Positions 1 to 64,000 of a DNA stretch of 64,000 nucleotides are shown one piece after another; position 1 is the stretch's first letter; the number at the start of each line of letters is the position of its first letter. Below the pieces are notes generated by a model, which did no database searches, was not told the DNA's origin, and worked only from the letters and a program-made list of their open reading frames with translations. The stretch spans positions 416,001 through 480,000 of the forward strand of contig MTLY02000003.1 in assembly GCA_002011035.2 (NCBI GenBank), in the 5' to 3' direction. This DNA is from Candidatus Hecatella orcuttiae. GTDB lineage: Archaea > Thermoproteota > Bathyarchaeia > Hecatellales > Hecatellaceae. Both the position numbers and the translations under genes were made by a program.

Positions 1-2725
1 CATCCGGGCTTATCGCCTCAGGCTTCACGACGGTCATGTTCTTCACCTCGTTGCTTTTGAACAGGTCTAATATGTCGCCTATTCTTTCTTCCAAGGTTTT
101 CTCCTCCACCACAACGGGCTGCTCTGCTCCCGGCAGCTTGGCTAGGAAGGCTTTGAAGGCTTCTTCGCTGCTGTCTCCCAGCCCCACATAATATTCGGCT
201 GTGAAGTAGGCTCCCACGCAGGCCACTTTGCCCAATGCGGTGATCACCGCTTCGCCGGCTGCCGGGGCGGTGTAGATGGGGATGAAATAGACGTCATGGT
301 CGCCTACCCTGTAAAGGATGTTGTCTCCCACACGCGGGTCGCGCAGGAGGGTTCTTAGAACGCGGAAGTCAGGGTCTTTCTCCAGTGTTTCAATAGCCCC
401 TGAGGGGCCCAGTAGCTTTATCGGCGCATCCTCAGCCACCCGGTAGTAGTGCATCTCACCCAAGTAAGGCCAATCGTTTCGCACTAGGATGTAGCCGACT
501 AGGTTCTTCGTTATGGCGCCTCGACGTTCCAAGGAGAGGAGGCCGACAAATTCGGGTTCCTCGAAGTTCGGAGGCTGAGCTATGATGTAGTAGGTGTCCA
601 GCCCTTCAGGCACTGCGAGGAATTCTTTGGCTTCGATGAAGGTTCTGGGGTCCGTGACATGGTAAGTATTGTACATGTCCACCCGCCACTCGAAAAGTTC
701 CTTGGGATATCTTAACTGCTTTTCAAGCCACTCAGGCACCTCTGCGGTGACATGTTCTGAGTAAGTCCGCCGGAACAGGTCGCTGAAAAAGTCGTCTCCA
801 AGGACTATCAGCCTAATGCTCCCCGTGTATATGTCGATGAGGGCATAGCCCACCAGCCTCATGAAAGGGTTTCGAACACTCCAAGGGACTTTTCCTGTGT
901 CAAGGCTGACGATGAGGGGCATGAGGTAGTAAGTCCGCTCCCCGTCTGTCACCGGAAGCATGTCCACACGCTTCCCCATCCACTCGTATAAGACCACCCG
1001 TCTCGCTCCCCATTCATACACGAAATACGGGAAGAGCAGACTCATCCGGTCATAGACATCCCTATACCTGAGCACATGAATCGTTTTGTCACGGTAGGAT
1101 AGGAAAAATATGAAATCGAAAAACCAGCTTAAAGGCGGCGGAACACTCAACCCCCCTAACTTTCCGCCCACATAGGCAGAGGGCTTGTCGCGGTCGTAGA
1201 AATGACCCCCTAACTCGTCGCTTTTCGAGCGTTCGAGAGGATAGGCTGCCCAAACCTCCTTGAAAAGGCCGCCTTCGCCATAGTAGATCTTCCGCTGTTT
1301 GAAGAACTGCGAAGTGTCCACGATCACGCCTTCATGGCCGTCTAAAAGCAGGAAGCCGATGGGGGCGTGGGTGTAAACAAGATGCTCATTGTACCATCTG
1401 TCCTCTGGAAGCACTGTGGGAGGCAGGACGAGTTTCATGGAAGCGCTCCAATAGAGATTTCCGTGAAAGCGGATGATGTCTGAATCCTCATAGTCCAGGT
1501 AGGGTATCGGCCCGATTTCAGGCTTCAACTTTGCGAAGGCAGCGTCCCGGTCCCAAAGGCGTATTTTGCTCAGCAAGTTTCTGTGCTCTGAGACATAGGC
1601 GTCCATCTGGTCGCTGGCAACCGTTACGATGCTGACGTTATAAGGTATCTCCCTTACTCCCCGTTGAGGATGAGCCAGCTCCGCGAGTTCGCGGTTCACC
1701 GTAATCTGCTGGAGGGTGTAGGGGCCCCGCCACTCAACCTTTCGAGCGTCGGCGATGCTGTGGTTAACGGCCATGATGGAACTTACAACCAGCAGTATTA
1801 TGATGATGGCTAGAAAGCGGGTAAGAATAGGGCGCGGCGCTATCACTCTCAAGCCTCTGCCTTTAGCGCGGTCCATGTAGGCTAAAAGAGTGAACGCCAC
1901 ACCGGTTGCTCCAAGGCCTCCGACTGCATACTTGGTATTGTAGTCGATGTAGGCTGAGAAAAACACGTTGACCATGGACCAGAAAAGCGCTATGGCAATC
2001 AACGCTTCGATGGTTGAAACCCGCCAGCGAAACTGCAGCCGCTCCCCGCCCAACTCTCTCACGGAAGGCGTAGCAACCCTAATAATCTCTGTTACGCCTA
2101 CCAAGATGATCAGCCGGGCTCCCACTGCCCAAAGAACCGGCCTAACCACAAGGGTCAGAGCGGGTAGGAGAGGAATAACCGTCATCTGGGCGGCTGCGCT
2201 GTCCAAGCTGCCCGGGGAAACTACGAAGGGCAGCGTGAAAATTTCCCAGATTCGGCCTAGATTAGGATTCCAACCTTGTGTCATTCCAGCCACGGCCATG
2301 CCGAGAAACAGGTTTCTGAGCATCAGCATTCCGATTACAACTTTGGTAGCCTGCCAGGCAGCGAATTTAAACTTCGGCATCTGGAAAACTTTGAAGTCTA
2401 TGTAGTGGGCTGGTACAGCCTCCATGGCGCCGCGTTCCCGGATCGCCCTTAGGGCTAGCCGAACCGCCCACCAAGTGACGGATCTCCTATGTTTGAAGTC
2501 CACTCGGAAGAGGACGATGGGGGCGAGGATCAGTCCTCCTAGAAGGGAGAAGTAGATGGGGCGTATGTAGAGTTCTCCGAACTCCATGATGTTCAAAGCA
2601 AACCATACAACTTCATCTTGAACCGTCCATGCCACCAGCACGATCGCTAAGCCTGTGATTATTCGAATTAGACGCTGCTGGGCACGTTTGGAAATCCATC
2701 TGGACAGGCCGTATCTTTCGGACAT
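1..2725 (-). CDS. UPF0182 (COG1615) family membrane protein, 3' end runs off the window
   Basis: Not in the ORF track because it is truncated. Manual translation from ATG at 2725 (MSERYGLSRW...) gives an N-terminal multi-TM region and motifs RIWDRDAAF, HLVYTH, IYYGEGG, LRYPKELFEWRVDMYNTYHVTDP typical of UPF0182; in frame at both ends checked. Confidence 0.8.
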   Translation of the reverse strand, partial: MSERYGLSRWISKRAQQRLIRIITGLAIVLVAWTVQDEVVWFALNIMEFGELYIRPIYFSLLGGLILAPIVLFRVDFKHRRSVTWWAVRLALRAIRERGAMEAVPAHYIDFKVFQMPKFKFAAWQATKVVIGMLMLRNLFLGMAVAGMTQGWNPNLGRIWEIFTLPFVVSPGSLDSAAAQMTVIPLLPALTLVVRPVLWAVGARLIILVGVTEIIRVATPSVRELGGERLQFRWRVSTIEALIAIALFWSMVNVFFSAYIDYNTKYAVGGLGATGVAFTLLAYMDRAKGRGLRVIAPRPILTRFLAIIIILLVVSSIMAVNHSIADARKVEWRGPYTLQQITVNRELAELAHPQRGVREIPYNVSIVTVASDQMDAYVSEHRNLLSKIRLWDRDAAFAKLKPEIGPIPYLDYEDSDIIRFHGNLYWSASMKLVLPPTVLPEDRWYNEHLVYTHAPIGFLLLDGHEGVIVDTSQFFKQRKIYYGEGGLFKEVWAAYPLERSKSDELGGHFYDRDKPSAYVGGKLGGLSVPPPLSWFFDFIFFLSYRDKTIHVLRYRDVYDRMSLLFPYFVYEWGARRVVLYEWMGKRVDMLPVTDGERTYYLMPLIVSLDTGKVPWSVRNPFMRLVGYALIDIYTGSIRLIVLGDDFFSDLFRRTYSEHVTAEVPEWLEKQLRYPKELFEWRVDMYNTYHVTDPRTFIEAKEFLAVPEGLDTYYIIAQPPNFEEPEFVGLLSLERRGAITKNLVGYILVRNDWPYLGEMHYYRVAEDAPIKLLGPSGAIETLEKDPDFRVLRTLLRDPRVGDNILYRVGDHDVYFIPIYTAPAAGEAVITALGKVACVGAYFTAEYYVGLGDSSEEAFKAFLAKLPGAEQPVVVEEKTLEERIGDILDLFKSNEVKNMTVVKPEAISPD

Positions 2726-2922
2726 TTTAAAACCTGTTCAGCTATTCCGCATAGATATACCTCCACGTTTATACTTAACCGTTTAGGGAGGCGAAAGTTT
2801 GAAGGGAATGAAAAGTTAAGCCGTAAGGAGGCTGCCCTCCATCCGTGGAGTCGCAGCCAGTCTCAAGCCTTCCCTAATTGTTTAAATTCTCTGACAGGGA
2901 ACCTATGGTGGAGGTTAGACCC

Positions 2923-3159
2923 ATGAGAGCCTACGTCCTGATCACCGCCAAGCCCGGGACCTCTGAGGAGGTTCTGAAGGCTGTTAAGGCCATGAGGAAA
3001 GTTAAAGGAGTGAAGGTGGCAGATTCCGTCTACGGCAGATTTGACGCCGTCATCGTCATCGAAGCCAAAGACCTGAAGGAACTTACCAAGGTTATCTACC
3101 AAGTCATCGAGAAGAATCCCAACGTAACCCACACTGAGACCCTCATAACCCTCTTCTAG
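2923..3159 (+). CDS. Stand-alone Lrp/AsnC ligand-binding (RAM) domain protein
   Basis: MRAYVLITAKPG...VYGRFDAVIVIEAKD...TETL pattern, no HTH; start placed at ATG 2923 after GGAGGT. Confidence 0.85.
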   Translation: MRAYVLITAKPGTSEEVLKAVKAMRKVKGVKVADSVYGRFDAVIVIEAKDLKELTKVIYQVIEKNPNVTHTETLITLF

Positions 3160-3377
3160 CCTTCACCGCCCACCGGCAGAAAGGCTGTGAGTAGGGAGGG
3201 GGTCTCTCACCCTATTTTTCAGCCTGAGCCTCGGGAGTTCGGGGTTTTCTTTCCCTCGCCATATGTTCAGCAGTTGGCGGTTATGTTGTTAAAATACACT
3301 TAATTATCTTTTTAATAATAAGTAGACCGAAGCTTGCTGCCGGTTGATGGAGACAGTTAAGAAACGGGAGGATATGG

Positions 3378-4439
3378 ATGGGAAGCGTAAAGGATCTGGA
3401 AATTGTAAAGAAGCCGACGAGAGAGGAGATGGGTATAGGGCGTTTCCATTTCTCCGATCGGTACTCGGTCTTCGACTGGGGGGAGATGCCGGATTTAATC
3501 GAAATGAAGGGTGCAGCTCTCTGCGTGATGGGCGCCTACTGCTTTGAGAAGCTGAAGGAAGACGGGATAAGAACGCATTACAGGGGACTGGTAACAACCG
3601 AGGGAAAGCTCGTCGAAACCTGCGAGCTGGAAAAACCTGTCAATGTCATGGAAATCGACCTCGTAAACGTGCTTCGCCCTCGCTCCTACAAAGAGGAGGG
3701 GAAACTCAAATACGATTACAGCATGTTCACCCCAAGCTTAACCAATTTCCTTCTGCCCTTGGAAATAATATACCGAAACGGGCTGCCGGAAGGGTCGTCG
3801 GTTTTCAGGAGGTTGAAGCAGGGGCTTAAGCCGGAAGACCTTGGGTTAGATCACTATCCCCAGCCGGGGGAAAAACTGGAAAAACCCATCTTCGATGTGA
3901 GCACGAAGTTGGAGGAAAAAGACAGATACGTCACCTGGCCGGAGGCCGAGGAAATAGCTGGCTTAACCGACGAGGAGATGGAGGAGGTCAAAAACAAGCT
4001 GCTCCGCATAGACAGCCTAATCAGCGAGATCGCTGCAAAAGCTAACCTAAACAACGAGGATGGAAAAATCGAGTTCGCATTCGACAACCGCAGGAGACTA
4101 ATGGTTGTGGACGTGGTCGGCACCTTGGACGAGTGCAGATTCACCTACAAAGGTTTGCACGTGAGCAAGGAGATTGCAAGGCAGTTTTACAAAAAAACGA
4201 AATGGTACAGAGACGTAGAGGAAGCGAAAAAAGAAGCCGACGCCAAAGGGATTAAAAACTGGAAAAGCATATGCAAATCCAAGCCGCCGAAGTTGAACCC
4301 TAAATTGAAGAGGATCATACGCAACCTCTACATGGCAACGGCGAACGAATGCACGGGACTCGACTTGTTTGATGCGCCTCGTCTCGCGGACACGGTGAAG
4401 GAATACCGAGAATATCTGGGTGAGAATGATGGACCGTAA
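3378..4439 (+). CDS. purC: Phosphoribosylaminoimidazolesuccinocarboxamide (SAICAR) synthase, long form
   Basis: MGSVKDL, FSDRYSVFDWG, STKLE, DGKIEF, VDVVGTLDECRF, SKEIARQFY motifs. Confidence 0.93.
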   Translation: MGSVKDLEIVKKPTREEMGIGRFHFSDRYSVFDWGEMPDLIEMKGAALCVMGAYCFEKLKEDGIRTHYRGLVTTEGKLVETCELEKPVNVMEIDLVNVLRPRSYKEEGKLKYDYSMFTPSLTNFLLPLEIIYRNGLPEGSSVFRRLKQGLKPEDLGLDHYPQPGEKLEKPIFDVSTKLEEKDRYVTWPEAEEIAGLTDEEMEEVKNKLLRIDSLISEIAAKANLNNEDGKIEFAFDNRRRLMVVDVVGTLDECRFTYKGLHVSKEIARQFYKKTKWYRDVEEAKKEADAKGIKNWKSICKSKPPKLNPKLKRIIRNLYMATANECTGLDLFDAPRLADTVKEYREYLGENDGP

Positions 4440-5526
4440 ACTCATCCAAAAACTCGTAGCAGACTACAACCCCGAAGAGATCAGAGTAGGAGTGTTAGGT
4501 TCGCATTCTGCATTGGAGATCGGCTACGGAGCCAAACAGGAAGGGCTTGAGACGGTTGTCGTTTGTCAAGAAGGAAGAGACCGAACCTACACGAAATACT
4601 ACAAAAACCTGTTTGACCATATGTTGCTTTTAGACAAATTCTCCGACGTCGTCAACGGAGAAAACCAAGACAGGCTGAGGGAATTGAACACCATCTTCGT
4701 GCCGAACAGGTCTTTCTCGGTCTATGTAGGATATGATAACATAGAAGAACAGTTTTCCGTTCCGATTCTGGGGAACAGGTACATTCTGAGAAGCGAAGAA
4801 AGAAACGTTGCGAAAAATCAGTATTATCTGCTGGAAAAAGCAGGTATACGCACACCCAAAACATTCCGATCCCCCCAAGAGATAGATCGGCTGGTGATAG
4901 TGAAGGTTCCTGAAAAGAAAAGGAGAATGGAGAGAGCTTTCTTCTACGCTTCAACCCCCGAAGAATTTGAAAGAAAAGCTGAGGAGAGGATTGAAAAAGG
5001 AATAATCGACAGAGAAGACTTGGATGAGGCTGTGATAGAAGAGTACGTGATAGGGGCGAAGTTCAACGCCAACTATTTCTGGTCACCGATAACCGGCGAA
5101 ATCGACTTTCTCGGATTCGACAGAAGGATTCAAACCAACTTGGACGGAGTCCTAGACCTACCTGCCGAGGAACAGTTGGAGGCGAGAATACCGTCGCAAA
5201 ACATAGAGATAGGGCATATGGGAGCTACTATGAGGGAATCGCAGCTGGAGAAAATATTTGAAGCTGGGGAAAAATTCGTCGAAGTATGCAAAAAAGAATA
5301 CCCCCCCGGCATAATAGGGCTTTTCGCTCTGCAGGGAGCTATAACCAAAGACCTAGAATTCTGCGTCTTCGATGTGAGCCCCAGGATACCGGGATGCCCA
5401 TGCGTAGAGCCTACTTCCCCGTACATGAAGTACAAATACGGAAAAGAAATAGGCCCGGGGAGAAGAGTTGCAATGGAGATTAAGCAGGCGGTTAAAAAAA
5501 GTCGGCTTGAAGACATCGTTACCTAA
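4426..5526 (+). CDS. PurP-family ATP-grasp protein (formate-AICAR ligase family, paralogue)
   Basis: LGSHSALEI, FVPNRSFSVY, ERAFFYA, TMRES, FALQG, DVSPRIPG motifs of the second PurP clade; overlaps purC stop. Confidence 0.88.
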   Translation: MMDRKLIQKLVADYNPEEIRVGVLGSHSALEIGYGAKQEGLETVVVCQEGRDRTYTKYYKNLFDHMLLLDKFSDVVNGENQDRLRELNTIFVPNRSFSVYVGYDNIEEQFSVPILGNRYILRSEERNVAKNQYYLLEKAGIRTPKTFRSPQEIDRLVIVKVPEKKRRMERAFFYASTPEEFERKAEERIEKGIIDREDLDEAVIEEYVIGAKFNANYFWSPITGEIDFLGFDRRIQTNLDGVLDLPAEEQLEARIPSQNIEIGHMGATMRESQLEKIFEAGEKFVEVCKKEYPPGIIGLFALQGAITKDLEFCVFDVSPRIPGCPCVEPTSPYMKYKYGKEIGPGRRVAMEIKQAVKKSRLEDIVT

Positions 5527-5629
5527 GACATTTTTGCGGCTGGGGTTTAAATTTCACCAAAAGGCGTAAACAGCGGAAAAGAGAAGATATGGGTGAAAGC
5601 TTCCCGCTTTTAAACTGGGTGGTGGTGGA

Positions 5630-6715
5630 ATGATTTCTAAAGATGAGATAGACGAGGTTTTGAGAAGCTATGATAAAGGTAAAATCTCCATAGGCACTCT
5701 CGGCTCTCACTCTGCGCTTAACATTTTCAAGGGCGCTCAAGAGGAAGGTTTTCGAACAGTTTGCATCTGCCGAAAGGGCGATGAGATTGTTTATCAGAGA
5801 TTTCCTGTGGCAGATGATATCCTCGTGGTGGAGGGCTTTAGAGATCTGTTAAACGATGATGTCCAAGAAAAGTTAAGACGGCTGAACACCATTCTAGTTC
5901 CCCACGGCTCCTTCACCGCCTACATCAGCACCGGCGACCTGATGAACGAGTTACGTTTACCCCTGTTTGGAAACAGGCAGCTACTCCTATGGGAGGCTGA
6001 CAGGGAAAAGCAAAGGGAATGGCTTGGGAGAGCTGGGTTGAATCTGCCTAAAATATTCAAAGACCCCGAGGACATAGAGGGTTTAGTCATCGTAAAATTT
6101 CCCGGCGCCAAAGGTGGAAGAGGCTATTTCCTCGCAAGCTCCCCTCAATCTTTTCACCAGAAGGCGAGAGACATGGTTGAAAAAGGGCTTTTAAAGGAAG
6201 AGGACTTGGCCAGGATTCATCTGCAGGAGTATTTTGTCGGTGTAAACGTCTACCCTCTGTACTTTCGCTCCCTAGTGGTAGGGGAGGTTGAGCTGCTGGG
6301 CATAGACAGGCGGTATGAGTCTGCGATAGACGGTATTGGAAGAATACCTGCGAGGGAGCAGCTTGAAGTTGGACTGAATCCCACCTACACCGTGGTTGGC
6401 AACATCCCTTTGACTGTGAGGGAATCGCTACTTTCGGAAATCCTCAGGATGGGCGACAGCGTAGTAAAGGTGTCTGAGGAAATAGCCCCGCCGGGGATCA
6501 TAGGGCCGTTTTGCTTGGAGACGGTTGTCACTGATGCCTTACGCATAGTCACGTTCGAAATATCCGCCAGAATAGTCGCAGGAGCAAACGTAGGCATTGG
6601 CATCTCCCCCTATTCGTATCTGAAACATGGGGAAAAAATGTACATGGGAAAGAGGATCGCCCGAGAAATAAGAGCTGGAATCGAAGGCGATAATCTGGAA
6701 AAAATCGTTTCCTAA
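5630..6715 (+). CDS. purP: Formate-phosphoribosylaminoimidazolecarboxamide ligase PurP
   Basis: TLGSHSAL, VPHGSF, GAKGGRGYF, GIDRRYES, GPFCLET, FEISARIVAG. Confidence 0.9.
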   Translation: MISKDEIDEVLRSYDKGKISIGTLGSHSALNIFKGAQEEGFRTVCICRKGDEIVYQRFPVADDILVVEGFRDLLNDDVQEKLRRLNTILVPHGSFTAYISTGDLMNELRLPLFGNRQLLLWEADREKQREWLGRAGLNLPKIFKDPEDIEGLVIVKFPGAKGGRGYFLASSPQSFHQKARDMVEKGLLKEEDLARIHLQEYFVGVNVYPLYFRSLVVGEVELLGIDRRYESAIDGIGRIPAREQLEVGLNPTYTVVGNIPLTVRESLLSEILRMGDSVVKVSEEIAPPGIIGPFCLETVVTDALRIVTFEISARIVAGANVGIGISPYSYLKHGEKMYMGKRIAREIRAGIEGDNLEKIVS

Positions 6716-6844
6716 TGTCTTTCAACTCTTCACTGTCAGTTTAGCCGGACGGTTTTTCTTTTTGAAAAGGTGAGAAATTTTTTATAATGAATGGTCCCCG
6801 CGTTTTTATGAGATTGTGAAAACAAGGTCGTTGCAAGGCTGGGA

Positions 6845-7870
6845 ATGTGGATGGGAAAAGAGGTTAAGAAAGCTGAGCGGAAAAAGACGCTGCGCAGGCT
6901 CATGGTCACCAAGTATGTTGCCTTATCCCAAGATCTGACCGTGGAGGAAGGAATAGGAAAATGGCGTGAAACAGTGCATGAGGCAAGAATCGCCTACAAT
7001 ATTTATGTTGTCGACTCAGAGGGCAGGCTTGAAGGTTTGCTGACCATGAGGGAACTGCTGGCCGCCAGCCCCCAGACTAAGCTGAAGGATATCATGAGGA
7101 AAAATTTCGCCTACGCATACGTGGACAGCTCTGTGGAGCAGGTGGCCTCCGTCATCATCAAAAATGACCTCTGCGCGGTGCCTCTCCTAAGTCGTAATCA
7201 TAAGCTTTTGGGCATCGTGTCAGCCGACGACATTCTGGACGCTATGAGGGTGGAAAGCGACGAAGACATCTACCGGCTGGCCGGCATACTCGGATTGGAG
7301 TTTAGGTTTCCAGCAGCGGGTTTAGAAGATCTTTCAATGATGGTGAAGTCGAGAATCCCTTGGCTGATCATCTGCGTGATCATCGGTGTGCTCGTTTCCG
7401 GAAGTGTGATAAAAAAGTATGAAGACGCCATCGCAGCGTTGCCTTTGATCGCTGTTTTCATCCCGGTCTTGATGGATTCAGGGGGTAACATAGGCACGCA
7501 AAGCTCTACCATAATCGTCAGGGCGTTGGCTTTGGGGCAGATGAGAACTAGCCGCGTCGCCGCGCATTTTCTCCTAGCCGACTTAGGAGCAGGCGCGATC
7601 ATAGGGTTCATCCTCGCCGTGTTTGTGGCAGCGCTGGCCGCCTTGTTGGGGGTCTACGACCTCATGCTGCTTTTCACGTTGTCCGCGAGTATGTTTCTCA
7701 TCCCCATAACAGCCATAGGCATCGGCTTCGTCATACCCTATTTGAGCTACATCTTCAAAGTTGACCCTGCAGTGACCTCAGGGCCTCTGGTCACGCTGAT
7801 CGCAGACGTCACAGCGCTGCTCATATACTTCCTGATGGTGATAACCCTCTACCTTCCCCGCATCGGCTGA
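6845..7870 (+). CDS. mgtE: MgtE-family magnesium transporter (CBS pair plus MgtE TM domain)
   Basis: Two CBS domains, then RIPWL, GGNIGTQS, DPAVTSGPLVTLIAD. Confidence 0.9.
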   Translation: MWMGKEVKKAERKKTLRRLMVTKYVALSQDLTVEEGIGKWRETVHEARIAYNIYVVDSEGRLEGLLTMRELLAASPQTKLKDIMRKNFAYAYVDSSVEQVASVIIKNDLCAVPLLSRNHKLLGIVSADDILDAMRVESDEDIYRLAGILGLEFRFPAAGLEDLSMMVKSRIPWLIICVIIGVLVSGSVIKKYEDAIAALPLIAVFIPVLMDSGGNIGTQSSTIIVRALALGQMRTSRVAAHFLLADLGAGAIIGFILAVFVAALAALLGVYDLMLLFTLSASMFLIPITAIGIGFVIPYLSYIFKVDPAVTSGPLVTLIADVTALLIYFLMVITLYLPRIG

Positions 7871-7894
7871 AGGTCTTCGACGCACTTCATGAGG

Positions 7895-8137
7895 TCATTC
7901 CGGCGGATAGAACATGGTCAGCAGGGTTTCCGTGTGGACTACGTTGGGAGTTTTTTCCACCATCTCGTAGATTATCCTCGACAGCTCCTGCAAGTCTTTA
8001 GCTTCGATGACCACCACAGCGTCAAACCTGCCGAAGACGGAGTTCGCCATTTTCACACCTCGAATATGTCGGGCTTTGACGATTTCCTCCGAGGTGCCCG
8101 GTTTGGTGGTAACTAGGACGAAGGCTCTTATGGGCAT
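7895..8137 (-). CDS. Stand-alone Lrp/AsnC ligand-binding domain protein
   Basis: RAFVLVTTKPGTSEE...VFGRFDAVVVIEAKD...HTETL; close paralogue of 2923..3159. Confidence 0.85.
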   Translation of the reverse strand: MPIRAFVLVTTKPGTSEEIVKARHIRGVKMANSVFGRFDAVVVIEAKDLQELSRIIYEMVEKTPNVVHTETLLTMFYPPE

Positions 8138-8258
8138 ATGTTCTCCCTCAGGTTAAGTTTGGGGGCTTCCTCCCTAATACTCTTTCTAAAGAGCTCTCTC
8201 CCCCAAGATAATCTTCAAATTCAACTTTCACGCTTCAAGAGAAGAGGGTAGCCGGGTA

Positions 8259-9938
8259 GTGGCCTCCGCGAAGCGGCTTATGTGGATTTTGAGGGTTCAA
8301 GTGTTCGTCAGCGGAGCCATGGTGATGGCTCTGGAGCTGCTGGGAAGCCGATTTCTCATCCCCCATTTCGGTAGCACCCTCTACGTTTGGGGAAGCCTCA
8401 TAGGCGTCGTCCTCGCCGCCCTAAGCCTCGGCTACTACCACGGCGGCAGGATCGCTGACAGAAGGCCGAGCTTCCAGGCTTTCGCCTTTATCATCTTCTC
8501 CGCAGGGGTCTACATTCTCTTCATCAATACCCTTGCCCCTATGGTTTTCGAGTTCGCCCTTTCCCTGAGGATGGGTGAAAGATTCAGCCCTCTAGCGGCC
8601 ACGGTTCTTCTCCTCGCCTTACCCAGCTGGTTGCTGGGGATGGTTTCCCCCTACGCCATAAGGCTGGGGGCTAAAACTCTCAAGGAGATTGGAAGCTTAG
8701 CCGGGAACCTTTACTCTCTCTCCACCGCGGGCAGTATAGTTGGGACTTTTCTTACGGCTTTCGTCCTCATCCCGGAGCTGGGGGTTGCCAAGACTCTCTA
8801 CGGTGTGAGCATCGGGCTTATGGCAGTCTCAACGTTAAGTCTTACCAACCGAGGCAAGTCTCTCGCTGTGGTGGTGATCTCGTTGGCTTTGGCCATGGCT
8901 TTCACCGCTCCGGTGAAAGCCAGCGGAGTGGTCTTCGAGGGGGAGTCCGCCTACCATCACATCGTGGTTATGGACAACAACGTTACTGGAGTTAGAACTC
9001 TTCTCTTAGACAACAATTTTCACAGCGCCATGGACTTAAGGGAGCCCAGCCGTATAGTATACACTTACACCGGGTTTTTCCACTTGGGCTTTCTCTTCAA
9101 CCCCGAGGTTGAGAATGTGCTCTTCATCGGGGGAGGTGGATTTTCAGGGCCCAAGCGCTTCCTAGAAGACTATGACTGGGTGAAAGTGGATGTAGTGGAA
9201 ATAGACCCTCAAGTTGTCAGGGTTGCTGAAGAGTACTTCGGATTGAAACCGGACCCTAGGTTGAAGGTTTACATTCAAGACGGCCGAGTTTACTTGGCGA
9301 GCTCCGAGAAGAAATACGACTTGGTGGTCATGGATACCTACGATAAGAGCTTCATTCCCTTCCACCTCATGACTCTTGAATTCTGGAGGGAGATGGAACG
9401 CGACCTGAAGCCTCAAGGGGTTGTGGTTTTAAACTTCATTTCATCCCTAGAGGGAGATGCCTCCCGCATCTTGAAGGCTGAACTGGCCACCATGTCTGAG
9501 GTTTTCCCTGAAATCTACCTGTTTCCTCTATCCCCCGGGATGCCCAGCCTCGTTCAGAACATCATCATCGTAGCCGTGAAGGCGGAGAAGAATTTCAGCC
9601 AAGAAACCCTAGTGGAAAGAGCGGAAGAGCTTCATTTCGTCAGAGTCCCCATCCAAAGCTATGCTAACCACCTTTGGGAACCCAGCTTCAAACTGGAAGG
9701 GGGAAGGGTCCTCACCGACGACAAAGCTCCTGTGGAGAATCTTCTAAACCCCCTTACAGGAAAGCCCCTGGTAAGGGAGGAAGGAGAGGCCACCGTCTTG
9801 AGGGAAAACGCGGAGGTTCCCCTCTCCACTAAACCCGTTGGCACCCCCACGGTCCTCAGCTTCCTTGCAGTCGGCTTAGGGATTCTCCTGGCCTTGGAAA
9901 TTTTCCTATTCGGCAGACAGCGTTCTACTGCAACATAA
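8259..9938 (+). CDS. Membrane-domain-fused spermidine synthase-like methyltransferase
   Basis: N-terminal TM bundle (SGAMVMALELLGSR, LYSLSTAGSIVGTF), then SAM-fold motifs LFIGGGG, VVEIDP, DGR, D-T-Y, LTDDKAPVE; C-terminal TM. Confidence 0.85.
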   Translation: MASAKRLMWILRVQVFVSGAMVMALELLGSRFLIPHFGSTLYVWGSLIGVVLAALSLGYYHGGRIADRRPSFQAFAFIIFSAGVYILFINTLAPMVFEFALSLRMGERFSPLAATVLLLALPSWLLGMVSPYAIRLGAKTLKEIGSLAGNLYSLSTAGSIVGTFLTAFVLIPELGVAKTLYGVSIGLMAVSTLSLTNRGKSLAVVVISLALAMAFTAPVKASGVVFEGESAYHHIVVMDNNVTGVRTLLLDNNFHSAMDLREPSRIVYTYTGFFHLGFLFNPEVENVLFIGGGGFSGPKRFLEDYDWVKVDVVEIDPQVVRVAEEYFGLKPDPRLKVYIQDGRVYLASSEKKYDLVVMDTYDKSFIPFHLMTLEFWREMERDLKPQGVVVLNFISSLEGDASRILKAELATMSEVFPEIYLFPLSPGMPSLVQNIIIVAVKAEKNFSQETLVERAEELHFVRVPIQSYANHLWEPSFKLEGGRVLTDDKAPVENLLNPLTGKPLVREEGEATVLRENAEVPLSTKPVGTPTVLSFLAVGLGILLALEIFLFGRQRSTAT

Positions 9939-10070
9939 TTATTCGACGGCTTTTAATTCAGCTTCAACCGAAGGGCTCAGAAAACTCAGGCGAACAGCCT
10001 CCTTCGCATCAGCTATCCCTAACAGGAAAGAAAACCGTAATTAACCCGCTGGCTTCTCTAATAAACAGGG

Positions 10071-10547
10071 GTGCTACTGGTGAGGGTATATTTAGTTCAG
10101 CATGCCGAGGCCCTGCGGGAGGAGGAAGACCCGTCGAGGCCCCTGTCCCCAAAGGGCTTGGAAGACATCAGAAAGGTGGCGAAATACGCAGAGAAACACC
10201 TGCACATCACCGTAGGGCAGATACTCCACAGCGGAAAACTGCGAGCTAAGCAGACGGCTGAAATCCTGGCCGAACATCTTCGTCCCCCGAAAGGGGTGGA
10301 GGCGGCTGAAGGCTTTGAGCCCTCAGCTGACCCTCAGGTATGGGGAAACCGCCTCTCCGAAGCCGTGGAGAACCTTATGCTGGTGGGGCACCTCCCCCAC
10401 CTAGGTAAGCTTGCAGGTCTACTGCTCTGCGGAGACGAGGGCCGAGGGGCTGTGGCCTTCAAGACGGGCTGCATCCTATGTCTGGAGAAGGATGAGCGCG
10501 GCTGCTGGTCTATCCAGTGGCTGGTCACCCCTGAAATACTGCCCTAA
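10071..10547 (+). CDS. sixA: Phosphohistidine phosphatase SixA-like
   Basis: YLVQHAEA, RPLS, HSGKLRAKQTA, LVGHLPHL motifs. Confidence 0.85.
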   Translation: MLLVRVYLVQHAEALREEEDPSRPLSPKGLEDIRKVAKYAEKHLHITVGQILHSGKLRAKQTAEILAEHLRPPKGVEAAEGFEPSADPQVWGNRLSEAVENLMLVGHLPHLGKLAGLLLCGDEGRGAVAFKTGCILCLEKDERGCWSIQWLVTPEILP

Positions 10548-10561
10548 AAGGCTGAGTGAAA

Positions 10562-10945
10562 TCAGAGAATTTCAAACTTGACAGGTTCACCGTCCCGGTT
10601 GAAGACGGCTACATCCTCGAAACGGTAAGGGTATCCCACGATGACCATGATTCTCCCGTAGAAATTGTTCAAGTCTTCAGGCGACGGCTTCAGATGCCCG
10701 GAGGGGTGAGAATGGGCTACCCCTACGATGGAAGCGTCCATGGGAAGCGTGAAGAGGGGAAAACTTGAAAAGGCTCTTCCACGGCTGGCGAAGGGGGGTA
10801 TGACGATCTCCTCAACCATAATCCTATCCTTGGAGAGCTTTCCCCTCAGCAAGAGAATCCCCTCCTCTGGGTGTAAGTGGCGAGCGTAGTCCACAAGGCC
10901 TTGAACAACATCCCGGGCGATGAAAACAGCCTTACCCATCTTCAA
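10562..10945 (-). CDS. JAMM/MPN+ metalloprotease (Mov34 family)
   Basis: HPEE...HSHPSG-x4-PSPED JAMM motif. Confidence 0.88.
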   Translation of the reverse strand: MKMGKAVFIARDVVQGLVDYARHLHPEEGILLLRGKLSKDRIMVEEIVIPPFASRGRAFSSFPLFTLPMDASIVGVAHSHPSGHLKPSPEDLNNFYGRIMVIVGYPYRFEDVAVFNRDGEPVKFEIL

Positions 10946-11090
10946 GTTTCCCAGAGTTAAACATACATCATTCGAATTAGATTCTTAAAAATCTATGGCA
11001 GAAGGCTCTTGGTAGCAATAGCTATATTAAAGGTTAAGACAAGCCTTTACAGCTTATTTTAGGTTTCGAGGATTATCACCGCTTTTATAC

Positions 11091-11104
11091 GAAAAGTTTA
11101 TATA
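11091..11104 (+). promoter_or_regulatory. BRE-TATA promoter upstream of tfb
   Basis: GAAAAG followed by TTTATATA about 110 nt upstream of the tfb start; RBS GGAGGTGA at 11206-11213. Confidence 0.55.
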
Positions 11105-11216
11105 TTAGAAGTATAGATTATGACTTAAGGAATAAGTCGAGGCTCCTTCTATATAAGCTCCTCCTATTTCTCGATGGGAACGGAGTTTTAAGGACCGATG
11201 ACGACGGAGGTGAAAC

Positions 11217-12155
11217 GTGCAGATGGAAACATCGTCAAGAGAAGTAGGCGCCGGTAGGGAATCCCGCTGCCCCGAATGCGGCAGCACCCTGATAGTGGAG
11301 AGTGGCGAAACCGGCGAGGTTGTCTGCGGCAACTGCGGCTTGGTGTTGAATGAGGTATCCTACGACAGGGGGCCTGAGTGGAGAGCCTTCACCCCGGAGG
11401 AGAAAGCTGGGAAAAGCCGGGTGGGTGGACCCGTTTCCATCCTTCAAGCTGATAAAGGTTTACCTACGGTGATAGACAAGGTTGGCAAGGATGCCTTCGG
11501 AAGGAAGGTTGACCTGCCAACCCGGAGGCAGATGCTCCGTCTCAGAAAATGGCAGACCAGAACCCAGTACCAGTCTCCTGTGGAGAGAAATCTCCTCCAA
11601 GCTTTAGCCGAACTGGACAGGCTTGCGGATAAACTTCACATCCCCGAAGATCTCCAAGAAGAGGCGGCTGAAATCTACCGAAAAGCCTTAGATAAAGGGC
11701 TGGTGCGAGGGCGCTCCATATCAGCCATCGTAGCTGCAGCCCTCTACGCAGCCTGCCGAGCGTACTCAAAGCCGCGTTCGTTGAAGGAAATAGCCTCGGT
11801 GAGCAGGGTTAAAAAGAAGGACATAGCTCGCTGCTACCGTCTTCTTCTGCAGGAGATAGACTTGAAGATGCCCATTCCTGACCCGAGGAACTACATTTCC
11901 AAGATAGCCACGAAGGCCAACATTCCGGAGAAAACGCGAACCAAGGCCATTCAGCTTCTCAGCGAAGCTGAAGAGAAAAATGCCATCGTAGGCAAAGACC
12001 CCGTAGGCTTGGCGGCTGCAGCCCTCTACATCGCCTGCGTCCTCACAGGGGAGAAAGAAACCCAAAAGGATATAGCTGAAGCCGCGGGTGTCACGGAGGT
12101 TACGGTGAGAAACCGTTACAAAGGGCTGAAGGAAGCCTTCAACCTCAACGTCTGA
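11217..12155 (+). CDS. tfb: Transcription initiation factor IIB
   Basis: Zn ribbon CPECG...CGNCG, GPEWRAF, two cyclin repeats, GVTEVTVRNRYK. Confidence 0.97.
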   Translation: MQMETSSREVGAGRESRCPECGSTLIVESGETGEVVCGNCGLVLNEVSYDRGPEWRAFTPEEKAGKSRVGGPVSILQADKGLPTVIDKVGKDAFGRKVDLPTRRQMLRLRKWQTRTQYQSPVERNLLQALAELDRLADKLHIPEDLQEEAAEIYRKALDKGLVRGRSISAIVAAALYAACRAYSKPRSLKEIASVSRVKKKDIARCYRLLLQEIDLKMPIPDPRNYISKIATKANIPEKTRTKAIQLLSEAEEKNAIVGKDPVGLAAAALYIACVLTGEKETQKDIAEAAGVTEVTVRNRYKGLKEAFNLNV

Positions 12156-12185
12156 CCGAAGAGACGACAACGCGGCCGGAAGCCT

Positions 12186-12863
12186 TCAAGGCAACTTTTT
12201 CTTAAGGTTAATGACTCTATCGGCTAGTTTAGCCATTTTTCTTCTATGCGTTGTGGCCAGTAGGGTTTTTCCTTTCAGGATTTTTCCCTTGAAAGAGGCT
12301 ACCATCATATCCTCGGTGAGGGGATCGAGGAAGTCCGTGGGTTCATCTAAAAGCAGAATCTCAGGATCGGAAATCATCGCCCTAGCGTAGGATACCATGC
12401 GGTTTTCTCCAACGCTGAGAGTTGCAACCTTCCGGTGGACGTAGTTAGAAATCCAGAAGCTCTCCAAAACCTCCTCCACGCGTCTTCTCCGTTCATCCCG
12501 GCTCATCCCCAAAAATACTAGGGGAAGTTCCAGGTTTTCGTAAACCGTTAAAGAAGGGATGAGGTTAGATACTTGGAAGACAACCCCCAGCTTTCTCCGC
12601 CTTAACTTTGAAACAACGTCCTCAGGAAGCTTCGTTATGTTCACTCCGTCGACGTAGATGTTTCCAGCTTGAGGCCTGTCCAAACCTGCAACCAAGTTTA
12701 TCAAGGTCGTTTTCCCGCATCCGGTGGGGCCTACGACGGCGAGAAATTCGCCTTTTTTCACCTCGAAGGATACGTCCTCAAACACTGGGAAAGATTTCCC
12801 ATGCCCGTCGTAGACTTTCCTCACATGCTCCACACGGATGGCGGAGTTACTCGACATGGGCAA
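12186..12863 (-). CDS. ABC transporter ATP-binding protein (LolD/MacB/FtsE-like)
   Basis: Walker A GPTGCGKT, Q-loop, variant signature LSVGE, Walker B LLLDEPT, H-switch TTH. Confidence 0.88.
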   Translation of the reverse strand: MPMSSNSAIRVEHVRKVYDGHGKSFPVFEDVSFEVKKGEFLAVVGPTGCGKTTLINLVAGLDRPQAGNIYVDGVNITKLPEDVVSKLRRRKLGVVFQVSNLIPSLTVYENLELPLVFLGMSRDERRRRVEEVLESFWISNYVHRKVATLSVGENRMVSYARAMISDPEILLLDEPTDFLDPLTEDMMVASFKGKILKGKTLLATTHRRKMAKLADRVINLKKKLP

Positions 12864-13365
12864 ATATCTCCGCAGTCATTCGGTGAGATTTTTTCCACAC
12901 AGAATATGCTCCGAGAGCGGCTCCCGTAAAAATCCCCAGCAGGCTGAAGAGGAGAGCGAACCCCAAGGCTTCTGCCAGCGTCAGGAGGCTCCAGCCTTTC
13001 AAAGGCAGCAAAGCCGGCAACAGAACTAGGAGGCTTACCCCCACCAGCAGCCCTAGAAGGGCTCCTAAAAGCCCTGTGAGGAAGAGTTCGATCATGAAAG
13101 AGAGGGTAATGGTCTCCCTAGTGGCGCCCAACGCCTTGTACACGCCTAGGTCGTAGTCAACCCGGTCGGCTAGGTGGAGCATGGTAGCTGAGAGGGCTAC
13201 GATGGTCAAGATGAGGATGGAAGCCGCTGTAATGACGGCGCCCCACCCTTGAACCAGCATGGACAGAACCATGAAATCCGCTACAACGACGGCTAGAATT
13301 CCGATTATGAGTTTAACCTTAACCCACGTGGTTTGGAAACGTTTTAAAGCTAACCAAAGAGACAT
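12847..13365 (-). CDS. Minimal FtsX-like ABC permease
   Basis: About 4 TM segments with DLGVYKALGAT...SFMIE motif of the FtsX/MacB core; overlaps the ATPase gene. Confidence 0.7.
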   Translation of the reverse strand: MSLWLALKRFQTTWVKVKLIIGILAVVVADFMVLSMLVQGWGAVITAASILILTIVALSATMLHLADRVDYDLGVYKALGATRETITLSFMIELFLTGLLGALLGLLVGVSLLVLLPALLPLKGWSLLTLAEALGFALLFSLLGIFTGAALGAYSVWKKSHRMTAEIFAHVE

Positions 13366-13460
13366 GGAGTTCCCCCGACTTCCGCGGGGATACTAGGAAA
13401 GCCTAAAAAATGGATGTTTGGTTTGCGCGAACATCTGCAACATATTCAAGACGGAATGTT

Positions 13461-14138
13461 TCACTCTTCGTCAGTTTGGAGACGTACGACGAGGGGTTCC
13501 GCGGGGCTTCTCTCCTCTTTTACCTCAAGTTTCGGATATTCTTGGTTTTGGGGGACGGTTAAAGAGTTTAAGGTGGCTTCTATGTCTCTCTTCTCGTTTA
13601 TCGTGCTGTTGATCACCGATATCAAGTAGTCGCTGGCAAGCTTGTAGGTTTCGTCGCCCAGCTCTCCGGTTTTATGCTGAACCTTGAGGTGGCCTAGAAA
13701 TCTTTCCAAGTTTTTAACATGGTGTTCCAAGTCGGAGATTTTTCTGTTCAGAGACTCTATCAGGTTTTTATGGGCTTCTTCAAGCTTGGTCAAAGAGTCT
13801 TTATATTGCTGGCAAAGTTCTTCGTAGACATGGCTTGGGATCTCCTGGCTCTTCAAAAGCTCATCCAACGCTCGAAAACGACGCTGGGTTAAGTCGTTGT
13901 CTTTTTTGAAGTTTTCCGCTTCAATCTTCCATGAAGGCACTAGAATCAACGTATCGCCTTCGACTATTATCTGCGCTCTGGAGAACTCTTCAAAGCTTCC
14001 TCCTCGGTCAACTCCCACCGAATGAAGCTGCCCATCTGGGTCTAATGTCACACCTACCACGTAGCCTATGTACCGTCTGTAGGTGTCCCTCGCCGGTTTC
14101 CCTATGAACCTTTGAAGGGCTTCATATTGAAGACTCAA
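13461..14138 (-). CDS. cdvA: CdvA-like cell division protein
   Basis: N-terminal PRC-barrel-like FIGKPARDTYRRYIGYVVG...ILVPSWK, long coiled coil (RFRALDELL, GELGDETYK), C-terminal EPLVVRL strand. Confidence 0.8.
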   Translation of the reverse strand: MSLQYEALQRFIGKPARDTYRRYIGYVVGVTLDPDGQLHSVGVDRGGSFEEFSRAQIIVEGDTLILVPSWKIEAENFKKDNDLTQRRFRALDELLKSQEIPSHVYEELCQQYKDSLTKLEEAHKNLIESLNRKISDLEHHVKNLERFLGHLKVQHKTGELGDETYKLASDYLISVINSTINEKRDIEATLNSLTVPQNQEYPKLEVKEERSPAEPLVVRLQTDEE

Positions 14139-14166
14139 CTGTCATCTCTCCCAGATTTTCTGAGAT

Positions 14167-14460
14167 TTAAAACAGTCTTCTCAGCTTATCGAAGAAGGAC
14201 TCCTTCTTAGGCGCGTCGTTGGACTGTGGGGAGATGGCTGTTTCGCCGGTGGTTGCTACTTCCACCATCGGTGATGGTTCTGAAACAGCGGGTGTCTCTT
14301 CTAGTTTTACGGCTTTCCTGAATTTATGTCCGCAGCTTCGGCAAGCGTATAGGGTGACTCGCATGGCTCTGCCTTTCCCGGATTTGGGCTTTACATCCCA
14401 CGACTTGTTGATGTTCAACTCTTCTCCTTTACATCGAGGACATACGGTCAACGATTTCAC
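14167..14460 (-). CDS. Cren7-like Zn-ribbon protein with low-complexity linker and C-terminal amphipathic helix
   Basis: CPRC...KSWDVKPKSGKG...LYACRSCGHKFR resembles the Cren7 core (KxWxLxPKG..G...LFxxPxxGxxFR); tail KKESFFDKLRRLF. Confidence 0.6.
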   Translation of the reverse strand: MKSLTVCPRCKGEELNINKSWDVKPKSGKGRAMRVTLYACRSCGHKFRKAVKLEETPAVSEPSPMVEVATTGETAISPQSNDAPKKESFFDKLRRLF

Positions 14461-14840
14461 CGCAAGTGTCTTCAGTGAAATAAAAATTAAGATTTACGTG
14501 TTGGATAAACTTCTAAATGGGCTTGAAAAGACCTTCGGGGAGCGTTAAACTTTGAAATGATATACATATTAGACTAAATGAAGCGCTGATTAAGCTTGTT
14601 GAATAAAAGAAACGTGTAAAAAAGAACGCTGGCAAAAGCCTTTATCGACGTTTTCAACGGGATTTTACCCGAAATATCGAGTAAAAAAGCGGTTTTTCCT
14701 TAAACATCCCCTTCAAGAGAAGATTGAATGAGGTTTACTATAAGATTCTGGATCAAAGTGTTTATTTTCCTCGCGAAAAGAAGGGCTTATTAAGGTTTCA
14801 TGGAAATAGAAAACCGTTCAGCCTTCGCGGGGAAGTTTCC

Positions 14841-16019
14841 TTGAAAAGAGTGTATCTGGACTACGCTGCATCCTCACCGGTAGATCCTCGAGTTGTTGAG
14901 GAAATGCAACCCTACTTCGGTAAAACCTTCGGCAACCCCTCCTCAGTTCACAGTTTCGGCTTAGAATCCAAGGAAGCCTTAGAACAAGCTAGGTCTAGGG
15001 TTGCCCAGTTGATAAGAGCGGAAAGCGCTGAGGAAATCATCTTTACCTCCGGGGGGACAGAGTCGAACAACCTAGCTGTACTGGGAGTGGCCTATCGAAA
15101 CAGAAACCGGGGAAACCATATCATCACCTCTACCGCCGAGCATATTTCCATCATGAACTTGGCTAAGCATCTTCAAAAGCTGGGTTTCCAGGTTACCTAC
15201 GTCCCCGTGGACAGGTATGGGGTGGTGGACGTGGGGAAGCTGGGAGAAGCGATCACCGACAAGACCATTCTCATTTCTCTGGCCTACGCCAACGGGGAGA
15301 TAGGCACTATTCAGCCTGTCAGGGAGATAGGGAAAATCGCCAGAGACCGCGGAGTATACTTTCACGCGGACGCCGTGGCAGCCAACGGGAAAATACCCAT
15401 CGACGTAGTCGAAGACCAAGTTGACCTTCTATCCCTTTCTTCCAACGACCTTTACGGCCCTAAAGGAGTGGGAGCGCTGTATGTGCGCAAAGGGGTGAGA
15501 ATCGAACCTATCATCTTCGGAGGAGGCCAAGAGAGAGGGTTAAGGTCCGGAACGGAGAACATTCCCAACATCGTGGGAATGGGTAAGGCTGCGGAAATCG
15601 CCGGGCAGGAGATGGGGTCTGAAGGAAAACGGCTCAGCGGGCTTCGAGACAGGCTTATCAAAAGCATCCTTGAGCAGGTAAAGGAGTCCTATCTGAACGG
15701 TCACCCTACTCGGAGGCTGCCTAACAATGTCCACCTCAGATTCAGCTACATTGAGGGAGAAGCCATGCTTCTAAGCTTGGACATGGAAGGCATAGCGGCC
15801 TCCACAGGCTCCGCCTGCACCTCCAAAACCCTTGAACCCTCCCATGTCCTGAAGGCCATAGGTCTGGCTCACGAGGAAGCCCACGGCTCTTTGCTGCTTA
15901 CCTTGGGGAGGTGGACGGTGGAGGAGGATGTGGACTACGCCGTCCAAGTCATACCCGGCGTGGTGGAGAGACTGAGGCGGATGTCCCCTCTGACCCCGAA
16001 GGACTTTTGGTCCGATTAG
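14841..16019 (+). CDS. iscS: Cysteine desulfurase IscS/NifS
   Basis: VYLDYAA, FGNPSS, FTSGGTESNN, YGPKG, RSGTEN, STGSAC; start placed at TTG 14841. Confidence 0.92.
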   Translation: MKRVYLDYAASSPVDPRVVEEMQPYFGKTFGNPSSVHSFGLESKEALEQARSRVAQLIRAESAEEIIFTSGGTESNNLAVLGVAYRNRNRGNHIITSTAEHISIMNLAKHLQKLGFQVTYVPVDRYGVVDVGKLGEAITDKTILISLAYANGEIGTIQPVREIGKIARDRGVYFHADAVAANGKIPIDVVEDQVDLLSLSSNDLYGPKGVGALYVRKGVRIEPIIFGGGQERGLRSGTENIPNIVGMGKAAEIAGQEMGSEGKRLSGLRDRLIKSILEQVKESYLNGHPTRRLPNNVHLRFSYIEGEAMLLSLDMEGIAASTGSACTSKTLEPSHVLKAIGLAHEEAHGSLLLTLGRWTVEEDVDYAVQVIPGVVERLRRMSPLTPKDFWSD

Positions 16020-16702
16020 GCTAGAAGATTTTCCAAAGCCTCTTCAGACAGCCTGTTCAGTCGAACTACCTTATCTGGAGCTTTTTTTCTCACGATGAAT
16101 CCAGCTAGGTCCAGCACCTTCCACGCCTTCTGGATGATGACTGAATCGCTGCTAGCCGCCAGTCTAGACCAAGCCAGTACGGAGGTGTCCCCTCTTCTAA
16201 CAGCCGTCGCGTCGCCCTCGAGTCCCCATGCCGCGAGAACCCTCCGGGTGAGGGCGGCTAATTCTCCGCTGCGGCTCAGCTGGGAGTCGTAGAACACTTT
16301 AACCGCTCCGATTCGGAGGCTTTTCAGGGTTTCCGCCATCAGGTTTAAAGCCTTCTCGGTCGCTGGGTTGATCCTGTATCTCCGGTGGACTTCCGAAAGG
16401 TCTCGGATAAACCCGTCATCGCAGTAAACCAGAAGCTTGCCTTGGAGGAAGCTCTCCAAGGTTATCAGGTTGTTGTAGCCGTCCACAGCCAACCTTCGAC
16501 CTTTCACAGCTTTAACGTCGGCCTGTTTTCTCCTCCGCGCAGCCGCTTCCTTTTTTCCGTAAACGCAGCGGTGGAGAAGAAGTCTTTCTTTCCCTGTCAG
16601 CTGATACCTGTCTCCGACGAATCTGAGAATGCTATCCCTCCGGTAGCCTCGGTCTGAGAACAGCCTAAAATCTTCGATGGCGCTTTTGATCCTTTTCTCC
16701 AA
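16016..16702 (-). CDS. DUF434-family protein
   Basis: DRGY...FVGDRYQL...LHRCV, VDGYNNLIT, DDGFIRDL, SRSGELA. Confidence 0.8.
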   Translation of the reverse strand: MEKRIKSAIEDFRLFSDRGYRRDSILRFVGDRYQLTGKERLLLHRCVYGKKEAAARRRKQADVKAVKGRRLAVDGYNNLITLESFLQGKLLVYCDDGFIRDLSEVHRRYRINPATEKALNLMAETLKSLRIGAVKVFYDSQLSRSGELAALTRRVLAAWGLEGDATAVRRGDTSVLAWSRLAASSDSVIIQKAWKVLDLAGFIVRKKAPDKVVRLNRLSEEALENLLA

Positions 16703-16716
16703 TCTTCAACCACAAA

Positions 16717-19605
16717 CTATTTCACGTAGATTCCCGGCCTGTAGGGCTCTGAAAGCGCGGCTTTCCGCTGGGGGTCGTAGGCTTCGGGGTCATCTGCCCT
16801 GTAAACAGCCACGGGGCAGCGGAACTCCTTTTCCAGAAAGGGCTTAGCCTCCTCCAAGTACGCCTTTTCATCCAGTTTACCGAGGAGAAGCCTCTTCTTC
16901 CGCATCTCCTCCGGCAGCTTAACCACCGCCTCTAAGGTCTTGTTTACAAACTTGGCGGCGGAGGCTCCTTTCTCTCGGAGGCTAGGCCTCGCCATCAACT
17001 CCCTGATTAGTGTTCCTCTTTCTTTCAGGTTTCCCCTCTTCAAGGCTTCTAGGTAGATTTCCCACTTCCACGGCTCCGCGGTGTAGTAGCAGATTTTTTT
17101 AGGTTTGATTTCCGTGACTTTGAGGATGTGCCGCGTGTCCTCCACCATAATCTTGATGGTGTTTTCCACCTCCTCAGCCTCCGCGTCTATCTTCTCCTCC
17201 CTGCAGGTAGGCCAGGGAAGGGTCGCTGCGAAGGGTTTCTTCCCCATGGTTTCCCATACTTCCTCGCAGGTGTGAGGTATAAAAGGCGTCAGCAGCCTAA
17301 TCCAAACTTCCACGGCCTCCCTCAGAGTAGGCTGATGGAAAAGGCTGTTCCTCCTCATGTACCAGCGGAGGTCGTTCCACACCTCGTAAAAGGCTGTTTC
17401 CAAGGCAGTTCTGGTCTTCAGGGCTTCCAAAGCCTTGGTAACCTTTTCCACCCGCCTGTTGAGGGTGCTTATCAGCCACCTCTCAACCCGCCCCGGAGTT
17501 TCTTTCCCCCTCAGCGCTCGGGCGGCGAGGACGAACTTGTGGAAGGCTTGAAGGTGGGCTTTCACTTCCTTGAGGCTGCTGGCCCGCCAGTCCGGGTCGT
17601 CCATGCCTTCAGCGGCCAAAAGCACAGCGCACCGAGTCGCGTCAGCTCCATGCTCCTCCACAGCCTTCCGCAGGGGGATGAAGTTTCCTTTGGACTTGTG
17701 CATCTCCTCCCCCTCTACCCGCATGAACCCGTTGACCCCGATGGCCTTAGGCCAGTGCTCCGGGGGAAACAACGCCGCGTGGTGGAAAATGTAGAAAGTG
17801 AGATGATTGGGAACGAGGTCCTTCCCCGAATTTCTCAGGTCCACAGGATACCAGTAGAGGAATTCCCTTCTCATGGCATCCAGAGTCTCAGGGCGTAGTC
17901 CTACCTTTCCAGCCGTCTCAAGGAGTTTCCCTTTTCCGTAGAAGATGTAGTCGAAAACTTCCTCGGTTAACTGTTCGGGGGCGATGTTCTCCTGTTGGAT
18001 ATACTTGTTCACTGTGTAGAAGGCTGGGTAGACCGTGGAGTCGCTTAGGGTTTCCACAATCCAGTCGGAAGCCCAAGGCAGTGGGGTGCCCAGCCCTGTC
18101 TTCCTGGCGCAAGCCCAGTCGTGAAGCCATTCGATGACAGCTTCAAACCAGCGTCTTGCATCCTCAGGGTAGACTTGCAGCTTGGACAAAAGCTCTCGGG
18201 CTTTTTTCTTCCATTCGGGGTTGGAGTAGTTTAGGAACCATTGGTCACGGAGAATCTTAATGGTGCAGGGAGTGGTGCAGCGGCAGACCACAGGCTGGGG
18301 TAGGTCGTACATGGCGTCGGCTATCTGTTTTTCCTTAAATTCTTGGGTAAGTCTCTCTTTCACCTCCGCGACGCTTCGACCCGCATAGGAGCCGCAGTTT
18401 TCCTTCAAAACTCCCTTGTGAAACTCTCTCTTGTAGACGAGTTGGGTGGCTTCCTCGGCCTTAGGGTCCTTTTGGTCTTTCACCCCCAACCGGTCTACGG
18501 CTTCTAAAGCTGGGTATTCTCCGAAGCCTTCCACCTTTATGATGGAAATGGGTTTAATCCTCTTCACATTTTCAGCCTTCATTCCAAACCTTTCCAGCAT
18601 GGCTGGGTTTTCTTGCAGGTCTTTCAAAGCCAGCCAGTCGTAGGGGGCGTGGGCTGGAACGCTGTAAACAACTCCGGAAGCGTCCTCCGGGTTTACAAAC
18701 CAGCCGGGAAGGAGGGGAAGCTCTCTCCCCATCAGAGGGTCGAGGCATTTTTTGCCGAGAAGCTGGGCGCCCTTAAACTCTTTCAGGATTTCAACTTCTC
18801 TCAACTGTTCCCGCAGTTTTTCCGCTGCTCTTTTGCTGATGATCCAGTGTTCCCCGTTTACAGAGGCTTCCACGTAGTCGGCTTCCGGGTTCAGCCAGAG
18901 GTTCGTCGCCCCGAAGATGGTCTCAGGCCTAAAGGTAGCAGCGGGAAGGTAGGCTCCGTTCATCTTGAATTTTATCAGCACGTATTCTTCGGGGGTTACA
19001 CCGCTTCCCTCCAGCCTGTCTGCTTCCCCGGTAGGGCTTTGACATTTGGGACACCAAACAACCGGATGGGTGCCTTTGACCACGTAGTTGCCTTCTTTCA
19101 ACTTCCTGTACTGCCAGTCCACGAAGCGGCTGAAGAAAGGGTGGAAGGAGGTGGTGTGAAACTCCCTCCTCCAGTCGATGGACAAGCCCAGTTTCTTCAC
19201 CGCTTCCCTGTTGTATTCGGTATAATACTTGGCCATGTAAACCGGGTCGGCGAACTTTTTCAGCTCCTCCTCAGGAACCCGGTCTACAACCTTCAAGGCT
19301 TGGATGAACTTCTCATCTCCAAGTTTGATTCGCTCAGAGGCTCCGGCCACAGTTTCACCAGTCCAGTGCCACGCCCAGGGGAAAAGCACGTTGAAGCCTT
19401 GCATTCGCTTGAAGCGGGCTATCACATCCACCCTGGAGCCGGTGTAGCCGTGACCTACGTGAAGCGGACCGCTCATGTAGGGGTAGGGGAAAGTTATAAA
19501 AAACTTGGGCTTTGAAGGGTCAGGGTCAGCCTCGAAAATCTTAGCTTCCCTCCACCGGCTCTGCCATTTTTCCTCCACAGCCTTCCACACTTTCTCCCAG
19601 CTCAT
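16717..19605 (-). CDS. leuS: Leucine-tRNA ligase (archaeal type)
   Basis: FPYPYMSGPLHVGH, ATFRPET, SGKDLVPNHL, MHKSKGN, PYRPGIY. Confidence 0.97.
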   Translation of the reverse strand: MSWEKVWKAVEEKWQSRWREAKIFEADPDPSKPKFFITFPYPYMSGPLHVGHGYTGSRVDVIARFKRMQGFNVLFPWAWHWTGETVAGASERIKLGDEKFIQALKVVDRVPEEELKKFADPVYMAKYYTEYNREAVKKLGLSIDWRREFHTTSFHPFFSRFVDWQYRKLKEGNYVVKGTHPVVWCPKCQSPTGEADRLEGSGVTPEEYVLIKFKMNGAYLPAATFRPETIFGATNLWLNPEADYVEASVNGEHWIISKRAAEKLREQLREVEILKEFKGAQLLGKKCLDPLMGRELPLLPGWFVNPEDASGVVYSVPAHAPYDWLALKDLQENPAMLERFGMKAENVKRIKPISIIKVEGFGEYPALEAVDRLGVKDQKDPKAEEATQLVYKREFHKGVLKENCGSYAGRSVAEVKERLTQEFKEKQIADAMYDLPQPVVCRCTTPCTIKILRDQWFLNYSNPEWKKKARELLSKLQVYPEDARRWFEAVIEWLHDWACARKTGLGTPLPWASDWIVETLSDSTVYPAFYTVNKYIQQENIAPEQLTEEVFDYIFYGKGKLLETAGKVGLRPETLDAMRREFLYWYPVDLRNSGKDLVPNHLTFYIFHHAALFPPEHWPKAIGVNGFMRVEGEEMHKSKGNFIPLRKAVEEHGADATRCAVLLAAEGMDDPDWRASSLKEVKAHLQAFHKFVLAARALRGKETPGRVERWLISTLNRRVEKVTKALEALKTRTALETAFYEVWNDLRWYMRRNSLFHQPTLREAVEVWIRLLTPFIPHTCEEVWETMGKKPFAATLPWPTCREEKIDAEAEEVENTIKIMVEDTRHILKVTEIKPKKICYYTAEPWKWEIYLEALKRGNLKERGTLIRELMARPSLREKGASAAKFVNKTLEAVVKLPEEMRKKRLLLGKLDEKAYLEEAKPFLEKEFRCPVAVYRADDPEAYDPQRKAALSEPYRPGIYVK

Positions 19606-22367
19606 CCGTGTCTGACCTCCAGTTGCTTGCGGATGATGCTCTCCAACTTCTCCAAAACATGGGGGATGAGCTCAGGCTTCGAGCTTCCTCCCTGTCCGAG
19701 GTAGGGTTTTCCCCCACCGCTTCCCTCAGCCTCCAAACCTAAGGCTGCTGCTGTTTTACCTGCATCAACTCCAGCTTCGACGGCTTTACTTCCGGCCATG
19801 ACCACGAACCGCGCCGCTTTGTTCTGAACCGAGGCAAGAGCTGCCACCAGTGTGGGTTCGGTTTTAACCAATTCTGAGCTTGTTTTAATCATCTCTTCTA
19901 CGGTCATTTCCGGGGCGAAAAAGTGAACAGCCTTGATTTTTCCAACATCTACAGCTTTGGGGAGAAGCAGAGAAGCCGTCAGTTTCGCCAGCCGCCCTTG
20001 GAGCTTTTCTATCTCCTTTCGGCTTTCTTTTCCCGCAGTCAGGAGGTTTCCCACGGCTTTTTCTAAACCCTCCACAGGGCTCTCTGTCAGTTCGGCTATT
20101 CTTCTCACCATGGAGGCTTCTCTTTGAACCTGTTGAAGGGCTGGGATTCCGGCTGCGAAGATGATTCTCTCCACCCCGTCTTGGATTCTCTCGGTTTTAA
20201 GTATCTTTATGAGGCCGATTTCCCCTGTGGTTTTACAGTGGGTCCCCGCGCAGGCCTCAGCGTCCAAGTTACCCACTTTCAGTATTCTTATTTCCTTCCC
20301 AGGGACGACTCCTCCTTGGTAGATTTTGAACCCGTATCGGGCTTCAGCTTTCTCCCTCGGAAGCCAAGCTGTTTCAACCTTCAGGTTATCCATAACCGCC
20401 CGGTTAGCCAGCTTCTCCAAGCAGTCCACCTGCTGGGCGGTGAGCCCTGCGTAGTGGGATATGTCCAGCCTAGCTTTGTCCACGTCCTTCATAGCCCCAG
20501 ACTGCCAGATATGCTCCCCCAAGATTTTTCGGGCTGTGCCCAAGATGATATGGGTGGCGGTGTGATGCCTCATCAAGTTAACCCGTCTATCCCAGTCTAT
20601 CTCCCCCCGAACCACGGTCTTGGGAGGGGGAGTGTTCCCTTTCACTTGGTGGAGGATCACACCGCCGATTTTCTGAACGTTCACCACCTCCACCTCGCCG
20701 CCTTTCCACCGTAGGTTTCCACGGTCGGCCAGCTGGCCTCCGCCTTCAGGATAAAAGGCTGTCTTATCCAAAATGACGTATTGCCGGTTGAAGACAGCCA
20801 AAACCCGGGCTTCAAACTCTCGAAGATACGAATTCTGGTAGTAGAGGGGAAGGGTTTCCGGAAGAGTTTTAACTTCCTCCTCCATCTTTTCCGGCCACTT
20901 TTTCTCAGCTTGAACCTTAGGAGCGCTCTCGTGGAGGCGGGCTATCTGTCCATAGAAGTCCTTGGGAATGAACACTTGAACACCTGCCTTCTCAGCGATC
21001 TGAGCCACATAATCAGGGGTCAGCCCGTGGGAGTCGTAGAGTTTCAAAAGAGCGTCTCCTGAGAGGCGGGCGGCTTTTTTAGCTTTCTCCTCAGCCACCA
21101 ATCTTCTAACCAAGACTTCTCCCCGCTTCAAGGTTTCCCTGTACTTGGCTTCTTCAACTCTCGCCATGTCGTAAATTACCTCCGCTCTCTCGCGGTATTC
21201 GCGGTAGTCTTGAGCTATCTCCTCCAGCTGAAGCCTCAGAACCTCCTCTAAGGAAACTGTCATCTCAAGGTTCGCCAAAATCCTCAGGATTTTTCTGATG
21301 AGCAAGCGGGCGAGGTAGCCGGCTTGAACGTTGGAGGGAACGATTCCGTCTCCCAGCATGAAAACTAAAGTTTTGGCGAAATCGGCTATAGCGTAGAAAG
21401 CCCCCGCCAAGTTTAATGTTCTTTCAAACTCCTCCAGCGTTATGCCGAATTTTTCCGCCGTTTGAGCTTTCAGGGAGCTGAGGTTTGTTTCTTCAAAGTT
21501 AAGCGTCCCTCTCAGTTTAAAAAACTCCGCCAAGATGGCTTTTTCAGGCGGCTTCAAGCCTCCCAACGTGTAGAGCTTCTGGATGACGGTGGGGAAGGCG
21601 GCGTCGTACACTGTGGGAGCTCCTAGGCTCAGCCAGACGATTCTCTCCAGCCCGTAGCCTGTGTCCACGGTCTGGTTTGGAGAAGGAATAAGCTGGCTGT
21701 CCGAGGTTTTGTAGTGCATGAAGACGAGGGTAGCCACCTCTATTCCGTCCACGACTACCTCCAAGTCTTCACCTGCATTGCCTCCTCCCGTCCACATGTC
21801 TTCGACAAAGTTGATCTTCTCCGTGTTGATCCCCATCTCCCGGGTGAAGAACTCGTAGCAGTACCGGGCTGTTTCATCATTCCAGTAGATTCGTCTTTCC
21901 GGGGTGTTGAAAGCGTGGTGGGCCATCATCTCGAAGCTGGTCAGATGCCTCCCCGACTTACCCACGAGGTCCATGTCCGTGAACCTCACGCAAGGCTGGG
22001 ATATGACCAAGGGGTTGGCGGGCGGAGGCATCAAACCTTCGGTAACCCAAGGTTGAAAATCGTAGATGGAGGCGCCTACAAAGTAGACATCGTCCCTCCA
22101 CCTAGCCACCACAGGATACTTGGACACCCTCCGGTGGCCGCGGTGTTCGAAGAAGGATAGAAATTTCTCCCTAGCCTCAGTTAGGCTGTAGCTTTTCTTG
22201 GTGGCAGGCCTTCCTATGAAGGCGTAGCTGACGCAAGGTTGGTCTCCGCAGTAGGCTCCTTCAGGGTCTAGGGTCCAAAAATGCCGGCCGCAGGAACGGC
22301 ATTTCCTCCTAACATGACCTTCCTCCCTGAAGAGGTCAACCTCGTAAATGGTGGGAAAGATTTGCAA
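19602..22367 (-). CDS. alaS: Alanine-tRNA ligase (archaeal type)
   Basis: PVVARWRDD, FEMMAHHAFN, DTGYGLER, HHTATH, CAGTH, GSGGG. Confidence 0.97.
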   Translation of the reverse strand: MQIFPTIYEVDLFREEGHVRRKCRSCGRHFWTLDPEGAYCGDQPCVSYAFIGRPATKKSYSLTEAREKFLSFFEHRGHRRVSKYPVVARWRDDVYFVGASIYDFQPWVTEGLMPPPANPLVISQPCVRFTDMDLVGKSGRHLTSFEMMAHHAFNTPERRIYWNDETARYCYEFFTREMGINTEKINFVEDMWTGGGNAGEDLEVVVDGIEVATLVFMHYKTSDSQLIPSPNQTVDTGYGLERIVWLSLGAPTVYDAAFPTVIQKLYTLGGLKPPEKAILAEFFKLRGTLNFEETNLSSLKAQTAEKFGITLEEFERTLNLAGAFYAIADFAKTLVFMLGDGIVPSNVQAGYLARLLIRKILRILANLEMTVSLEEVLRLQLEEIAQDYREYRERAEVIYDMARVEEAKYRETLKRGEVLVRRLVAEEKAKKAARLSGDALLKLYDSHGLTPDYVAQIAEKAGVQVFIPKDFYGQIARLHESAPKVQAEKKWPEKMEEEVKTLPETLPLYYQNSYLREFEARVLAVFNRQYVILDKTAFYPEGGGQLADRGNLRWKGGEVEVVNVQKIGGVILHQVKGNTPPPKTVVRGEIDWDRRVNLMRHHTATHIILGTARKILGEHIWQSGAMKDVDKARLDISHYAGLTAQQVDCLEKLANRAVMDNLKVETAWLPREKAEARYGFKIYQGGVVPGKEIRILKVGNLDAEACAGTHCKTTGEIGLIKILKTERIQDGVERIIFAAGIPALQQVQREASMVRRIAELTESPVEGLEKAVGNLLTAGKESRKEIEKLQGRLAKLTASLLLPKAVDVGKIKAVHFFAPEMTVEEMIKTSSELVKTEPTLVAALASVQNKAARFVVMAGSKAVEAGVDAGKTAAALGLEAEGSGGGKPYLGQGGSSKPELIPHVLEKLESIIRKQLEVRHG

Positions 22368-22411
22368 CCTCCCAGTTGACGGTGTTTTCTCTCGCTTTTA
22401 ATAAACTCCTC

Positions 22412-23533
22412 TCAGGTTTTTAGAAATATGGTGGAAGCCGTTAGATAAATGTTAGCCGCCTCAACTACCGAGGGAAGTTCAACATACTCGTTGGCTCCAT
22501 GTTCGTTTCCCCCTCTTGGTCCTAGGGTCACGGTCGGAATCCCCGCTCTGCCTACTAAGTAGTTTTCGTCGCCAACAGAAAGACCTATTCTCTTCCGGGG
22601 AATCTTGCCTCTGACCCTCAAACAGGCTTGCTCCACAGCTTGAAGGATGGGTTCGTTTTCCCCTATCCTGTAAGGTTTCATGTAGGGAGTCGGCCTCTTG
22701 AACAGTTTAACTTGAAACCTCGCTCGAAGGTGAAGGTTTTCGATGAAGGTTCTCACCTGGCTTAAAGCTTCTTCCACCTTCTCATCCACTCCTAGATGGC
22801 GGTCTAAAACCAACTTGCAAGAGTCAGGAACAGTCAAAAAATCAGTTCCGCCGTTTACGGATAAAACGGAAACCGACCCCCCCGCATCTAAAGGCAGCTT
22901 ATCTAGAGCGAGGATAAGCTTCGCCGCCTCCCTCACAGCGTTAGACGCATGTCTTTTATCCAACAGAGCTGCGTGAGCCGAGGAACCTTGAATTGAAATG
23001 TCGTAAACAACTCGGCCTCTCCGAGCGATGTCCATGAAGTCAAGCCCTGTAGGCTCAGCGGAAACAGCGGCCTGAACGCCTTTAAGTTTTCGAAGGCGAA
23101 TGAGAGTGTCGCATCCTCTGGAGTAAAGCTCCTCATCGCTGACGAGGGCGACGGTTAGGTTTCCCTTGAAATCAGCCTCAGCCAAGCGGCCGGCTGCCAA
23201 AAGGATGGCCGCGACTCCCGCCTTCATGTCGCAGGCTCCCAGCCCATAGACCCGGCTTCCCTCAACCACAGGTTTGAAAGGGGAACACCGCCAACCTTTC
23301 GTAGGCTCCACGGTGTCCAAGTGGCCGTAGAGCAGCAGCCCGCCTTCTCGGAAGCCTCCTCTAAAGGAGGCTAGAATGCTGGGGCCGCAGCCTGGGACCT
23401 CCACGGTTTCTATTTTGAGGCCGTAGTCGGAGAGAAAATCCGAGACATACGCAGCTATCTCATGCTCGTTACCGGTTACACTGGGGATTGAAATGAGTTT
23501 CCCGAGAAGAGGCTTAACTTGGCTTAGTTTCAC
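22412..23533 (-). CDS. M20 metallopeptidase (ArgE/DapE family)
   Basis: GHLDTV, GACDMKAG, SDEE, AEPT, EHGANE. Confidence 0.88.
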   Translation of the reverse strand: MKLSQVKPLLGKLISIPSVTGNEHEIAAYVSDFLSDYGLKIETVEVPGCGPSILASFRGGFREGGLLLYGHLDTVEPTKGWRCSPFKPVVEGSRVYGLGACDMKAGVAAILLAAGRLAEADFKGNLTVALVSDEELYSRGCDTLIRLRKLKGVQAAVSAEPTGLDFMDIARRGRVVYDISIQGSSAHAALLDKRHASNAVREAAKLILALDKLPLDAGGSVSVLSVNGGTDFLTVPDSCKLVLDRHLGVDEKVEEALSQVRTFIENLHLRARFQVKLFKRPTPYMKPYRIGENEPILQAVEQACLRVRGKIPRKRIGLSVGDENYLVGRAGIPTVTLGPRGGNEHGANEYVELPSVVEAANIYLTASTIFLKT

Positions 23534-23573
23534 AGGGGTAGGAGTCCGCGTAGCTGTAAACCTCGGAAACAGG

Positions 23574-24191
23574 CTACTTTAACTCAACAGCCTCCTCTTT
23601 CATACCCTCGCCGGTGATGATAAGGAAGTCAGCTCCGTCGCCGCTTTGAATATCCCGCGCCGTCGCCACTTTGATGCTTCGGATGACAAGTTCCTTAGCT
23701 TCCTCGAGGGTCATGTCCTCCCGGTAACTGGACTCTAAAACACCTGTGGCGATTTCCGCCCCGGAGCCCACGCAAGCATATTTGTCTGGAATGAGGGAGC
23801 CCAAGGGGTCGAGGACGACGATTCGACGGCCTTCGTCGTCAACACCGCCGATGATAGTCTGGGTCAGCAAGGGGAAAAGCCTCCTTTCAAAAAGAATATT
23901 GGCCATGACTTTAGCCACAGCATTAACTGAGGCCGCCCGCCGGGTTTCCATGGTATGGAGGGACGCGTAGGCGGCGACTTCCTTGGCTAACATCTGCATG
24001 TCAGCCACCATCCCAGCGCAGGCTGCGCCTATCTTGTCGGTTAGCTTGAAGACCTTCTTCCCAGCCTTACTCAGGACTAGGTAGCCGTAGGCAACCCTCT
24101 TCTCCGCCGCGAGGATGACACCTTCCTTACAGACCACTCCCACGGTGGTTGCCCCGGGGATGAAGGGATATTCATGGGCCAAAGAGTACAC
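23574..24191 (-). CDS. psmB: Proteasome subunit beta
   Basis: GATTVGV, LAAEKR, AGMVADMQ, DPLGS, GSG, RDIQSGDG. Confidence 0.92.
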   Translation of the reverse strand: MYSLAHEYPFIPGATTVGVVCKEGVILAAEKRVAYGYLVLSKAGKKVFKLTDKIGAACAGMVADMQMLAKEVAAYASLHTMETRRAASVNAVAKVMANILFERRLFPLLTQTIIGGVDDEGRRIVVLDPLGSLIPDKYACVGSGAEIATGVLESSYREDMTLEEAKELVIRSIKVATARDIQSGDGADFLIITGEGMKEEAVELK

Positions 24192-24435
24192 CTCAAAACT
24201 GTTTGAGTTATTAACCGCTCTCTTATAAATGTATAACGAAAAATAACCTTCTCCCCTCCTTGAATTCCAACGGTGGGGCAGGAGGATGCAAGCTTCAGGG
24301 CAGTTCCCCTTTTGAAGCGAAAGCTTCCTAGCCGGCCTTCCATGTCCTCGCTCAGGGCGAGAGGCTTTAGGTTTGAGGGAAAGGCATATACGTAGAAAAT
24401 CGGGATAATCCCTTCACACAGCCACGGGAACAGGG

Positions 24436-25593
24436 ATGAGAATCGTTCAGGTTAGGCAGAAGTTTCCGTTGGACGGTGGTGTGGAGGTTCACGTTTACCA
24501 TCTATGCAAAAAGCTGGTGGAGAGAGGGCATGACGTAACGGTTTTCGCCTCCGACCGGGACCTATTCTGGAGGCGGTCGTACAGCTGCGGCCTTCAACAC
24601 ATAGACGGCATCAAAGTTCGTAGATTCAGAGCTTGGGGAAAAGTCTTCAGAAACCTCCTCATCCCATCCATGTTCCGGGCTCTGATGAATGGGGACTTTG
24701 ACATCGTCCACGCTCACGGGCACTTCTACAACACCACGGAGATGGCGGCCCTCGCCAGCAAACTAAGCGGTAAACCCCTAGTTATCACCCCCCATTTTCA
24801 GCCCTACTGGGCCTACTTGGACAGGAAAGAGCGTCTAGCCCGCATGCTTTACGAGAGGTCCGTGGCACGGCCGGTGTTTCAGGCTGCCAAGAAAATCGTA
24901 GCGGTCTCTCCCTACACGAAAACCTATCTGGTCGAAAACTTCGGTGTCAAAGAGGAAAAAGTCCACGTGGTCCCTAACGGCCTTGACCTTTCAAGATTCA
25001 CGAACCTACCTGATGGCTGGGAGTTTAGGGAAAGATTCGGAATAAGCGGTCTGATGGTGCTGTTTGTGGGGCATCTTTCCCAGAGGAAAGGAGTCCGATA
25101 TCTGGTTCAGGCTATACCTCAGGTGCTGAAATCCATCCCCGACGCTGTGTTCGTCTTCGTCGGAGTTGACCGCGGAGAAAAGAGTCTTCTAGAATCTCTG
25201 ATCAAACAGTTTGGAGTCGACTCGCATGTGGTTTTCACAGGCTACATGCCCGACGAGGAGCTTACCTCAGCTTACGCCGCCGCCGACCTGTTTGTTCTTC
25301 CCTCCCTCTTCGAAGCCTTCGGCATCACTCTTTTGGAGGCCATGGCCTGCGGTTTACCCATCGTGGCGACGAAGGTCGGAGGTATCCCTCACGTCGTCCT
25401 TGACGGGCAGACGGGGCTTCTTGTCGAAGCTGGGGACGCCTCCCAGCTTGCAGACGCTTTGGTCACTCTGCTTTCGGACAGGGCGTTGGCCAAAAAGATG
25501 GGAGAGCTGGGTAGGAAGGTTGCGCAGGAATACGGCTGGAACACTGTTTGTGATAAAATCTTGAAGGTCTATGATAAGGCTCTATCAGCTTAA
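24436..25593 (+). CDS. Glycosyltransferase family 4
   Basis: GGVE, DIVHAH, VVPNGLD, LFVG...RKG, EAFGITLLEAMACG. Confidence 0.9.
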   Translation: MRIVQVRQKFPLDGGVEVHVYHLCKKLVERGHDVTVFASDRDLFWRRSYSCGLQHIDGIKVRRFRAWGKVFRNLLIPSMFRALMNGDFDIVHAHGHFYNTTEMAALASKLSGKPLVITPHFQPYWAYLDRKERLARMLYERSVARPVFQAAKKIVAVSPYTKTYLVENFGVKEEKVHVVPNGLDLSRFTNLPDGWEFRERFGISGLMVLFVGHLSQRKGVRYLVQAIPQVLKSIPDAVFVFVGVDRGEKSLLESLIKQFGVDSHVVFTGYMPDEELTSAYAAADLFVLPSLFEAFGITLLEAMACGLPIVATKVGGIPHVVLDGQTGLLVEAGDASQLADALVTLLSDRALAKKMGELGRKVAQEYGWNTVCDKILKVYDKALSA

Positions 25594-25624
25594 TCGCCAA
25601 AAAAAGGAGTTCGGTTAGATAGCT

Positions 25625-26170
25625 TTAATGTTCGTGGGGAACCAGTTCCTGCCGCTCTTCCTGCGTTATGAAGTAGATGTGCACGTCGTAATGGGGTTCT
25701 TCGAAACCGGGGTGGCCTTGGGGCAGAAACTCCACTGTTACATGGTCCACGTAGGTTTTCAACTCAGGCAAACCGAGCGCCAAGAAAGTCTCTTCCCCCT
25801 CGGGGCTTGGGATAGTTAGCTCTTGCATCATTTCTTGGGTGAACATGAACTCAACCCCTATGACTTCCTCATCGTGGACAAGGTAGATGGGTCCTAAGGG
25901 TAAGTCTTGAGGCCTAGCCCAATGCTCCCCCATCATAGGTACGAGTTCTGATAACTTCACAGCATCCTCAGGCAGTTTAGGAGCCGCTGTTTTCGCCAGC
26001 AAATCTTCCAGTTGCTGTTGAGCTCTTGCCAGGTCGTCTTGAGCCACATTCAGCTCTGACTGTAAGCCGGTAACTTGCGGTAAAGTAATCAGATACCCAG
26101 CAGCGATGCCGACAATTAGGCCTACGACCAATAAGACTGCTGATATTTTTCCGGTAGTCATTTTTTTCAC
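25625..26170 (-). CDS. Membrane-anchored TTHB210/DUF5602-like His/Met-rich protein
   Basis: N-terminal TM and short coiled coil, then VPMMGEHW, LPLGPIY, VDHV...GHPGFEEPHYDVHIY, ends PHEH. Confidence 0.6.
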   Translation of the reverse strand: MKKMTTGKISAVLLVVGLIVGIAAGYLITLPQVTGLQSELNVAQDDLARAQQQLEDLLAKTAAPKLPEDAVKLSELVPMMGEHWARPQDLPLGPIYLVHDEEVIGVEFMFTQEMMQELTIPSPEGEETFLALGLPELKTYVDHVTVEFLPQGHPGFEEPHYDVHIYFITQEERQELVPHEH

Positions 26171-26190
26171 CGAGTTGCTGCCCTTTGTTG

Positions 26191-26237
26191 ATGTATAAAT
26201 TTATTATAAATCTATTATATATTATATTTAAACTTTT
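26191..26237 (-). promoter_or_regulatory. BRE-TATA followed by three 11-bp direct repeats (candidate operator)
   Basis: Minus strand reads AAAAG TTTAAATA T AATATATAATA GATTTATAATA AATTTATACAT. Confidence 0.55.
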
Positions 26238-26378
26238 AAAAATGAACCTACAGTCCACTTCCCCGATTATAGCGATTAGGTCTTCCGCCCTCAATCCTAA
26301 TCCCACGATGTCAATAAATAAGTTGCAGAGAGTAGTTTCTTCAAGGTTTGAGTGGGTGAAGTTGGAGGCAGCGCGGCC

Positions 26379-27461
26379 ATGACCTATCACGGTGAGCCTT
26401 CAAAGGAGAGAATCCTCGAAGTCTTGGAAAAGGTCCTAGATCCCGAGCTGGGTGTAAGCATTGTCAAGATGAACATGGTCAAGGATGTGAAAATTGAAAA
26501 CGGCTTGGTGGAAATAACCCTCGCTCTCACCGTCTCTGGATGCCCCATGGTGGCCACCATCCGAACCAGCGTGGAAGAAGCCGTGCGGAAGGTGGAGGGA
26601 GTAAAAGCCGTTCGAGTTAACTTTGTGACCATGACCGAGGAGGAACGTAGAAAAGTTCTGCCCCCCGGATTCATCCCCGACCGAAGGCTGAAGCTTTTGA
26701 AACTGCCAAAAGGGGAGATCCGCCGCATGGTAGCCATAGCCTCGGGGAAAGGCGGCGTTGGAAAATCTTCACTCACAGCTCTTTTAGCTGTGGAGCTGAA
26801 AAGAGCAGGCTTGGAGGTAGGCATCCTAGACGGAGACCTCACAGGCCCCAGCATAGCTAAGGTCTTCGGCGTCGCAAGAGCGGAGGTCAATCCTTCGGGC
26901 ATTCGCCCCGCCCTCACCAGGTCTGGGATAAAGATCATTTCCATGAATCTTCTCTTGGGGGACGAGGAATTGCCTGTGATCTGGAGGGGGCCCCTCATCC
27001 ACAATGCCCTCCGCCAGCTCTACACCAACGTCCTGTGGGGAAGCTTGGACTACTTGTTGGTGGACCTTCCCCCGGGCACCAGCGACGCCCCCCTCACCGT
27101 GTTCCAGTCGCTTCCCCTCGACGGTGTGGTGGTGATTACAACCCCCCAAGACCTAGCTAGGATGGTGGTCATGAAGGCTGTCAACATGGCTAGGGGGCTG
27201 AGAGTTCCTCTTCTAGGAGTAGTGGAAAACATGGGCTACCTTCGCTGCCCTAAATGCGGAGAGAAAATCGAACTCTACGGGCCTTCTCACGCCCAAGACT
27301 TCGCCCGCACTGCCGCCGTGCCTTTCCTGGGAGCCCTGCCCTTGGACCCTGAGCTTTCCCTCCTCTGCGACCAAGGCCGAATAGAGGACTACCGAAACCC
27401 CGCCCTCATAGAAATAGTCAAGGCTATGACTTCGAGGATTAACCGGTATGTGGCAGGCTGA
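26379..27461 (+). CDS. mrp: Mrp/NBP35 (ApbC) Fe-S carrier ATPase with N-terminal DUF59
   Basis: VLDPELGVSIV, GCP, SGKGGVGKS, IWRGP, DLPPGTSD, ENM..CPKCG. Confidence 0.92.
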   Translation: MTYHGEPSKERILEVLEKVLDPELGVSIVKMNMVKDVKIENGLVEITLALTVSGCPMVATIRTSVEEAVRKVEGVKAVRVNFVTMTEEERRKVLPPGFIPDRRLKLLKLPKGEIRRMVAIASGKGGVGKSSLTALLAVELKRAGLEVGILDGDLTGPSIAKVFGVARAEVNPSGIRPALTRSGIKIISMNLLLGDEELPVIWRGPLIHNALRQLYTNVLWGSLDYLLVDLPPGTSDAPLTVFQSLPLDGVVVITTPQDLARMVVMKAVNMARGLRVPLLGVVENMGYLRCPKCGEKIELYGPSHAQDFARTAAVPFLGALPLDPELSLLCDQGRIEDYRNPALIEIVKAMTSRINRYVAG

Positions 27462-27469
27462 ACCTGAGA

Positions 27470-29581
27470 CTAGTGAGGGCAGTTGTCGGTGGGGCATCCG
27501 CCTGCAAACTCCGACTCCACCGTGACAGGTTCTTCAAGGTAAGGTTTCACTTCCAAGGGGCGAAGGCTGAGAACCTGCTCCCTTTTGCTCCCGTAACGGT
27601 AGACGGTGATGCCCTTGCATTTCAGCCTATAGGCCAGCAGAAAGGCTTTTCTCACCTCTTCCACGGAGGCCTCCGCGGGGAGGTTGATGGTTTTGGAGAC
27701 GGCGTTGTCCACGTGCTTCTGGAAGGCGGCCTGCATGCGCACATGCCACTCGGGGTCGATGTCCAAAGCCGTCACAAAAAGCCTCCGCACATCCTCCGGA
27801 ACCTCCCCCAACCCCCTCAAAGAACCTTTCTTGGCTAGGTTCATCATCAGTTCTCGGCTGTAGAATCCTCTGCGACGAGCTGTCTCCTCGAAGAGGCGGT
27901 TCACCTCCAAAAGCTTGGTTCCGCTCATGACGTTGCGGACGTAGGATATGGCGAAGAGAGGTTCGATGCCGCTGGACACCCCGGCGATGATGCTGATGGT
28001 TCCCGTGGGGGCGATGGTGGTGAGGGTGGCGTTGCGGAGGGCTTTAAATCCCCTCCCAGCCCAAAGGCTTCCTTCGAAATTTGGGAAAGAACCTCTCTCC
28101 TCCGCCAACTCCACCGACTTCTGACGGGCTTCTCGGGATATAAAACTCATGAGCCTTTCCCCCAGCCTCAAAGCTTCCTCGGAGTCGTAGGCAACCCCCA
28201 GTCTGATGAGCGCCTCAGCCCAGCCCATGATACCTAAGCCGATTTTCCTGTTGCCCTTGGTTATCTCTTCAATTTGGGGTAGAGGATACTTATTCACGTC
28301 GATGACATCGTCCAAAAATTGTACGGCAAGCCTCACAGTCTCCCTCAGCCTATCCCAGTCGAAGTCACCGTTTTCCACCATCCTGTCCACGTTGATGGAC
28401 CCTAGGTTGCAAGACTCGAAAGGCAGCAAAGGCTGCTCGCCGCAGGGATTGGTGCTTTCAATGGGTCCCAGCTGAGGTGTGGGATTATGCCTGTTGATCT
28501 CGTCGATGAAGACCAAGCCTGGGTCTCCGGTTTTCCAAGCCATGTCTCCCATGAGGTCGAAGACAGCCTTAGCCCTCACCCTTTTCGTTTCTTCCCCGTT
28601 CCGGGGGTTGATGAGGCTGTAGTCTTCATCCTTCTCCACAGCCTCCATGAACCTGTCGTCCACGGCCACGGAGATGTTGAAGTTCTCCAGAAAACCCTCT
28701 CGGCTTTTGGCGGTGATAAACTCCAAGATGTCAGGGTGGCTGACGTGGAGAATGCCCATGTTGGCCCCTCTCCGCCGTCCCCCCTGCTTGATGACATCGG
28801 TGGACACGTCGAAAATCCGCATGAAGGACAGAGGCCCGGAGGCTATCCCCATGGTGGACTGAACCACGTCGCCCGCAGGCCTCAGCTTGGAAAAGGAGAA
28901 ACCTGTGCCTCCCCCTGACTTGTGGATTAACGCCATGTACTTGACAGCGTTGAAGATGCCCTCCATGGAGTCTTCCACGGGGATGACGAAGCATGCTGAA
29001 AGCTGACCCACCTCTGTGCCGGCGTTCATCAGCGTGGGAGAGTTGGGGAGAAACTCCAACCCCGCCATCATCTTGTAGAAGCTGTTCTCAAGCTTCTCCA
29101 TTTCTTCAGCGGTTTTTTTGTAGCCTAGCTCCGCGGAGGCTATGGCCTTGGCCACTCTTCTGAACATCTGACTGGGGGTTTCAGCCACGTTTCCTCTCCT
29201 GTCTTTGAGAAGATACCTCCTTCTCAAGACAGCGACAGCGTTGACGCTGAGCTTCAAATCGTCGGTGACGCCCAGAAACTTCTTGCTCTCCCTAACCTCC
29301 GCTCTCTTCTGCCGGTATAGAATGTAGGCTTTAGCCACCTCGGTCAAGCCTTCTTTCATCAGAGCTGACTCCACCAAGTCTTGGATGTCCTCCACGGAGG
29401 GTATGTGTCCCTCGTCGAAGCGGGATTCCGCATCGGTTAAAACTCGCTGTGTTATCCTTTCCACAGCAGCCTCGTCGCCTTTGCCCGTGGCGGCCATGGC
29501 CCTGTAAATGGCGCGGGTTATCTTGGCCGGGTTAAAGTCTTCCAAACGGCCGTCCCTTTTCCGGATGAACCTCACCTTCAT
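27470..29581 (-). CDS. nrdJ: Adenosylcobalamin-dependent (class II) ribonucleotide reductase with ATP cone
   Basis: IRKRDG ATP cone, PNSPTLMNAG, SACF, QGGRRRGANM, TNPCGEQPL, CNLGS, IAPTGTIS; no intein seen. Confidence 0.93.
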   Translation of the reverse strand: MKVRFIRKRDGRLEDFNPAKITRAIYRAMAATGKGDEAAVERITQRVLTDAESRFDEGHIPSVEDIQDLVESALMKEGLTEVAKAYILYRQKRAEVRESKKFLGVTDDLKLSVNAVAVLRRRYLLKDRRGNVAETPSQMFRRVAKAIASAELGYKKTAEEMEKLENSFYKMMAGLEFLPNSPTLMNAGTEVGQLSACFVIPVEDSMEGIFNAVKYMALIHKSGGGTGFSFSKLRPAGDVVQSTMGIASGPLSFMRIFDVSTDVIKQGGRRRGANMGILHVSHPDILEFITAKSREGFLENFNISVAVDDRFMEAVEKDEDYSLINPRNGEETKRVRAKAVFDLMGDMAWKTGDPGLVFIDEINRHNPTPQLGPIESTNPCGEQPLLPFESCNLGSINVDRMVENGDFDWDRLRETVRLAVQFLDDVIDVNKYPLPQIEEITKGNRKIGLGIMGWAEALIRLGVAYDSEEALRLGERLMSFISREARQKSVELAEERGSFPNFEGSLWAGRGFKALRNATLTTIAPTGTISIIAGVSSGIEPLFAISYVRNVMSGTKLLEVNRLFEETARRRGFYSRELMMNLAKKGSLRGLGEVPEDVRRLFVTALDIDPEWHVRMQAAFQKHVDNAVSKTINLPAEASVEEVRKAFLLAYRLKCKGITVYRYGSKREQVLSLRPLEVKPYLEEPVTVESEFAGGCPTDNCPH

Positions 29582-29730
29582 GAAAAACAACCTCAAGGAG
29601 GCTTAACTTTGGGGCTCTCCCCCTATAGTTAAATTTGCACTGGTGATTGAAAAACTTGGGGAATGTTTTCAACAAAGCATAAATGGGCTGCTAACTTAAT
29701 CAACATAAGTTTTGGAAGAGGGATCTTTCG

Positions 29731-30198
29731 ATGGAAAACCTTCTAGGAAAACTCCGGAAACAGGAAGAGTTTGAAAGGGTTAACGCTGAATTCCTAAGCC
29801 AAACGGTGGCGAAGATGAAAAACATCGTGGTCAAACTGCTTTTACATGGAATAGCCTTAGACTCCTTGAAGCATTCTGACATCCTAAACGCCCTCATCGG
29901 CTTGTTTTCAGAGCCTACGGCTCTCTCCGATGATGAGAGGAACATGCTGGAGGAGAATCTTCAGAAGCACATCGAATTTGAGGAGAAAATGCTTAACGAA
30001 TACGCGGAAATCGTCGAGGAAACCGAAAACAAGGAGGTAAAGTTTCTGCTGGAGTACATTCTATCCGACGAAAAGAGACACCACCAGACAATAAAGGAGA
30101 TCATGGAGCAGATCGTAAACAGGGAAACCATCACAGAGGAAGATTGGTGGGAGATACTGTACAAGGACGCCGTATCCCACGGAGCTCCCTCAGGCTGA
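29731..30198 (+). CDS. Ferritin-like (rubrerythrin-fold) protein
   Basis: Duplicated helix pairs with DSLKH and EEKML...DEKRHH di-iron-type motifs. Confidence 0.75.
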   Translation: MENLLGKLRKQEEFERVNAEFLSQTVAKMKNIVVKLLLHGIALDSLKHSDILNALIGLFSEPTALSDDERNMLEENLQKHIEFEEKMLNEYAEIVEETENKEVKFLLEYILSDEKRHHQTIKEIMEQIVNRETITEEDWWEILYKDAVSHGAPSG

Positions 30199-30228
30199 CC
30201 TCAGCTTTCTGCCAGGCTGGGAGACCGG

Positions 30229-31203
30229 TTGCACCTAGACTTAGGTATCACTACAGGTAACCCCGTGGAAAGAGGAAGCTGGCTTTTCTCTCTAGCGGAA
30301 AAAAAGAAACTTCACGGAATCTGGATAGGGGAAGACATCGACAGGCTTAACGACATCTTCACCGTGACCAGCCTCCCGCTGCTGGAAACCACCACCCCCC
30401 TAGTGGGGATAGGAATCACGAGCCCCCTCATTCGAAACCTTTCCACCCTCGCCCGAGCCGCCCTTGCTCTCCATGAACTGTCTCCCCACAGGTTCAGACT
30501 CGGCTTGGGCATCGGAGGCCTTCGTGACTTGGAGAAAAAAGGCATCCCCCTCTCCAACCCAACCCAAATCTTACGGGAGGCAGTAAGCTTGCTGAGGAGG
30601 ATGTGGTCAAAGGAAAAGGTTACCTCTCGAGGGCTGTTTCCGCTCAACGGCTACGAAGTCGGAGGCCGTGCGGAGATTCCCATATTTTTCGGAGTTAGAG
30701 GGCCTCGGCTGCTGAAGCTGGCAGGCGAGCTGGCTGACGGTGTCATCCTCAGCGGCCCCAAGTCCTATGTTAAAACAGCCGTGAGCTTGGTTAAGGAGGG
30801 ACTGGAGAAAAGACCTCAGCTTCCCAAGGTCTTCACCATCGTAGTTTGGATGCCCACTCTGCTGATTTTGAGGGAGGAAGATCTAGCCTTGGCCAGAGAG
30901 ACTGTGGCTGTGGTTTCCGCCGACGTTCCGGAAAAAGTTTTGGAGATGTCGGAGATAGACCGGGAGCTGGTGAAAACTGTGCGGAAAGCCGTCTTGAAAG
31001 ATGGCGTTCAACAAGCCGCCGGGCTGGTGACCGAGGAACTTTTAAAAGAATTCTCCGTCTCCGGAAGCGCCAGCGAAGTCTGCGGGGAACTTCGCTCCTT
31101 TAGGGAAAACGGTGTGGACGAGGTTGTCTTCGGGCCTCCCTATGGAAGAGACTGGAAAGCCTCCGTCACAGCCCTTGTGGATGCTTGGGGGAGCCTTCTG
31201 TGA
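30229..31203 (+). CDS. LLM-class (luciferase-like / Mer-related) oxidoreductase
   Basis: GITSPLIR, RFRLGLGIG, IFFGVRGPRLLKLAGELADGVIL, GVDEVVFGPPYG. Confidence 0.8.
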   Translation: MHLDLGITTGNPVERGSWLFSLAEKKKLHGIWIGEDIDRLNDIFTVTSLPLLETTTPLVGIGITSPLIRNLSTLARAALALHELSPHRFRLGLGIGGLRDLEKKGIPLSNPTQILREAVSLLRRMWSKEKVTSRGLFPLNGYEVGGRAEIPIFFGVRGPRLLKLAGELADGVILSGPKSYVKTAVSLVKEGLEKRPQLPKVFTIVVWMPTLLILREEDLALARETVAVVSADVPEKVLEMSEIDRELVKTVRKAVLKDGVQQAAGLVTEELLKEFSVSGSASEVCGELRSFRENGVDEVVFGPPYGRDWKASVTALVDAWGSLL

Positions 31204-32117
31204 AGTACTGCCTTAACATCAACGCCAACATCCCCCTCAGCGAAGTTGTGAAGAAAGCCAAGGAAGCGGAGCGTTTGGGCTTCGAATGCCTCTGGATATG
31301 CGACGGTGTCACCCAGCGTTTCGGGCCTGTGGCAGCCTCGGCTGTAGCCTTCCACACAGGCAGCGTAACCGTCGGCTTGGGGCTCACGCCCTTCATTCAT
31401 TCTCCCCGCCAAATAGCCGCCGCTCTTCTCACCCTGATCCGACGTTACGGAGAACGCTTTGAACTCAGCTTGATTCCTGGGGACAAAAAGCTTCTCAGCC
31501 AGGTGGGCGTTCAATTGGCGGGGGTGAAGGCGGTTCCCCAGCGTATCTTGGAGGCTAAGGCTGAGGTGGAAAAGATCCTCCGCGAAAAGAAAGTTCACTG
31601 TTCAATTTGGGTTGGAGCTCAAGGTCCAAAGATGTTGAAGGCAGCCGCCTTGTTCGACGGAGTTCAGCTGAACTTCGCCTCCCCACGGATGATAAGATGG
31701 GGTCTTGAACAGCTCAGAGAAGCGGGAATGAGAAAGGAGTTTAAAGTGGGGGTTTTCGCCCCCGCCTACGTTTTCGAAGACTTTGAAGAAAAACTCTACA
31801 AGCGCATGGAGAAAGCTGCCTCCTTAGTCGCCTTAGGGGCCTCCAAGGCTCTCATGGAGAGGTTTGGGTTTTACGAGAGAATGCGGCTGCTGCAGGCTCA
31901 AAACCAAGGCCCAGAGGCCCTCAACGTTCCCTCCGATATACTGGAAGAGTTCTCCATATCCATGCCTTCCCAGCGGCTCGGTGACTACATCGCCCAGCTC
32001 GCCATGTTAGGCGTTAAGTATGTGGTCTTCGCTCACCCTCAAGACTATTCGCTGAAAACCATCCGGGAGCTGGCGGAGGCTATCCAAAAGCTCACTGGCA
32101 GTCGGCAGGTTAAATAG
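31200..32117 (+). CDS. LLM-class oxidoreductase, second paralogue
   Basis: AKEAERLGFECLWICD, LIPGD, WVGAQGPKMLK, VVFAHP; GTG start overlaps the previous TGA. Confidence 0.75.
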   Translation: MKYCLNINANIPLSEVVKKAKEAERLGFECLWICDGVTQRFGPVAASAVAFHTGSVTVGLGLTPFIHSPRQIAAALLTLIRRYGERFELSLIPGDKKLLSQVGVQLAGVKAVPQRILEAKAEVEKILREKKVHCSIWVGAQGPKMLKAAALFDGVQLNFASPRMIRWGLEQLREAGMRKEFKVGVFAPAYVFEDFEEKLYKRMEKAASLVALGASKALMERFGFYERMRLLQAQNQGPEALNVPSDILEEFSISMPSQRLGDYIAQLAMLGVKYVVFAHPQDYSLKTIRELAEAIQKLTGSRQVK

Positions 32118-32154
32118 CTGAGAACCTCTAAAAAACTAGGAGGGAAGTTTTGCT

Positions 32155-32688
32155 GTGAAGATTGCTTGGGGCATAAGCGGGTCCGGAGATTTTCTCCAAG
32201 AAACTATATCGGTCATAAGGGAGCTGGTGAAGAGGAAAGATTTGAAAGTAACCGTCTTCCTGTCCAAGGCAGCTGTCAACGTGGTAAAATGGTACGGCCT
32301 ATGGGATGCTTTGCGGGGAATTTCTCCGAATCCCCTCCTTGAAGAAGGACCCAACCAGCCTTTCATCGCAGGAGCTCTTCAGAAAGGAAAATACAAACTC
32401 CTCCTAATCGCTCCGGCCACCGCTAATACTGTGGCCAAAGTAGCCCACGGAATCGCTGACTCTCTGGTGACCAACGCTGTTTCCCAAGCTTTAAAGGGGT
32501 GTATACCTGTGTTCATTCTGCCTGTAGACCAGAAAGCCGGCACAACTGTCACCGTTCTACCTACTGGAGAGAAACTTGAAATAACCGTTCGAGAAGTGGA
32601 TGCGGAGAACGTGGAGAAACTCCGATGTATGAAAGGCCTGACGGTGCTGCGAAGACCTGAAGAGCTCTTAGAGCTGATTGAAAAATAA
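32155..32688 (+). CDS. afpA: Archaeal flavoprotein AfpA-like
   Basis: KIAWGISGSG, LQKGKY, APATANTVAKVAHGIADSLVTNA, ILPVDQ. Confidence 0.82.
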   Translation: MKIAWGISGSGDFLQETISVIRELVKRKDLKVTVFLSKAAVNVVKWYGLWDALRGISPNPLLEEGPNQPFIAGALQKGKYKLLLIAPATANTVAKVAHGIADSLVTNAVSQALKGCIPVFILPVDQKAGTTVTVLPTGEKLEITVREVDAENVEKLRCMKGLTVLRRPEELLELIEK

Positions 32689-32875
32689 GCAGCTGACCGC
32701 GAATCATGAACGCTAAAAGAGGCGTTTTTCCGGAAGTCGCAAACCAAAGCAGCCTTTGGGAGACGGTGATTCGCAGTTTTCCATAAACATATTGTGGGCG
32801 TGATGTAGGTGAGAATTAAATATGGGTGGGAGTATAAATATGCCGCCCTTTTTAAAATAATTTGGGAGTTCGGCT

Positions 32876-33637
32876 ATGAGCGAAGCGGCGTACAGTAAAA
32901 CTGTTCAGCCTAAAGTCACCGTCATATTTACCGCTAGGAACGAGGAAGCTACCATCGGAAAATGTGTTGAGGCTGTTAAGAAAAGCAAGTACAAGCCAGC
33001 CGTCTTGGTGGTGGACGGTTACTCCACTGACAATACTATCCAAGCTGCGAAAAAAGCCGGAGCTAAAGTCGTGCTCCAGGAAAGGCGGGTTTACCCCGGT
33101 AAAGGGGTTGCTATGAAGACAGGGATCAAGACCGCTCTCAAAGACGGCGCTGACATCATTGTGTTCTTGGACGCGGACATTGAAAACTTGGACAGCAGCT
33201 GGCTTGATAAGCTGGTTGATACTCTTCTCGTTGAAAGATACGACATGGTCAGAGGCGCCTACTTCCGAGCTCTGAGGGATGCCCCCGTGACCAAGCTCGT
33301 GGCTAAGAGGCTTATACATATTTTCTTCCCTGAGCTGGAGCACTACGAGCAGCCTCTGACAGGCGAGGTTGCAGCGAAGGCGGAAGTTTGGAGAAAAGTG
33401 CTGGAGCAAGACCTTCCAGACGGATGGGGCATTGACATAGCCATCTTGTTGGAATGCGCCATGCACGGCTTCAGCATCCGGGAGGTTCACTTAGGCTTCA
33501 AAGAACACCGATCCTATCGCCAATACTGCGAAGACGTATCCAAGCTTGGGAAGATGAGCGAACAGGTTGCTGTGACCATTCTGCTGGCTGCCAGAAAATA
33601 CAACAGAATCGACAACCTAGATGAAATTCACCCGTAG
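32876..33637 (+). CDS. GT-A glycosyltransferase (GpgS/Mgs-like)
   Basis: ARNEE, VVDGYSTD, GKG, FLDADI, VTKLVAK, QPLTGE, WGIDI. Confidence 0.7.
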   Translation: MSEAAYSKTVQPKVTVIFTARNEEATIGKCVEAVKKSKYKPAVLVVDGYSTDNTIQAAKKAGAKVVLQERRVYPGKGVAMKTGIKTALKDGADIIVFLDADIENLDSSWLDKLVDTLLVERYDMVRGAYFRALRDAPVTKLVAKRLIHIFFPELEHYEQPLTGEVAAKAEVWRKVLEQDLPDGWGIDIAILLECAMHGFSIREVHLGFKEHRSYRQYCEDVSKLGKMSEQVAVTILLAARKYNRIDNLDEIHP

Positions 33638-33710
33638 GATAAAAGGACGTATCCCTGCATAAACCGTCCTAGGGAACAAATATCTTTTGAAGGTTAAAAT
33701 CTAAAAAAAT

Positions 33711-34982
33711 CTAATCTTTCACCTTTTCAAACTCGTCGAGACGGCAAAGCGCCTCTTCCACGCTGGAAACAGTTGTGGCTCCCCCGTTCTTCAGCTCCCT
33801 CCAGAGTTCCTCCGCCTTCCCACCCGTGAAGTCTCTTTCCTTGATGGGTGTGTCCTCAATCATTATTATGAGCTTCCCATGTTCCAGAGCCCATTTCACC
33901 GCTTCTAGATTTTTCATATTGGCGTAGCCGAAGGGGACATCGGTTAAGACGACGACGTCAGCCTTCTCCACCATCTCTAAATTAGCCGCTTGGGCCTTCT
34001 CGGTTATGGGGGAAAAGGGCGCCTCTCCCACCACTGGAACTTTCAACATGTCAGCTACTTCATGGTCGCTGTCCAAAAGGTTGAGGACGCCTGCGGTGAC
34101 GTTAAACCTGTGGTCCACTAGGGAGTTGAGTAGCGAAACCCCGGAGCCGCCTCCGCAGATGACGTGAACCTTCAACCTTCTAGGCTGTTTAGCTTCAGGT
34201 CTGGAGGTGGAAACAGGCATCACGTAAATGGAGCCTGTTACAGGGTGAGTTTGAACGAGGACGTTGACTCCGTAGACTTTCTTGATGTTCTCACCGGTTA
34301 ACACGTCTTTCATGGAGCCTATGGAGAAAATTTTTCCATCCTTCAGCAAGACGACTGAGTCGCAGTATTTGGCTGCGAGGTTGAAGTCGTGGAACACCGC
34401 CAAGACCACCAGTTTCCTCTGCTGGGAAAGTCTCCTTAACAGATCCATTATCTCTATCTGATGGCAGATGTCCAAGTGGGTTGTAGGCTCGTCGAGGAGG
34501 AGGATTTTAGGCTCCTGAGCCAGAGCCCGCGCTATGATGACCCGCTGCTTTTCCCCGCCGCTTAGCTGGCTGAGAAGTTTATCAGCCAAATGCCATGTGC
34601 TCGTCAACTCCATGGCTTCTCTGGCCACGGCTAGGTCTTGTTCATCCTCAAATTTGAAACGGCTGAGATGGGGATTCCGCCCCATCAAGACTGCTTCCAA
34701 GGCGGTGAAGTCAAAGGCTAGGCTGGTGTCCTGGGGAACCACTGCCATGGTTCTCGCCACTTCCACGTTTTTCAGAGAGTAGACGTCCACCTCGTCCAGG
34801 AAGATGGTTCCAATACGAGGCTTCAGTGTTTTACTGATGGCTCTGAGAAGGGTTGTTTTACCTGAACCGTTGGGGCCTAGGATGCCTACGAAGTCGCCGC
34901 CCTTCACCGAAAAGGTTACGTCCTCGAGGATTTTAACGGAGCCGTAATGGCATGTGACTCCGCTGATATTCAGTGTGACCAT
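33711..34982 (-). CDS. btuD: Cobalamin/iron-chelate ABC transporter ATPase with C-terminal extra domain
   Basis: GPNGSGKT, LSGGEKQR, LLDEPT; C-terminal VHVICGGGSG domain; last gene of btu operon. Confidence 0.8.
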   Translation of the reverse strand: MVTLNISGVTCHYGSVKILEDVTFSVKGGDFVGILGPNGSGKTTLLRAISKTLKPRIGTIFLDEVDVYSLKNVEVARTMAVVPQDTSLAFDFTALEAVLMGRNPHLSRFKFEDEQDLAVAREAMELTSTWHLADKLLSQLSGGEKQRVIIARALAQEPKILLLDEPTTHLDICHQIEIMDLLRRLSQQRKLVVLAVFHDFNLAAKYCDSVVLLKDGKIFSIGSMKDVLTGENIKKVYGVNVLVQTHPVTGSIYVMPVSTSRPEAKQPRRLKVHVICGGGSGVSLLNSLVDHRFNVTAGVLNLLDSDHEVADMLKVPVVGEAPFSPITEKAQAANLEMVEKADVVVLTDVPFGYANMKNLEAVKWALEHGKLIIMIEDTPIKERDFTGGKAEELWRELKNGGATTVSSVEEALCRLDEFEKVKD

Positions 34983-34986
34983 GCTT

Positions 34987-36081
34987 TCAGCCTCCATGCC
35001 AGCCGACGACGGTTTTCCTTTTACGGAGGAGGTACAGAAAGAAAGGGCCTCCGAAGAGGGCTGTGATCACGCCCACAGGCAGCTCTGTGGGCTGAATCAC
35101 TGTCCTAGCCGCCGTGTCGGATAGGATTAAGACTATCATGCCGGTGAGTGCTGAGGCGGGTATCAGGAAGCGGTGGTCGGCGCCTACGAGGATCCGGGTT
35201 ATGTGAGGAATGATCAGGCCGACGAAGCCTATGATGCCGCTGAAGGAAACCGCTGTAGCTGTTATCAGGGAGGCGAAAACCAGCATGATTTTCTTCAACT
35301 TTTCCGCTTCCACCCCCAACTGCTGAGCCTGCTCTTCTCCAAGCAGCATGATGTTGAGGTCTCGGGCGAAGATGTAGATTATTAGGATGCCGAAAACAAT
35401 AGGAGGGAAAGCGATCTTCAGATGGTTCCAGTTGGTGGTGGAAAACCCTCCTAGAAGCCAGAAGATCAGGGCGTGAAGAGATTCCCCCGCAGTAATCATG
35501 ACAAAAGAAATAATAGCCGAAAGGAAGCTGCTGACCGCTATCCCCGCCAGCAATAGAGTCAGCATGGGAATCCTCGTCCCGGTCTTGGCAATGTTGTAGA
35601 CGGCGAACACCGTAACAAGAGCCCCGAGAAAAGCTGTGATGGGCACAGCGTACAGAACCCCTAAAACCGTGGTTCCCATGCCGAAGCCTATAGCTAAAGC
35701 AGCGCCCAAACCAGCTCCGGAAGAGATACCTATCACGAAGGGGTCGGCCATGGGGTTGCGGAGCAAACCCTGCAAGACTACCCCTGCTACAGCCAGCGCC
35801 GCCCCCACTAGACCCGCCCCCAACACTCTCGGGAGTCGAGCGTGGAGGACGATGATCCTCTCCACGTCGGAGGGAGGACTCCCTTTAACCAGTCCTCCCA
35901 AGTAGGGTAGCTCCCGGACGATGACTTGGAAAACGTGGGAAAAGGGGATTTTAACAGGTCCTATGGCTGTGGAGAAGATAATGGTCCCTAAGACCGCTAA
36001 AAAAAGGAGGACAGTGGAGATCTTCCACCAAGCAAACCGTTTAAGATAGTCTCGGCCTTCTTTCAACGCTTTTTCAACCAA
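34987..36081 (-). CDS. btuC: Cobalamin/FecCD-family ABC permease
   Basis: RLPRV, RNPMADP, LGEEQAQQLGV, GFVGLIIPH, ELPVG, GGPFFLYLL. Confidence 0.88.
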   Translation of the reverse strand: MVEKALKEGRDYLKRFAWWKISTVLLFLAVLGTIIFSTAIGPVKIPFSHVFQVIVRELPYLGGLVKGSPPSDVERIIVLHARLPRVLGAGLVGAALAVAGVVLQGLLRNPMADPFVIGISSGAGLGAALAIGFGMGTTVLGVLYAVPITAFLGALVTVFAVYNIAKTGTRIPMLTLLLAGIAVSSFLSAIISFVMITAGESLHALIFWLLGGFSTTNWNHLKIAFPPIVFGILIIYIFARDLNIMLLGEEQAQQLGVEAEKLKKIMLVFASLITATAVSFSGIIGFVGLIIPHITRILVGADHRFLIPASALTGMIVLILSDTAARTVIQPTELPVGVITALFGGPFFLYLLRKRKTVVGWHGG

Positions 36082-36141
36082 GACATCTGATGGCAGTGGG
36101 AAGCCCGGCGAAGGCTTGGAAGGCTGCCCTGAACATGTCTT

Positions 36142-36963
36142 TTACATCTTCCCCTCCATTTGGCTTTGTCTCCGCTTCAGAATCTTCAATACTTCTTGAG
36201 CTTTTTTCGGATCATAGGCGAGAAGGGTGCCCTGCGCATAGCGGGATGCCAGAAGAGCGGCCTTGGTAAGGGCTCCTGTCTCCGCTTCTTTGGCGTAGAG
36301 CCCTATGTAGAAAGGTTTCTTCAGCTTCCTCTTGAAGGCGTTGGCTAGAATTTCAACCCAGTAGAGGGTCAGATAAGTTCGGTCGTAGATGGGGACGACG
36401 AAGAAGCTGACATGGCTGGAGAGAAAGTCTAAGTCTAAACCGAACCTTTCAGGATGGAAGGGGTCTGGATAGAGGGTTACTGAGAACTCTTTGTCTGTTA
36501 GATCAGAAGCCTGCGCGACGAATTCGTTTACCACGTGCTGCCGCCATCGAACCCAGTTAAGCCCGCTCTCTCTCCATTTTCTTTTGCACTCTTCGCAGAC
36601 GCAGTATTCTTCTCCCGGAAAACCCAAGCAGTCGAGGTGGATGCCCTCTACCTCTTCGCTGGAAGTTTGCGCGATCAGCTTCAAAAGATAGGAGCGATAT
36701 TTCTCCCTACTCGGGCATATCCAGTCGCAGTAAAACCAGCCTTGCCCCTCTTTCCTTGTAGCCTTCCTTTCCTTGGAGAGGCATATCCATTCAGCGTTTT
36801 CCCGGGCCGTTTTATTGTCGCCGAAGCAGCTTATGACGTTATGCGAACGGGGAACAGGCTTGCTGACTCTGCCAGTCACGTTTTTAACATAATGGAAGTA
36901 GATGTCTCCTCCGTCAGGCCAAGCCGGCTCATCCAGCACTATTCCGATCTTTTTGCCTTCCAA
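36142..36963 (-). CDS. Uncharacterised Cys-rich protein with glycoside-hydrolase-like TIM-barrel features
   Basis: WICPS..KYR..L, GIHLDCLGFP, YCVCEEC, FGLD, VPIYD; TTG start at 36963 after AAGGAG. Confidence 0.6.
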   Translation of the reverse strand: MEGKKIGIVLDEPAWPDGGDIYFHYVKNVTGRVSKPVPRSHNVISCFGDNKTARENAEWICLSKERKATRKEGQGWFYCDWICPSREKYRSYLLKLIAQTSSEEVEGIHLDCLGFPGEEYCVCEECKRKWRESGLNWVRWRQHVVNEFVAQASDLTDKEFSVTLYPDPFHPERFGLDLDFLSSHVSFFVVPIYDRTYLTLYWVEILANAFKRKLKKPFYIGLYAKEAETGALTKAALLASRYAQGTLLAYDPKKAQEVLKILKRRQSQMEGKM

Positions 36964-36991
36964 TTTCAACTCCTTCTGGCCACTTAGACGC

Positions 36992-37939
36992 TTACTGCTC
37001 AAACAATTCGGGGTGAATGGCTTTAGCCAAGGCTTCCAGCCCATTCACGATCCTTGGGCCCGGCCTGCTGAGAAGGTCGGGGTGAATCTGATATATCCTG
37101 TCGTTTTTCACAGCTTCTATTTCACTCCACCCGGGTCTGGCTTTAAGCTCCTCAGGCGACACCCCCGGCATGGGAGCGTCTGGAGGCGTGATGATGATCA
37201 CGTCGGGATTTCTGCTCAGCACTGTTTCCAAGCTGACTTCCGGATACTTGGTCGCGGCGTCTTCGAAGATGTTAACTCCTCCCGCCAGTTCGATGAGGCT
37301 GTGGGCGAAGGAGCCGGGCCCGGCGCTCATCAGAGGGTCATGCCAAACCTCATAGTAAACCTTCGGCCTCTCTTCTCTGGGTATAGCCTCTGTCTTCTCG
37401 GTTATGGCTGCGATCCTCTGCCTCAGCTCTTCCACAAGCTTCTCAGCAGCCTCCTCTCTCCCCGTGGCTTCTCCAACCAAAATTATGTCGTTCAGTATGT
37501 CTTCCATATCCTGCGGCGACAAGGCTATGACCGTTATGCCCAACTCCTCCAGCCGTTCTACAAATTTCTCCTGAACTCCCCCTGTAGCCAGCACCAAGTC
37601 CGGCTCTAAGCCTACCACAACTTCGATGTTGATGTTGGCGAAGCCTCCTACCTTTGGCTCTATGTCCGCTGCCTCCGGAGGATAGTCAGAGTAGGTGTCC
37701 ACTCCTACTACTTTATCCCCTAAACCTAGAGCGAAGAGTATCTCCGTGGTGCTCGGCGCCAAGGAGACTATCCTCTCCGGGGGGTAACTGGTCAATGTGA
37801 CTGTTCTCCCAAGGTCGTCGGTGACCGTGACGGGGCCGGAAGGCTGGATGGGCGTGGCATACTGCCAAAAAGCCGCTGCGACGCCTCCCACGATGACGGC
37901 TATGATCACGCCTATGAATAGGATTTTTAGGGAAGTCAT
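36992..37939 (-). CDS. btuF: Cobalamin-binding substrate-binding protein
   Basis: TM anchor, TDDLGR, PERIVSLAPSTTEILFALG, DYPPEA, SRPGPR. Confidence 0.88.
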   Translation of the reverse strand: MTSLKILFIGVIIAVIVGGVAAAFWQYATPIQPSGPVTVTDDLGRTVTLTSYPPERIVSLAPSTTEILFALGLGDKVVGVDTYSDYPPEAADIEPKVGGFANINIEVVVGLEPDLVLATGGVQEKFVERLEELGITVIALSPQDMEDILNDIILVGEATGREEAAEKLVEELRQRIAAITEKTEAIPREERPKVYYEVWHDPLMSAGPGSFAHSLIELAGGVNIFEDAATKYPEVSLETVLSRNPDVIIITPPDAPMPGVSPEELKARPGWSEIEAVKNDRIYQIHPDLLSRPGPRIVNGLEALAKAIHPELFEQ

Positions 37940-37953
37940 GGTTGAATCACTGG

Positions 37954-37970
37954 TTGGATAATCTATCCAA
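37954..37970. promoter_or_regulatory. Perfect palindromic operator TTGGATA-atc-TATCCAA in the divergent btu/cob promoter
   Basis: 7-bp perfect inverted repeat with 3-bp spacer between btuF and cobD, next to TATA-like TTTATAAA and TAAATATA. Confidence 0.75.
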
Positions 37971-38017
37971 GACTTTATAAACCTAAATATATAAAATTTT
38001 TCTGGAAGGTAGTATCA

Positions 38018-39139
38018 TTGAAGCCTCCCTCCGAAGTAGCAAGTCTGAAACCCTGTGTGCACGGTGGAGAAATTTTTCAGGTAGCAGAGAAATACGGCCT
38101 AGACCCTAGGGAGCTCCTGGATTTCAGCGCCAACATAAACCCCTTAGGGCCTCCGCCTGAGGCCCTTGAAGCTGTTAAAGCCAGCCTGTGGGAGGTTTCC
38201 CTCTATCCTGAAACAGATTCCGCGGCGCTTCGAAGGGCCCTAGCCCAGCATGTGGGCGGCCTGACCTCCGAAAACGTCATCTTAGGCAATGGTTCCACGG
38301 AGCTTATCCACCTTTTCGCTCAAGTTTTTCTGAGAAAAGGCAGCAGAGCGGTTATCCCCTCTCCTACCTTTGGGGAGTATGAAGCCGCTGTCCTGAAGGC
38401 TGGAGGTAAACCCGTTTTCGTAGAAGCGGGGGAAGATTTTTCTTTCCAAGTCGACAAGATTTTGGGGAAGGTGGATTCCCGAACTGTTATGGTTTTTTTG
38501 TGCAACCCCAACAACCCTACCGGAGCCCTCATGCCTGCGGAAGAGTTGATAAGCCTCATCGAAAAAGCGGAGGAGAAGGGCATCCTAGTCTTCTTGGATG
38601 AAGACTGCATGGATTTCGTGGAAGACGGGAAGCGTTTCTCCCTGTCAGGGAATGTGGAAAAACATCCTAACCTCTTCACTTTAAGGTCCTTCACCAAGTT
38701 CTACGGTATGCCCGGCCTTCGAATAGGCTACGGGTTTGCCTCCAAAAAAATCATCGAACCCATGTTGGGGTTGAAGATACCTTGGAACGTTAACTGCTTA
38801 GCTCAAGCCGCAGCTCTTCAAGCTTTAAAGGCTCAAGATTACCCGCGGAAGACTAGGGAGCTCATTCAAAAAGAAAGACTTTTTCTGATGGAGGAGCTTA
38901 AAGGTTTCAACAACCTGAGAGTCTACCCCACGGAAGCCAACTTCATTCTCATCGACATAGAGGGCTCAGGTTTAACAGCAGCGCAGCTTAAAGAAAAAAT
39001 GTTGAGACAAGGTATCCTGATCAGGGACTGCAGCTCCTTCCGAGGTTTAAGCAGCCGCCACGTTCGAGTGGCGGTGAGAAGTCGGAGGGAAAACCTGAGG
39101 CTGCTGGAAGCCCTCCGAAAGGTGTTGAAAAACCCATGA
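38018..39139 (+). CDS. cobD: L-threonine-O-3-phosphate decarboxylase
   Basis: HGG, LDFSANINPLG, GNGSTELI, CNPNNPTG, RSFTKFYGMPGLRIGY, IRDC; heads the cob cluster. Confidence 0.88.
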   Translation: MKPPSEVASLKPCVHGGEIFQVAEKYGLDPRELLDFSANINPLGPPPEALEAVKASLWEVSLYPETDSAALRRALAQHVGGLTSENVILGNGSTELIHLFAQVFLRKGSRAVIPSPTFGEYEAAVLKAGGKPVFVEAGEDFSFQVDKILGKVDSRTVMVFLCNPNNPTGALMPAEELISLIEKAEEKGILVFLDEDCMDFVEDGKRFSLSGNVEKHPNLFTLRSFTKFYGMPGLRIGYGFASKKIIEPMLGLKIPWNVNCLAQAAALQALKAQDYPRKTRELIQKERLFLMEELKGFNNLRVYPTEANFILIDIEGSGLTAAQLKEKMLRQGILIRDCSSFRGLSSRHVRVAVRSRRENLRLLEALRKVLKNP

Positions 39140-39489
39140 GGCCTATGGGCAGGGATTACGTGGAAGAAACCATCCGGTCAGGGAAGCTCAGAGGCCCTGA
39201 CAGGACCTGCCCCTATTATCCCTGCCACAGGGAAGGCCATGACTGCACATGGTGTTTCTGTCCCTTCTACCCCTGCTTGGACGAGTCCAAGGGAGGCCTA
39301 TGGGTGAAAAATAGCCAGACAGGGAAAACCGTCTGGAGCTGCAAAGGCTGCGAATGGATTCATGAGCCTAAAATCGCTGAACGAGTGCTCGCCGAGCTGT
39401 TAAAGGTGAGAAACAAGCCCGGGGCCCCCAACCGCAGCCAGCTGCTTCGAATTTTAAGGCGAATCTCAGAGGAGGATCGGGGAAAATGA
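39136..39489 (+). CDS. Cysteine-rich small-domain (zf-like) protein
   Basis: CPYYPCH...CTWCFCPFYPC...WSCKGCEWIH. Confidence 0.8.
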   Translation: MRPMGRDYVEETIRSGKLRGPDRTCPYYPCHREGHDCTWCFCPFYPCLDESKGGLWVKNSQTGKTVWSCKGCEWIHEPKIAERVLAELLKVRNKPGAPNRSQLLRILRRISEEDRGK

Positions 39490-41033
39490 AGGCCAAAACG
39501 TTGATGGTTCAAGGAACTTCCTCCCACTGCGGTAAAACCTTGCTGGTCGCCGCTTTCTGCAGGATCTTTTCCGACGCCGGCTATAGGGTGGCACCCTTCA
39601 AAGCTCAGAACATGTCCCTGAACTCCTTTGTCACCGAGGACGGAGCTGAAATCGCTCGGGCTCAGGCACTCCAAGCCTTCGCCGGCGAGGTTAAACCCTC
39701 CGCGGACATGAACCCCATCCTGCTCAAGCCCAAAGGCGACATGACCTCTCAGATAGTCTTCCACGGCAAGCCCTACAGGGATATGGGGGTTGAAGAATAC
39801 TACAGGGATTTCGCCCTCACCAAAGGCTGGGAAGGCGTCCAAGCCTCCTTCAACCGGCTGGCTTCTGAATACGATTTGGTTCTCATCGAAGGGGCGGGGA
39901 GCCCTGCGGAGATTAACCTCTACGAAGTGGACATCGCCAACATGCGCACCGCGGAGGCCGTGGGAGCGCCTGTCCTGCTGGTTGCCGACATCGACCGAGG
40001 CGGCGTCTTCGCCAACTTGGTAGGCACCATGGAGCTTCTTAAGCCTCGCCACCGGAAACTGGTCAGAGGCTTCATCATCAACAAGTTCCGAGGCCATCTG
40101 AGCCTCTTGGAGAAAGGCCTGAAGCAGCTGGAAGCCCTCACAGGGAAGCCTGTGCTGGGGGTTCTCCCTTACATCCCCGGCCTGCTGCTGCCGGGGGAAG
40201 ACTCCGTTTCCCTAGAAGAAACCCGCCCTTCAGCTTCCCCAGTGTTGGACATCGCCGTCATCAGGCTGCCTAGGATATCCAACTTCACCGACTTCGACCC
40301 TCTCCAACTGGAGCCGGGGGTTCAGGTTCGCTACGTGGAATGCGCTGAGGCCTTGGGTAAGCCTGACGCCATCATTCTCCCGGGGACGAAGAACACCGTT
40401 CAAGACCTCCTCTGGCTGCGAAGCTCCGGGTTAGCCGCTGAGATCATTCGAAGGGCGTTGGAGGACCATACCCCTATCCTAGGAATCTGCGGAGGCTACC
40501 AGATGCTGGGAAAACGCGTCGTCGACGAAAAAGGAATCGAAGGCGGGTCTTCCACATGCGTGGAAGGTTTAGGCCTCTTGGACGTGGTCACCGAGTTCGG
40601 AGCGTACGCTAAGACAACCCGGCAGGTTTCGGCTCAGGTGGTGGGAGACGGCCCTCTGCTGGGGGCGGTTAAGGGTGAAAGCTTTTCCGGATACGAAATC
40701 CACATGGGCACCACCCATCTGGGGAAAGACGTTCAGCCGGCTTTCCGAATAACCCGGTTGGGTAAAAAGCCTGCGCGAAGGCTGGAAGGCGTCACCGACA
40801 GGCGGGGGCTAGTCATCGGAACCTACATCCACGGCCTTTTCGACGCGCCCCCCATCCGGAAAGCCTTCCTCACCTATCTATCCTCCCGGAAAGGCGCTGT
40901 CTTCAACCGGTTTAGGGGAAGCGTCTGGAAAGCTTGGCAGCGGGACCTAGAAAAGCTAGCCCAAACCGTTAAAAACCATGTGGACATGGACAAAGTCTGC
41001 GAAATAGTGGGACTGCCTCCCCTCGGCGGCTGA
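39486..41033 (+). CDS. cbiP: Cobyric acid synthase
   Basis: MVQGTSSHCGKT, PFKAQNMSLNS, NPILLKP, EGAGSPAEINL, GICGGYQMLG, GYEIH, GTYIHG. Confidence 0.95.
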   Translation: MKAKTLMVQGTSSHCGKTLLVAAFCRIFSDAGYRVAPFKAQNMSLNSFVTEDGAEIARAQALQAFAGEVKPSADMNPILLKPKGDMTSQIVFHGKPYRDMGVEEYYRDFALTKGWEGVQASFNRLASEYDLVLIEGAGSPAEINLYEVDIANMRTAEAVGAPVLLVADIDRGGVFANLVGTMELLKPRHRKLVRGFIINKFRGHLSLLEKGLKQLEALTGKPVLGVLPYIPGLLLPGEDSVSLEETRPSASPVLDIAVIRLPRISNFTDFDPLQLEPGVQVRYVECAEALGKPDAIILPGTKNTVQDLLWLRSSGLAAEIIRRALEDHTPILGICGGYQMLGKRVVDEKGIEGGSSTCVEGLGLLDVVTEFGAYAKTTRQVSAQVVGDGPLLGAVKGESFSGYEIHMGTTHLGKDVQPAFRITRLGKKPARRLEGVTDRRGLVIGTYIHGLFDAPPIRKAFLTYLSSRKGAVFNRFRGSVWKAWQRDLEKLAQTVKNHVDMDKVCEIVGLPPLGG

Positions 41034-41038
41034 AGAAC

Positions 41039-42007
41039 ATGGCCTCCCCTGGAACTCTACCGTTGGGTGTTCCTCTCGGAATATTAGCCTTAGCCCTACT
41101 GGTCGACTACGTGTTCGGGGAGCCTCCTGCTAGGTTTCACCCCACTGTTTGGATGGGAAAATTCGCAGCGGCCTTAGAGCCCAAACTGGGAGGTAGAAGT
41201 CCCCGTGTTGAAAAGCTGGGAGGCGTTTTCTTAGCCCTAGCCTGTCCTCTTCTGTTCGCGGTTCCGGTTTTTTTCGCCCTAGCCTTGGCCAAACACCATC
41301 TCGGCTTAGCAGCCTACACGGTGGCGGCGGCTGTCCTCCTCAAACTCACCTTCGCCATCAAAGCCATGGAAGAACATGCCTTTCCCATAGCTGAAGCATT
41401 GAGGCGGAGGAAGCTGGGGGAAGCGAGGCGCTTGGTCTCGCGGATTGTGGGCAGGGATACAGCGGAGCTTAACGAGGAGCAGGTCATATCCGCCGCCGTC
41501 GAGTCGGTGGGAGAAAGCACCGTAGACGGGGTGGTGGCACCTCTGTTCTACTTCGCCCTCCTAGGCGTGCCCGCCGCCGTTGCCTACAGGGCTGTTAACA
41601 CCTTGGATTCGATGGTGGGCTACAGGAACTACAAGTACGCTAACCTAGGCTTTTTTCCCGCCAGGTTGGACGCTTGGGCTAACTGGTGCCCGGCGAGGCT
41701 GACAGGGTTTCTGATGGTCTTAGCCGCCGGGCTTCTGGGGGAGGATTGGCGGAAGGCCTTGGAAACCCTGCGGAGGGACAGAAGCAGAACTCCCAGCATC
41801 AACGCAGGCTGGCCTCTTTCCGCCATGGCTGGAGCCTTGGGTGTTAGGTTGGAGAAGCCGGGCTTCTACGCCCTCGGCGACGGAGCCAGCCCTCTTAAAC
41901 CAGAGCATATTTTCAGGTCTCTCCGCATTATGAAGCTAACCGCCTACCTCTTCATCGGGTTGGTGGTTATCCCCGTTGCTGTGGGAATTATCACAGTCAT
42001 AGGGTGA
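41039..42007 (+). CDS. cbiB: Adenosylcobinamide-phosphate synthase
   Basis: GEP..HPTVWMG, IVGRDT, AVESVGE, YRAVNTLDSMVGY, SINAGWP, LEKPG. Confidence 0.93.
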   Translation: MASPGTLPLGVPLGILALALLVDYVFGEPPARFHPTVWMGKFAAALEPKLGGRSPRVEKLGGVFLALACPLLFAVPVFFALALAKHHLGLAAYTVAAAVLLKLTFAIKAMEEHAFPIAEALRRRKLGEARRLVSRIVGRDTAELNEEQVISAAVESVGESTVDGVVAPLFYFALLGVPAAVAYRAVNTLDSMVGYRNYKYANLGFFPARLDAWANWCPARLTGFLMVLAAGLLGEDWRKALETLRRDRSRTPSINAGWPLSAMAGALGVRLEKPGFYALGDGASPLKPEHIFRSLRIMKLTAYLFIGLVVIPVAVGIITVIG

Positions 42008-43161
42008 AACGGATGAAAAAACCCGTGAAGTTCGAAGGAAAAACTCCCATCGAAGATGTGAGATGCCGCCTTGAAAAAGGCACCCTCATCCTAGAGTCTA
42101 AACGGCTGCTCACCGTCCTAAGCTCAGCTGTTTTAAACGGGGGAATCCGCAAGGCCAAAGCCATCATCAACCACCACGTCCCCAAAAACTTCCACTACAA
42201 GAAACCCGGAGAATTCCTCAGAAAAGTAGCTGGGCGGCTGAATCTACCGGAGCCCGTGGTGGGTTTGATGACTGCGGCTGACGTGAGAAAAGCCGCTACC
42301 ATAACTCACAGAAGCCGAGAGCTCACCGTCTACGCCTTGGTCACCGCTGGGCTTTCCAACCCCGCCACGGCAGGCGACAGACCCGTTAACCCAGCGGCTT
42401 CCGGCACCATCAACATCATCCTCCTCGTCGACGGCAACCTCAGCGAAGGCTGCATGGTGGGAGTGGTGAAAACAGCCACAGAAGCCAAGGCTGTGGCGTT
42501 GAGGGAGCTGGATGTGAGAAGCCAATATTCAGGCCAGCTGGCCAGCGGAACCACCAGCGACGCCTTGGCAGTCGCCCACACGGGGCGAGGGGCCCTCATC
42601 GAATATGCGGGAACCGCCACAAAGCTCGGTGAACTGGTAGGCCGGTCGGTCAAGTTGGCTGTGAAGGAGGCAGTCCTAAGGCAGAACGGCCTCGTCCCCC
42701 ACCGCCCCCTCATCCAAAGGCTTAAAGAAAGAGGAATCACCCTCAACCGCCTAGTTCAAACAGCCATGAGGCTCTGCGTTCACCATCCCAGCATGGGGTC
42801 TAAGGAGCGAATAAGAAAGATCTTAGAAGAAGGCTTCGACAAAGCCCTAGCCGACGTGAACGTGGCCGCCTTGGTGATGGCGGGGCTGAGGCTTGAAGAA
42901 GAAGGCAGCCTCAGCCTCCTCCCCGGCATGCCGGGGGAAATCTTCCGGGAAGACCCGGTAAACCTGTTGGCAGACGAAATCTTAGGAATGGCCATCAGCA
43001 ACTACATTGCCGGAAGTAAGGGAGTCTTCGAATTCGTCCGCTTCGACAAGGCTAAACCCGGCGTTCTCGGAAAGCTGGGGCCTTTCTCCGACGACGCCAT
43101 AGGCGGCCTCGTAGCCGGCGTCTCGTCGAACATGTACACGGCTCTCCTAGGAAGGAAATGA
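42004..43161 (+). CDS. cbiS: Adenosylcobinamide amidohydrolase CbiZ fused to CobZ (PgpA-like) phosphatase, CbiS-type
   Basis: CbiZ motifs LSSAVLNGG, VGLMTAA, TAGLSN, GTINI, TEAK, SGTTSD; C-terminal DVNV, DPVNLLADE, FDKAKPG, LGPFSDD. Confidence 0.8.
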   Translation: MKRMKKPVKFEGKTPIEDVRCRLEKGTLILESKRLLTVLSSAVLNGGIRKAKAIINHHVPKNFHYKKPGEFLRKVAGRLNLPEPVVGLMTAADVRKAATITHRSRELTVYALVTAGLSNPATAGDRPVNPAASGTINIILLVDGNLSEGCMVGVVKTATEAKAVALRELDVRSQYSGQLASGTTSDALAVAHTGRGALIEYAGTATKLGELVGRSVKLAVKEAVLRQNGLVPHRPLIQRLKERGITLNRLVQTAMRLCVHHPSMGSKERIRKILEEGFDKALADVNVAALVMAGLRLEEEGSLSLLPGMPGEIFREDPVNLLADEILGMAISNYIAGSKGVFEFVRFDKAKPGVLGKLGPFSDDAIGGLVAGVSSNMYTALLGRK

Positions 43162-43167
43162 AACCCC

Positions 43168-43923
43168 ATGGAATGGTTGAAGGCGATAAGGGACATCTTC
43201 GGCTTCTTCACCGTCATCCCTGTTAAAACAGACTCGCAATCTCTAAACCGAACCGCCAGCTACATGTTCCTATCCCCTCTGGCAGGCGGCTTCATCGGCC
43301 TTTCAGCCGGTCTCCTCGCATGGGCTCTGTTTCATGCCATTCCCCCTCTCCTCGTAGGGATGGTAACAATGGGGTTCATCCTTTTGCTCACAGGCCTCCA
43401 CCATACCGACGGACTGCTGGACTTCGGAGACGGCTTGATGGCCCAAGGCTCTTGGGAGCGCAAACTCCAAGTCATGCACGACCGTCAAACCGGTACAGGG
43501 GGACTGGTCCTAGGTCTCGTCGTCATCCTGATTACCGCCTTCGCTATCTCTGAACTAGGCTTAGAGGCGCTGCGGGGCTTAGTTGCGGCTGAAGTCTCAG
43601 CTAAACTCTCCATGGTAGTGGGCACTTGGGCCGGCAGACCGGCTCATGAGGGTTTAAGCAGCCTCTTCATCAAAGCCATGCATGGGCGCGGCCGGAAACT
43701 TCGCTTGGCAGGAGGTCTACTCCTATCCTCTGGTATAGCCTTCCCCCTTCTTGGAGGAAGAGGTCTGCTCCTCTTGGCCGCCGGGATCATCACAGCCCTC
43801 GTATTGGTGGCGGTTTCGAACAGAAACTTCGGAGGCATAACCGGCGATGTGCTTGGGGCCTCCAACGACCTCGCACGTATGACTTCCCTCCTAACTTTCC
43901 TCGTCGTGACTCCATGGATTTGA
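43168..43923 (+). CDS. cobS: Adenosylcobinamide-GDP ribazoletransferase
   Basis: FFTVIP, TGLHHTDGLLDFGDG, MHD..GTGG, FGGITGDVLGA. Confidence 0.93.
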   Translation: MEWLKAIRDIFGFFTVIPVKTDSQSLNRTASYMFLSPLAGGFIGLSAGLLAWALFHAIPPLLVGMVTMGFILLLTGLHHTDGLLDFGDGLMAQGSWERKLQVMHDRQTGTGGLVLGLVVILITAFAISELGLEALRGLVAAEVSAKLSMVVGTWAGRPAHEGLSSLFIKAMHGRGRKLRLAGGLLLSSGIAFPLLGGRGLLLLAAGIITALVLVAVSNRNFGGITGDVLGASNDLARMTSLLTFLVVTPWI

Positions 43924-44109
43924 TCTATCTTCTTCTCCAACGCAGTAAGTTGTCTGATAAACCTTGATGAAGGCGTTCTAGCGCTCCAGGAAAATAATTT
44001 TTTTGAGTTACTAGAGAGAAAGCAGTAAACATCGAATGATGAGTGCGAAGTTCACAAAGTCAAGTTCTTAACTGAAGCTGTCTATGATTATTGGAGGGTA
44101 AGGAGTAGG

Positions 44110-45381
44110 ATGGAAATCTGCGCGGTGAGTCAGTCTTTCTATCCCTACGCAGGAGGTGTCTCCTACTACCTTCTGTGGTTAGGCCGGAAACTGCGGAAGC
44201 AGGGGCATAAGCTCTACGTCGTTCACCTTCGCCCCTTGAAAGCTCCGGCCAAAGACGTGGTGGAAGACATCAAAGTTTACAGGGTTCCGGAAACCTCTTT
44301 AGACCCGCGGATTGTTTCCGGGTACACTCGGTTTAAAGAACTGATCCTGAAAGTTTTCCACGGTGAAGAAAGCTCTGAAGAGAAGCTGATAAACAAGCAT
44401 CTTTACGGGTTCAACGAGTATTTCGCCATCAACAAAATGTTCGCCGATAAGATCAGCGAGCTTTATGATGAAACCGGATTCGACCTTCTTCACGTGCACG
44501 ATTTTCAAGTCCTCCTGATGGGGTCTATGCTCCGGGAGCTGAAAATCCCCAAAGTATTCACTTGGCATATTCCCTTCACCGAGGAGGTTCCGAAAAGATG
44601 GCGGGAGTTTATCGTTCAACACATGCAAGAATACGATCGCGTAGTCTTGTCGACCCGGGTCTACGTGTCCACAGCCCTTCAAAGCGGCCTCAGTTGGGAT
44701 AAAGTCCGATGCATCTACCCTTTCGTCGCCGTGGAAAAAGTAAAGGTCAGCCGCTTCCGCAAAAAATACGGGCTAAGTCGGGAGGAAAAAATCATCCTCT
44801 GCGTGGCCAGGATCGACCAGTTTAAGGGTCAAGATATCCTGATAAAAGCTTTGCCTCGCATCTTGGAAAAAGAGCCCCATGTGAGATGCGTCTTTGTGGG
44901 GAACGGGTCCATGACCAAGGATGTCCTTAAAGCCAGCGAAAAAAAGCAGTATGAGGAGCGCTTGAAAAGCCTCATACATGAAATGAATCTGAAAGATCAC
45001 GTGATATTCACCGGCCACATTTCCAGAAGCGACCTCATGCAAGCCTATAAAGCATGCGACGTCGTTGTTCTCCCCTCCATCATGGAAGGTTTCGGCTTAG
45101 CGATAACTGAAGGCATGGCCTTCGGTAAACCCGTCATCGGCTCGGCTGTGGGGGGAATAAAAAGCCAAATATGGCCTGGAGTCAACGGATACCTGGTTGA
45201 AGCAGGCAACGTCACCCAGCTGGCTGAGGCCTTGGTGAAGGTTCTGTCGGATAAAGAGCTTAAGGAAAAGCTGGGAAGGAGAGCGAGAGAAATCTATGAG
45301 AGAAACTACAGCGTAGCCAGAGGTGTAAAAGACAACATAGAGCTTTACGAAGATATCCTAGGCTACAACTGGAAAAAATAG
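44110..45381 (+). CDS. GT-B glycosyltransferase with OtsA-like motifs
   Basis: HVHDFQVL...FTWHIPF, ARIDQFKG, EGFGLAITEGM. Confidence 0.75.
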   Translation: MEICAVSQSFYPYAGGVSYYLLWLGRKLRKQGHKLYVVHLRPLKAPAKDVVEDIKVYRVPETSLDPRIVSGYTRFKELILKVFHGEESSEEKLINKHLYGFNEYFAINKMFADKISELYDETGFDLLHVHDFQVLLMGSMLRELKIPKVFTWHIPFTEEVPKRWREFIVQHMQEYDRVVLSTRVYVSTALQSGLSWDKVRCIYPFVAVEKVKVSRFRKKYGLSREEKIILCVARIDQFKGQDILIKALPRILEKEPHVRCVFVGNGSMTKDVLKASEKKQYEERLKSLIHEMNLKDHVIFTGHISRSDLMQAYKACDVVVLPSIMEGFGLAITEGMAFGKPVIGSAVGGIKSQIWPGVNGYLVEAGNVTQLAEALVKVLSDKELKEKLGRRAREIYERNYSVARGVKDNIELYEDILGYNWKK

Positions 45382-47339
45382 TCAGGCCTCAAGCCTTGAC
45401 TAAGATACGGGGTAAACGCCATCTTAACCTGTTGAGCTTGACTGTTGGAAATCAGTCTCGCTGAAGACAGTCGGTCTAATCCCTCGTAAAGAACTCTCAG
45501 GGTTTCGCTATCCTTGACAAGGTCGACGACGGAGCTGCTTTCTCTAACTTCAAAAGAAAGGGTGCCATCGCACTTTAAGGCCTCCAGCAGCTTCGCCCCC
45601 AAAATTTTCTCAAAGCCGACGTTTGCGGGCTTCAAAACAATTCTTTTTCTACCTAAGGCTTCTTTTACAGTTTCCCCGATCATAGGCGGATAGATCTTCT
45701 CAGAAATCCCCTCCGAAGTTTCGTAGCAAACATGGTAGAAGGGAATCTGAAGAACTGTTGTTTCAGCAACCTTCATTCCCTTGGTGGTTATCACGTATTT
45801 CTGAAGGCTGTCAATGAAGGCTGTTTGGCTTTCTATCAAACAGTCAATTTGTTTTCTTATTTCCTCCGTCCTTTTTTTCATTTCATAGATGGTCTTCTGT
45901 TCAACCCTGATTTTTTTCCTCATCTCAGCCTTAAGGAAAGGCACTTTTGCTTGAAGGTCTTTAACCTGCGAGCGGTAGTGTTTCTCAATTTTTTGATGTT
46001 CTTCTTCCGCCCGTATTCGAGTATCCTCCATCTCCCTAGGGAGGGACGCTAAGTGAGCTCTTTTCTCTTTCTCCAACTCCTCGAGCTCAACAATCTTCTC
46101 CTTCAGGTCGTATATTCTCCGCTCAATCTCACTTATGCTGGATTGAACCTTCTGCCGTGTTTCCTCTTTTTTTCGAGTTTCCTGACGGATTTCAAGGATC
46201 TTTTGGTTTAATTCCCCCATTTCTTGCTCTATTTTTTTCAACGGCTTTCTTATCTCTTCCTCCCTCTTACCGCCCTTGTGGGTTTCCACTAGACCTTGAA
46301 GCTTTGAGTATTCCATTTTCAGGTCACTAAGCCGCATCGTGAGGGTGTGCAACTGCGTGGATAAGACATCTTGCTGGCTAAGGGTTTTCTTAAGTTCCCT
46401 TTCAAGTCTTTCCTTTTGAGGCTTCAGTTCAGATAAAATTCTACTGTATTCTTCTCTTTTTTGTTTTAATTCCCTGATTTCCCCCTCCAATTTATAGGAG
46501 TCTTTTTCCATCATGTCGAGGGTTGAAATTAAAGTTTTTTCAACCTCAGTAACCTGAGACTGGTATTTATCGTATAGCTTAGCCAGCTTAGTTTCAACCG
46601 TCTTACTTTCTTTCTCTATGGAGGGGAGAAACTCCGACTCGATTTCCTTGATTCTCTCGATCTGACGTAGACTCCAGTGGTAGGTTTGATGCACTAAAAG
46701 GTCTTTGGCGGAGGTAAGTTTCTTGATACCCTCAGATGCATCCGCGTACATTCTCGTGAAAATGTTGAAAATCTCCTCCACCTGTTCCCAGGATACTCTG
46801 GGAGGTAGGGATACAGCTTTTGCAATTTCCTCCCTTCGAAAATGGGCCATGCAGGGTTGGAGGTCGTAGACGAAGCTTTCATGGGGGACAAGCCCTGAAA
46901 CGGCGAAGGATCTGGATCCCCTAAAACATGCAAAGGTAACTTGGTGTTTTCTCAGGCTTGCCAAATAATCTTCCGCGGAGTTAACCTCTTTGATATCGTT
47001 GAGGAAACTGTCTACGTCTGGCAGTTCATCGTAGTCTATGATGCTGTGGAAGATTCCCAGCCCTTCAATGATCAGGCATGTTTCATCTTTCCAAGGCTTA
47101 GCCCAGAGAGGATAGAAAATCTTGGTGACGCTCAGATTTTTAACAGTTTTAGAGTGTTTTTTCCCAATTTTCTCTTTGAACTTTTCAATTAATGGCCGTT
47201 CCCCATCTATTCCCAGCCATTCATACCATATTCTCAAAAAAAGAAAGGCTATTTCAACTTCTTTTGAAGCCTCTTTTTTCTGTCCTTTCTCCGTAACTTC
47301 GAAGGCGTAAGGGAAAACTAGAGGCTCAAGTTCCTCCAA
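45363..47339 (-). CDS. Uncharacterised long coiled-coil protein
   Basis: Globular N-terminus (IFYPLW), roughly 300 aa E/K-rich heptad region, globular C-terminus (QIPFY...IYPP); no Walker A. Confidence 0.75.
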   Translation of the reverse strand: MEELEPLVFPYAFEVTEKGQKKEASKEVEIAFLFLRIWYEWLGIDGERPLIEKFKEKIGKKHSKTVKNLSVTKIFYPLWAKPWKDETCLIIEGLGIFHSIIDYDELPDVDSFLNDIKEVNSAEDYLASLRKHQVTFACFRGSRSFAVSGLVPHESFVYDLQPCMAHFRREEIAKAVSLPPRVSWEQVEEIFNIFTRMYADASEGIKKLTSAKDLLVHQTYHWSLRQIERIKEIESEFLPSIEKESKTVETKLAKLYDKYQSQVTEVEKTLISTLDMMEKDSYKLEGEIRELKQKREEYSRILSELKPQKERLERELKKTLSQQDVLSTQLHTLTMRLSDLKMEYSKLQGLVETHKGGKREEEIRKPLKKIEQEMGELNQKILEIRQETRKKEETRQKVQSSISEIERRIYDLKEKIVELEELEKEKRAHLASLPREMEDTRIRAEEEHQKIEKHYRSQVKDLQAKVPFLKAEMRKKIRVEQKTIYEMKKRTEEIRKQIDCLIESQTAFIDSLQKYVITTKGMKVAETTVLQIPFYHVCYETSEGISEKIYPPMIGETVKEALGRKRIVLKPANVGFEKILGAKLLEALKCDGTLSFEVRESSSVVDLVKDSETLRVLYEGLDRLSSARLISNSQAQQVKMAFTPYLSQGLRPDYFFQL

Positions 47340-47573
47340 ATTTTTATAGGCTCCTTTGAATCGGTTTAAATCAGCAAGATACCCTTAAGAGGATCGATAT
47401 TTTCACAATTAAACTTTGTTCACCTAACGTTTTTTGAGGATTTTTCTTGACGCGTAAGCGTTGAAGCCCTCAAAAACGGGTCTGCCAGATAATTTTTAAA
47501 CCTACCGTCGATAAGAATCTCCCAGAGCTTAAAGCTTAAACGTACTTCTCCATATAGAGGACGCCTGATCCTC

Positions 47574-48341
47574 ATGCGGTATCTGTTCGCTCATTGGCCG
47601 GATGTCGAGAAACTTATCAAAACCCGAGGAAGAGCAGTTATCCTGAGCGATTATGATGGCACTTTAACGCCTATAGTCGATAGGCCTGAACTGGCTTTGC
47701 TGCCGGAGAAGATGAGGAGGCTTCTCAACTCCTTAGCTCACCATCCCCACTTCACCCTCGCCATCATAACAGGCAGAGCCTTGGAGGACATCAAAAAATT
47801 GGTTGGCGTGAAAGGCGTATACTATGCGGGAAACCACGGCCTAGAAATAGAAGGCCCCGGCTTAACTCTCAGGCACCCCAGCGCATTGGCGGCAAGACCT
47901 GTCATCGCTCAAATCTGCCGGGAATTGAGGAGCCGGTTAAGCCGGGTGCCCGGGGTTATGGTGGAGGACAAAGGGCTAAGTGCCAGTCTCCACTATCGCC
48001 TAGTTTCCCGAGAAAAAATCCCCTCCGTGAAAAGGGCTCTTCTCCAAGTAACCCGCGGTTTTGGGGAGGTCAAAATCACCGAGGGTAAAAAGGTATTTGA
48101 AATCAGGCCTGATGTGGCTTGGGATAAAGGGGCGGCTGTTCGCTGGCTTTTGAAGGCCATGAAAAACTCCGGCTTCCCCATTTACTTGGGAGATGATCAA
48201 ACGGATGAAGATGCCTTCAAAGCCTTAGACGATGGAGTTACAATCCTCGTGGCGGCTAGGAGAAGGCCTTCTAAGGCGAAGTTTTTTGTGCGAGGCGTTC
48301 CAGAAGTTCAAGAATTTTTCCGACGGCTAGCCGGTTTGTAG
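47574..48341 (+). CDS. otsB: Trehalose-6-phosphate phosphatase
   Basis: SDYDGTLTPI, ITGR, GNHGLE, EDKG...HYR, GKKVFEIRP, WDKG, YLGDDQTDEDAF. Confidence 0.93.
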   Translation: MRYLFAHWPDVEKLIKTRGRAVILSDYDGTLTPIVDRPELALLPEKMRRLLNSLAHHPHFTLAIITGRALEDIKKLVGVKGVYYAGNHGLEIEGPGLTLRHPSALAARPVIAQICRELRSRLSRVPGVMVEDKGLSASLHYRLVSREKIPSVKRALLQVTRGFGEVKITEGKKVFEIRPDVAWDKGAAVRWLLKAMKNSGFPIYLGDDQTDEDAFKALDDGVTILVAARRRPSKAKFFVRGVPEVQEFFRRLAGL

Positions 48342-48361
48342 ATGAAAAAGGAGTCTTCAGC

Positions 48362-48595
48362 CTAAGCCTTCCATATTACGGTCATCGTCAGTGTGCTTTT
48401 TACGTTTTCCAGTTTTCTGATCTCCGCTATGCAATCTTTCAGTTCGTCGTCAGTTTCCGCTTCTATTTTCGCTATGAGGTCGTAGATGCCGTAGACGAAG
48501 TACACGTCTTTAACGCTTTTCAACTCAGTGACGGCTTTCGCAACTTCTTTCTCCGTGCCCGGTTCTACGTTTACCATGACAAAGGCTAAAACCAT
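48362..48595 (-). CDS. Stand-alone Lrp/AsnC ligand-binding domain protein
   Basis: AFVMVNVEPG...VYGIYDLIAKIEA...STLTM. Confidence 0.85.
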   Translation of the reverse strand: MVLAFVMVNVEPGTEKEVAKAVTELKSVKDVYFVYGIYDLIAKIEAETDDELKDCIAEIRKLENVKSTLTMTVIWKA

Positions 48596-48774
48596 GAGCT
48601 CCCCTTCTCTCAAAAAAAGAGGCAGCGGCCTCAATAAAACTTTTTTAAAGGCCTACTCCCCTCCAACCGTTTTTAACGGAATCTGGAGTCCTTCCCTTTA
48701 AAGAGCCGGTCTAAGTGTTACCGCATCCCGCAAGGCATGCGGTTTTTAAGGGCAAACTCCCTAATTCCAAATAG

Positions 48775-49644
48775 GTGGCTGGACTCTTGTCGAAGATAAG
48801 GCAGCCTTACAACGCAGGGTCATGGTATGCTGGGGGAGCCGCTTCCCTTAAGAAGCAGATTGAAAATGAATGTTTCCTCCACAGGCTGGGCCCGGGGAAA
48901 GTCCCGGAACTCTCTCGAGCTGGTTCTCGGAATGTTGTTGGACTCCTATGCCCGCATGCCGGCTATATGTATTCCGGCCCTATTGCGGCTCATTCTTATT
49001 TTGCTCTAGCCGCTGACGGCCCGCCGGAAACAGTTGTCATCCTAGGGCCGAATCATACGGGGATGGGGAGCGCTGTTTCCCTCATGGTGGAGGGGGTTTG
49101 GAGAACTCCTTTGGGAGATGTCCCCGTAAACTCTTCGGCGGCGAAGGCTATTCAGAAGCGCTCGGCATACCTTGACATAGACGACAAAGCCCACCTCTAC
49201 GAGCACTCCATCGAGCTTCAGCTGCCTTTTCTCCAGTATTTTCTAGGCTCCAACTTTGATATGGTTCCCATATGCATGATGCTTCAAGACTTGGAGGTAG
49301 CTTTAGATGTGGGCAAAGCGGTGGCGGAGGCTTTGAAGGAAACCAACGCTCTAGTTATTGCCTCCAGCGACATGACCCACTACGAGCCTCAGAGTTCCGC
49401 TGAAAGAAAGGACAAAGTCGCCATCGAGGCGTTGAAAAAACTGAATGAAGAGGAGCTTTTCCAGACAGTCCACCGTTTGGGCATTTCCATGTGCGGCGTG
49501 GGGCCGACGGCGGCCATGCTGTGCGCGGCTAAACTTCTCGGAGCCAAAAAGGGGGTTCTCCTCAAATACGCCACGTCGGGAGATGTCACAGGAGACCTTT
49601 CAGCGGTGGTGGGCTACTGCTCCCTAGCCGCCCTCAAGACCTAA
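48775..49644 (+). CDS. MEMO1-family protein (AmmeMemoRadiSam protein B)
   Basis: AGSWY, PHAGYMYSG, GPNHTG, TPLG, EHSIELQLPFLQ, ASSDMTHY, SMCG, VVGY. Confidence 0.92.
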   Translation: MAGLLSKIRQPYNAGSWYAGGAASLKKQIENECFLHRLGPGKVPELSRAGSRNVVGLLCPHAGYMYSGPIAAHSYFALAADGPPETVVILGPNHTGMGSAVSLMVEGVWRTPLGDVPVNSSAAKAIQKRSAYLDIDDKAHLYEHSIELQLPFLQYFLGSNFDMVPICMMLQDLEVALDVGKAVAEALKETNALVIASSDMTHYEPQSSAERKDKVAIEALKKLNEEELFQTVHRLGISMCGVGPTAAMLCAAKLLGAKKGVLLKYATSGDVTGDLSAVVGYCSLAALKT

Positions 49645-50749
49645 CTGCTTCCCCCCTCTTCGCGTAGGCTTCTGGGTTAAAACCTCTAACCCTCAACCAC
49701 TCCGCTGTTTTACCGGTAACCACCAAGGGCTTCATTGCAAGATCCATGACGGACTTTCCCCCTACCAAGAAGATGGCGATTTTCAACTCAGCGGTGAGAA
49801 GGTTTAACTCTTGGACAACCCTCTCTGAGCCCTTGACTGCCAGCTTGAGGAAAGGCCGTGCTATTCCTGAACATTGAGCCCCCAAGGCTAAGGTTTTGGC
49901 GATATCCATGCCGGTTCTGACACCTCCCGTGGCTATCACCGTCAAGTCCGTGGCTTTCCGCACCTCCACGAGGCTGACGACGGTGGGGATACCCCAGTCC
50001 CAAAAGGCTTGGCCGAGCCTCTGGTGTCGGATGTTTTTCATCTTCCTCGCCCTATGGTATTCGACGGCAGCCCAGCTGGTTCCTCCAGCTCCCCCTATCT
50101 CTATTCCCCGGACGCCTGATTCCTTCAGCTTCAAAGCTGTCTCCGCGGAGATGCCGGCCCCCGTTTCCTTGGCTATGATGGGTATATCGATGGACTGGGA
50201 GAGCTCCTTGATCTTCTTCAGAACCCTTCGGAAGTCTGTCTGGCCCTCGGGCTGAACCGCCTCGTGGAGGGGGTTGAGATGTAAAGCTAGGGCGTCCGCT
50301 TCAATCATATCCACAGCCTTCAAGGCTTCGTTTACTCCATAGTCTTTCGCCAGCTGGGCGCAGCCTAGGTTGGCTATCAAAAAGGCGTGAGGTGCCTTCT
50401 GCCGAGCTATCTGGAAGGAGTAGGCTTTGGATGGGTCTTCAAGGGCAACCCTCTGGCTGCCTACCCCCATGGCTACCCCTGTCTTCTCCGCTGCTTCCGC
50501 CAAGGAGGCGTTTATCTTGGCAGCTTCCCTGGTTCCCCCCGTCATGGCGGAGATGAGAATGGGTGAAGAGAGCTTATGCCCGAAAAATTGGACAGCTGTG
50601 TCCACGTCCTCCAGCCTCGCTTCAGGCGCGGCGTCATGGATCAGATGCACATCTTCCAAGCCTGTGGTTGTCGTTCGAGCTTGAACGTTCTCGGTGAGGC
50701 ATATTCGAATGTGGTCGGTTTTCCTCTCCGCTGTTTTCTCTTCGACCAT
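49634..50749 (-). CDS. fni: Type 2 isopentenyl-diphosphate isomerase
   Basis: RKTDHI, AMTGG, GVGSQR, HLNPLHEAVQPEG, KETGAG, GAGGTSW, WGIPT. Confidence 0.95.
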   Translation of the reverse strand: MVEEKTAERKTDHIRICLTENVQARTTTTGLEDVHLIHDAAPEARLEDVDTAVQFFGHKLSSPILISAMTGGTREAAKINASLAEAAEKTGVAMGVGSQRVALEDPSKAYSFQIARQKAPHAFLIANLGCAQLAKDYGVNEALKAVDMIEADALALHLNPLHEAVQPEGQTDFRRVLKKIKELSQSIDIPIIAKETGAGISAETALKLKESGVRGIEIGGAGGTSWAAVEYHRARKMKNIRHQRLGQAFWDWGIPTVVSLVEVRKATDLTVIATGGVRTGMDIAKTLALGAQCSGIARPFLKLAVKGSERVVQELNLLTAELKIAIFLVGGKSVMDLAMKPLVVTGKTAEWLRVRGFNPEAYAKRGEAVRS

Positions 50750-50958
50750 TGTTCAGCATCCTTCTTTTTGTTAAGCTGTATAGGCCTATAAAATGCTGAA
50801 GGGTGTTAGTTTGACAGTATCCCCCGGGGAGGTTATTAAAATTAACCCTGAAAGAAAATAAACCGATTTTTGTAAAAGCTTTTTCAGGGCGGCTGTTTTC
50901 CTCCTCATTTTAAATAGGAGAACTTTTCTTTCAAAAGAGTCGGCTGCAGGGATGAGCG

Positions 50959-52209
50959 GTGAAGACGCTGCTTGAGCAGGCAAGAGAGGGCCTCATCACC
51001 GAGGCCATGAAGGCTGTTGCGAAATCTGAGAGAGTTTCAGAGAAGTTCATTCGGGAAGGCGTTGCGGAAGGTAGGATTGTGATTCTGCAGCGCCCTGGTT
51101 TTTCACCCTTGGGGATTGGAAAAGGGCTGCGCACTAAGGTGAACGCCAACATAGGCTCATCTTCCGACGCTGTGGATGAGGAAAAAGAGATAGAGAAAGC
51201 CCGGGTTGCGGAAAAATACGGAGCCCATACCATTTCGGATTTATCCATGGGAGGAAACCTCGCCTACCTAAGGGTGAAGATCCTTGAAGCGACCACCGTT
51301 CCCGTCTCCTCCGTCCCCATCTATCAGGCTTTGAGCGAATGCAGAAGCTTTGAAAAGATGAGCCTTTCTAAGATTCTAAAAGTCCTCCGAAGGGATGTAT
51401 ACCAAGGCATAAGCTCCATCGTCATCCACCCCGGTTTCACCTTGGAGACCTTGGAAAAGGTAAGGAAGAGAAAGCGCATCATGGGGATTGTTTCAAAGGG
51501 AGGCTCCTACACCGCCATGTGGATGCTTACCCACCGAAGGGAAAACCCCTTCTTAGAGGTCTTCGACGAGATTTTGGACATAGCCCACAGCCGTGATGTG
51601 GTGCTTTCCCTAGGAAACACTATGCGCTCCGGTTCAGTCTACGATGAGCTTGACGAGCCTCAAATGGACGAACTCCACATGAACACGGAGCTCGCGGAGA
51701 AAGCCAACGAGAGAGGAGTGCAGGTCATCATAGAAGGTCTAGGCGGGCACATCCCAGCCGGCAACATAGCCCCTTCAGTGGAAAAATTCAACAAAATAAC
51801 AGGCCAACGCCCCCTCTACGTGGCAGGGCCTCTGCCAGTGGACGTGGCAGTGGGCTACGACCACATTGCAGCCTGTGTGGGAGGAGCCCTCGCCGCGGGA
51901 GCTGGGGCAGACTATCTCTGCTACATCACCCCAGCGGAACACCTCAACCTACCCACCGTGGAACAGGTCAAGGAGGGAGTCTTAGCCTGCAGGATTGCAG
52001 CCCACATCGGGGACACCGTGAAATACGGCCTCTCCGAAGCCGATAGGAACATTGGCCTTCACAGAAGAAAACAGGACTGGGAAGGCCAGTTCTTCCACGC
52101 CTTAGACGGAGGGGAAAAGGGAAGGCAGATCCGCGGGGAAACCGTTATGTGTAAAATGTGCGGCCGATACTGTGCGCTGAAAATCATGGACCAATATTTG
52201 GGAGGGTGA
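50959..52209 (+). CDS. ThiC-family radical SAM enzyme (ThiC or Bza-like paralogue)
   Basis: TKVNANIG, DLSMGG, GYDHIA, LCYITPAEHL, IAAH, C-terminal CKMCGRYC; several canonical ThiC motifs diverge. Confidence 0.85.
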   Translation: MKTLLEQAREGLITEAMKAVAKSERVSEKFIREGVAEGRIVILQRPGFSPLGIGKGLRTKVNANIGSSSDAVDEEKEIEKARVAEKYGAHTISDLSMGGNLAYLRVKILEATTVPVSSVPIYQALSECRSFEKMSLSKILKVLRRDVYQGISSIVIHPGFTLETLEKVRKRKRIMGIVSKGGSYTAMWMLTHRRENPFLEVFDEILDIAHSRDVVLSLGNTMRSGSVYDELDEPQMDELHMNTELAEKANERGVQVIIEGLGGHIPAGNIAPSVEKFNKITGQRPLYVAGPLPVDVAVGYDHIAACVGGALAAGAGADYLCYITPAEHLNLPTVEQVKEGVLACRIAAHIGDTVKYGLSEADRNIGLHRRKQDWEGQFFHALDGGEKGRQIRGETVMCKMCGRYCALKIMDQYLGG

Positions 52210-52309
52210 AACAGCCGCCTCTGGCAGCGGATTTCCGAGAAGGCGGCTTCACCAAACAGCTTATGAAGGTGAAACTTCCCTTAAAGAATGGAATCCTAGG
52301 GATGCTCCT

Positions 52310-54061
52310 TTGTCAGAGGACCGGGAACACCAGAAGCTTGAAAGTTTAATCCGAAAATACACCATTTTGAACGCTTACACCCACAGGGGGAAGGCCCACG
52401 CCCAAGCAGTGTTAAGCAAAGTTTTGGGGGAAATGCCCCAATACAAGAAAAAAGCCCTAGAAGTTCTGAGCGAAGTCAAACGGGCGGTGGAGGAAGTAAA
52501 CAGGTTAACCCTCCAAGAGCAGAAAAAAATTTTGGAGGAAACGTGGCCTGAACTTTTGGAAGCTAAGCCCAAGGTGGAGGAGCGGGCGCTGCCTCCTCTT
52601 CCTGAGGCTGATAAATACCCGCAGGTTGTCACCAGGTTTTCCCCCAATCCTGACTGCGTCCTCCACATGGGCTCCGCGCGGGCCATAATTCTGTCTTGGA
52701 GTTACGCCCGCATGTACCACGGTGTTTTCCTCCTCAGGTTTGAGGACACGGACCCTCATTTGAAGAAGCCGTCGCTGGAGTTTTACGACAGCATAAGGGA
52801 GGACCTCCTCTGGCTGGGCTGCAAGTGGGATAGAGAATACATTCAAAGCCAAAGACTCGGCCTTTACTACATCTACGCAAAAAAACTTCTCGAAGAAGGA
52901 AAAGCCTACGTCTGCACCTGTCAGCCTGAGGTTTTCAGGCGGAAAATATCAGCAAGGCAGCCTTGCCCCTGCCGGGAGCAACCCCCCGAGACCCACCTTC
53001 ACAGGTGGGAGAAAATGCTCGACGGAGGATTCGGCGAGGGGGAGGCTGTGGTGAGGGTGAAGACCGACCTCAGCCACCCTAACCCCGCTGTGAGGGACTG
53101 GCCTGCCTTGAGGATCGTGGACACCGGGAAGACGCCTCACCCCTTGGTGGGAGATCGCTACAGAGTTTGGCCTCTCTACAATTTCTCCAGCGGCTTAGAC
53201 GACCATCTCTTAGGAGTCACCCATGTCATCCGGGGTAAGGAGCACCTCACCAACGAGCAGCGTCAGCGATACCTCTACCACCATCTGGGGTGGGACTATC
53301 CCACAGCCATCCATTACGGCCGGCTTAAGATAGAGGGAGTCCTCCTCAGCAAGTCCAAGATTAAGCTGGGAGTCGAACAGGGGGTCTATGAAGGCTACAG
53401 CGACCCTCGACTGGCCACCTTCGCCGCCCTCCGGCGGAGAGGCATAAAGCCTCAGGCTATCGAGGAAATGATCCTAGAAATAGGCCTGAAGCCTGTGGAC
53501 ATTACTCTAAGCTGGGATACCCTCTACTCTCACAATCGCAGGATTCTGGACCCCGTGGCTAACCGCTACTTTTTCGTCGCCCAACCCTTCCTCCTCGAAG
53601 TTTCAGGGGCTGAGAAGCCTTTCAAAGCTGTGCACCCCCTCCACCCTGAGCACCCGGAAAGAGGTTTCCGGGCCTTTGAAATTAAACCGGACAAGGGAGT
53701 AATCCGGCTGCTGGTTTCCGGGAACGACCGCCCGCTTTTCACATCCGGAGCCTACCTCCGGCTGAAAAACCTCTTCAACATCCAAGTTAAAGCCTTCCAA
53801 GAGGGCAAGGCTCTGGCCAGCTTCACCGGGACCAGCCATGAGGAGGCCCAGAAGGGGCACGTCCCCATAATTCACTATCTGCCCGCTGCGTCCAACATTC
53901 CCAGCCTCATGGTCATGCCCGATGGCTCTAGGATTGAAGGGTTTTCCGAGGAAGCCTGTAAAGGGTTGAAGGTGGGAGAAATGGTTCAACTGGAGAGATG
54001 GGGATTCGCCAGGGTGGATGCTGTAGCTCCCCAGCTCACCTTCTTCTACGCTCACAAATAG
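52310..54061 (+). CDS. gltX: Glutamate-tRNA ligase
   Basis: RFSPNPD..LHMGS, LRFEDTDP, RDWPALR, THVIRGKEH, LSKSK, QLERWGFARVD. Confidence 0.96.
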   Translation: MSEDREHQKLESLIRKYTILNAYTHRGKAHAQAVLSKVLGEMPQYKKKALEVLSEVKRAVEEVNRLTLQEQKKILEETWPELLEAKPKVEERALPPLPEADKYPQVVTRFSPNPDCVLHMGSARAIILSWSYARMYHGVFLLRFEDTDPHLKKPSLEFYDSIREDLLWLGCKWDREYIQSQRLGLYYIYAKKLLEEGKAYVCTCQPEVFRRKISARQPCPCREQPPETHLHRWEKMLDGGFGEGEAVVRVKTDLSHPNPAVRDWPALRIVDTGKTPHPLVGDRYRVWPLYNFSSGLDDHLLGVTHVIRGKEHLTNEQRQRYLYHHLGWDYPTAIHYGRLKIEGVLLSKSKIKLGVEQGVYEGYSDPRLATFAALRRRGIKPQAIEEMILEIGLKPVDITLSWDTLYSHNRRILDPVANRYFFVAQPFLLEVSGAEKPFKAVHPLHPEHPERGFRAFEIKPDKGVIRLLVSGNDRPLFTSGAYLRLKNLFNIQVKAFQEGKALASFTGTSHEEAQKGHVPIIHYLPAASNIPSLMVMPDGSRIEGFSEEACKGLKVGEMVQLERWGFARVDAVAPQLTFFYAHK

Positions 54062-54145
54062 CTGAAGCGGTTCGATTAACCCGCAAAAGCTTATAAACTG
54101 GGTTCCTAACCTAAATCTAGCATACCATTATAAGGGTGTAGGCGA

Positions 54146-54520
54146 ATGCCAAAAGCCTTCTATGTCAAGTTTGACGTGCCAAAAGAACTGGCAGATGTAG
54201 CCTATGAAGCCCTTAGGATAGCCAACGACACGGGAAAGATCAGACGGGGAACCAACGAAACCACCAAGGCTGTTGAAAGAGGAATCGCCAAACTGGTGCT
54301 CATAGCCGAAGACGTAGAGCCCCCTGAGGTCGTGGCCCATCTGCCCCTTCTCTGCGAAGAGAGGAAAATCCCCTACATTTACGTGTCCAGCAAAGAAAAG
54401 CTGGGAGAAGCCTCCGGAATCAACGTCAGAGCTGCCTCCGTCGCCATCGTTGAGCCCGGCGAATCCAAGGAAATGCTCTCCGAGCTCATCAAAAAACTGG
54501 AAACCTTGAAGAAAGCGTGA
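54146..54520 (+). CDS. rpl7ae: 50S ribosomal protein L7Ae
   Basis: [27 protein letters not shown]. Confidence 0.98.
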
Positions 54521-54534
54521 GGTTTTAAGCTTCC

Positions 54535-54744
54535 ATGAGCTCCGCTCAGCAAAACACCCCTGCTGAAGTTGTTCAGGTTGTAGGGAGAACCGGAGTGACG
54601 GGAGAGGTCATCCAAGTCAGAGTTAAGATTCTCGAAGGCAAAGACAAAGGTCGAGTGATCACAAGAAACGTTCGAGGCCCTGTTAGGACAGGGGACATTC
54701 TGATGCTGAGAGAGACTGAGCGGGAAGCCAAAAGAATATCCTAA
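54535..54744 (+). CDS. rps28e: 30S ribosomal protein S28e
   Basis: [32 protein letters not shown]. Confidence 0.98.
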
Positions 54745-54758
54745 CCTAGGGATAGTCG

Positions 54759-54956
54759 ATGCCTAAACCGAGGTCATGCTCTTTCTGTGGGAGAGAATTT
54801 CCCCAAGGATTCGGCTTGATGTACGTTAAAAACGACGGAACCATCCTCTGGTATTGCTCCAGCAAATGCCGAAAAAGCTCCCTCCACCTTCGGAGGGACT
54901 CGAGGAAGCTCAAATGGACAGCCTACTACGGAAAGAAGGAAAAAGGCCGAGGTTAG
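54759..54956 (+). CDS. rpl24e: 50S ribosomal protein L24e
   Basis: CSFCG, G.G.MYV..DG, CSSKC, LKWT. Confidence 0.97.
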   Translation: MPKPRSCSFCGREFPQGFGLMYVKNDGTILWYCSSKCRKSSLHLRRDSRKLKWTAYYGKKEKGRG

Positions 54957-54960
54957 GCTG

Positions 54961-55383
54961 ATGGTGGAAAAAACCTTCGCCATACTAAAACCTGAAACCG
55001 TTGCCCGAGGCCTCGTCGGAGAGGTTCTTCGGCGGATTGAGCAAGAGGGCTTCAGAATCTGCGCCGCCAAACTCGTCAAGGCTACTGAGAAGCAGGCGGA
55101 AAAACTGTACGAGATGCACGTGGGAAAACCCTTCTACAAGGAACTTTTAAGCCACATCACCTCCGGGCCCATCTTCGTCATGGTGGTGGAAGGGGAAAGT
55201 GCTGTGCAAAGACTCAGAGCCTTGGTGGGAGCGACCAACCCTGCGGAGGCTGAGAAGGGAACCATCCGGGGAGACTACGGGTTAACCGTCACTAAGAACG
55301 CCATCCACGCTGCGGACAGTCAGGAAAACGCTAGGAGAGAGACGGCTATCTTCTTCGCTCCGGAAGAAATCCTAGACCTTTAA
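54961..55383 (+). CDS. ndk: Nucleoside diphosphate kinase
   Basis: EKTFAILKP, KPFY, GATNP, GTIRGD, NAIHAADS. Confidence 0.97.
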   Translation: MVEKTFAILKPETVARGLVGEVLRRIEQEGFRICAAKLVKATEKQAEKLYEMHVGKPFYKELLSHITSGPIFVMVVEGESAVQRLRALVGATNPAEAEKGTIRGDYGLTVTKNAIHAADSQENARRETAIFFAPEEILDL

Positions 55384-55512
55384 CAAACCTTCCGACTTGT
55401 AAAAATTACATCTCACCTAAAATGCTGGGTTCATCGCCCACCGGCAGCGACACTTTAATAGGAGCGATTTTTTAAATTTTAATAGACCTCATCACCGAGA
55501 TGTTGGTTCACC

Positions 55513-55824
55513 GTGTTTTCCAGCGCCTTTAAGCGTACACTTTGGTGGATGATAGCCGGAACGAGGGGAGGGGTAACCCGGGGAAAAATAATCCTCGCCT
55601 TGAAGGAGAGGCCTTTGAACGCCAATCAGCTGGCTGAGCTTCTTCAACTACACTACAGGGCTATCCGCTTCCATCTGGAACTGCTGGTTGACAACAACAT
55701 CCTCACCAATGCTGGGGGTAAATACGGGGCGGTTTATTTTCTTTCCCCAGAGATTGAGTCAAACTGGGAGCTCTTCAAGGAAATATGGAATCGCCTCCAA
55801 AGGATAGATAAAAAGAAAGGGTGA
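55513..55824 (+). CDS. Archaeal ArsR-like winged-helix transcription regulator
   Basis: LWWMIAGTRGG.TR, NANQLAE.L.L.Y..IRFHL..L, YGAVYFLS. Confidence 0.82.
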   Translation: MFSSAFKRTLWWMIAGTRGGVTRGKIILALKERPLNANQLAELLQLHYRAIRFHLELLVDNNILTNAGGKYGAVYFLSPEIESNWELFKEIWNRLQRIDKKKG

Positions 55825-55859
55825 ATCAACGTATAAGACATCAGGAAGGTTGAACAGAT

Positions 55860-56111
55860 ATGACTTTAGAGAGTGGTGTGCATATAGTTTCTCATATTGT
55901 TCAAATAACCATCACCCTGATAATTATCTACTATTTCATTCAAAATTATAGGGCCATAAGGTCAAGGTTTAACTTAGGTCTCATTCTCTTCGCCGTGGCC
56001 ATGTTGTTTCAGATTGTTTTCGCTTGGTCTTTGCACATCCCTCTCCATCTTCTGTCGGAAACGTTTGAGATAGCGGCGCTTTTGATCTTTTTAAGCCTTA
56101 TAAGACGGTGA
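55860..56111 (+). CDS. Small three-TM membrane protein
   Basis: Hydrophobic 83 aa with NYRAIRSRFNLGLILFA; directly follows the wHTH gene. Confidence 0.65.
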   Translation: MTLESGVHIVSHIVQITITLIIIYYFIQNYRAIRSRFNLGLILFAVAMLFQIVFAWSLHIPLHLLSETFEIAALLIFLSLIRR

Positions 56112-56140
56112 AAACGCCTTCCCATCAGGTCAGCGTGTAT

Positions 56141-56222
56141 ATGTCTATATAGTTAAAATATTGTATAGACGTAAAAGCTAAATATCTTGAATTTATAATT
56201 AATTTGTAACAAATTTATAATA
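56141..56222 (+). promoter_or_regulatory. Inverted repeat, BRE-TATA and three 11-bp direct repeats upstream of the cupredoxin operon
   Basis: ATGTCTATA-N14-TATAGACGT (56141-56172); AAAAGCTAAATA (56173-56184); AATTTATAATT AATTTGTAACA AATTTATAATA (56190-56222). Confidence 0.55.
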
Positions 56223-56234
56223 GATGGATGACAT

Positions 56235-57089
56235 TTGAGCGACAGCCCTGCGGAAATACCTCCCGCCTCCGAAACAGCAAAACCTTCCCCGCTTAGGATG
56301 ATGGCAGAAGCCTTAAAGCTACATCGCCAAGGGAAGCCTTTGGCTAAGGATGATGTAATCTCCCTCTTCTTCTCGATGGCTGATTATGTGCACAAAGCTT
56401 GGAAGGCAGGCCTCAGTAAAAGAAGCGAATGCGCCTATGCAGGTTCTCTGCTTCTCTACGAGACGCTGAAAAGGACAGGCTTCCGATTTGCCTCCGACGT
56501 GGAGGATGCCAATCGAATCTGGAAAGCTGGAATGAAGCTGGCGGAGGAAATTTGGAACAAGCTTGAATCTTCCAGGAATAACCCGCTCTCGGGTGAAGGT
56601 CTGAGCTTTAAGGAGGAAATCCAAGCCATGTCCTCTCTACTCTGGGAGGAATACCAAAAGGTAGCTAACCCTCCTGCAGGTCAAGTGGAAGGAAAAGGAT
56701 TGACTGAAGTTTTCAGAAAGGCGGTTGAATACGTCGAAGCTGGAAAAAAGGAGGGGCTTCAAGAACATCAGATCCAGATGCAGTTACCTGAGTTTAGACA
56801 TGGACGATTCCGCGTAAACAGAGTTTACAGTTTCGACCCTCTTATCCTGGGAATGCATCTGAACGATGAGGCAAGACTCAGGTTTAATCCAAAGGTCAAA
56901 AAAACCGTGGAGGATTTCGCAGCTAGGCGGGGTTTAAGGTTTCAACCCTCAAGCTTTGACATCTACCTTCTCAAGGGAGAGAAGAAGGTGGCTTGGCTTA
57001 GGGAGGATTTCTTTGGGGCGTCAACCCCGGAGCTTTTTGAGGAGATAGGCCGCATAATCTACGGCTCAGCCCTCAGGGATGATGAATGA
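56235..57089 (+). CDS. Hypothetical soluble protein, first gene of the cupredoxin operon
   Basis: 284-aa ORF, ATGA overlap with the next gene; no family recognised. Confidence 0.65.
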   Translation: MSDSPAEIPPASETAKPSPLRMMAEALKLHRQGKPLAKDDVISLFFSMADYVHKAWKAGLSKRSECAYAGSLLLYETLKRTGFRFASDVEDANRIWKAGMKLAEEIWNKLESSRNNPLSGEGLSFKEEIQAMSSLLWEEYQKVANPPAGQVEGKGLTEVFRKAVEYVEAGKKEGLQEHQIQMQLPEFRHGRFRVNRVYSFDPLILGMHLNDEARLRFNPKVKKTVEDFAARRGLRFQPSSFDIYLLKGEKKVAWLREDFFGASTPELFEEIGRIIYGSALRDDE

Positions 57090-59059
57090 AGAAAAATCAT
57101 CTGCTGTCCGTCGCCGTAATCGTCATCGCCTTGGTTATTCTTGGTTACGCCCTACCGGTAACAGGGCGGATGAGCGAAATAATCCTAACAGTCGAAGAAG
57201 AATCCGGCCGGCTGGCTGAAGCTGATTCTTCACCCAAGATCATAGAGATCACCGCGAAAAGGTTCACCTTCGAACCCAACATCATTCACGTAAAGCTGGG
57301 AGAGGAGGTAATCTTCAGGATAAAGAGCGCGGATGTCACCCACGGATTCTACATCGACGGCTACGATTACTTCGTAACCATCCCCCCGGGAGAAGTCGTG
57401 GATGTGGGGCCGATAATTTTCGACGGACCGGGTAAATTGAAGATAAGATGCGCGATAACGTGCGGGCCTCTGCATCCATTCATGGTTGCGGACATACTCG
57501 TGGAGCCCAATTATGTTTTCCCAGCCTTCATCTTCTTAACGTTAGGCATGTTCGGGGCCACCACTCTCTACATCAGCCGAGGGCCCAGTAACCGAATGCT
57601 GGGAGTTCCCCTTGACAAGGATGTTGACTTGCTGAGGGTTAAGATCGTAGGGCCTATTTTGAAGAAGATTCTCCAATGGAGGGGTATCCACTTTGCACTC
57701 ATCTGGCCAAACCTTCTGATCTTTATGATCGTCTTAACAACAGCATTCTTCGGTAATCCAACAGGAAACAAGAACTTCTCCATAGCGGTAGTCTGGATAC
57801 TTTGGTTTGCCGCTGTTGAATTTATGATACTCTTTGCTGGAAGACTATGGTGCACTGTCTGTCCTCTACCGGCTTTCGGAGAATGGCTTGCAAGAAGAAG
57901 ACTTTACGGTGTTCACAGTCTGAGAAAGTGGCTGTCTTTGGGAAAAAAGTGGCCTAAAAGCTTGAACAACATGTGGATACCGGCCTTCGGTTTCTTAGGA
58001 ATATCTCTCATCGTTCCTTGGCTTGTCACAAGACCCGTAGTGACCGGGTTTTTGTTCCTCATACTTATAGTGCTCCCTTTGATTCTACATCCAATTTTTA
58101 CCCGGAGATATTTCTGTCGCTCTGTCTGTCCGGCGGGCGGATACATAGGCCATCATTCTAACGCTTCGATCCTCGCTATTAGATGCCGGAATAAAACTGT
58201 CTGCGATAAGCATGTGGCTAAAGAGTGTATCGGTGGAAGTCCCAAAGGCTACGGTTGCCCTTGGGTGCTCTATCCGGGTGGCAACGACCAGAACACCTAC
58301 TGCGGTCAGTGTTTTGAATGCCTCAAATCTTGTCCCTTAGACAATATGACGCTGAAGCTGAGGATGATAGGCCAAGACCTAGCTAACCTAGCAACCAAAG
58401 CCAAGGACAAGTTTGATGAGGCGTGGATGGATTTCATCAGATTTACCTTGGTCATCACTTACCAGCTGGTCTTTTTCGGCCCCTACTTCTGGTTTAAAGA
58501 CTGGGGTAACATGGGGAATATCTTCGGAGCTAACCTGGCCACCATAGGACTTCTCACACCTTCTTTCCAAGGACTGAGCAACTGGTTCGGATGGGCGGTG
58601 ATAGTGGGTGGCACTGCATTAGTAGGCTATCCTGCCCTGTTCTACGCCTTCTCTTGGCTGGCGAAGAAGACTGCCGGCGATGTTGAACACGCACCTAAAC
58701 AAGTCTTCCTCTCTTTCAGCTACGCCTTGACTCCCTACAGCCTGTTCCTTTGGCTGGCATTCGCCATCACCCTCGTAACCGTTAACTGGGCATATCCCCT
58801 AACGGCTTTTTCCGATCCTCTGGGGTGGGGTTGGAATCTGCTGGGAACCCGGTTTGCATGGAGACCAATCCTTCCGGATTTTCTGCCCTACTTCCAGCTA
58901 CCGATTGTTCTTGTAGGGCTAGCTTTGGCGGTGAACAGCACCTACAACATCGCTGTGAGACTCTTCGGCGACCACGCTAAGGCTCTGAGAGCATCAACGG
59001 TCATGGGTGTTTTGCACACCCTTGCCGCCTTGGTTTTCATCTGGATTATATCGGGGTGA
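57086..59059 (+). CDS. CuA-type cupredoxin fused to a polytopic 4Fe-4S membrane protein (NapH/NosR/RdxA-like)
   Basis: DVTHGF...CAITCGPLHPFM (H + Cx3Cx3Hx2M); then TMs with WCTVCP, FCRSVCP, GCP, CGQCFECLKSCP. Confidence 0.8.
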   Translation: MKKNHLLSVAVIVIALVILGYALPVTGRMSEIILTVEEESGRLAEADSSPKIIEITAKRFTFEPNIIHVKLGEEVIFRIKSADVTHGFYIDGYDYFVTIPPGEVVDVGPIIFDGPGKLKIRCAITCGPLHPFMVADILVEPNYVFPAFIFLTLGMFGATTLYISRGPSNRMLGVPLDKDVDLLRVKIVGPILKKILQWRGIHFALIWPNLLIFMIVLTTAFFGNPTGNKNFSIAVVWILWFAAVEFMILFAGRLWCTVCPLPAFGEWLARRRLYGVHSLRKWLSLGKKWPKSLNNMWIPAFGFLGISLIVPWLVTRPVVTGFLFLILIVLPLILHPIFTRRYFCRSVCPAGGYIGHHSNASILAIRCRNKTVCDKHVAKECIGGSPKGYGCPWVLYPGGNDQNTYCGQCFECLKSCPLDNMTLKLRMIGQDLANLATKAKDKFDEAWMDFIRFTLVITYQLVFFGPYFWFKDWGNMGNIFGANLATIGLLTPSFQGLSNWFGWAVIVGGTALVGYPALFYAFSWLAKKTAGDVEHAPKQVFLSFSYALTPYSLFLWLAFAITLVTVNWAYPLTAFSDPLGWGWNLLGTRFAWRPILPDFLPYFQLPIVLVGLALAVNSTYNIAVRLFGDHAKALRASTVMGVLHTLAALVFIWIISG

Positions 59060-59463
59060 ATGAAGTGATGAAGAAAACTGTACTGTTGTGGGAAAGCATT
59101 GCATTGCTCTTGGTAGTCGTCGCTGTGGCCGCGTTTTTCCTTCCTTTGGCAGATGGGATTTTCATGCCGAGGGAGCCGGACGAGATTGTGGTAAGGATGA
59201 GCATCAAGGAAAGCGGAGGCTTCGACCCCGAAGTCATAACCGTGAAGAAAGGGCAGACTGTCCGGTTGGTCCTCATAAGCATGGATGTTTCCCACGGCTT
59301 CACTGTCGAAGGCCTTGACATCGACGTGAAGATTGTTAATCCGGAAAAGAAGGTGGTGGTGGAGTTCACACCTGAGGAAGAGGGAGTCTACATGTTTAAA
59401 TGTACAGTTCAATGCAGCCCCCTCCACCACTACATGAGGGGACTGTTCATAGTGGAGGGTTAG
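59056..59463 (+). CDS. Membrane-anchored CuA-type cupredoxin
   Basis: TM anchor, FDPEVITVKKG, DVSHGF...CTVQCSPLHHYM. Confidence 0.82.
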   Translation: MNEVMKKTVLLWESIALLLVVVAVAAFFLPLADGIFMPREPDEIVVRMSIKESGGFDPEVITVKKGQTVRLVLISMDVSHGFTVEGLDIDVKIVNPEKKVVVEFTPEEEGVYMFKCTVQCSPLHHYMRGLFIVEG

Positions 59464-59465
59464 AG

Positions 59466-59993
59466 ATGAAAAACAGCGTCTTAGCTCGGTTGTTGAAATT
59501 TCCGCCTTTGGTTTTCTTTCTTCTCCTGATCCTAAGCTTCACCGCCTTCCAAGGATACGTTTCACTTGTAGGAGTGGGGGAAGCGGAAGAGTTTCCACAC
59601 ATGGAACCGATAGTCACGACGGATAGCGAAACCTATTCCAGAGACTCTTTTGTGTACATCCACGTCAAGGTCAGTACGCATCCTCATGAGCATGTCCATG
59701 AGGAGGAGGCTGTGGTAGAGGAGCATGTCCATGAGGAGGAGGCTGTGGTAGAGGAGCATGTCCATGAGGAGGAGGCTGTTTTTGAAGGAGCTGAAGTTAT
59801 CCTCATCATCTACGACCCAGAAGGTAACGTGTTTGCAGACCTGAGAGGAATAACCAATCAAGATGGAGAGATGATGTTTGAGGTTTACATAGGAGCTGAT
59901 GACCCGACCGGCATCTACACTATCATCCCTGAAGCCAGCTTCAAAGGCTCACCTATCGTGATAGGGGAAACAGCCTATTTTAGAGTGACTTGA
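59466..59993 (+). CDS. Membrane-anchored Ig-like protein with His/Glu-rich repeat insert
   Basis: Start placed at ATG 59466; N-terminal TM, TDSETYSR, IYDPEG, GITNQDG, PTGIYTI; internal EHVHEEEAVVE repeats. Confidence 0.7.
   Translation: MKNSVLARLLKFPPLVFFLLLILSFTAFQGYVSLVGVGEAEEFPHMEPIVTTDSETYSRDSFVYIHVKVSTHPHEHVHEEEAVVEEHVHEEEAVVEEHVHEEEAVFEGAEVILIIYDPEGNVFADLRGITNQDGEMMFEVYIGADDPTGIYTIIPEASFKGSPIVIGETAYFRVT
59688..59779 (+). repeat. 33-bp tandem repeat (about 2.8 copies) encoding EHVHEEEAVVE
   Basis: GAGCATGTCCATGAGGAGGAGGCTGTGGTAGAG twice, then a partial third copy, identical at nucleotide level. Confidence 0.95.
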
Positions 59994-60068
59994 GAAAGGC
60001 TGAAAAGCAGTTTTTCTCAGATGATTTCTCCTTTAACCCCGCGAAATATTTTTTCGGCAGAAAATCTG

Positions 60069-62099
60069 TTAGAGCACTAAGAGAAGAGGCGCTGCCACTA
60101 TCAAGGGAGCGAAGATCACCGACAGCATGTTGATGGCTTTAATCATAGGGTTAATGGCCGGACCTGCTGTGTCCTTGAAGGGGTCGCCCACCGTGTCCCC
60201 TATGACTGTGGCCGCGTGGGTTGGCGACCGCTTTCCTCCCAGCTTTCCTGTTTCCACGTATTTCTTGGCATTGTCCCAAGCTCCGCCGCCGTTGGCCATG
60301 AAGAGAGCTAAAGCCAGCCCGGTTACGATGGCGCCGATGAGCAAGCCGCCTAAAGCTTCAGCGCCCAATATGAAGCCTACTAGGATGGGTGACAGAACGG
60401 CTAAAAGGCCGGGGAGAGCCATCCCCCTCAAGGCGGTGCGGACGCTTATGTCTACGCATCGGCCGTAGTTCGGTTTGGCTTTTCCCTCCATGATGCCTGC
60501 AATCTCCCTAAACTGCCTTCGGACCTCCTCCACCATTCGGAAGGCACCCTTGCCCACGCCTTTGAGGCAGAGGGATGAGAAAATGAAAGTGATCCCTCCA
60601 CCCAGCAGCAAACCTACCAGCACCCTAGCGTCCATGATGTTGATGACGGGATTGTCCAAGGAAATACCGCCGCCGAACTTGGCGACTTCTAGGACGTAGG
60701 CGAAGAGAAGGGATAAAGCCGCCAGCCCCGCTGAGCCGATGGCGAAGACCTTGGTTAAAGCCTTGGTGGTGTTGCCCACGGCGTCCAAGGCGTCGGTGAC
60801 CTCCCTCACCTCGGGGGACAGTTCAGCCATTTCTGCTATTCCCCCTGCGTTGTCCACGATGGGACCGTAGGCGTCTACGGAGACGATTATCCCCGCGACG
60901 GAAAGCATGGACATGGCGGCTATGGCCACGCCGTAGAAGCCCACCACACCTCCCCCGGCTAGGAAGTAGGCGGCTATGACGCCTCCGCAGATGACGAGGA
61001 TGGGGAGGATGGTGCTTTCCATGGCGTTGGCCAAGCCTGAGATGATGTTGATTCCCGGCCCTGCTTGGGAGGCCTCCGCAACCTTGCGCACAGGGCTGTG
61101 CTCGTAGGAAGTATAATAGTCGGTTAGAAGAGCCAGGAGAACCACGATCACCACGCCTACGATAGTTGTGTAGAAGATTCCCATGCCCATCCCGGTGTAG
61201 ACGGTCAGAATGTAGAATCCGGCGATGGATACGGCCACTGTGACAGCTATCCCTTGGAGAATGGCTGAAGTAGGACTCCCAGTCTTCCTGATTCTCACAA
61301 AAAAAGTGCCGACGATGGTGGCGAAAATGGCAACAGCTCCCAAAAGCAGCGGATAGGTAACCCTCTGAGCGTTGAAGACCGGAAAAGCCCCCAAAAGCAT
61401 GGCTCCGATGATGGTCACAGCGTAGGTTTCGAAGAGATCCGCAGCCATCCCGGCCACATCCCCCACGTTGTCCCCCACGGCGTCGGCTATCACCGCCGGG
61501 TTTCGAGGGTCATCCTCCGGTATCCCCGCCTCCACCTTCCCCACCAAGTCCGCTCCCACGTCGGCGGATTTGGTGTAGATTCCTCCCCCTATCCTGGCAA
61601 AGAGGGCTACAAGGCTTCCTCCGAAGCCGAAGCCTGCGAAGAGAATAGGGTCGGTCCAGAGGAAGTAGAAGACGGTCACGCCCATCAAGGCTAATCCCAC
61701 CATGAACAAGCCCATCACAGCTCCGCCTTTGAAGGCTACCCGCAACGCAGCGCCTATGCCCCTGTGGGCAGCGTTGGCCGTTCGGACGTTGGCCTTGACG
61801 GCCACGTTCATGCCTAGGTAGCCCGCTAAGGCGGAAAGACAGGCTCCTGCGATGAAGGAAACCCCGGTGTTCCAGTTGATGGCTAGACCCAGCACCACAC
61901 CTACGATGACCATGAGGGTTAGCAATGCGCGGTATTGCCTGCTGAGGTAGGCTTGAGCTCCTTCCCTGATAGCCTCGTAGATTTCCCTCATCCGAGGGTT
62001 CCCCAGTTCCTCTTTTAGGATGCTCCAGACGAGGTAGCCGACGAAACCTAAGGCGGCGAGAGAAGCCATAGGCGCGATTATAATAGGCTCCATGGTCAC
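60069..62099 (-). CDS. hppA: Membrane-bound H+-translocating pyrophosphatase, K+-independent signature
   Basis: GGGIYTKSADVGADLVGKVE, EDDPRN, DNVGD, GNTTKA (Lys marks the K+-independent type), GDTVGDPFKD. Confidence 0.93.
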   Translation of the reverse strand: MTMEPIIIAPMASLAALGFVGYLVWSILKEELGNPRMREIYEAIREGAQAYLSRQYRALLTLMVIVGVVLGLAINWNTGVSFIAGACLSALAGYLGMNVAVKANVRTANAAHRGIGAALRVAFKGGAVMGLFMVGLALMGVTVFYFLWTDPILFAGFGFGGSLVALFARIGGGIYTKSADVGADLVGKVEAGIPEDDPRNPAVIADAVGDNVGDVAGMAADLFETYAVTIIGAMLLGAFPVFNAQRVTYPLLLGAVAIFATIVGTFFVRIRKTGSPTSAILQGIAVTVAVSIAGFYILTVYTGMGMGIFYTTIVGVVIVVLLALLTDYYTSYEHSPVRKVAEASQAGPGINIISGLANAMESTILPILVICGGVIAAYFLAGGGVVGFYGVAIAAMSMLSVAGIIVSVDAYGPIVDNAGGIAEMAELSPEVREVTDALDAVGNTTKALTKVFAIGSAGLAALSLLFAYVLEVAKFGGGISLDNPVINIMDARVLVGLLLGGGITFIFSSLCLKGVGKGAFRMVEEVRRQFREIAGIMEGKAKPNYGRCVDISVRTALRGMALPGLLAVLSPILVGFILGAEALGGLLIGAIVTGLALALFMANGGGAWDNAKKYVETGKLGGKRSPTHAATVIGDTVGDPFKDTAGPAINPMIKAINMLSVIFAPLIVAAPLLLVL

Positions 62100-62211
62100 T
62101 CAGCCTATGCCAGTAAAATCTAACTTTAACTCTATTTGAGCTAGGTTTATAAATATTCCATTCGCGGAGAATTAAGCGGCTTGAAGCTTTATAATCCTGA
62201 AGTGCTTCCCC

Positions 62212-64000
62212 ATGCAAACCCCGGCGGGGTTCCCCTTGCCCATCCGACAGCCCATCGTCGTCGTCTTAGGTCATGTCGACCACGGGAAAACCACCCTCCT
62301 AGACAGAATTAGAGGAACGGCTGTAGCGGCCCGGGAGCCGGGAGCCATCTCCCAGCACATAGGGGCCAGCTTTGTTCCCGCTCAGGTTCTGGCTGACATC
62401 TGCCGTGGGCTGTTGGAGGTTTTCCGGTTCAAAATAGACATCCCCGGCTTGCTTTTCATAGACACCCCCGGCCACTCGGCTTTTTCCAACCTGCGAAGGC
62501 GAGGTGGCTCGGTGGCGGACATCGCCATCCTCGTCATCGACCTCATGGAGGGAGTGAAGCCTCAGACAGCGGAATCCATAGATATATTGAAGGCTCGAAA
62601 AACTCCCTTTGTGGTTGCTGCCAACAAACTCGACATGGTTCCCGGCTGGCGGTCTACGGAGGGAGGCAGCTTCCTTGAGTCCGTGAAGAAGATGGGGCTG
62701 CCTGTTGTTAAGGTTTTGGATGAAAAAATCTACTTCATCGTGGGGAGTTTAGCTGAGTTTAAGCTGAGCGGGGAAAGATTTGACCGGGTGAGGGACTTTA
62801 GAAAAAACGTGGCGATAGTTCCGGTAAGCGCAAAAACTGGAGAAGGGCTGCCCGACCTCCTCACTGTCTTGGTGGGGCTGACCCAGCAATATATGAAAGA
62901 GCGACTCGTAGTCTCTGAGGGAGGCGCCTGCGGCACGATTTTAGAGGTTAAGGAAGACCCCGGGCTCGGTGTCAACGTCAACACCATAATCTACGATGGA
63001 GTTCTTCGAGAAAACGACACACTGGTGGTGGGAGGTAAGCAGAAGGTTTTCACCACCAAGGTTCGAGCCATCCTTGTACCGAAGCCTCTGGACGAAATAA
63101 GAGACCCTAGGGAAAAATTCTTGAAAATCAAAGAAGTTCCCGCCGCCGCAGGGGTTAAGATAGTGGCCCCGGGACTTGAAGAAGCCCTGCCTGGAAGCCC
63201 CCTCTATGCTCTCTCCGAAGATTCCACCCCGGAGCAGTTGGTCTCTAAGGTTAGGGAAGAAATAGAGGGGGTGAGAATCTCCACCGACAAAGTCGGCGTA
63301 GTCCTCAAAGCGGACACCCTCGGCTCTTTGGAAGCCTTGGTAGGTGAGCTGGAATCCTCCAACATCCCCGTTCGACTGGCGGATGTGGGAGACATATCCA
63401 GAAGAGACGTGGTGGAAGCGGAGGTTGTGAAGGCTGAGGAGCCCGCCTACGGTGTGGTCTTAGGCTTCAACGTGAAGGTTCTTCCCGACGCTGCGGAGGA
63501 GGCTTCGAAGCGAGGCGTGCTGATATTTCAGAACAACGTCATCTACGGGTTGCTGGAAGAATATTTAGAATGGATGGGAAGCCTCAAGGAGAGGGAAACC
63601 CGGAAAGCCTTGGAATCTCTGTGGCGGCCGGCTAAGCTGAAGGTGCTCAAAGGCCTTGTTTTCCGCAGAAGCAAACCCGCCATCTTCGGAGTGGAGGTCC
63701 TAGCTGGAACGGTTAAATCCGGCTCCCCAATCATCCGAGCCAACGGGGTGGAAGTTGGAAAAATCGTTCAAATACAGGATAAAGGCGAAACCATTCCACA
63801 AGCATCCAAGGGCATGCAGGTAGCCGTCTCCATGAAGGAGCCCACAGTAGGACGCCACATCCGGGAGGAAGACATCCTGTATGTGGATGTTCCCGAAAGC
63901 CATGTTAAGCTTCTCCGCAGCGAATACCAAAACATCCTAAGCAGGGATGAAATCGAATGCCTCAACGAGTTCGTCGAAATTAAAAGGAAAACAGCCCCAT
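62212..64000 (+). CDS. infB: Translation initiation factor aIF5B (IF-2), 3' end truncated by the window edge
   Basis: Manual translation: IRQPIVVVLGHVDHGKTTLLD, SQHIGAS, IDTPGH, ANKLD, KADTLGSLEAL; true start may be TTG 62236. Confidence 0.95.
   Translation, partial: MQTPAGFPLPIRQPIVVVLGHVDHGKTTLLDRIRGTAVAAREPGAISQHIGASFVPAQVLADICRGLLEVFRFKIDIPGLLFIDTPGHSAFSNLRRRGGSVADIAILVIDLMEGVKPQTAESIDILKARKTPFVVAANKLDMVPGWRSTEGGSFLESVKKMGLPVVKVLDEKIYFIVGSLAEFKLSGERFDRVRDFRKNVAIVPVSAKTGEGLPDLLTVLVGLTQQYMKERLVVSEGGACGTILEVKEDPGLGVNVNTIIYDGVLRENDTLVVGGKQKVFTTKVRAILVPKPLDEIRDPREKFLKIKEVPAAAGVKIVAPGLEEALPGSPLYALSEDSTPEQLVSKVREEIEGVRISTDKVGVVLKADTLGSLEALVGELESSNIPVRLADVGDISRRDVVEAEVVKAEEPAYGVVLGFNVKVLPDAAEEASKRGVLIFQNNVIYGLLEEYLEWMGSLKERETRKALESLWRPAKLKVLKGLVFRRSKPAIFGVEVLAGTVKSGSPIIRANGVEVGKIVQIQDKGETIPQASKGMQVAVSMKEPTVGRHIREEDILYVDVPESHVKLLRSEYQNILSRDEIECLNEFVEIKRKTAP

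Follow-up and report, generated by a model that had tools for sequence, protein, structure and literature searches.

The window, as we call the whole stretch of 64,000 nt of Candidatus Hecatella orcuttiae DNA that was analysed, carries on its minus strand an open reading frame at 14167..14460 which, with its stop codon counted within these coordinates, translates from a GTG start into a protein of 97 amino acids. This protein is composed of a zinc ribbon, a linker and an end helix, and its gene stands ahead of cdvA, a short permease gene and an ABC ATPase gene. In the direction of transcription the features are:

14480..14489, minus strand: A/T-rich, putative TATA-like box whose centre is some 24 nt upstream of the GTG, from a reading of the sequence

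14167..14460, minus strand: gene for the 97-aa protein, comprising zinc ribbon, linker and end helix, based on the open reading frame, homologues and structure model

14296..14448, minus strand: Cren7-type four-cysteine zinc ribbon, residues 5-55, based on invariant residues, model strands and sequence links

14431-14442 and 14332-14343, minus strand: the CxxC knuckles of the ribbon

14209..14295, minus strand: variable linker rich in P/S/T/E/A, residues 56-84, predicted to be disordered, based on pLDDT and identity

14170..14208, minus strand: end helix of residues 85-97, KKESFFDKLRRLF, basic, amphipathic and conserved, based on the model, hydrophobic moment and conservation

14139..14166, minus strand: spacer of 28 nt between the 97-aa gene and cdvA (26-52 nt in nine other genomes)

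13461..14138, minus strand: cdvA, encoding a PRC barrel, the CdvA coiled coil and a conserved C-terminal EPLVVRL-type peptide

12847..13365, minus strand: short FtsX-type permease of 172 aa, the next gene past cdvA (PF02687, E 1.3e-9)

12186..12863, minus strand: ABC ATPase gene, overlapping the permease gene by 17 nt (PF00005, E 1.8e-35)

The 97-aa protein has two CxxC pairs, C7/C10 and C40/C43, with the string K19-S-W21...P25-K26 in between. The second knuckle reads L37-Y38-x-C-x2-C-G-x2-F47-R48, KLEE follows the ribbon core, and a stretch rich in P/S/T/E/A from about residue 55 to residue 84 leads into the C-terminal end, KKESFFDKLRRLF. An earlier note on this DNA had described a ribbon pattern with two CxxC pairs, a P/S/T/E/A linker and a tail, and all of these are present in the translation. 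A word-indexed search gave 11 relatives, and AlphaFold2 was run on the 11-row alignment. Mean identity to the window residue among nine homologues was 0.67 for residues 5-55, 0.17 for residues 56-84 and 0.59 for residues 85-97, and the KLEE behind the ribbon is also preserved in the alignment. The open reading frame is not a product of chance, for its homologues preserve both ends, ribbon and tail, and diverge in the linker. An overlapping plus-strand frame (14219-14548) was considered as a gene and found to be without support, the pattern of conservation agreeing with the minus-strand frame. With regard to the start, the public gene call (P0001) is 83 aa long (86% of the query), begins at L15 and lacks the first CxxC. 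The TTG at codon 4, giving 94 aa, may be as good a start as the GTG, because the homologues begin three residues ahead of the first Cys, as the 94-aa form would. The A/T-rich box near the GTG suggests that the transcript has no leader or almost none.

The gene 28 nt downstream is a true cdvA, in agreement with the earlier note. Its product matches the Pfam CdvA family (PF18822) with an E-value of 8.7e-23 and 81 bits against a cut-off of 30, and NCBIfam cell_div_CdvA at 1.6e-31, yet below that model's cut-off; the PRC barrel match is weak. It is the sole cdvA found in the genome. Within the spacer, GGGAG (14148-14152) stands 9 nt ahead of the TTG of cdvA. The short spacer suggests co-transcription of the 97-aa gene with cdvA, and a single transcript beginning at or near the 97-aa gene would agree with the A/T-rich box and the GGGAG. 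The permease gene is possibly part of the same operon, and the order of the permease and ABC ATPase genes is identical in six of six related loci.

Residues K19, S20, W21, V23, P25, K26, C40, C43, F47 and R48 of the ribbon are invariant across the family. The domain had been put forward as Cren7-like, which holds by way of a chain of sequences and fails against the Pfam model itself. Specifically, Pfam Cren7 (PF11520) gave zero matches to the 97-aa protein at E <= 0.1 and none at E <= 10 in the whole 97%-complete genome, with a positive control in Sulfolobus being matched. The family profile, when searched against 1.84 billion representatives, recovered 66 proteins at E <= 0.001, of which the 63 absent from the query alignment were scanned with the Pfam Cren7 model; four of the 63 matched at E <= 0.001 and three exceeded the cut-off (P0065, 52.8 bits; P0049, 37.6 bits; P0045, 29.5 bits). 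These Cren7-matching hits are four-cysteine proteins of 56-60 aa. P0065 is 41% identical to the window protein over 49 residues (pairwise E 7e-10) and matches the crystal Cren7 3kxt with an E-value of 4.7e-10. When the two pairwise alignments are chained, K24, W26, L28, P30 and K31 of Cren7 correspond to K19, W21, V23, P25 and K26, and K42 and K48, lysines at the edge of the Cren7 interface, are replaced by A39 and H45. According to the available parts of two papers, L28 of Cren7 is the residue that intercalates into DNA (PMC5042384), and K24 and K31 touch DNA (PMC8927968). A relationship of the N-terminal domain to Cren7, through the four-cysteine Cren7 proteins, is supported by these alignments.

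With the widened profile, 1qyp, a TFS/RPB9 ribbon, scored 6.3e-5 and was a better match than Sulfolobus Cren7 with 0.23, and PF01096, the TFIIS/TFS-type model, gave the 97-aa protein an E-value of 0.0095 and 16.2 bits, under its cut-off of 21. TFS ribbons have an acidic loop, whereas the loop joining the ribbon strands in the 97-aa protein is basic. A TFS-like transcript-cleavage factor was considered and ruled out by this basic loop together with the absence of the N-terminal TFS domain.

In the AlphaFold2 model (mean pLDDT 71) the ribbon is formed of strands 15-23, 33-40 and 46-52, with pLDDT values of about 82-93. Comparison of fold with Cren7, which the earlier note had proposed as a check, does not single out Cren7, as ribbons of NrdR and of RNA polymerase rank higher. 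There was no Foldseek match to the short-form model at E <= 0.001; Cren7 chains appeared at E 0.18-0.5, with TM scores of 0.57-0.60 by target length, and in terms of Z score the NrdR ribbons (5.0-5.7), and after them EF-P and the ribbon of RNA polymerase I (each about 4.0), stood ahead of Cren7 (3.4-3.5, rmsd 2.7-2.8 over 51 residues), all of these scores being below the level at which a match exceeds a common arrangement. Cren7 is itself described as a zinc ribbon that has lost its metal in the available text of Kaur et al. 2018 (PMC5906684), and given this mixed picture of sequence and fold, as in that work, we call the domain a Cren7-type zinc ribbon and not a member of PF11520.

The same results can be read in two other ways. 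The ribbon might bind no DNA and instead, like those of TFIIS and NrdR, bind protein or RNA, its likeness to Cren7 being due to descent within the zinc ribbons. Such a reading would suit the order of the structural matches, the preference of the widened profile for 1qyp and the placing of Cren7 inside the zinc-ribbon fold by Kaur et al. (PMC5906684, in its available text). However, no family member departs from the K, W, hydrophobic, P, K set of Cren7 DNA-contact positions, and the domain is strongly basic; we consider this reading extremely unlikely. The protein could instead be a small DNA-binding regulator of transcription of the cdvA operon or of other division genes. It does have a small domain of DNA-binding type encoded by the first gene of an apparent cdvA operon, its ribbon resembles those of the transcription machinery (1qyp and, by structure, NrdR), and the literature, in its available parts, describes ribbon-helix-helix regulators linked with ftsZ2 or with cdv genes. 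In its logic it would be comparable to the small regulators that other archaea encode with division genes. Nevertheless, the inter-strand loop is basic and not acidic as in TFS, and a regulator has no evident need for an amphipathic end helix, nor for the CdvB-like winged helix and the CdvA coiled-coil and tubulin fusions described below. Moreover, Cren7-type binding is to the minor groove, with no known sequence specificity in the available text of the source (PMC5042384). Regulation is, on this balance, improbable as the role of the protein.

The linker (residues 57-84) has pLDDT values below 50; among relatives it differs in length and can contain a winged helix. It is followed by the end helix, modelled at 89-96. 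As the earlier note had implied, the tail is both amphipathic and conserved. Its pattern is found in all 17 of the tail-bearing sequences examined and consists of Ser, two hydrophobic residues, one variable, one basic and one hydrophobic residue; after these come two positions at which almost every sequence has a basic residue and, two positions on, a further hydrophobic residue. An invariant Ser stands ahead of the helix, with a mostly acidic residue before it, and the hydrophobic residues keep a constant spacing. The window tail has a hydrophobic moment of 0.77, the highest of any 11-residue segment of the protein, and a charge of +1 (+2 when K86 is counted). Within the family the tail is the highest-moment 11-mer in 15 of 17 sequences, with moments of 0.60-0.78 and net charges of +1 to +3. 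When the last 14 residues were shuffled, 108 of 2000 shuffles (about 5%) reached the moment of the tail. A lipid-binding index was 1.26 for the window tail, which ranks as 'possible' and not as clear, and 1.16-1.55 across the family.

MinD and FtsA each carry a C-terminal basic amphipathic membrane-targeting helix behind a flexible stretch. The end helix has the features of the MinD/FtsA/CdvB type, being terminal, placed after a flexible segment, helical, amphipathic and net basic. In this genome the strict tail motif occurs at the C-terminus of one other reading frame of at least 100 aa, and a genome-wide search for other proteins ending in the motif gave none that was convincing. Some N-termini of Bathyarchaeia CdvB proteins resemble the tail, with ESLFERI present in both; a strict tail-like pattern is found in 7 of 120 CdvB homologues and a looser pattern in 40 of 120. 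No CdvB N-terminus of this genome was among the best 30 matches to a 10-residue tail scoring matrix. A 6-residue tail pattern, picked post hoc, has 39 occurrences among 859,867 positions, which include two CdvB N-termini and the tail itself. The likeness of the tail to CdvB N-termini would appear to be loose, and we treat it as a lead only.

The main rival to a membrane helix is a docking peptide, in which case the protein would be a Cdv-linked DNA-binding adaptor whose end helix docks on CdvA, on a CdvB paralogue or on the MIT domain of CdvC/Vps4. The invariant Ser, the mostly acidic residue before the helix and the fixed hydrophobic spacing also suit a protein-docking peptide, and are more like a peptide motif than a loose membrane helix. 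The MIM1 motif is LxxRLxxL, and the window tail can be fitted to it with F89, K92, L93 and L96. The genome has one MIT-bearing CdvC. However, at the last LxxRLxxL position 15 of the 17 family members have S, G, A or R, and just the window protein and its closest relative have a hydrophobic residue. Membership of the tail in MIM1, which the earlier note had suggested, is not supported, as the i, i+4, i+7 hydrophobic spacing with a basic residue is not conserved family-wide. Furthermore, the CdvB paralogues of this genome already end in proline-rich KEKFPxLP-type motifs, which we take to be MIM2-like, and in a ribbon protein of another family, described below, a comparable amphipathic stretch is N-terminal. 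The length and charge of the helix also agree with those of the CdvB membrane helices in the available accounts of these. In favour of docking, on the other hand, CdvA presents its CdvB-binding peptide in a like manner, as a conserved end past a variable linker (10.1101/2025.09.15.676241, available in part). A structure prediction for a complex of CdvA and the 97-aa protein scored 0.00, which speaks neither for nor against binding. Overall, docking seems to us possible but unlikely.

Among the 301 Bathyarchaeia genomes sampled, this one included, the ribbon is present in 97, and relatives of about 50 aa that consist of the ribbon only are widespread. Of the 14 genomes of the window's own family (Candidatus Hecatellales / Hecatellaceae), 10 have a tail-bearing form, and within the 301-genome sample none was found outside this Hecatellaceae-type family. 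The tail-bearing gene lies 26-52 nt upstream of cdvA in all ten genomes, so that the adjacency is not peculiar to this genome, a point on which the earlier note had made its idea depend; six of the ten loci were also recovered in the species collection. No cdvA was found near ribbon-only genes of other families, either within flanks of about 1.5 kb at 20 loci or within flanks of about 3 kb at 12 further ribbon loci. The linkage to cdvA is conserved, but inside one family. Shared descent alone could preserve the order of the tail-bearing gene and cdvA.

This distribution allows the protein to be an ordinary chromatin protein, the Cren7 equivalent of its lineage, with a cdvA neighbourhood that is merely inherited and has no functional meaning. 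The lack of a canonical Cren7 by Pfam in the near-complete genome, the wide occurrence of ribbon-only relatives and the confinement of cdvA-linked cases to one family would be in keeping with this. The genome has, however, a separate stand-alone ribbon gene (an 83-aa open reading frame in L011), the tail is restricted to the cdvA-linked form, and in other families the ribbon is linked independently with cdvB-cdvC, with the CdvA coiled coil and with a CdvB-like winged helix. We therefore hold a plain chromatin role to be very improbable.

Those links are of several kinds. Four relatives are long forms of 175-198 aa, which have an extra domain inside the linker. This domain is nearest to the C-terminal part of the genome's own 294-aa CdvB, with BLASTP E-values of 9e-10 and 1e-6, and the long-form model has a winged helix flanked by two disordered stretches, with the same end helix. 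The 97-aa protein of the window does not have a CdvB-type winged helix. A fold search with the long-form model gave no match at E <= 0.001, returning generic winged-helix and ribbon matches only, and the Sulfolobus CdvB winged-helix entry was absent among the fold matches listed. By sequence, the long-form protein matched nothing meaningful among solved structures; the genome's own CdvB matched CdvB2 (5.4e-43) and CdvB (2.6e-28), in the ESCRT-III core only. Hence by "CdvB-like" winged helix we mean a likeness to the C-terminus of the genome's own CdvB, and not to the winged helix of Sulfolobus CdvB. In another family, genome G013 encodes a 282-aa protein in which an amphipathic stretch at the N-terminus is followed by a CdvB-like winged helix (2e-12) and, past a long linker, by a C-terminal ribbon, and its gene lies downstream of cdvB, cdvC (MIT, AAA, Vps4_C) and an Lrp-like gene, all on one strand. 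Two further families have proteins of 349-446 aa that combine the CdvA coiled coil (PF18822, 33.9 bits) with a C-terminal ribbon, and six genomes have a CdvB-type winged-helix match on the same contig as the coiled-coil-ribbon gene, at a distance of about 3.5 kb. The window's own genome also encodes a 445-aa CetZ-type tubulin with a ribbon at its end. In the genomes that have long forms, CdvA ends in the conserved EPLVVRL-type peptide. The C-terminal peptide of CdvA docks on the winged helix of CdvB. In Sulfolobus, the CdvA C-terminal peptide binds CdvB, which has a C-terminal winged helix, according to the available part of a preprint (10.1101/2025.09.15.676241).

We propose that the 97-aa protein is an accessory of the Cdv (ESCRT-III-type) division system, probably co-transcribed with cdvA, in which the ribbon would bind DNA and the end helix would bind the membrane as the N-terminal helices of Sulfolobus CdvB do, a reading to which we give a probability of roughly one half. 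The ribbon would most likely bind double-stranded DNA without sequence preference; after a flexible linker of about 30 residues, the last ten or so residues would form a short basic amphipathic helix that most likely sits in the membrane surface. A DNA-binding ribbon and a membrane helix together would keep DNA close to the membrane at the place of CdvA and CdvB assembly, which could serve chromosome segregation or keep the ring in register with the nucleoid. Co-expression with CdvA may place the protein at the site of Cdv assembly. In the long forms the winged helix may do so as well, since it would dock on the conserved CdvA C-terminal peptide, and the short form is without that domain. We favour the membrane because of the length, charge and terminal position of the helix and its occurrence at either end of related proteins, and because helices of 9-11 residues in CdvB paralogues bind membrane while CdvA filaments do not by themselves. 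As reported in the available parts of the sources, the short amphipathic helices at the N-termini of CdvB, CdvB1 and CdvB2 bind membrane in vitro (10.1101/2025.09.15.676241; PMC13051332) and Sulfolobus CdvA filaments have no membrane binding of their own in vitro (10.1101/2025.09.15.676241). The domain make-up, the conservation and the genomic links are observed; from these we infer the DNA binding, the membrane binding and the cellular role.

A broader and more doubtful idea, which we offer tentatively, is that Bathyarchaeia have a class of Cdv-chromatin adaptors built from an interchangeable ribbon, a CdvB-like winged helix that would sit on the CdvA peptide and a terminal membrane helix. 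The 97-aa protein would be the minimal member, and together with CdvA it could give the ring both a hold on the membrane and register with the nucleoid. If this class is real, it would offer one explanation for the placing of CdvA, a protein that by itself binds no membrane in vitro. The gene family also offers a small, expressible candidate for coupling segregation to ring placement, and for the access of CdvA to the membrane, in ESCRT-dividing archaea, its reach being limited by the tail-bearing form occurring in one uncultured family only.

The earlier note had known of no described equivalent, a statement that does not survive comparison with the literature. In the available text of Kaur, Iyer, Subramanian and Aravind 2018 (PMC5906684), Cren7 is derived from zinc ribbons and division roles are predicted for such ribbons; a Cren7ZnR family, fusions of the CdvA coiled coil with Cren7 and a tubulin-Cren7 fusion are also described. 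The tubulin and coiled-coil fusions recur in the present data. By eye, the Cren7ZnR consensus (a core of KTW...RITIT type) and its acidic C-terminal motif, as given in that text, differ from the 97-aa family. Within its supplement, the entries for Bathyarchaeota archaeon and B24/B25 contain only a 51-aa protein and the tubulin fusion, and neither a tail-bearing cdvA-linked protein nor a winged-helix form is among those entries. Among the available parts of the literature on Cren7, CdvA and Bathyarchaeota zinc ribbons, only Kaur et al. and its preprint bear on the question, and the supplements of an ESCRT survey (10.1101/2024.02.06.579148) might list the arCOG of this protein. The concept of ribbons in division belongs to Kaur et al. 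2018; the novelty appears to lie in the tail, in the variants with a winged helix and in the operon links. To the 2018 prediction we would add that such a ribbon can come with a conserved helix at the end of the protein, with a winged helix like that of CdvB, and with an operon link either to cdvA or to cdvB-cdvC.

A tether between DNA and membrane is likewise known from bacteria. Noc of Bacillus subtilis, in the available text of the source (PMC4331003), is a DNA-binding protein with a terminal amphipathic helix that brings DNA to the membrane and in this way ties division to the chromosome. If our reading is true, the 97-aa protein would be an archaeal counterpart of Noc in its working logic; the comparison is one of analogy only, since Noc has an unrelated, ParB-like fold with a CTP switch, uses sequence-specific sites and belongs to a division system based on FtsZ. 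Closer in system are the N-terminal helices of Sulfolobus CdvB, CdvB1 and CdvB2, alongside helix alpha-0 of other ESCRT-III proteins, which in the available descriptions are likewise short (9-11 residues), terminal, basic and amphipathic and act in the same division system; unlike these, the end helix described here is C-terminal and on a non-ESCRT protein, and the likeness is loose. With Cren7 (PF11520; 3KXT, 2JTM), an abundant chromatin protein of Thermoproteota which binds double-stranded DNA and bends it, the ribbon shares the order of strands, K-x-W, the hydrophobic intercalating position, P-K and F-R. It differs from Cren7 in retaining four zinc ligands, in failing the Pfam model and in having no equivalents of K42 and K48, and the 97-aa protein, in contrast to Cren7, has a linker and an end helix and is encoded together with cdvA.

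In all six of the related loci (6/6) the genes follow one another as they do in the window: the ribbon gene first, then cdvA, the permease and the ATPase. In the window the last two are as follows.

Window 12186-13365, minus strand: directly after cdvA, a short permease of the FtsX type (172 aa), then an ABC ATPase. A tie between the division scaffold and such an FtsEX-like pair is conceivable.

The ribbon gene itself (window 14167-14460) is represented in the public annotation by P0001, a call of only 83 aa that starts at L15 and lacks the first CxxC knuckle; the public call of its closest relative, P0002, was made in the same way.

In the CdvA alignment, A3, the last 10 columns with residues hold a conserved peptide of the EPLVVRL type, which lies at the C-terminal end of CdvA in the window's family and is preceded by a variable acidic linker. 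In Sulfolobus, CdvA has an end peptide that binds CdvB, and the peptide seen here probably corresponds to it. At one locus (L003:4337-5048), in one public assembly, cdvA is broken across two reading frames, the cause being a frameshift or else a mistake in the assembly.

A ribbon protein of permuted architecture is encoded close to cdvB and cdvC in another Bathyarchaeia family.

L060:2598-3446, minus strand, with neighbours to 5725: permuted ribbon protein.

This protein (282 aa, genome G013) consists, in order, of an amphipathic N-terminus, a CdvB-like winged helix, a linker and the ribbon, and its gene is preceded by cdvB, cdvC and an Lrp-like gene. At a separate locus, a 325-aa protein (L013:2131-3108) adjoins one CdvB paralogue; judged by eye only, it has N-terminal segments that look membrane-spanning and a C-terminal half that resembles the CdvB core. 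A Pfam search with this protein gave no useful match.

Other ribbon architectures also occur in Bathyarchaeia. A form of 132-146 aa, in which a coiled coil comes straight after the ribbon, is widespread in several families (loci L049-L057), and at these loci it does not lie near cdvA. One further form, of 583 aa, carries a long acidic tail (L058), and in a 248-aa protein (L059) the ribbon is C-terminal to a large N-terminal part; the latter may be the nuclease (GIY-YIG) fusion listed by Kaur et al. (2018; PMC5906684). The genome studied here encodes an additional fusion, on a contig outside the window.

L010:313-1650 (G000 contig C3): CetZ-type tubulin of 445 aa that ends, C-terminally, in the same ribbon.

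In this ribbon a residue other than Cys occupies the position of the fourth zinc ligand, and the tubulin-ribbon protein matches a fusion in the list of Kaur et al.

Follow-up and report, generated by a model that had tools for sequence, protein, structure and literature searches.

The stretch of DNA analysed here, which we call the window, comprises 64,000 nt of the genome of Candidatus Hecatella orcuttiae (GCA_002011035.2, contig MTLY02000003.1, positions 416,001-480,000, forward strand). Re-reading the sequence confirmed the observation of a first-pass annotation that it contains four tightly packed genes, ORF1 to ORF4 (Table 1), with 4-nt overlaps between ORF1 and ORF2 and between ORF2 and ORF3. 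The longest ORF4 frame spans 59400-59993, and an ATG at 59466, 2 nt past the ORF3 stop, is the more likely start; it aligns with the two ORF4 relatives. The A/T-rich stretch ahead of ORF1 could be an archaeal TATA box, in a scan that found 6 TATA-type sites against 4.6 expected. Likewise, the hairpin at the ORF4 stop might mark the end of the operon (7 such sites observed, 5.4 expected). The annotation credited the module with its own regulator. This is not supported, given that the ArsR-like protein upstream has no Cys in its whole translation and reaches 23.6 bits against the 55-bit cut-off of the metalloregulator model NF033788. Neither it nor the neighbouring 83-aa protein, which matches no Pfam or NCBIfam family, has a homologue in 80 related loci, and the membership of both in the module is uncertain.

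Table 1. Features of the locus, in window coordinates.
Feature	Position	Strand	Evidence
Small winged-helix (ArsR/HTH_5-like) protein, upstream of ORF1	55513..55824	+	HTH_5 23.9 vs 22 bits
83-aa hydrophobic protein	55860..56111	+	ORF; no family match
A/T-rich TTTATA...TATAAT, 14 nt ahead of ORF1 start	56192..56221	+	Consensus scan
ORF1, 284 aa, cytoplasmic	56235..57089	+	ORF; homologues in 6/80 loci
ORF2, 657 aa, fusion	57086..59059	+	Profile, alignment and model evidence
ORF2 CuA cupredoxin domain, residues 46-141	57221..57508	+	Ligand conservation, fold match
ORF2 NapH-like core, residues ~200-440	57683..58405	+	Fer4_5, conserved cysteines
ORF2 C-terminal five-helix extension, residues ~443-657	58412..59056	+	Model, invariant columns
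ORF3, 135 aa, N-terminal anchor helix and CuA cupredoxin	59056..59463	+	Motif, Pfam
ORF4, 175 aa from ATG 59466	59466..59993	+	ORF, alignment with relatives, model
Perfect 33-nt tandem repeat in ORF4, 2.8 copies	59688..59779	+	Repeat read in sequence
Hairpin at ORF4 stop	59990..60020	+	Hairpin scan

ORF2 is a protein of 11 helices in which a CuA cupredoxin is fused to a NapH-like polyferredoxin; an N-terminal anchor helix is followed by the cupredoxin, predicted to face outward, the NapH-like core and the C-terminal extension. Both cupredoxins retain the full CuA ligand set, read in translation as H86 ... C122-x3-C126-x3-H130-x2-M133 in ORF2 and H80 ... C116-x3-C120-x3-H124-x2-M127 in ORF3. 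Genome-wide, Cx3Cx3Hx2M occurs in four ORFs only, all of them in this module or its paralogue. Among 59 aligned fused homologues of ORF2, H86 and C126 are present in all 59, C122 in 55, H130 in 54 and M133 in 53, and the exact motif is found in 53/61 of the separate CuA ORFs on the downstream side and 29/29 of those on the upstream side. ORF3 exceeds the Pfam cut-offs for Cupredoxin_1 (42.8 vs 27 bits) and COX2 (27.2 vs 22), and the CuA ends of NosZ, CoxB and SoxA models match both proteins, all under the model cut-offs. The modelled N-terminal domain of ORF2 superimposes on the Thermus ba3 CuA domain, to which it is 38% identical, with an rmsd of 1.0 A for 89 columns, and a fold search (VIA) matches it to CuA domains at Z 14.3.

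The membrane core of ORF2 is above the Pfam Fer4_5 cut-off (27.9 vs 22 bits) and far under those of the NapH family models (29.5 vs 213 and 25.3 vs 234 bits), and there is no Pfam FMN_bind match in the protein. The core has four helices with CxxCP (C256, C259) and Cx3CP (C344, C348) motifs, and a ferredoxin-like domain with C373, C381, C391, C406, C409, C412 and C416; each of these cysteines is kept in 53-59 of the 59 aligned homologues. The invariant alignment columns of the membrane part contain no His that could serve as a haem ligand. The predicted structure of ORF2 (pLDDT 89.5, pTM 0.90) supports CuA domains on the outside and the Fe-S domain on the inside, based on the positive-inside rule together with the co-fold contacts described below. 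The haem-free module with outward CuA and inward Fe-S that was first proposed is thus supported, and no cofactor that would bridge the membrane between the two is evident.

A complex prediction had been suggested as a check, and a controlled co-fold of ORF2 with ORF3 supports their predicted binding (ipSAE 0.78, best control 0.00). In the calibration of this score, the mark was attained by 116/157 solved complexes and 2/215 mismatched pairs. Three runs had at least 99% of contacts in common, with a partner pLDDT of 84. New here is that in the co-fold the two CuA sites would point at one another: ORF2 residues 83-85 and 124-127 touch ORF3 residues 76-79 and 118-121, which flank the CuA ligands. 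In the model the anchor helix of ORF3 packs against ORF2 helix 200-222, and ORF3 also appears to sit on the invariant outer loops of the C-terminal extension, including the predicted contact at D577-P578-x-G580 and W583.

Homologues of ORF1 occur in loci L012-L017; its N-terminal ~135 aa are conserved ahead of fused modules in other archaea (alignment A2, 10 invariant columns), its C-terminal ~130 aa are found in the window copy alone, and ORF1 has no match in Pfam, NCBIfam or Atlas. A single TM helix and a conserved LKFPP anchor are present in ORF4, and its model shows an Ig/MG-like beta-sandwich broken by a disordered His/Glu insert. The insert consists of EHVHEEEAVVE units encoded by the perfect 33-nt repeat, at which public contigs break, so that the copy number in Table 1 is the figure of this assembly alone. 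Relatives of ORF4 follow the module in L010 and L013. The fold is a generic sandwich, the His/Glu repeat is specific to the window copy, and no His, Met or Cys is invariant in the alignment of the three family members; the idea that the module brings its own Cu chaperone is therefore unsupported. Among CuA assembly factors, no Sco above cut-off and no PCuAC were found. We suspect that ORF1, on the inside, and ORF4, on the outside, are lineage-specific accessories.

The proposed survey across prokaryotes shows that the module is real and the family large and conserved, with 123 homologues of ORF2 at E<=1e-3 and 886 of its paralogue at E<=1e-30. In the host's own class it is rare (1/200 other genomes). 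We compared 80 related loci, among which the clade of the window copy (11 rows, support 100) accounts for 9. Four of these nine have an adjoining molybdopterin subunit, which is found in only 7/80 loci overall, and one has a CuA-cytochrome-d1-propeller protein. The gene order in L035 (alpha, beta, delta, EB_dh, CuA, polyferredoxin, CuA) is that of Methanoperedens. L009 and L012, which have long flanks, resemble the window copy in having no reductase beside the module; L012 is the closest relative in the genome collection (75% identity in the core).

The first-pass annotation regarded the module as lacking any partner, and considered that a known terminal reductase or oxidase, routine in homologous operons and encoded elsewhere in this genome, would speak against this. 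Beside the window copy there is indeed no oxidase or N2O reductase. Subunit I is absent from the window, as is cytochrome c (no crude ORF there has CxxCH); NosZ models were matched at their CuA ends only, no NosZ propeller was found, and neither was NosD. However, a paralogous module on contig C2 (169208-160546) is of the split form, with the first CuA separate, and forms an operon of CuA, polyferredoxin, CuA, a 160-aa protein, TAT alpha, beta, delta chaperone and ArsR. It is translationally coupled to a TAT-exported Nxr/Nar-type molybdoenzyme, whose alpha subunit matches Kuenenia NxrA (7B04_B) at full length (residues 6-1153, 1133 bits). Together with the five of nine clade loci that have a reductase-type enzyme, this paralogue contradicts a partnerless module in part. 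The suggested search for coxA found a haem-copper oxidase subunit I at 207 bits, the sole COX1 match of the genome and also on contig C2. The organism, which had been called probably anaerobic, thus appears from its gene content not to be strictly so. Of the genes for quinone synthesis, MqnA was not found in the genome, and matches to MenA were below the model cut-off only.

We consider it reasonably probable that the window holds an orphan copy of a plug-in module that delivers electrons through CuA, with ORF2 and ORF3 as one haem-free membrane complex. In this scenario, the NapH-like core would draw electrons from quinol, or the inward Fe-S clusters would receive them from a donor in the cytoplasm, and they would reach the CuA of ORF2, then that of ORF3, and then an exported reductase. 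If so, the CuA domain would play the part that the FMN-binding domain plays in NosR and PceC, and NapG for NapH. The likeliest clients may be the Nxr/Nar-type enzyme on contig C2 or multihaem cytochromes, and regulation may differ between the window copy and the paralogue. Copper binding, donor, acceptor and direction of flow are all predicted. Weighing against this reading are the lack of a reductase beside the window copy, the small share of the 80 loci that hold a molybdopterin subunit, the different neighbours of the bacterial modules described below, the absence of an evident cofactor across the membrane, and the negative searches for MqnA, PCuAC and a Sco above cut-off. The earlier interpretation is supported in its module and topology, and is not as regards an undescribed, partnerless, anaerobic system with its own chaperone and regulator.

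It is unlikely, in our view, that the module serves copper tolerance rather than respiration, by reducing or oxidising copper ions outside or passing copper on, with the polyferredoxin as electron source or sink. In the large Chloroflexi clade (36 rows) the module lies amid two-component, PCYCGC, multicopper-oxidase and P-type ATPase genes; within 9 kb of it, most rows encode a PCYCGC/CYCXC protein, a multicopper oxidase resembling CopA or CueO, or an HMA P-type ATPase, and a LuxR-type two-component pair usually adjoins. FCB and Desulfobacterota loci have the module beside uncharacterised CxxCH proteins and in some cases Cus efflux genes, L032 and L043 continue into HMBD and CusA/B/C-like genes, and in L012 genes for ArsR and a P-type ATPase lie 1.5 kb upstream. 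By contrast, the linked genes in the window copy's own clade encode respiratory enzymes, and its operon has no copper pump or multicopper oxidase; nor was a multicopper oxidase found in the genome. In favour of copper handling, one polyferredoxin of broadly similar type, CcoG, acts as a cupric reductase. The fold search places the binuclear Cu(I) chaperone CupA (Z 12.9) and a copper-bound Cupredoxin_1 protein of Bacillus anthracis (Z 14.0) near the CuA domains, but identity to these two is 17-22%, against the 38% to a true CuA domain, and the conserved ligands (2 His, 2 Cys, Met) are the full electron-transfer set. The His/Glu-rich insert of ORF4 would suit copper handling, in a family that has no conserved metal ligand.

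Inward flow also seems improbable. Here the CuA proteins would be supplied with electrons by an oxidising enzyme that is exported, or by a donor outside the cell (nitrite via an Nxr-like enzyme, for example, or a metal), and would feed them to the membrane or cytoplasm, by analogy with the proposal for FtrB and the polyferredoxin FtrD. The alpha subunit of the C2 paralogue is closest to nitrite oxidoreductase, FtrB is a fold match (Z 13.8), and L021 and L028 have FtrD-like domains. Ahead of the module, 15-16 bacterial loci encode a plastocyanin-like protein and an uncharacterised protein of ~430 aa that has a single CxxCH near its N-terminus, and many of the CuA proteins downstream carry a fusion to 1-2 haem c motifs. 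However, with nitrite at about +430 mV and CuA at about +250 mV, the step from one to the other would be uphill. Methanoperedens, the best-documented carrier of the module, is described as reducing nitrate (PMC4683180). The genome does have an oxidase, but its subunit II has lost the CuA ligands, and it is therefore unlikely to take electrons from a copper carrier.

The reading first proposed, a self-contained terminal conduit whose outward CuA centres would themselves reduce an acceptor outside the cell, no partner enzyme being involved, has orphan arrangements in the window copy, L009 and L012 in its favour. It is very improbable, given that CuA, a relay for single electrons, is buried and has no known substrate site, and that catalytic enzymes go with the in-genome paralogue as well as with half of the relatives nearest to the window copy. 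The reported expression of AF0141-0144 in A. fulgidus without nitrate respiration is consistent with it (PMC4543118).

Among known systems, oxidase subunit II and the C-terminal domain of NosZ share the CuA ligand motif and fold with ORF2 and ORF3, whereas the module has neither subunit I nor a CuZ propeller, whether fused or adjacent. The NapGH quinol dehydrogenase of periplasmic nitrate reductase is similar in the Fer4_5 core, CxxCP/Cx3CP motifs and cytoplasmic Fe-S cysteines of ORF2, which however has 11 helices rather than four, in an operon without NapG or NapAB. FtrABCD iron uptake, for which inward electron flow was proposed, is described as using a periplasmic cupredoxin, FtrB (PMC11966278). 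Its counterpart in the membrane is the Fe-S protein FtrD. FtrB matches the fold of the window CuA domain (rmsd 1.7 A, 88 residues; VIA), but shares just 9% identity and lacks a CuA site, and by the published description Ftr differs in having a permease and a P19 protein. For NosR, PceC and further 'NapH-like' proteins, Meheust et al. 2021 (PMC8238504) describe an FMN-binding domain that is N-terminal and extracytosolic. As described there, they too have an outward redox domain N-terminal to a NapH-like Fe-S membrane core and are deployed with differing exported oxidoreductases. Unlike them, the window family has a CuA cupredoxin in place of the flavinylated FMN domain, is extended by five helices at the C-terminus and comes with another CuA protein that has its own anchor.

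The closest counterparts show that the gene set, first thought undescribed, was already in print for Methanoperedens (PMC4683180, PMC5690323, PMC13079737) and as AF0141-0144 of A. fulgidus (PMC4543118). It has been noted in nitrate-respiring and sulfate-reducing archaea, and is not known to have been studied biochemically. By sequence, the module is homologous to AF0142-AF0144: ORF2 shares 42% identity, across 92% of its length, with a fused protein of another A. fulgidus strain, whose 90% cluster includes AAB91081 and AAB91082 of strain DSM 4304. AF0143 is described as a 9-TM NapH homologue between two CuA subunit II genes, with inward [4Fe-4S] sites proposed to accept electrons from ferredoxin, and transcripts of AF0141-0144 as induced with CO plus sulfate (PMC4543118). 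Like the window copy, this module has inward [4Fe-4S] sites and, where nitrate respiration is concerned, is an orphan. It differs in having separate genes in DSM 4304, a host of another phylum and transcript evidence; the account reports no ORF1 homologue (PMC4543118).

By published description, the same family includes the "HCOII-NapH-HCOII" module of the non-canonical nitrate reductase of Methanoperedens (PMC4683180), whose cluster comprises NarG, NarH, NarJ, Orf7, HCOIIa, NapH and HCOIIb (PMC4683180, PMC5690323, PMC13079737), all highly transcribed (PMC4683180). Compared with that description, the window copy has its first CuA fused to the NapH-like protein, has ORF1 and ORF4 added, and is without an adjoining molybdoenzyme, Orf7/EB_dh subunit or NarJ. 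The anchored CuA "subunit II", the NapH-like Fe-S protein and the second CuA come in the same order in both. The Methanoperedens NapH-like protein is reported to have 9 TM helices including "five additional transmembrane helices", as in the ORF2 extension (PMC4683180), and the C2 paralogue, like the published cluster, is accompanied by a Nar/Nxr-type enzyme with TAT export and by the chaperone of that enzyme.

The four genes of the module lie on one strand, bounded by a nucleoside-diphosphate-kinase gene and a divergent H+-pyrophosphatase gene. The soluble protein ORF1 overlaps ORF2 by 4 nt, and ORF2, a fusion of a CuA domain with a NapH-like polyferredoxin, overlaps ORF3, a second anchored CuA protein, by the same distance. 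The operon, the CuA motifs and the Fe-S membrane core reported in the first-pass annotation are borne out. An A/T-rich TTTATA box 5' of ORF1 and a hairpin 3' of ORF4, an anchored Ig-like protein, are weak consensus matches only. For comparison, 80 related loci (L numbers) were fetched, and their ORFs were called crudely and then clustered. The two small upstream ORFs, encoding a winged-helix protein and a hydrophobic protein, each had 0 homologues among these loci, and the idea that the module has a regulator of its own is unsupported.

Locations of the features discussed, in the window unless prefixed by host contig C2 or a related locus
Feature	Location	Strand	Details
Small winged-helix protein	55513-55824	+	upstream, beyond 123-nt gap
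Hydrophobic protein	55860-56111	+	83 aa; upstream, beyond 123-nt gap
ORF1	56235-57089	+	284 aa
ORF2	57086-59059	+	657 aa
ORF3	59056-59463	+	135 aa
ORF4	longest frame from 59400; likelier start ATG 59466	+	59466 start aligns with relatives
Tandem repeat inside ORF4	59688-59779	+	perfect, 33 nt, 2.8 copies; encodes EHVHEEEAVVE units (His/Glu stretch)
Second, split module (L007)	C2:169208-160546	-	
Oxidase subunit I (COX1 match)	C2:55013-56476		207 bits
Heme-copper oxidase genes (L008)	C2:54521-56587		
Ccm cytochrome c maturation cluster	C2:85001-98149		
Second cupredoxin, Archaeoglobaceae	L010:5525-5962; L011:5741-6133		
CuA-like cupredoxin and cytochrome-d1 propeller fusion	L017:1442-3211		589 aa; Thermofilaceae MAG

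As read from the translations, ORF2 and ORF3 both have the complete ligand set His ... Cys-x3-Cys-x3-His-x2-Met of CuA domains of the COX2 or NosZ C-terminal type, with predicted sites at H86 ... C122-x3-C126-x3-H130-x2-M133 in ORF2 and H80 ... C116-x3-C120-x3-H124-x2-M127 in ORF3. ORF3, which we assign to CuA from its sequence, is above the Pfam cut-offs for Cupredoxin_1 and COX2 (27.2 vs 22 bits for COX2). The CuA ends of the NosZ, CoxB and SoxA models match both proteins under those families' cut-offs, and the match to the NosZ models is limited to positions ~480-578. In an AlphaFold model of ORF2 made from 59 aligned homologues (pLDDT 89.5, pTM 0.90), the N-terminal domain superposes on the CuA domain of Thermus thermophilus ba3 subunit II with an rmsd of 1.0 Å over 89 columns and 38% identity (by VIA, Z 14.3 and rmsd 1.9 Å over 95 residues). 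The results of both fold searches with ORF2 were filled by this cupredoxin domain. By ligand set, and in the case of ORF2 also by predicted fold, the N-terminal domain of ORF2 and ORF3 both qualify as CuA-type.

The predicted ligands are well retained in an alignment of the window protein with 58 near-full-length fused forms, hand-picked from 123 ORF2 matches (H86 in 59 of the 59 sequences, C122 in 55, C126 in 59, H130 in 54 and M133 in 53). Among the related loci, 53 of the 61 downstream CuA ORFs have the exact motif, as do all 29 separate upstream ones. Four of the eight downstream ORFs without it are truncated where their contigs end (L017, L029, L050 and L064); in the remainder, Leu replaces Met (L015), the motif is a variant (L031) or the ligands are lost (L010 and L011). 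In the last two loci the second cupredoxin is without any CuA ligand and the fused first domain is kept.

The membrane part of ORF2 falls under the curated cut-offs of the NapH/MauN family (TIGR02163, 29.5 vs 213.05 bits; NF007013, 25.3 vs 234 bits), yet lies within the NapH-like superfamily by Fer4_5 (PF12801; 27.9 vs 22 bits). In the model, an N-terminal anchor helix is followed by the cupredoxin, a second helix and then nine more (2 + 9). The CxxCP (C256, C259) and Cx3CP (C344, C348) motifs are placed on Arg/Lys-rich loops, and C259, P260, C344, C348 and P349 are each present in all 59 sequences (C256 in 58). The Cys residues of the ferredoxin-like domain (C373, C381, C391, C406, C409, C412 and C416) are each retained in 53-59 of the 59. 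By the positive-inside rule, we infer a cytoplasmic Fe-S domain and an external cupredoxin. FMN_bind had no match in ORF2 at E<=0.1, the N-terminal domain being the cupredoxin. Given that the membrane part has no invariant His in the 59-sequence alignment, it is reasonable to call the system heme-free, and the same absence leaves no visible membrane-spanning cofactor.

A controlled co-fold of ORF2 with ORF3 gave an ipSAE of 0.78 (0.77-0.79 in three runs), with the best control at 0.00. Of 157 solved complexes, 116 score this high, as do 2 of 215 mismatched pairs; these frequencies apply only approximately here, since the co-fold used our own alignments. At least 99% of contacts were common to the runs, and the partner pLDDT was 84. 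In the predicted complex, ORF2 residues 199-229 pack against the ORF3 anchor helix, and the ORF3 domain contacts two outer loops of ORF2, at 480-489 and at 578-585; the second of these includes the invariant D577, P578, G580 and W583. Contacts also join ORF2 residues 83-85 and 124-127 to ORF3 residues 76-79 and 118-121, the stretches that flank the CuA ligands in both proteins. The model supports binding of ORF2 to ORF3 with the two putative CuA sites face to face.

In six loci, fused modules are preceded by conserved counterparts of the N-terminal ~135 aa of ORF1; its C-terminal half is unique to the window copy. The alignment has 10 invariant columns and no invariant Cys. ORF1 had no family match and no usable Atlas feature match, and all of its Atlas structure matches had TM <= 0.33. 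ORF4-like proteins trail the module in L010 and L013, with a common LKFPP anchor and beta-sandwich. ORF4 had no Pfam or NCBIfam match except a weak one to MG2 (E 0.01), and its model has a mean pLDDT of 60. A Foldseek search against the PDB gave 0 matches at E<=0.001, those returned being of Ig/MG type only, and the predicted fold is a generic Ig/MG sandwich. Contigs from four public DNA runs had no differing letters, and all break at the ORF4 repeat, whose copy number is that of this assembly. A copper chaperone of the module's own had been proposed. For ORF4 this role is unsupported, because it has no PCuAC or Sco family match, its relatives in L010 and L013 are without the His/Glu stretch, which is a repeat of the window copy, the family alignment has no invariant His, Met or Cys and thus no conserved copper ligands, and the fold is generic.

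The host genome, 97% complete by marker genes, has a second, split module. Its gene order is CuA (215 aa), polyferredoxin (486 aa), CuA (133 aa), a 160-aa unknown and then the genes of a molybdoenzyme: a TAT-signal molybdopterin subunit (1154 aa), an Fe-S beta subunit and a NarJ-type chaperone, along with an ArsR gene. Most adjacent genes overlap or abut, and the molybdoenzyme is translationally coupled to the split module and to the 160-aa unknown, which contains Cys. The alpha subunit matches Kuenenia NxrA (7B04_B) at full length (residues 6-1153, 1133 bits), followed by perchlorate reductase (200 bits) and Escherichia coli NarG (154 bits). The C2 operon showed neither an EB_dh nor a NarI-type subunit. 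The window operon has no TAT-exported type II DMSO-reductase-family enzyme, a feature of the C2 paralogue only.

In a FastTree phylogeny of the polyferredoxin core (73 rows, SH-like support only), the window copy belongs to an 11-row clade of archaea (support 100), with L012 as its nearest relative (75% identity). The paralogue groups elsewhere (with L054, support 100), and therefore the two copies, which are 44-49% identical and in different well-supported clades, are not a recent in-genome duplication. Sampling of the class turned up an ORF2 homologue (E<=1e-20) in just one genome out of 200 others, and in none of the 13 that belong to the family, which suggests horizontal acquisition of both modules. 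A molybdoenzyme adjoins the module in four of the nine other loci of the window copy's clade: alpha-beta-EB_dh-delta genes lie directly downstream in L014, an alpha subunit lies downstream in L015, and alpha and EB_dh genes lie upstream in L010 and L011. In a fifth, L017, the fusion of a CuA-like cupredoxin with a cytochrome-d1 propeller is immediately upstream. No enzyme of this kind is encoded in the long flanks of L009 and L012, and L013 and L016 are short contigs. The claim that the module has no partner enzyme is not borne out, since the in-genome paralogue is operonic with an Nxr/Nar-type enzyme and an enzyme adjoins the module in five of the nine clade loci.

The module adds to a respiratory set in the host (the Nxr/Nar-type enzyme, an oxidase and multiheme cytochromes) that is rare among sampled genomes of the class. 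The single COX1 match in the genome has its own subunit II directly upstream, with VTYGF and STEYSGPYHPHM at the expected CuA ligand positions. Tyr replaces the first His of the CuA site and Ser replaces both Cys, as in quinol oxidases. Given a heme-copper oxidase subunit I, the description of the host as probably anaerobic is unsupported. The idea that the module feeds this oxidase through CuA was rejected, because the oxidase subunit II is without CuA ligands. ORF2 and ORF3 have no co-encoded subunit I, as oxidase subunit II proteins would, and no CuZ beta-propeller or nosDFY, as NosZ would; NosD was not found in the 97%-complete genome. The Ccm cluster includes three multiheme ORFs with 10, 17 and 7 CxxCH motifs, which rules out a need for copper carriers for want of c-type cytochromes. 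A Nuo-like gene set is present in the genome too, as is a Psr-like TAT molybdoenzyme that comes with an NrfD-type anchor of its own. Bc-type cytochrome b (PF00033), cytochrome d1, multicopper oxidase or NirK, PCuAC and MqnA were not found in the host genome; matches to Sco and MenA (52 vs 102 bits) were under cut-off.

Across the 80 related loci, the polyferredoxin was found in 72, and 67 had a total of 110 CuA-domain ORFs. Seven loci (L010, L011, L014, L015, L031, L035 and L044) encode a molybdopterin subunit in the flanking DNA. The fusion in L017, directly upstream of ORF1, ORF2 and ORF3 homologues, matches Pfam Cytochrom_D1 (E 4.5e-99) and the clade III L-NosZ model (136 bits, far under the cut-off of 700). 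The typical order in a Chloroflexi clade (36 rows) is a PCYCGC protein, CuA, polyferredoxin, a CuA-heme c fusion, a LuxR-type response regulator and a histidine kinase, often with a multicopper oxidase, CcdA-like proteins, Lgt or a P-type ATPase nearby. In L070-L085 and other Chloroflexi loci (Anaerolineae), a PCYCGC/CYCXC protein and a LuxR-type two-component pair flank the module. The Anaerolineae neighborhood looks like a copper-stress island, and Cus-type efflux genes lie behind the module in L032 and L043; copper handling as the module's role is a live alternative to electron delivery to reductases.

In a clade of Planctomycetota, Desulfobacterota and the FCB group, the module is preceded in 15-16 Gram-negative bacterial loci (L020, L021, L026, L028, L032-L034, L037, L039, L043 and others) by two proteins, one of ~430 aa that has a single N-terminal CxxCH and one that is weakly plastocyanin-like. 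The CxxCH protein (~430-500 aa) is without a family match (cluster 5 comprises 16 loci and cluster 6 comprises 15), and may resemble fused cytochrome-porins. Behind the module, L022, L025 and L030 have a GltD-like flavoprotein, a Rieske protein, cytochrome b and a multiheme cytochrome. The Chloroflexi and Gram-negative contexts argue against a purely nitrate-linked role, and such varied neighborhoods indicate that the module is used in several settings.

We consider it most likely that the window module is a plug-in unit for delivering electrons to exported reductases, present here as an orphan copy. Electrons would pass from quinol or ferredoxin to CuA and on to the enzyme. We favor this forward direction given general knowledge of redox potentials and, by analogy, the nitrate-reducing habit of Methanoperedens; inward electron flow through the module is a live alternative. 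The heme-free relay from Fe-S to CuA that had been proposed stands, shorn of its novelty, its lack of a partner, the anaerobic host, the chaperone and the regulator.

A broader reading, which we regard as tentative and rather unlikely, is that the module is a general heme-free copper counterpart of cytochrome c and membrane reductases, a head-to-head CuA-to-CuA wire on a NapH-like core, either pluggable or an orphan carrying ferredoxin-level electrons out. Plug-in enzymes could include the Nxr/Nar type (the host and Methanoperedens), the CuA-d1 propeller of L017 and, going by excerpts of PMC4543118, nosZ in Ferroglobus. An orphan such as that in the window could run alone, passing cytoplasmic ferredoxin-level electrons to the outside of the cell. 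In the usual description, CuA admits electrons to just two classes of enzyme, heme-copper oxidases and NosZ, and this family places it on a free-standing membrane relay. The family is represented by 886 cluster representatives (E<=1e-30, with the paralogue core as query) from archaea and many anaerobic bacterial phyla, and to our knowledge no member has been purified. It bears on how outward-facing Nar/Nxr enzymes without a NarI-type anchor are linked to the membrane, on how the NapH/NosR class moves electrons at all, and on why strict anaerobes retain "oxidase subunit II" genes. Neither CuA-to-CuA transfer nor a CuA domain replacing the NosR FMN domain was found in the literature searched, and we know of no system for which either has been shown.

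The module itself is not undescribed, given that the gene set is in print for Methanoperedens and Archaeoglobus fulgidus; a full-text search on the fusion gave nothing beyond the papers on these organisms (PMC4683180, PMC5690323, PMC13079737 and PMC4543118), each cited here from excerpts. The Methanoperedens nar operon runs NarG, NarH, NarJ, Orf7, HCO II, NapH, HCO II, with a nine-helix NapH-like protein whose five additional helices are at the C-terminus (Arshad et al. 2015, PMC4683180). All genes of this operon are highly transcribed, and an unusual membrane-bound nitrate-reducing complex was proposed (PMC4683180). HCOIIa, HCOIIb and NapH were termed "potential membrane anchors" (PMC5690323), a description repeated in PMC13079737 with reference to a complexome study. 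In A. fulgidus, the module is induced with CO plus sulfate, and its inward [4Fe-4S] sites were proposed as acceptors of ferredoxin electrons; the Ferroglobus homologues adjoin nosZ (Hocking et al., PMC4543118). ORF2 matches its A. fulgidus homologue (P0062) with E 3.4e-139, 42% identity and 92% coverage, and the 90% cluster of that protein includes DSM 4304 AAB91081 ("4Fe-4S binding") and AAB91082 ("cytochrome C oxidase, subunit II, putative"). The Methanoperedens proteins are likened to the window module by published description, not sequence, and no Methanoperedens names were among the matches listed (120 for ORF2 and 120 for the paralogue core).

The window module thus has the order of HCOII-NapH-HCOII and AF0142-AF0144, namely CuA, a nine-helix NapH-like Fe-S protein and CuA, with the first two parts fused in ORF2. 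The non-canonical archaeal Nar complex (NarGH, Orf7 and the module) has its exported enzyme co-encoded, whereas the window operon does not. Where NosR and PceC have an N-terminal extracytosolic FMN-binding domain, ORF2 has a cupredoxin instead. NapH-like proteins bearing FMN-binding heads have been portrayed as "modular" (PMC8238504), and the varied settings in which the module occurs match this view.
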